18,210 nucleotides of DNA from Promethearchaeota archaeon Loki_b32 (GTDB lineage Archaea; Asgardarchaeota; Lokiarchaeia; Sigyniarchaeales; SOKP01): positions 1 through 18,210 of the forward strand of contig NJBH01000053.1 of assembly GCA_005223125.1 (NCBI GenBank), in the 5' to 3' direction. A model generated the notes under the pieces. That model had not been told where the DNA came from and ran no database searches. It was given only the letters and a program-made list of their open reading frames with translations. Of the stretch, positions 1 through 18,210 are shown piece by piece; position 1 is the stretch's first letter; the number at the start of each line of letters is the position of its first letter. The position numbers and the translations under genes are program-made.

Positions 1-879
1 GGAATCAAATTTCCTAAATAAGGCATAAGCAGCAATTGGCACGACACATCCACAATTGTCACATAAAAGTGGTGAATTTCCCATGACACAAAACTTTTGT
101 TTTCCATCAGGATAGAAACTTTTTACTTGACCAGTTTTAAATATGCAATGTGGTACAAATTCTTTTGACAGGTATACTTCTAACATTTTTTTTGAATAAC
201 AAATAAAATTTCCATATTCACGCATTACTTTTAATATGTCTTTAATTGTCTTTTTTAATATATTACCTTTTAATAAAAGTGGGCTGTCAGGATAAGCGGT
301 ATATAAGAGAAAGACTAATCCAGAAGCACCATTATCGTGAGCAATCTTAACAATATCTTCAATTTCCTTATAATTTAATGTCATGATGGTTGATGCAACG
401 ACCGGATTGTTCTCCCGAATATTTTGTATGACTTTATCAAAAACCTTCGCACCTCTTATCTTATTATGAGTTTCTCTGGTACCATCTATACTCACCCAGT
501 ATTTTGGTTGTTTATTTCCATTAAATCGAGGTAATTTTATAACTCCATTTGATACAACCTGAACTGAGGGAAAAATTTTAATCGCTTCTTTTATAACATC
601 CATTCTTAAAGTAGGTTCTCCACCAGTTAAAATAGCTATTTTTGTTCCTAATTTTCTATGGTATTTAAAAACCTTAATCCATTCTTCGTCCGATAATTCC
701 GTTCTTTTATTTTTTAATTCCGTTGTTGATGAGAAAAAATAACAATGCTTACATTTTAAGTTACATTGCCAAGTTAAATCATAATTAACATAAAACGGAA
801 CATTTCTTACTATTGACTGTAAAAATGAGGGACCCATGGAAATAAAACTTATTAGATTTTTCATGGTAAATAAGCCCAT
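1..879 (-). CDS. Radical SAM protein with C-terminal Cys-rich (SPASM/twitch-like) region; runs off the left edge
   Basis: Manual translation, absent from the ORF track: MGLFTMKNLISF...YDLTWQCNLKCKHCYF (CxxxCxxC)...ILTGGEPTLR...VSIDGTRETHNKIRG...CVMGNSPLLCDNCGCVVP. In-frame ATGs at 879 and 864. Confidence 0.9.
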   Translation of the reverse strand, partial: MGLFTMKNLISFISMGPSFLQSIVRNVPFYVNYDLTWQCNLKCKHCYFFSSTTELKNKRTELSDEEWIKVFKYHRKLGTKIAILTGGEPTLRMDVIKEAIKIFPSVQVVSNGVIKLPRFNGNKQPKYWVSIDGTRETHNKIRGAKVFDKVIQNIRENNPVVASTIMTLNYKEIEDIVKIAHDNGASGLVFLLYTAYPDSPLLLKGNILKKTIKDILKVMREYGNFICYSKKMLEVYLSKEFVPHCIFKTGQVKSFYPDGKQKFCVMGNSPLLCDNCGCVVPIAAYALFRKFDS

Positions 880-970
880 AATCAATATAAGATTCGAACT
901 TTTAAAAATAAGTCATAAAATATAATCAATTATTGCTTATTTTTTGTTATATTGGATTTAAAATGTAGAG

Positions 971-1002
971 TGCGAAAAGTGGGAAACCCTTACTTTTGAG
1001 CA
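971..1002. other. Stem-loop between fae-hps and the radical SAM gene (possible terminator or regulatory hairpin)
   Basis: tgc-g-aaaagt-ggg-aaa-ccc-tt-actttt-ga-gca: AAAAGT/ACTTTT and GGG/CCC arms; GC-richer than its surroundings. Confidence 0.3.
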
Positions 1003-1063
1003 ATTTAATTTAAGTATGATACTAAAAACTATTTGACGAAAATGATATTTAAAAAAAATTAGA

Positions 1064-2359
1064 TTAGTCCCATTTAGGGCCTCCTGATTTTTCAACAGTA
1101 TTGTCGTCATCTTCAGAGTGTATTCTTTTTAGATCAATATCTTGATACCCGGGAAGTACACTAAGTATTCGTCTCATGGCAAATTCAACATCTTTCGCGC
1201 TGGCTATAAATCTACCTACTATAAGGATATCTGCTCCCTGTTCCAGTGCATACGTCGCGGTACTTGGCTCAATACCTCCGGCGACTGCAACGAGTACTCT
1301 ATCTCTTCCTGAAGCTTTCTTTTGACCGGCATATAATTCTTTAATTTTCGGAATTAACGCCCATCTTGCTTTTTGAGAGGCATCAGGAGATTTGTCTCCA
1401 GCTGTAGATTGTTCAACATCAATTGCTCTATGTAATATGACTACATCTGGAGTTTGTCTTAATGAACTTAGTTTCTCAATAGGGTTTGTAACCTCCATTG
1501 TATCAACAAATGCATGAATACCAAGTCGTTGAGCCTCTAGGATAAACTTATCAAGAGAAGCTGTAGCTGCTAAACCACTTGCTACTACACCATCTGCAGT
1601 TGCATCAAAAGCAAAATCAACCTCTAATTTTCCTACATCTAAGGTCTTTAAATCAGCAACGATAAATTTTTCTTTTGCGGCTTCCCTAATTTGCTTTATT
1701 GATTCAACACCATATTTCTTAAGAAATGGAGTGCCAACTTCTAAAATAATTCGATCACTCTTTGGTAGTTGCTTGACTACTTTAATCTGTTTTTCCAAAT
1801 TTGGCGCATCTAAAGCTACTTGTATGTATGGAGGGCGCCAAAGTCTAGGGACACGAATTCCAGCAACTGGGTGTTTAGCTCGGTCTTTATCATAAAATAT
1901 CTTTTCGATTGGAGGATAGTTTTTAAGTGCTCTCTGAATTGCTAGTTTTGTGGCACCATAATTATATTGATAGATTTTTCGATAATCTGTGGCTTCAGGA
2001 TGTATAAACACACTCACAATTATTAACCAATCGTCCAATTTATTCATAGGGATTAACCCTTCTTCTACTGCATCAGCAATACCTTTTGCTACTGCTGCCT
2101 GAGCAGGACCAAAAATTTTGTTAGCATCTGCCATTTTAGCAACACTCACTTTAGGTACTATAATCGTATAAGGACGAGTTAGCAAATTGGGACGGATGCA
2201 AGATAATAGACCTCCATGCCCTCTTGAAGGAGTACTTATTGCATTTGCAAATGAGATTCCAACAGGTCCATCTTTTGAACCCATTATTAAATCTACATGA
2301 GCTAGGTTAGGGGGTTCTCCTATCAGTGCTTCTCCGATAAAATACTCACTTTTAGCCAT
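1064..2359 (-). CDS. fae-hps: Bifunctional formaldehyde-activating enzyme / 3-hexulose-6-phosphate synthase
   Basis: N-terminal Fae motifs (IGEALIGE..NLAHVDLIMG, FGPAQAAVAKGIAD, VSVFIHP, YNYGATKLAI). C-terminal HPS barrel (IQVALD, LEVGTP, ADLKTLDVG, LHRAIDVE, VAGGI, ILIVGR). Confidence 0.93.
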   Translation of the reverse strand: MAKSEYFIGEALIGEPPNLAHVDLIMGSKDGPVGISFANAISTPSRGHGGLLSCIRPNLLTRPYTIIVPKVSVAKMADANKIFGPAQAAVAKGIADAVEEGLIPMNKLDDWLIIVSVFIHPEATDYRKIYQYNYGATKLAIQRALKNYPPIEKIFYDKDRAKHPVAGIRVPRLWRPPYIQVALDAPNLEKQIKVVKQLPKSDRIILEVGTPFLKKYGVESIKQIREAAKEKFIVADLKTLDVGKLEVDFAFDATADGVVASGLAATASLDKFILEAQRLGIHAFVDTMEVTNPIEKLSSLRQTPDVVILHRAIDVEQSTAGDKSPDASQKARWALIPKIKELYAGQKKASGRDRVLVAVAGGIEPSTATYALEQGADILIVGRFIASAKDVEFAMRRILSVLPGYQDIDLKRIHSEDDDNTVEKSGGPKWD

Positions 2360-2582
2360 ACAAATTTCCTTTTTGATTTTTTATTATTTCTTTTTATAAT
2401 TTTGTAGAGTTTTTCTATTTATTTTAGTGTGTTTCATAGATAATATAGAAAAATGCTTATCTACAATATTCTAGAGTTAATCTTCTATTAATAAAATTAT
2501 TGATCGGAATTTTTTTGTAGAAATAGAAAATTTTTACTTAAAAATATTAATAGAAAATAAAAATAAGGTTATTTATTAGGAT

Positions 2583-3431
2583 TTATGACTTAAGTTTCTT
2601 CCAGATATAACCATGTCCATCGAATAAAATAAAGATAGCAATAGACGATATTATTAAACAGAAAATTAAGAGATCCAAATCTGTTATAACATGACCAAAT
2701 AAAGCTTCTAAGTTAATTACAAAATTACTCATCCAAGGCCATGTTCCAGGAAGAGGTTGTCCATTTAAGAAGAAGTAAAAGAAATCCTCAAGGGTACTAT
2801 ATTGCAAAAGTGTTCCAGCCACAAAAATATTCCAGCTTTGTCTTTTAGAACCACCACCTAACTTCCAGCCAATAGCAAGAATGAGATAAAAAAATGTCAT
2901 CAAAAGTCCCCAGAAGGACAAATAATACATAGTTTTATCTGTTACACCCGCATACCAAAGATCGTCGATGGTAGAATTAACAAGAAATCCAATAGGGGCT
3001 ATAATTACTGCAAAAAGAATAACTAGTATTAGAATTCTATGATTAAACTTTTTTGGTTGAAGAAAAAAGGCTGGAATTAATCCAAACAATACTAATTGTA
3101 CATATAAAAAAAAACCAGGTGATATTTCAAGAATTAAATAAAAAACGATTGGAATCCCGTTGGCAATCAAGAATAGAATTACTCCAATCATGAGCCATTT
3201 TTTATCAGATTTTCCTCTTTCGCTTTCTATATTACCTGCTAGATACATGAATCCTATAGGTAATATTAGCCCTAAACTTAACAAACTAATTAACCATACA
3301 AGTCGTATAGCCAATCCTACTTCTGAATTTTCAGCAGCCCAATCTACTTCAGCTGTTAGTATGATTACACCTATAAATATGGCGAGGATTAAAATTTTTT
3401 TTATCCAAGGATTTAAATTATTTTCAGACAT
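2583..3431 (-). CDS. Multi-pass membrane protein of unknown function
   Basis: 282 aa with about 7-8 hydrophobic segments and a polar motif LEDFFYFFLNGQPLPGTWPW. Confidence 0.75.
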   Translation of the reverse strand: MSENNLNPWIKKILILAIFIGVIILTAEVDWAAENSEVGLAIRLVWLISLLSLGLILPIGFMYLAGNIESERGKSDKKWLMIGVILFLIANGIPIVFYLILEISPGFFLYVQLVLFGLIPAFFLQPKKFNHRILILVILFAVIIAPIGFLVNSTIDDLWYAGVTDKTMYYLSFWGLLMTFFYLILAIGWKLGGGSKRQSWNIFVAGTLLQYSTLEDFFYFFLNGQPLPGTWPWMSNFVINLEALFGHVITDLDLLIFCLIISSIAIFILFDGHGYIWKKLKS

Positions 3432-3593
3432 ATTTACTCATTTCTTTGTATCTGTATTAAACATAATGTTTATCACTGGACTATTAAACCAAATCTTGTG
3501 ATGTTTAAATATTATTTGACAATTTTAATAAATATTATAAAAAAATTTTTATGATTAAGTAAATATTTCTTCTTAATTATTTGTTAGAATGAA

Positions 3594-4727
3594 ATGATAA
3601 GAATAAAATCGCGTAGTGGTTCATTTAAACTTCCACTATTGGGATATGCTGCTTATAGTGTAACAAAATTTTTTGACCAGTTTAAGTCACTTTCTTTTTT
3701 CCTTGATAAAATAGAGTCTATAACGTTACATAACGACATTGAAAAATTAAATATAGATAAACCAATTTATATTACTGGTCTTGCTCGTGCTGGGACAACA
3801 ATCGTATTAGAAATGTTAAGTAAGCATGTAGACGTAGCATCACACCGATATAAACATATTCTTATGCCATATCTTCCTCATTGGTTTAGTAAGATGGCAA
3901 ATCAACTAAATTTTTATACAAAACCTTTTGAACGGTTCCATAAAGATGGCATAATCGTTACACGAGAAAGTCCCGAAGCGATTGAAGAAATTTTTTGGCG
4001 AAAATTCTTTGAAAACAACCATAGCGAAAATATTTCTAGTATAATTAACGGAGATGTTTCCAATCCCAAATTTGAGAAATTTTACAGAAATCATATTCGG
4101 AAACTTATTCTTAATCAAAATTGTTCTCGGTACTTAACAAAAAATAATTATAACATTACAAGATTAGAATACTTGCTCCAACTTTTCCCAAGAACTAAAT
4201 TTTTGATTATCATACGTAATCCAGTCGATCATATTGCTTCATTAATTAAACAAACACAACTTTTTTTAAATATGGAAAAGGAAAATCCAATTTTAATAGA
4301 CTGGTTGAGAATTATGGGTCATAGTGAATTTGGTCATCATCAATCATGTATAAATGTAGGCAATACAGGACTCATTCATGAAATTCGTAAATTATGGAGT
4401 CGTAAAGAGACATATGTAAAAGGATGGGCACATTATTGGACCTCCATATATGATCTAGTGGCTAATCAGCTTGATACAAACAAGAAACTTAAAAAAACAA
4501 CATTAGTTGTTAGGTATGATGAACTTTGTGAATTTCCAGCAAAAATTATCGATGAGATTCTCGAGCATACCGAGCTTTCAACAAAAAAATTTGAGAAAGT
4601 CAAGAAGTATTACATTAATCATCTGCATAAACCTACTTATTATACTCCAAATTTTTCTCAGAAGGATATTACATATATCTCTGAAATCACTAAACCGACA
4701 GCTGCTCGATTTGGGTTAAACGGGTAA
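3594..4727 (+). CDS. PAPS-dependent sulfotransferase family protein
   Basis: 5'-PSB loop PIYITGLARAGTT, LTKNN, 3'-PB-like IIIRNPVDHIAS, VRYDEL. Confidence 0.88.
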   Translation: MIRIKSRSGSFKLPLLGYAAYSVTKFFDQFKSLSFFLDKIESITLHNDIEKLNIDKPIYITGLARAGTTIVLEMLSKHVDVASHRYKHILMPYLPHWFSKMANQLNFYTKPFERFHKDGIIVTRESPEAIEEIFWRKFFENNHSENISSIINGDVSNPKFEKFYRNHIRKLILNQNCSRYLTKNNYNITRLEYLLQLFPRTKFLIIIRNPVDHIASLIKQTQLFLNMEKENPILIDWLRIMGHSEFGHHQSCINVGNTGLIHEIRKLWSRKETYVKGWAHYWTSIYDLVANQLDTNKKLKKTTLVVRYDELCEFPAKIIDEILEHTELSTKKFEKVKKYYINHLHKPTYYTPNFSQKDITYISEITKPTAARFGLNG

Positions 4728-4855
4728 TATATTAGTTAATTCTTAGATCTTAAGTATACTTACAAAACATTCACCTTAGTAAATTATTTATATCTAAATT
4801 GACATTTATATCAAAATAATCAAATTGAAATTTAAGCATTAAAGGGTAAAAATAT

Positions 4856-5158
4856 ATGGTATATACAATTGCAGAGGGAAAATTTCCTAAGAAACCGGAA
4901 TATGGAAATGTTTTAGAAGCTTGTCGAAAAGATTTCAGAGATTTTAAAAAGGATGATGGCTACAGAGTAGATGACCATCTACATTCTCAGATTGAAAAAA
5001 ATGTTCGAGTTGGGGCGCTTAATAAGGTTTTAATCAGCCAGAGAGAGAATTTACAGAGTATTAGAAACCTAATTCAGAAAGGCAGGGAAGATATTGCATT
5101 TTCGATTTTTTTTCGAACGTTTCCGAGTTGCTTACCTCATAGAGCAAGGAATTTTTAA
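4856..5158 (+). CDS. Hypothetical protein
   Basis: 100-aa ATG ORF filling the gap between the sulfotransferase and ATL genes; no recognised motif. Confidence 0.55.
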   Translation: MVYTIAEGKFPKKPEYGNVLEACRKDFRDFKKDDGYRVDDHLHSQIEKNVRVGALNKVLISQRENLQSIRNLIQKGREDIAFSIFFRTFPSCLPHRARNF

Positions 5159-5168
5159 CTTAAAAATA

Positions 5169-5501
5169 CTATTTTCCTACTTTTTCAATAGACTCGATAT
5201 TCCATAAATATTTTTTAAGATCGAGTTTAAATTCATCTGAAAACGTAATTCCTTCTTGTTCCAGTAGATTTTTTTGATATTCTCGATCTTCGATAGATTT
5301 TAAAGCTATTATTCCCTTTGAATTGATGACACGATGCCAGGGAAGATTATATTTTTTAGTAGATGAGTGTAAAGTCCATGAAACCTGTCTAGCAGCTCTT
5401 GGATTTCCTGCTAACTTGGCAATAAAACCATAAGTAAGAACTTTACCTTTTGGAATATTTTTAATTATATGAACTATTTTTTCTGTAAAATCACTAGGGA
5501 T
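5169..5501 (-). CDS. Alkyltransferase-like (ATL, Atl1/YbaZ-type) MGMT-family DNA-binding protein; probable ATC start
   Basis: Manual translation: (I/M)PSDFTEKIVHIIKNIPKGKVLTYGFIAKLAGNPRAARQVSWTLHSSTKKYNLPWHRVINSKG...YQKNLLEQEGI...YLW. PWHRV (Trp in place of catalytic Cys). No in-frame ATG/GTG/TTG; in-frame TGA at 5510-5508. Confidence 0.88.
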   Translation of the reverse strand: MPSDFTEKIVHIIKNIPKGKVLTYGFIAKLAGNPRAARQVSWTLHSSTKKYNLPWHRVINSKGIIALKSIEDREYQKNLLEQEGITFSDEFKLDLKKYLWNIESIEKVGK

Positions 5502-5531
5502 TGATAATCACTATTTTTGTTTATTTTTTAT

Positions 5532-6878
5532 CTAAATATTTCGATGATATTGCTTTTCAATTTCTTTTGCTTTAGTAAATAGTTTTTCTAATTCCATTTT
5601 ATTTAACTCTTTAGTTTTGAAAATTATATGATTACAGTCATATTTTGTGAAATTATGTTCAAAGATGGTAATTCCAAATTCTTCTCTTTCATCCCACAAA
5701 CGAGATCCCGGGTAAGGAGTTGCTACAAAATAGTTTAAATCATCCTCCTTATCTAAAGGTAGAGATTCTATGAATTCAATCGTTTGAAAAAAGCTGTCTT
5801 CTGTTTCACCTGGTAATCCTAAAACAAAGTATGCTTGTATAGCAATATCATATTTCTTTAAATTTATAATTCCCTTTCTAACTTGTTCTGGGTTCTGATA
5901 TTTAAAATTTGTTTTGAGTACTTTTTCGTTCGCAGACTCAATACCAGTCGCTATTAATTGGCAACCTGCTTCTTTCAATAAACGAGCATCTTCAGAATTA
6001 ATTGTATCTACACGGAGTTCACAACCCCAAGGAATTCTGATTCCATTTTCAATGAACATTCGACAAAAATTTCTAAAAAAACTTTTAGAAATATTAATGT
6101 TATCATAAAAGTTGATATGATTATACGTTTGTAAAGATTGGATATCTCTGATTTCTTTTAGAATTGATTCGATGCTTCTAATCCTAGTTTTCTTAAATAA
6201 GTTTTGTCTTGAACAAAATGAGCATTGATTAGGACAACCTCTATTGACTATAACATGTGCAACCGTGTAATAATAATTGTCTTGAGATAATTTATATCGG
6301 GCAGGTAAAGGTAATTTCTCCATATCAATCTCATCTATTTGATGATTAACATGGATACTTCCCGTAGAATTAATATACGCAATTCCTTTCATAGATTGTA
6401 ATTGCATCTTATAATAATCTAATCTTCTCTCATTTAGAATTTGAGTAGTTAATATTTTAGCCAAACTTAGAAAGGAGGTCTCTGCTTCTCCAATGCAAAT
6501 GAAATCAATTAAACTTTCAGTTTTTATGTCATTTTTTAGGATGTCTTTATATATAAAAGATACATGAGGTCCACCCAAAATAACGTAGTTATCTTTATCA
6601 TAATTTTTAATAATTTTTGCAACTCTTAACGCGAGATGGAATGTATTTGTAAGGGATGTAATGCCAAAAATTTTGTAATCGGCTATTCTTTCTTTAATTA
6701 TATTTTCTAATTCTACTTCATTTAAATCAACAAATTGCTCAAGATCTAAAATATCGACTGGAATATCATTTAAATCTAAAATTGCGGTTAAGTATAATAA
6801 TCCTAAGTTTGGTTCTCTAAAAAACTGTGAACGAACTTCTGAGGGCTTAGAAGTTCTAGGATTAATTAGCAGAATCAT
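5532..6878 (-). CDS. Cobalamin-binding-domain radical SAM protein
   Basis: N-terminal B12-binding fold (LLINP, PNLGLLYL, ILGGPH, IGEAE); NRGCPNQCSFC; GIESANEKVL; FVLGLPGET; TPYPGSRLW. Confidence 0.92.
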   Translation of the reverse strand: MILLINPRTSKPSEVRSQFFREPNLGLLYLTAILDLNDIPVDILDLEQFVDLNEVELENIIKERIADYKIFGITSLTNTFHLALRVAKIIKNYDKDNYVILGGPHVSFIYKDILKNDIKTESLIDFICIGEAETSFLSLAKILTTQILNERRLDYYKMQLQSMKGIAYINSTGSIHVNHQIDEIDMEKLPLPARYKLSQDNYYYTVAHVIVNRGCPNQCSFCSRQNLFKKTRIRSIESILKEIRDIQSLQTYNHINFYDNINISKSFFRNFCRMFIENGIRIPWGCELRVDTINSEDARLLKEAGCQLIATGIESANEKVLKTNFKYQNPEQVRKGIINLKKYDIAIQAYFVLGLPGETEDSFFQTIEFIESLPLDKEDDLNYFVATPYPGSRLWDEREEFGITIFEHNFTKYDCNHIIFKTKELNKMELEKLFTKAKEIEKQYHRNI

Positions 6879-7680
6879 TGTTATTATTAGTTTCGCTTTT
6901 TTCCGGTAATTTTTTAGGAATTTGAAATGCTTTAATTAAAGAGTCAATAGCCCCTGGTTTACTATATTTTTCCTCATAAATTAGCGGGATTTCAATTTTT
7001 AATGAAGAAGATTTATCAGATTCATTAATATATAACTCAAGTCCTTGGATATTTCGTTCTTTTATGATTAATCGTGTTGAATAATTATGGTCTTGAAAGA
7101 ATGTAAAACCTGTATTTAATCGTCCTAATTTTACAGGTTTAACAGTAATTTTTTCTTCCTTAACAAAAGATTCTGTAATTTCCTCATCTGTGAATATAGT
7201 CCCGCCAATTATCATAAATCTTCGAATAAGGCTATCTGGTTGAGGAAACTCATTTATATATTCTAGAGCTTTGTTTACTTTTGGATTTGAGACTGAAATG
7301 TGGGCAACATATTTATCAGGAGTAGGTTCTGGAAAATCTTTTTTTTCGATTGGTTTAGCTCGACCTCCGCCAATTGGTTTTTGTAATAATTCCCGAAATT
7401 CCTGATCTTCTTTTGAATGCATATTCAATGGGTACACTCTATAAAATAATTTTAATTGTTGCCGTAGCTTACCAGCTAAAATCCCTCCGTATATTTGTAC
7501 TTTAAAAGAACTCTTTGGACCATTAAACGTCCAAATTCTTTTAGTATCATGATCTACAAGCAAATATGCTCTTTCAATACTAGTTTCATTCAAGATATCA
7601 CTAACTACCTGTCCTTGAGCCACTTCTCTTGTCTCCATGTAAGGGAATTCTGATAATTCCACTACTTCAAATATTTGCAT
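6862..7680 (-). CDS. Divergent gelsolin-like domain protein with a beta-rich C-terminal domain
   Basis: AYLLVDHDTKRIWTFNGPKSS resembles the gelsolin core (xYLLD...IWxWxGxxSS). Overlaps the next gene by 17 nt. Confidence 0.55.
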   Translation of the reverse strand: MQIFEVVELSEFPYMETREVAQGQVVSDILNETSIERAYLLVDHDTKRIWTFNGPKSSFKVQIYGGILAGKLRQQLKLFYRVYPLNMHSKEDQEFRELLQKPIGGGRAKPIEKKDFPEPTPDKYVAHISVSNPKVNKALEYINEFPQPDSLIRRFMIIGGTIFTDEEITESFVKEEKITVKPVKLGRLNTGFTFFQDHNYSTRLIIKERNIQGLELYINESDKSSSLKIEIPLIYEEKYSKPGAIDSLIKAFQIPKKLPEKSETNNNNDSAN

Positions 7681-7831
7681 ATTGGAATATCTAATAATTT
7701 CTTATATAATTGTAATAGGTAATTCATTAAAATAAATTTCATTATCTTTATTTATTTAGAAACTAATTCAAAATATTACTTTTCCATAAAATTTTTATGA
7801 AAAAATACATTTTAGAAGTTATTGATGTATC

Positions 7832-8230
7832 GTGTCCTCTGAAAAAATTGTATACAAATTAAACATTAGTGGTGGGACTGAAGGTCCCGGAAAAGGATTA
7901 TCTAAACCAATTGAGATTGATGAGAAGAAGTTTCGATTTGAAGGGATGAAAATCGGAGAGATCATCAAGGGGGGGCTTATAGGATTCGCTAATTATGAAT
8001 TTGAAATCACAGGAGGGAGTGATTCTAGCGGTTTTCCTATGAGAAAGGATGTTCATAGACCAGTTAAAAAGAGAATATTAGTATCAAAAAGAGGTATTGG
8101 ATACAAACCTCGACGAAAAGGAGAAAAACGGAGAAGAACAGTAAGAGGAAATGAAATAACACACAACATGAATTTAATAAATTTGAAGGTTGTGAAATAC
8201 GGAGAAGCTGAACTATTTAAGAAGGAATAA
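7832..8230 (+). CDS. rps6e: 30S ribosomal protein S6e
   Basis: YKLNIS, GMKIGE, YEFEITGGSDSSGFPMRKDV, GEKRRRTVRGN; GTG start. Confidence 0.96.
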   Translation: MSSEKIVYKLNISGGTEGPGKGLSKPIEIDEKKFRFEGMKIGEIIKGGLIGFANYEFEITGGSDSSGFPMRKDVHRPVKKRILVSKRGIGYKPRRKGEKRRRTVRGNEITHNMNLINLKVVKYGEAELFKKE

Positions 8231-8258
8231 GATTTAAAAAATACTCTGAGTAAAAATA

Positions 8259-8441
8259 ATGGTAAAGGTTAAAAAGTGTAGTTTTTGTGGTTACGACATT
8301 CCTATTGGCCGAGGTCTCATGTTTGTGAAGAGAGATGGTACAGTTCTTAACTTTTGCTCTAATAAATGTCGAAGATCATTGCTTGATTTTAAAAGAAAAG
8401 CAAGAAAAATAAGATGGACTGCCCATTACGGGAAACAATGA
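8259..8441 (+). CDS. rpl24e: 50S ribosomal protein L24e
   Basis: CSFCGYDIPIGRGLMFVKRDGTVLNFCSNKC...ARKIRWT. Confidence 0.96.
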   Translation: MVKVKKCSFCGYDIPIGRGLMFVKRDGTVLNFCSNKCRRSLLDFKRKARKIRWTAHYGKQ

Positions 8442-8482
8442 TCGAATTTATTCTTATTTACTCTTTCTAATAATTGAAAAAA

Positions 8483-8683
8483 TTATTGTAATCGTGGAAA
8501 TTTAAGGAGTTCATCAATTAAATCTACATGACTTACAATCATTCTTTTGCAACAGAAACGCTCAATTCCAAGATCTTTAAACGCTTTTTCAGAAGATTCA
8601 CCTTTTTCTAACATTTCTAGATAATGTTTGTAAACATGAGCGATTAATGCCCCGCAACTAAAGCAACGGATTGGTATAATAAT
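8483..8683 (-). CDS. rpoN: RNA polymerase subunit N (Rpo10); probable ATT start
   Basis: IIPIRCFSCG...LGIERFCCKRMIVSHVDL. Family homology starts at ATT 8683, 6 nt after GAGGAGA. The ORF-track TTG at 8767 adds 28 non-homologous residues. Confidence 0.93.
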   Translation of the reverse strand: MIIPIRCFSCGALIAHVYKHYLEMLEKGESSEKAFKDLGIERFCCKRMIVSHVDLIDELLKFPRLQ

Positions 8684-8812
8684 GGTATATCTCCTCGTAT
8701 ATTCAATTCTGGTAATTTTCTTAAAATTAAATAAAGAATAATCAAATCTGAAATAATAAATGAACAATTTAAAAAAAACTTTACTATTGATTATTCTTAA
8801 AAAAATTGAAAA

Positions 8813-9010
8813 TTAAATTATAATTAAAATTTCATTTTCTTGGAGGTAGTGTGGAATTTCTGATATAAAGTTATTCCTTAAATATAATTTCTTTAAAGAT
8901 CTTAAATTTATAATAAAGGATGGTAGTTCTGTGAAATAATTTCTATTTATTGATAAAATCTCAAGTGAATTTAATTGATTTAATGTTTTTGGAAACGTTC
9001 TAAATACTAT
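8813..9010 (-). pseudogene. 3' stub of a leucine-rich-repeat protein
   Basis: Two LRR units (LNSLEILSINRNYFTELP, LRSLKKLYLRNNFISEIP); no homologous N-terminus upstream. Left boundary of homology is approximate. Confidence 0.65.
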
Positions 9011-9089
9011 GAAGAAATACACTCAAGTTAGAATTGATCCGTAATTGATATGAAGGGATATAGGAGGTTAAAATAAATTAGGTGGTAAT

Positions 9090-9401
9090 ATGGTAAATAG
9101 GATTGTTATATCAAAATATTTGTTTTGTCCTGTATGTTTTAGAAATGAGAAAAAATTCTTCGCATAAAAATGTTATATTGACGAGAATCATATCCATCTA
9201 TGTGAATGTAGTTATTGCAGAGAATATTGGGAAATTAGGGCTTTAAAGGAGAACCTTGAACGTCTTGAGGAAGAAATTGAAATTTTTATAATTCAATCAG
9301 ACATAGGTATTTGGAGCTTTCGAAAAGAATCGTTAGAATTTTCGGGTACTCATATCTTGTATACTCCTTTTTGGAATGTCATCTCTTATAAGCGGTACTA
9401 A
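9090..9401 (+). pseudogene. Small Zn-ribbon protein interrupted by an in-frame TAA
   Basis: AGGTGG then ATG 9090: MVNRIVISKYLFCPVCFRNEKKFFA*KCYIDENHIHLCECSYCREYWEIRALKENLERLEEEI... The TAA at 9165-9167 lies between the two CxxC pairs. Confidence 0.5.
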
Positions 9402-9684
9402 TAACGTTTTTGAAGGATTAATGAATCCTGAATTTCAAATATTTGGATTCCTTATGGGAATTGTATATTATTTAGAACTCGTTAATTGGTTTTATGCTGT
9501 GAAGCATGTAGATGTGTCTGTGGCTAGCATGATTACCACCCCTACTCCTGTAATCACTATGGCTTTTGTTTTATTCATATTAAAAGAATCTATTGAACTA
9601 TATCAAATAATCGCCATGATCATCGTGTTTTTGAGCTTATATGGCTTATTATGGTCAGGAAGAGAAAAACATCATAAAAAGTAA
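9337..9684 (+). pseudogene. 3' stub of an EamA/DMT family transporter
   Basis: Frame opens after TAG 9334-9336: NFRVLISCILLFGMSS...WFYAVKHVDVSVASMITTPTPVITMAFVLFILKESI. Only most of one EamA repeat is present. Confidence 0.7.
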
Positions 9685-9710
9685 GGTTACCAAATCAAAA
9701 ATATTCTTTA

Positions 9711-10703
9711 TCAATTTATATTAATAATTAGAAAAGGGTTTAATAAAAAAGAAATAAAAATAATTAGTAATCCATAGAAAACTAATAGAAAAAGAATTTC
9801 TTTTCTGTTCTCTGGTAAATCTTTTTTAAATACCAACCTCATTGGCATAGTAAATATTGATTTAAATATTTTAGGAATTGGAATTAAAAATGATACTTTT
9901 TTTTGATACTCAGAATACTTTTCTGGAAATTTATTATTCATTAAGATTTCCTCATATAACGCAACCCCCGTAATTATCATTGCCGAGAGATACCAAGTAA
10001 ATGTATATTCAAAAATTATCCCACCACGTGGCAAACTTTTAGGTATTAATGTTAAGAGATATATACCATAACTCCAGAGAAGATATCCTAAATATTGAGG
10101 ATGGCGTGAATATTTATAAATAGAAAAATCAAAAATATCTTTTTTTTTAAGAACTCCTTGAAGCCAAGTAATTACTCCAAAGGAAAATATCACAAGTCCA
10201 ATTAAAATAATTCCATAGCTAAAATAAAGTATAAATAAATATTTATTCATTGAAAACGATGCGAAATATTCAATGATAATATAAGGCAATTTAATAATAG
10301 ATCCAAAAGATAATAGATTATATTCACATGAATCTAAAGGTAATAGAATAACCTGAAATGCTTGAATGCCTAAAAGCCAAAACATCCCCCCAAAAAAATG
10401 TGCAAAGGTAGGTATAAATAAAATAAAAGACCCAATAGAAGATATTGTTAACTTTTTTATTATAAAACCTAATATAATAATTATTAAAATAATACAAAGA
10501 CATATTAAACCAATGTATCGAAAATAAGATAATTCAGCATCAGAAATAATGAAGGAAACCACTGGAAATATTGGTTTTAATAATATATGTAATCGAAGAA
10601 GAATAATGAACTCAATAGTTAAATAATACAAACTAATGGAAAATAAAATTCCTAATGATATAACTATTAGATTTTGTAATATTTTAGATATTCGCAAGAG
10701 CAA
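9711..10703 (-). CDS. ICMT/PEMT/DUF1295-superfamily membrane methyltransferase-like protein
   Basis: IYKYSRHPQYLG and YEEILMNNKFPEKYSEYQKKVSFLIP motifs; many TM helices; start (TTG) uncertain. Confidence 0.8.
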   Translation of the reverse strand: MLLRISKILQNLIVISLGILFSISLYYLTIEFIILLRLHILLKPIFPVVSFIISDAELSYFRYIGLICLCIILIIIILGFIIKKLTISSIGSFILFIPTFAHFFGGMFWLLGIQAFQVILLPLDSCEYNLLSFGSIIKLPYIIIEYFASFSMNKYLFILYFSYGIILIGLVIFSFGVITWLQGVLKKKDIFDFSIYKYSRHPQYLGYLLWSYGIYLLTLIPKSLPRGGIIFEYTFTWYLSAMIITGVALYEEILMNNKFPEKYSEYQKKVSFLIPIPKIFKSIFTMPMRLVFKKDLPENRKEILFLLVFYGLLIIFISFLLNPFLIININ

Positions 10704-10733
10704 TAATCTAGTTATTCATTCAAAATTAAATAA

Positions 10734-11042
10734 TTTTCTATTGTTTCTATAAATCAGCCAAATGTTGAGAAAATAAAGCAACAATTAGAACCTCTTACTC
10801 TTCAAATCGTAAGATATTTAGTCATTGAATTTTATGTTCCTGCAAACTGTATTTTACGAGAATTTTCTGGTGAAGGCTTTCATATTTGGATAAAGTTAGA
10901 ACCTTTTACCATCCTTAAAAGAGCTTTTGATTTGAAGATTCATTTTAAAAAAAGTTTTAGGTTTTTTATCTTAAAAAAAGAATTTATACTTAAGAAGAAC
11001 AAAAGGAATTTTTTTATACCTATAGGTAGAGCCCTTGTATGA
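10734..11042 (+). pseudogene. Fragment of an archaeo-eukaryotic primase (AEP/prim-pol)-like protein
   Basis: ATG-less open frame: ...QPNVEKIKQQLEPLTLQIVRYLVIEFYVPANCILREFSGEGFHIWIKLEP..., matching AEP motif II (SGxGxHxW). Motif I (DxD) is absent. Confidence 0.5.
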
Positions 11043-11085
11043 AGTTTAATTCTTTAATATTCTCAGCTTTAATTCAGAGCTAAAT

Positions 11086-11101
11086 CAAAAATTTTATTTA
11101 A
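11086..11101 (+). promoter_or_regulatory. Putative BRE/TATA of the rpl7ae-rps28e operon
   Basis: CAAAAA followed by TTTTATTTAA, about 25 nt upstream of the structured leader. Weak evidence in such AT-rich DNA. Confidence 0.35.
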
Positions 11102-11126
11102 TATCCTTTACTACTGTTCTCATACT

Positions 11127-11180
11127 ATCTCGATGATTTATGAAAATATATCTTAAATTAAATATATTTGAAGGAGATGA
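11127..11180 (+). promoter_or_regulatory. K-turn-containing 5' leader of rpl7ae overlapping the Shine-Dalgarno
   Basis: AAATATAT (11144-11151) pairs with ATATATTT (11162-11169). Tandem G11142-A11171 and A11143-G11170, 3-nt bulge TAT. SD GGAGATGA at 11173-11180 forms the 3' arm. Confidence 0.7.
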
Positions 11181-11186
11181 TTAAAT

Positions 11187-11558
11187 ATTTCTTATGTTAA
11201 ATTTAAAATTCCGGATAAATTGAAAACCCAGCTTAAGAATGCTTTAACTACCATTGCTGAAACTAGGGATTCAAAGATTCGAAAAGGTATGAATGAAGTC
11301 ACTAAATCTATAGAAAGAGTTCTGGCAAAGATAGTCGTTATGGCTGAAGATGTCAGTCCTCCTGAGATTCTTTTTCACATTCCACTTTTATGCGAGGAAA
11401 AAGGAATTCCCTATGGCTATCTTTCCACTAAGAAAGAACTTGGAAATGTTGTTAGAATTAATGTATCCTCAAGTGCAATAGCTATCGAAAACGTTGGTAC
11501 TGGAAATGAAAGTGTATTAGATGATGTTGTAAAAAAATTAGAGGAAATCAAAAAGTAA
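11187..11558 (+). CDS. rpl7ae: 50S ribosomal protein L7Ae; probable ATT start
   Basis: RKGMNEVTKSIER, AEDVSPPEI, LCEEKGIPY. The family N-terminus SYVKFKIP lies upstream of the track's TTG (11220), directly after ATT 11187. In-frame TGA at 11178-11180. Confidence 0.95.
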   Translation: MSYVKFKIPDKLKTQLKNALTTIAETRDSKIRKGMNEVTKSIERVLAKIVVMAEDVSPPEILFHIPLLCEEKGIPYGYLSTKKELGNVVRINVSSSAIAIENVGTGNESVLDDVVKKLEEIKK

Positions 11559-11576
11559 TTATTTTGGTGAGATTAT

Positions 11577-11822
11577 TTGGTTAAATTAGATAAATCTAAA
11601 GGGCGTTCTATTCATGACTTCTCAATTCCGGCACAAGTGATTCAAATTATAGGACGAACTGGGCTTACAGGAGAAATCACTCAGATTAAAGTTCGCATTC
11701 TTGAAGGTCCAGATAGAAATCGAATTCTCACTCGTAATGTAAAAGGACCTATTCGCATAAACGATATTGTAATTCTACGGGAAGTAGAGCGCGAAGCACG
11801 TAAAATTCGAAAACGTAGATAG
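11577..11822 (+). CDS. rps28e: 30S ribosomal protein S28e
   Basis: [53 protein letters not shown]; GGTGA + 6 nt + TTG. Confidence 0.96.
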
Positions 11823-12018
11823 AGCTCTTATTTAATACAACAAACCTAAATTCAAATTTTTTACGTAACTGTTTCTCAAATCTTTAAACCTTAAATCTGA
11901 TTAAATCTTTTTTAAATCCAATTTATTTACTGTCGCTGACACTTCCTCCTTTTAATATCATTCACTATAGTTTAATTATTCTTTGCTGCTGTGCTTTCAA
12001 ATGCTATTGGAGTTAGTA

Positions 12019-12032
12019 CCATTATATAATGG
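12019..12032. promoter_or_regulatory. 14-bp perfect palindrome upstream of the NusA-like gene
   Basis: CCATTATATAATGG; overlaps one arm of an AGTACCAT (12015-12022) / ATGGTACT (12042-12049) inverted repeat. Confidence 0.3.
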
Positions 12033-12077
12033 AAGGTTTTTATGGTACTTTATTAATCTAGCTTATGATATATTTTC

Positions 12078-12599
12078 ATGTTTTATACAATTCTCGAAGA
12101 TTTAATTTTATATCAACAATTAGCCTTTAAACCTTCAAAATATTCAAATTATGAGCTTAAGCTTTTTAAATATTTCTATGACAAGACCCAAATTGATTTA
12201 TCATACTTAATCATCATGAAGATCGAAGGAGTCGATTTCATTTTTTTATTTGTTAAACAGGATAAATACTTTGAAGCAAGATCATATTTAAAATCAATAA
12301 GACATCAGATTAATCTAGTTAATAAAAAAGTTATGATAATTAGAGTTGATAATATCCTGATAAATCTCATCTTTAATTTGTTTCCTGATTTATGTATACA
12401 TGATATAGAAATTGAAACAAACAATTTAAAAAGAAGATATGAAATATCGATTTGTTTCTTAAAAGATTTAAATACTTACCACATTGCTGTTGGTCAAAAT
12501 GGGCGTTATATTAAAGCAATTAATAAATTTTTTGATAATCATATTAGTTTTAAAAACGTTAATACTCCTCTAACAATTAAGTGTAAAGCAGTTAATTAG
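12078..12599 (+). CDS. Divergent archaeal NusA-like KH-domain protein
   Basis: C-terminal KH loop IAVGQNGRYIKAI. Spacing (F..T, IFLFVK, KKVMII, LIFNLFP) follows two-KH archaeal NusA; the first GxxG is absent. Confidence 0.6.
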   Translation: MFYTILEDLILYQQLAFKPSKYSNYELKLFKYFYDKTQIDLSYLIIMKIEGVDFIFLFVKQDKYFEARSYLKSIRHQINLVNKKVMIIRVDNILINLIFNLFPDLCIHDIEIETNNLKRRYEISICFLKDLNTYHIAVGQNGRYIKAINKFFDNHISFKNVNTPLTIKCKAVN

Positions 12600-12608
12600 A
12601 GTGAGATC

Positions 12609-13193
12609 TCATTCCAGTAATTTACTCAATTCAACGATTAACCAACAAAGCTCATCATACGTAGATGAAGATTTATAAATCTCTTTTGTCTTTTTCTTTA
12701 AATCATTTTCAGAGACTTTCTCTTTCCCTTTTAAAAATGACATCTGTAATTCTGCAAGTTTTCTACATAAATCTTCATAAGAATGGTTTTCTTGTGAAAG
12801 ATTATGGGAAGCAATGGTAATTTCCGCTTCAAAATCCGGATCAATTCCCGCTTCGATAAGTTCTTGAGTTTCATTAAATCGAATTTTTAATTCGGGTCTC
12901 TTTTCCATAGAGTCAACTGTTTTCAATCCTTTTTTCAAAATATCCATTATTGCTAAAAATGAGCCATATTCTTGATTTTGATTTAATATTTTGATTTCAG
13001 TTGATTTCTTTCTTTGATCCTTTAATTTTTCAGTTCTCTTTATACTTAAGTCTTTTTTTTTCTTAGAAGCCTTTGACCCGAACCATAGGTATAAGACTTT
13101 AAAAGCTTCAATTAGAAAAACTTTATTTTCGTCAAAATCCACCTTATTTATCTTTCTTAGAGCCCCATTTTCAGTTACACTATAAATTATCAT
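12609..13193 (-). CDS. Single gelsolin domain plus helical C-terminal domain (Asgard 1DGelX-like)
   Basis: VFLIEAFKVLYLWFGSKAS...ILNQNQEYGSFL gelsolin core; internal repeat SYEDLCRKLAEL / TYDELCWLIVEL. Confidence 0.78.
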   Translation of the reverse strand: MIIYSVTENGALRKINKVDFDENKVFLIEAFKVLYLWFGSKASKKKKDLSIKRTEKLKDQRKKSTEIKILNQNQEYGSFLAIMDILKKGLKTVDSMEKRPELKIRFNETQELIEAGIDPDFEAEITIASHNLSQENHSYEDLCRKLAELQMSFLKGKEKVSENDLKKKTKEIYKSSSTYDELCWLIVELSKLLE

Positions 13194-13286
13194 TGATATT
13201 TTTTAAGGAGTTAGGATAATATATTGAAAGTAAGTAAACTAGTGTTATAAATTTTAACTAAGAGTAAATAAGGAGATACTGACTGT

Positions 13287-13496
13287 TTAAGACCCTTCTC
13301 CAAAAAATCCTAATAATTTAAGATTATTATACTCATTGTGAAGAAAATCTCTTAAAGCAGTTCTTATTGCTTCACTACGGGATGCACAAATCTTCATACC
13401 AATTAATTTCTTAATATTTTGATCATAAATTTCGGGCAAATTAATGGTAATATTTACCATTTTTTTTTTAATTTTCTTTTTGTCAGTACTTGTCAT
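13287..13496 (-). CDS. Ribbon-helix-helix (CopG/CdrS-like) regulator
   Basis: VNITINLP...SRSEAIRTALRDFL; GGAGGT SD upstream. Confidence 0.85.
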   Translation of the reverse strand: MTSTDKKKIKKKMVNITINLPEIYDQNIKKLIGMKICASRSEAIRTALRDFLHNEYNNLKLLGFFGEGS

Positions 13497-13645
13497 TTAA
13501 ATACCTCCACTAAACTTTATTTTTAAAACTCTCTTATTTTTAAAGATAAAGGTGAATTAGAATGTAGATATATCCATTGCCCTTAATTTATCCACTCTTT
13601 CTAATATAAAATTATAAGTTAAGATAAGATATAAATTATTCTGAT

Positions 13646-13696
13646 TGTTCATCTAAGACAAAAATTATTTTGAATCTTTATTTAGTTAGATGAACA
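13646..13696. repeat. 11-bp perfect inverted repeat with a 29-bp spacer
   Basis: TGTTCATCTAA (13646-13656) and TTAGATGAACA (13686-13696). Confidence 0.6.
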
Positions 13697-13786
13697 TTTT
13701 GCATTGTAAATTAATAGTCTTGTTGAAAATATTTTAGTAAATTCATATAAATGCTTTTAGGCATAGTAGAAGATTATAGATAATAT

Positions 13787-14461
13787 TTATAATCTATCTT
13801 CTGGCTTTATATATCTACCACGGGATTCAATCGCCTTTATGTTTTTAATGATTTCATCGCATTCATTAATATCTATCTCTCTGTATCTTGACCTATATCC
13901 TTCAAGAAACGCATTGAAACAATATTCATAATTTGATCCACGAGAAGAGATCAAAACTCTCTTTAAGAGGTGTAAATCAACACTCTTGTCCTCTATAGTA
14001 TCAGAATATTCATGTAATCCAAAATCAATAAGAAAAATATTTCCTTCAGAAGTTATTATTATATTACTCGTAGTTATATCTCCATGGATATGTCCATTTT
14101 TATGTAAAGTTGCTATAGTTCTACCAATTTCATAGAAATACTTTTTCTTCAGATCATCATCTAAATTAGCTAAAATATCTTTTAGCTTATTACCTTGAAT
14201 ATATTTCATAACTATTGTGGAAGTAGTTGAGTCAATTTCAAATACTTGTGGTACATTTATTCCATAATTTTTTACTTTTATCAGAGCTCTTGCTTCGTTT
14301 AGTGTTCTTTCTGTTCTAATTCTTTTATCTAATTCTTCTATGCGATATTTTTTTGGAATCCTACACTTAAAAATAACATTTTTTCCAAACCAATATCCAG
14401 AATAAAGACTTGCTTCGGCACCTTTTCTAATTATTTTTTCTTTCTTCACATCAGAACTCAA
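13787..14461 (-). CDS. bud32: KEOPS kinase/ATPase Bud32
   Basis: KGAEA, K.RIPKKYR, RTLNEAR, HGDITTSN, IDFGL, EDKSVDL, RGRY; follows kae1. Confidence 0.95.
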   Translation of the reverse strand: MSSDVKKEKIIRKGAEASLYSGYWFGKNVIFKCRIPKKYRIEELDKRIRTERTLNEARALIKVKNYGINVPQVFEIDSTTSTIVMKYIQGNKLKDILANLDDDLKKKYFYEIGRTIATLHKNGHIHGDITTSNIIITSEGNIFLIDFGLHEYSDTIEDKSVDLHLLKRVLISSRGSNYEYCFNAFLEGYRSRYREIDINECDEIIKNIKAIESRGRYIKPEDRL

Positions 14462-14467
14462 TTTTTT

Positions 14468-15484
14468 CTAGGACCTCCAAGGAATTGTTATTTGATCCAT
14501 TCTTTCCTTAGGTTTGATAATTGTATCAGAGATAGTATGGCTACCTTCAGCTTGATATCTTAAGATTCCTGTCCATCCAATCATAACTCCATTGTCTCCT
14601 GCATATTTTAACGGTACGACTTCAAACCTAGCATCATGCTCTTTACTGATATATTTTATCATTGATTGTAGTCTTTTATTTGCTGCCACACCTCCAGTTA
14701 GAAGAACTTCTCTTTTTTCTATATGGGCTAAAGCTCTTTCAGTAACTTCCGATAGCATGCCAAAAGCCGTTTCCTGTAAAGAATATGCAATATCATTTAA
14801 ATTATATTTCTTACCATACTCTCCAGATTGAAGTAAATACTTTGCCGCAGTATATAGTCCAGAAAATGATAAATCCATACCTTTTACAACATATGGTAAT
14901 GGAATATAATTATCTGATTTTGAAGCTAGTTTTTCAATTTTTGGACCACCAGGATGCTGTAAGCCAGCATCGCGAGCAAATGAATCTATCATATTACCAA
15001 TTGCTAAATCTAATGTCTCACCAAAAATTTGATATCTGTTTGACTCAAAAGCACTAACTATAGTATTTCCACCACTTACATAAAGCGTAAGAGGATCTTC
15101 AATATTGCATTTTAAGCGTCCGATTTCAATATGTGCTATACAATGATTAACTCCTACTATAGGAATATCTAGCATTTGACTTAACATACGAGAAATCCAA
15201 GCCCCTATTTTTAAAACAGGACCTAAACCAGGACTTTGGCTGAAAGCAATTAAGTTTATGTTATTAACTGAAATTTGAGCTTCAGAAAGAGCACTATTTA
15301 TAATCTTCATAAAGTTGTTTAGATGTTGTTCCCTAACTAAACCAGGATGGAGTCCTCCTTCTTCAGGTATAAAAATATCGTTTATAAGGCTATATATATT
15401 TCCATCAAAGTCTAGAATACCTACTGAAAATGTATGTGCCGTAGATTCAATGCCTAAACATAACTTCTTCATTAATTTCGCCAA
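14468..15484 (-). CDS. kae1: tRNA N6-threonylcarbamoyltransferase Kae1
   Basis: LGIESTAHT, GVNHCIAHIE, YVSGGNT, GETLDLAIGN, GMDLSFSG, GGVAAN, GDNGVMI. Start is TTG 15484 or ATG 15472. Confidence 0.96.
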   Translation of the reverse strand: MAKLMKKLCLGIESTAHTFSVGILDFDGNIYSLINDIFIPEEGGLHPGLVREQHLNNFMKIINSALSEAQISVNNINLIAFSQSPGLGPVLKIGAWISRMLSQMLDIPIVGVNHCIAHIEIGRLKCNIEDPLTLYVSGGNTIVSAFESNRYQIFGETLDLAIGNMIDSFARDAGLQHPGGPKIEKLASKSDNYIPLPYVVKGMDLSFSGLYTAAKYLLQSGEYGKKYNLNDIAYSLQETAFGMLSEVTERALAHIEKREVLLTGGVAANKRLQSMIKYISKEHDARFEVVPLKYAGDNGVMIGWTGILRYQAEGSHTISDTIIKPKERMDQITIPWRS

Positions 15485-15589
15485 ATTTTCAATTTAAAGT
15501 AGTAGCATTTAAGGTAAAGATGGATGACAATTTTAAAAATATAGGGATTTTATTGTTCACACGTATATCATACATATTATACGTTAACT

Positions 15590-15799
15590 TTACGCTTTTG
15601 AGCGTTTTCGAGGAGATCTTCTTGGAGCTCTAGTAGTTTTTGTTGATCCCTTTCTTTTAAATACAGCATAGCCGCATTTTCCGCAACTCCAACGATCGTA
15701 GTGATTAGCTAGAAAATAACTTGGACCGCATTTTGGGCATGATCTATGAGTTCTGATTAGTTTGCCCCCTTCAATTTTATAATAATTTGAGGAATTCAT
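15590..15799 (-). CDS. rps27ae: 30S ribosomal protein S27ae (eS31), no ubiquitin fusion, basic C-terminal tail
   Basis: YYKIEGGKL.R...CPKCGPSYFLANHYDRWSCGKCG. Confidence 0.95.
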   Translation of the reverse strand: MNSSNYYKIEGGKLIRTHRSCPKCGPSYFLANHYDRWSCGKCGYAVFKRKGSTKTTRAPRRSPRKRSKA

Positions 15800-15822
15800 G
15801 TTGATTTTACTCTATTTTATGA

Positions 15823-16176
15823 TTAATATTCAAATAAATGTTTAAAAGATTCTTTTCTCTTTTTCAATTGATAGACTTCGGCTCGTTTATCTTTTTCAAG
15901 ATTCCGTACTTGGATGTGTAGGGGTTCATAATATTGAAGCTCTTTAGCATCAATATATATATAAACTTTTCCAATAGCATAAGAAGCTCCAAAGCGTGTA
16001 TCGAGTTTTTTTATTATTGTTAATTTTTCATCGCTACCTTGTAGTGCGGCAATTTTTTTCTTCACTTCTAATCTATTTGGAGTACCTTTTCCAAAATGAT
16101 CAATTCTAAATGTTAATTCTGTTCGCTCTATTAACGGGTTTTTCTTCTCTTCCGTTATTTCAATATTTAATGACAT
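15823..16176 (-). CDS. rps24e: 30S ribosomal protein S24e
   Basis: KKNPLIERTEL, TPNRLEVKKKIA, TRFG...GKVYIY, EP.HI..RN; conserved rps24e-rps27ae-kae1 order. Confidence 0.95.
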   Translation of the reverse strand: MSLNIEITEEKKNPLIERTELTFRIDHFGKGTPNRLEVKKKIAALQGSDEKLTIIKKLDTRFGASYAIGKVYIYIDAKELQYYEPLHIQVRNLEKDKRAEVYQLKKRKESFKHLFEY

Positions 16177-16322
16177 TTTTACTGTTTAATTAATACGAAT
16201 TCTTTCTACTAATTAAAGATTTATAGTAAATTATATCATTTAAAAGAATAGATAAAAAATAAAATTTTGGTTTTTAATGTAATTTAGACTTATATAATAA
16301 ATTTTAAAATAGGATTAAATAC

Positions 16323-16409
16323 TTAGAATTGATCCATTATTTCTAAAACTTTTTTGACCTTTTCTTGAATTTTTTTGTCAACATCAACAATTACAATTCC
16401 TTCGGGAAT
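16323..16409 (-). pseudogene. 3' stub of GTP-dependent dephospho-CoA kinase (DUF359)
   Basis: IPEGIVIVDVDKKIQEKVKKVLEIMDQF* resembles the DUF359 C-terminus (P.EG.V.V.V....K..V...L..M) and sits at its usual position upstream of rps24e. The frame is closed by TGA about 12 codons upstream. Confidence 0.62.
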
Positions 16410-16650
16410 AACGCTTATAACGTGTGAAGAACAAATTTTTCGGTTTCAAGTGCTCTGTGAGCAATATCCCGAATTACAGAATCATAAAGCCATAAAAGTA
16501 GTGGATGAATCGACGATGAGAAAGATTAACAAGCTGTATCAGATGCAATTCGGGATGCGAACCTTTGAAAATCTGGAGATGAGGCTGAAAAACTATCTTG
16601 AGTGTCCCTTTATAATCGGTCCAAGTGTTTTGGATGAATTAAAAAATTAA
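16410..16650 (+). pseudogene. Probable 3' fragment of an unknown gene (part of track ORF 16375-16650)
   Basis: Open frame, GC-richer than its flanks; the first 12 codons of the track ORF are antisense to the DUF359 stub. Confidence 0.35.
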
Positions 16651-16732
16651 CTATTATTAAAAGATCATACTTAAATTCTTTATAAGAATAAAATGTTTTA
16701 GGTAGTTGGTAATTTGCATAGAATAGGCTCTA

Positions 16733-16903
16733 TTAAGTTATCGGGGCTGTGAAAATATCTATTAAAATTGCGTTTTCCGGATCAAAATATTTATTTTCAA
16801 TCAAAAAAGAATAAATTGTTATACGGTAAGAACTACCTGCACTTGCAATAGATGTCTTAAACGGATAATAGTTTTGTAAATCATATAATATTTTTGGTAA
16901 TAT
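16733..16903 (-). pseudogene. AbrB/SpoVT-like swapped-hairpin fragment
   Basis: ILPKILYDLQNYYPFKTSIASAGSSYRITIYSFLIENKYFDPENAILIDIF; no canonical start, in-frame TAA immediately upstream. Confidence 0.35.
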
Positions 16904-16905
16904 TT

Positions 16906-17061
16906 AACAATAAATCCAAATCTAAAAATATTGTTTTTTTCTGTACAGAAGCCGGAAAAAGTGAACCTAAATTAATTGAAGGGATGGCTAAATTATATGA
17001 GAAAGATCCAATATCTACCTTAGAAATCAAAAACAGATTTGTAAAGAATCGTTTTTTATAA
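16906..17061 (+). pseudogene. 3' stub of a flavodoxin
   Basis: NKSKSKNIVFFCTEAGKSEPKLIEGMAKLYEKDPISTLEI matches the flavodoxin VAFFCTxGG strand-loop-helix. The N-terminal SxTGNT loop is missing. Confidence 0.6.
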
Positions 17062-17086
17062 AAATAAAAAAAAATGTAATTTAAAA

Positions 17087-18210
17087 TTAGGATACTCTTT
17101 TACGCTTTTTCTTAATTATTAGAGATGTAAATAAGACAAAAAAAATCATCAGTAAGTACACAGGATATCCTGGAATAATTACATCTCCATCTCCATCTCC
17201 ATCTCCCTGAGGTGGAATTTCAACTACAATTTTAATACAATTTGAAAGTGTATCTCCATTATCATTGTGCGCAACCACGATAAAGTAGTATGTTCCATCC
17301 GAATAGTTGCTTAACATTAACGATAATTCGGTGATTTCATCTGCTAAAAGGATTATACTCCAATTAATCTCCGTAATATAGCTAGAATGACGATAGACAG
17401 AGTAATTATCTGTTCTAACGGAACTAGACCACGTGAGAATAAAAACTCCGTCAGAATCTGGAGTTTCTGCATCGGAAGAAAGCGTGAATGGTCCTGGGAT
17501 TGCAAGTCCCCCATCTATTATAGTCCAAGCAAAATTTGTAATGATAGTTTGTTTTGCATCCACGGCACCAAGGCTGTATATTGAATTACCTCCATCAAAA
17601 ATTACGTTATTTTGTAAAGATAGTTGCGACCAACCTAATAATAAATTATCGTAATTAGACGTTGATAATGTAACACCATGAAACATTTCATGCATGTATG
17701 TCACGCTCGAGACGTCCCAGCTACCGATGGGATGATTGAATGAAGAAGCCTCCTTGAACATATAACTCATATCTGTCACGCTCGAGACGTCCCAGTTGCC
17801 GATGGGCTGGTTGAACGAAGAAGCACTACTGAACATATCATGCATGTCTGCTACGCTCGAGACATCCCAGTTGCCGATGGACTGGTTGAATGAAAAAGCA
17901 CTACTGAACATATTACTCATGTCTGTCACGCTCGAGACATTCCAGCTATCGATAGGCTGGTTGAATGAAGATGCACCCTCGAACATATTACTCATGTCTG
18001 TCACGCTCGAGACATCCCAGTTGTCGATGGACTGGTTGAATGAAAAAGCACTACTGAACATACCACGCATGGCTGTTACGCTCGAGACCTCCCAGTTATC
18101 GATGGGCTGGTTGAATGAAGAAGCACTGAAGAACATACAATACATGAATGTCACACTCGAGACATTCCAGCTACCGATGGGCTGGATGAACGAAGAAGCA
18201 TGTCTAAACA
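17087..18210 (-). CDS. DUF285/BspA-type repeat surface protein with an Ig/Fn3-like domain and Loki-CTERM-like anchor; starts beyond the right edge
   Basis: 25-aa repeats [20 protein letters not shown], cap [12 protein letters not shown], beta domain [20 protein letters not shown] linker, IPGY + TM + KKKRKR. The frame is open to the window end. Confidence 0.92.
17686..18210 (-). repeat. Seven 75-bp tandem coding repeats
   Basis: CTCGAG recurs at 17706, 17781, 17856, 17931, 18006, 18081 and 18156. Confidence 0.95.

Follow-up and report, generated by a model that had tools for sequence, protein, structure and literature searches.

Start codons ATT, ATC and ATA are permitted in NCBI table 11 and are used in animal mitochondria, and in Escherichia coli pcnB is, besides infC, another gene with an AUU start. 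IF3, the product of infC, autoregulates its translation through its AUU start (PMC4705826), and Enterococcus ebpA starts at ATT (PMC4447247). A switch from AUG to AUU was recorded for 1 of 61,358 ancestral AUG starts in 36 prokaryote groups, and stronger SDs accompany weaker start codons (PMC5622118). For archaea, reviews name AUG, GUG and UUG only and credit aIF1 with the rejection of AUU (PMC7531240, PMC4705826); in vitro, archaeal 30S complexes bound an AUU mRNA without aIF1 and rejected it with aIF1 (PMC4705826). Searches of literature with few subscription journals yielded no description of AUH starts (H = A, C or U; ATH in DNA, with H = A, C or T) for Asgard archaea.

The genes analyzed here share with infC an SD-led AUU start and a near-cognate start on the gene of a fidelity factor, in this case aIF1. 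They differ from infC by the aIF1/aIF2 machinery, by the number of genes (about 65-90 instead of a handful) and by the presence of ATA and ATC, and for aIF1 an autoregulation is putative. Yeast eIF1, which is autoregulated through an AUG in poor context, belongs to the same SUI1 family as aIF1, and in both cases the factor's own gene has a weak start. However, yeast relies on scanning instead of SD positioning, and many near-cognates are used in Sui- mutants, whereas here only the third base varies (PMC4705826). Ribosome profiling of Haloferax volcanii gave a near-cognate initiation signal for approximately 30% of the putative alternative sites (PMC7261190). Those putative secondary sites were set aside as possible false positives, while the candidates described below are conserved primary starts of core genes. 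NCBI table 11 contains the same codons, but database calls are made gene by gene and do not describe a lineage trait. Animal mitochondria have the same codon set, but are SD-free and possess a modified tRNA-Met.

Results

The window, i.e. the whole stretch of DNA analyzed, comprises 18,210 nt of contig NJBH01000053.1 (GCA_005223125.1) of Promethearchaeota archaeon Loki_b32, whose own genome is termed G000. The relevant features are:

5169..5501, minus strand: ATL/Ogt DNA-binding-domain gene, 110 codons, start ATC 5501; PF01035, match from residue 4
5508..5512, minus strand: SD of ATL (AGTGA, +T), TGA is an in-frame stop; anti-SD duplex -6.6 kcal/mol
7832..8230, plus strand: rps6e, GTG start
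8483..8683, minus strand: rpoN/Rpo10, 66 codons, most likely start ATT 8683, alternative TTG 8767; PF01194
8690..8696, minus strand: SD of rpoN (GAGGAGA); anti-SD duplex -8.0 kcal/mol
11173..11180, plus strand: SD of rpl7ae (GGAGATGA), contains in-frame stop TGA; anti-SD duplex -11.9 kcal/mol
11187..11558, plus strand: rpl7ae, 123 codons, start ATT 11187; identified by Pfam
11577..11822, plus strand: rps28e, TTG start 6 nt past GGTGA; canonical control with the same geometry

Codon and spacing can be read directly from the window. The SD is separated from the ATH codon by 6 nt in rpl7ae (ttaaat), rpoN (tatacc, SD at 8696-8690) and ATL (ttatca, SD at 5512-5508), as it is from the TTG of rps28e (GGTGA 11566-11570, gattat, TTG 11577). 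The common spacing claimed in the initial annotation and the gene identities, supported by Pfam, were thus confirmed. The open frame of rpl7ae begins at 11181, directly after the in-frame TGA of the SD, and its first canonical codon is TTG 11220, 11 codons in. The ATL frame begins at 5507, likewise past the TGA of its SD, and contains no ATG, GTG or TTG; its sole CTG (5264) lies 79 codons in. The assertions that the TGA blocks upstream starts of both genes and that ATL lacks any canonical codon were borne out. By contrast, rps6e, rps28e and bud32, which had been listed as further non-ATG genes, indeed start with GTG or TTG, but these are normal archaeal starts. Within the genus, the rps28e column shows TTG, GTG or ATG and one ATA; rps6e has a conserved GTG (TTG in one genome) and ATG in other genera.

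An ATG misread by sequencing or assembly was considered for these codons, given that elsewhere the window and the contigs of run X2 disagree in a few places, among them base 8057 and 1-nt insertions behind 8696 and 8718. The codons were cross-checked in contigs of independent assemblies, not in raw reads. The X2 contigs are identical to the window over 5181-5511 and 10725-11215, the ATL and rpl7ae sites are further contained in runs X5 and X7 from other studies, and the ATT of rpl7ae is read in NCBI and JGI contigs as well. Contigs of the RNA run X19 do not extend over the codons. None of the differences listed hits one of the three start codons, which corroborates the codons as first reported. 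Since 24 genomes, each assembled separately, and contigs from other studies have these codons too, an error is refuted by the ortholog data and practically out of the question.

Ortholog alignments, which had been suggested as a check, revealed ATH in place of Met in rpl7ae, ATL and part of the rpoN copies. The genomes counted all belong to one genus and are not mutually independent observations. For rpl7ae, the Met column contains ATT in 22 and ATA in two of the 24 genus genomes, all of which keep the SD at 6-nt spacing, while six of six genomes of other genera have ATG-Ser-Tyr; no upstream in-frame ATG, GTG or TTG exists in 20 of the 24 orthologs. ATL starts with ATC or ATT in 16 of 18 orthologs and with ATG in one, and 12 of the 17 non-canonical orthologs lack an upstream canonical codon. 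For rpoN, whose ATT aligns with Met1 of solved Rpo10/Rpb10 chains, ATG (11/22) and ATH (9/22) are both common. An SD precedes every ortholog starting with ATH or GTC, but is absent in nine of the 11 starting with ATG.

These alignments also bear on another reading, namely that translation begins at nearby ordinary codons (TTG 11220 of rpl7ae, TTG 8767 of rpoN), that ATL is a pseudogene and that the richness of the genome in AT and Ile lets SD and ATH meet by chance. ATH codons are indeed common at 30% GC, and G000 and two relatives contain an in-frame TTG upstream of rpoN (in G000 TTG 8767, 28 codons upstream; an in-frame ATG lies inside the gene at 8614), which makes rpoN the least secure of the three cases in G000. 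In a strain variant, a 1-nt insertion places a TTG eight codons upstream. On the other hand, the N-terminal residues skipped by such starts are conserved and line up with those of orthologs that begin with Met, 17 of the 18 genus genomes examined have an intact ATL, and seven of the ten non-canonical rpoN orthologs have no upstream canonical codon. Together with the frame and spacing controls described below, which reject chance, this makes the ordinary reading very improbable. For rpoN, the position of ATT 8683 at 6 nt from the SD was upheld and this codon is most likely the start, but the alternative TTG 8767 stays in G000.

Genome-wide, ATH codons 5-7 nt past an SD of at least 5 were found in frame 91 times and out of frame 37 times in G000 (p 1e-11, computed against a measured in-frame background of 0.416). 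The measured value was adopted since a background of 1/3 proved too low; with it, the apparent ATH excess at SD run 4 vanishes. In the 6-nt bin the ratio was 53 to 7, and for the strongest SDs (at least 6) it was 33 to 1. The 6-nt bin is robust, while coding-frame bias possibly inflates the 7-nt bin and the in-frame GTG of GGTGA lowers the count in the 5-nt bin. A sharper spacing of ATH starts was therefore given up. Of 58 genes whose in-frame stop is the TGA of the SD and which have no canonical codon after it, 32 carry ATH as the third codon, compared to just 4-8 with ATH at any other position; genes without an SD gave a flat profile. At 6-7 nt, ATH starts and canonical starts peak together. 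Samples of three other genomes of the genus showed 33 ATH in frame and four out of frame. The sole outgroup, one 800-kb sample (G032) from another family, revealed no excess (7 versus 7), but with few SD genes its power is low, and ATH may be used at a low level outside the genus.

The preference is ATT > ATA > ATC. After strong SDs, no in-frame enrichment of CTG, ACG, AAG, AGG or GTH was detected, even though isolated GTC and GTT starts, one each, occur among orthologs. A re-test allowing ATT, ATC, ATA and CTG thus yielded the anticipated SD-spacing enrichment for ATH, but not for CTG, and a general Sui--type loss of fidelity does not match this lack of an excess of CTG, ACG and other near-cognates. 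About 65-90 genes are estimated to start at ATH, which amounts to approximately 2% of genes and to between a fifth and a quarter of the starts with a strong SD; among first in-frame ATGs, just some 12% follow a strong SD. A pairwise Met-column screen was contaminated by antisense shadow ORFs and was replaced by a codon-model screen, whose 49 of 708 "forced" genes include some artefacts (overlaps, frameshifts, introns) and are unfit as an estimate. The proposal that this lineage selects starts by SD position with relaxed codon fidelity holds lineage-wide in ortholog columns and genome statistics, but is restricted to the third base and to some 2% of genes.

An out-of-frame ATG or GTG lies 10 nt upstream of the ATT in every SD of the type GATGA or GGTGA, so initiation there followed by ribosomal frameshifting may be envisaged, or else mRNA editing of ATH to AUG. 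However, ATT-TAA comes after that ATG in three genomes and ends the frame, the two spacings of 6 and 7 nt require opposite shifts, and there is no conserved slippery site. Neither process explains why ATH is enriched right at the Met column, and no mRNA editing is known that turns U, C and A all into G. Both are hardly credible.

Discussion

AUU, AUA and AUC behind an SD very probably serve as start codons in this genus of Lokiarchaeia. From sequence comparison we infer initiation at AUH, decoding by Met-tRNAi, and its cause as follows. Pairing of the 16S 3' end (GGAUCACCUCCU) with the SD would position the mRNA on the 30S subunit and place the codon about 6 nt downstream into the P site, where a third-base mismatch may be tolerated by the normal Met-tRNAi with its CAU anticodon, so that AUU, AUA and AUC start with Met, the weak codon being offset by a strong SD at the correct spacing. 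The 16S of G000 ends GGATCACCTCCT, and the SDs are complementary to this 3' end.

Alternatively, AUH initiation might be real but caused by the tRNA, through a modified C34 or an additional initiator tRNA whose anticodon differs, as in animal mitochondria. The restriction of the relaxation to the third (wobble) base without any CTG or ACG signal is what an anticodon change predicts. Against this, the canonical GGGCTCATAACCC initiator arm (CAU) was detected in four genus genomes, the only GAU match lacks the three G-C pairs and is an ordinary elongator tRNA-Ile, and a cognate reader should not depend so heavily on the SD. An altered tRNA is rather unlikely, although it is the most serious of the alternatives. 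A search for the initiator tRNA gene in G000 was negative, but such a gene may escape it because Asgard tRNA genes are frequently split by introns (bioRxiv 10.64898/2026.10.13.758758), and tRNA modifications leave no trace in DNA.

For decoding by the normal initiator, the likeliest cause would be aIF1-dependent proofreading at a permissive set point. The start of aIF1 could be read at 20 loci of the genus, and every one of them has ATT ahead of the zinc knuckle; the first canonical codon is located 60 codons in, while other genera use TTG, GTG or ATG. The ATT lies 9 nt from the best SD, outside the 6-7 nt peak. Inspection by eye of the aIF1 loops, the 16S 3' region and the uS9 tail (QKSFR) disclosed no obvious lesion. 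The suspected alteration of aIF1 or aIF2 was not seen as a genus-specific lesion, but a permissive set point of fidelity is suggested by the ATT at which, as in bacterial infC, the gene of aIF1 begins. An N-terminal extension of aIF2-gamma was rejected as a cause since other families of the order have long frames too. The ATT start of aIF1 would create an infC-like negative-feedback loop, a step for which the chances are about even. Somewhat more tentatively, the genus may have evolved a heritable third-base-specific start set (AUN behind an SD), held by the AUU-started aIF1, which would tune stringency like a rheostat for about 2% of the proteome. If true, this rheostat would be an archaeal counterpart of infC/eIF1 autoregulation in a eukaryote-related lineage. 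A genus with so many AUH starts among its strong-SD genes is a natural experiment on P-site fidelity among the prokaryotes closest to eukaryotes, and it makes the question whether e/aIF1 autoregulation is older than eukaryotes directly testable.

Starts at ATT, ATA or ATC behind a strong SD cause many gene finders to shorten the proteins, and truncated or missed Asgard proteins distort domain inventories and proteomics. That gene callers truncate or miss such genes is true for Prodigal-type and JGI calls, which shorten rpl7ae, but not for NCBI, which in the near-identical genome GCA_004376705.1 annotates a 123-aa L7Ae protein (P0002) from the same ATT. Among 92 candidates, a median of 23 N-terminal codons is lost in the databases.

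Start sites of rpl7ae, rpoN and ATL

The initial annotation had placed the starts of rpl7ae (L7Ae), rpoN (Rpo10) and ATL (ATL/Ogt DNA-binding domain) at ATT, ATT and ATC, behind Shine-Dalgarno (SD) sequences with the geometry of rps28e. Re-reading of the window, which is contig C25 of a genome of 4.13 Mb and 30% GC (G000), bore this out, and the gene identities were backed by Pfam.

rpl7ae: GGAGATGA-ttaaat-ATT, ATT at 11187, plus strand
rpoN: GAGGAGA-tatacc-ATT, ATT at 8683, minus strand
ATL: AGTGA-ttatca-ATC, ATC at 5501, minus strand
rps28e: GGTGA-gattat-TTG, canonical control of equal geometry

Computed duplex energies with the 3′ end of the G000 16S rRNA (GGATCACCTCCT) were -11.9 (rpl7ae), -8.0 (rpoN) and -6.6 kcal/mol (ATL). 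The rpoN ATT occupies the column of residue 1 in solved Rpo10/Rpb10 chains. rpoN is the weakest of the three cases because an in-frame TTG lies 28 codons upstream of the ATT in G000 (8 codons upstream in the variant of sequencing run X2).

The ATH codons (ATA, ATC or ATT) at the three sites are not an error. X2 contigs are identical to the window across the ATL and rpl7ae sites, contigs from other studies' runs cover both, and the rpl7ae ATT is also present in NCBI and JGI contigs. Among the differences listed between the assembled contigs of the runs and the window, none touched the three codons. At full depth, X2 differs from the window at 8057, 8696, 8718, 6616 and 9497, possibly by assembly errors or strain differences; A>G at 8057, present in all four runs, would give rps6e Gly, not Arg.

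Conservation in the genus

Tabulation of the codons at the Met column, as had been proposed, revealed ATH in 24/24 rpl7ae, 16/18 ATL and 9/22 rpoN orthologs of the genus. For rpl7ae, ATT (22) or ATA (2) always lies 6 nt past the SD, while all six genomes examined from other genera read ATG-Ser-Tyr. ATL starts with ATC (9), ATT (7), GTT (1) or ATG (1), and rpoN with ATG (11), ATT (4), ATA (3), ATC (2), GTC (1) or TTG (1). All ATH/GTC copies of rpoN have an SD run of 4-6, while 9 of the 11 ATG copies have none. No in-frame ATG, GTG or TTG lies upstream in 20/24 (rpl7ae), 12/17 (ATL) and 7/10 (rpoN) of the non-canonical copies.

In a strain of run X7 (contig), rpoN begins with ATG and a 2.2-kb stretch upstream is missing. 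This stretch corresponds to 8681-10929 of the window, between rpoN and rpl7ae. By eye, it contains a transporter-like ORF that is fragmentary (9337-9684) and, on the minus strand, a frame of 334 codons for a membrane protein (9711-10715). Five other rpoN copies (G016, G001, G008, G024 and G018; L048-L052) share a 28-nt insertion after RMIV, equivalent to about window position 8530 and absent from G000, that brings an in-frame TAG and a frameshift. Its flanks pair mutually and the insert folds as a hairpin (computed); it is a candidate for a bulge-helix-bulge intron, here within a protein-coding gene.

Genome-wide enrichment

The 3,656 genes of G000 were searched for strong SDs (at least five contiguous pairs) located before any canonical codon (ATG, GTG or TTG). 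The SD-spacing enrichment anticipated by the initial annotation was found: 5-7 nt after a strong SD, ATH occurred 91 times in frame versus 37 out of frame, and at exactly 6 nt 53 versus 7 times. Compared to the measured background in-frame share of 0.416, this is an excess of about 65 genes (p ~1e-11). SD runs of at least six pairs gave 33 versus 1, alongside 95 canonical starts. Of 58 genes in which the TGA of the SD is an in-frame stop, 32 had ATH as the third codon, whereas the other positions had it in 4-8; the profile was flat in the absence of an SD. CTG had been put beside ATT, ATC and ATA as a codon to allow, but neither CTG nor ACG, AAG, AGG or GTH (GTA/GTC/GTT) showed an in-frame excess after strong SDs in G000. 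Three further genus genomes, sampled, gave 33 versus 4. An 800-kb sample of G032, from another family, gave 7 versus 7 with 65 canonical starts alongside (Fisher p 0.002 against G000, a comparison of low power on one sample). We estimate from these sequence counts that 65-90 G000 genes would start at AUH, which corresponds to about 2% of its genes and, among starts with a strong SD, to 20-26%.

The majority of G000 genes lack a strong SD, which precedes only 12% of first ATGs, in agreement with PMC7531240. A TATA-like peak, though weak, lies about 30 nt upstream of SD-less ATGs and hints at leaderless mRNAs. In the S10-spc ribosomal cluster most genes have ATG; uL15 (G000:C11, about 81.3 kb) probably starts at an ATT 5 nt past GGTGA, whose in-frame GTG would be miscalled as the start.

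aIF1 and a proposed mechanism of initiation

The initial annotation had suggested altered aIF1/aIF2. The genes for aIF1, aIF1A, aIF2-beta and aIF2-gamma were all found in G000, and inspection revealed no obvious genus-specific lesion in aIF1/aIF2; it is the start of the aIF1 gene that stands out.

G000:C48:127286-127600, minus strand: aIF1/SUI1 gene, ATT start genus-wide (loci L092-L115)

The ATT, located before the zinc knuckle and 9 nt from its best SD, is present at each of the 20 loci of the genus whose start could be read, and the first canonical codon comes no earlier than codon 60. Other genera use TTG, GTG or ATG. As a side observation, aIF2-gamma (G000:C49, about 91.7-93.3 kb, minus strand) has, by eye, a helix-hairpin-helix-like N-terminal domain and a Lys/Pro linker in a frame of 527 codons, and other families of the order have long frames too.

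Taken together, the sequences show which codons serve as predicted AUH starts, how they are spaced from the SD and depend on it, that the relaxation is specific to the third base, and how the starts are distributed by genus. The AUH pattern is real and conserved, and initiation there is probably functional. Frameshifting from an ATG or GTG within the SD, RNA editing and pseudogenisation were rejected as explanations. The SD would hold the AUH codon in the P site, where Met-tRNAi would be accepted in spite of the third-base mismatch. Since the aIF1 gene itself starts at ATT, aIF1 reportedly keeps AUU out of archaeal 30S complexes (PMC4705826) and weak starts serve IF3 and eIF1 as a means of autoregulation (PMC4705826; PMC6237735), an infC-like aIF1 loop with a permissive set point may underlie this tolerance. 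Such a loop is the most economical cause, to which we give about an even chance. The chief alternative is that the initiator tRNA is altered or modified; a search of G000 did not find the initiator tRNA gene.

AUU starts of single bacterial genes are known, and table 11 allows AUU. Switches to AUU are very rare among other prokaryotes (PMC5622118), and in Haloferax near-cognate sites are putative secondary starts (PMC7261190). No description of lineage-wide AUH initiation in Asgard archaea was found in the literature covered by our search; its scale and the ATT-started aIF1 set near-cognate initiation in this genus apart. The expectation that gene callers truncate or miss such genes held in part: some yield L7Ae forms of 112 or 89 aa, while the NCBI annotation of GCA_004376705.1 already has a 123-aa L7Ae beginning at the ATT.

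Other observations

uS19 (G000:C11, about 72.3-72.9 kb; L121-L132) has a long acidic N-terminal extension in the genus that is missing from most other genera examined. A bacterial-looking 23S-like stretch adjoins a pair of tRNA-Ile and tRNA-Ala on G000:C68 (about 20.7-23.3 kb), and this contig is possibly a contaminant. At 17087-18208 of the window (minus strand), a surface-protein-like ORF with FNQPIGxWDVS-type repeats of about 25 residues is interrupted by the contig end.
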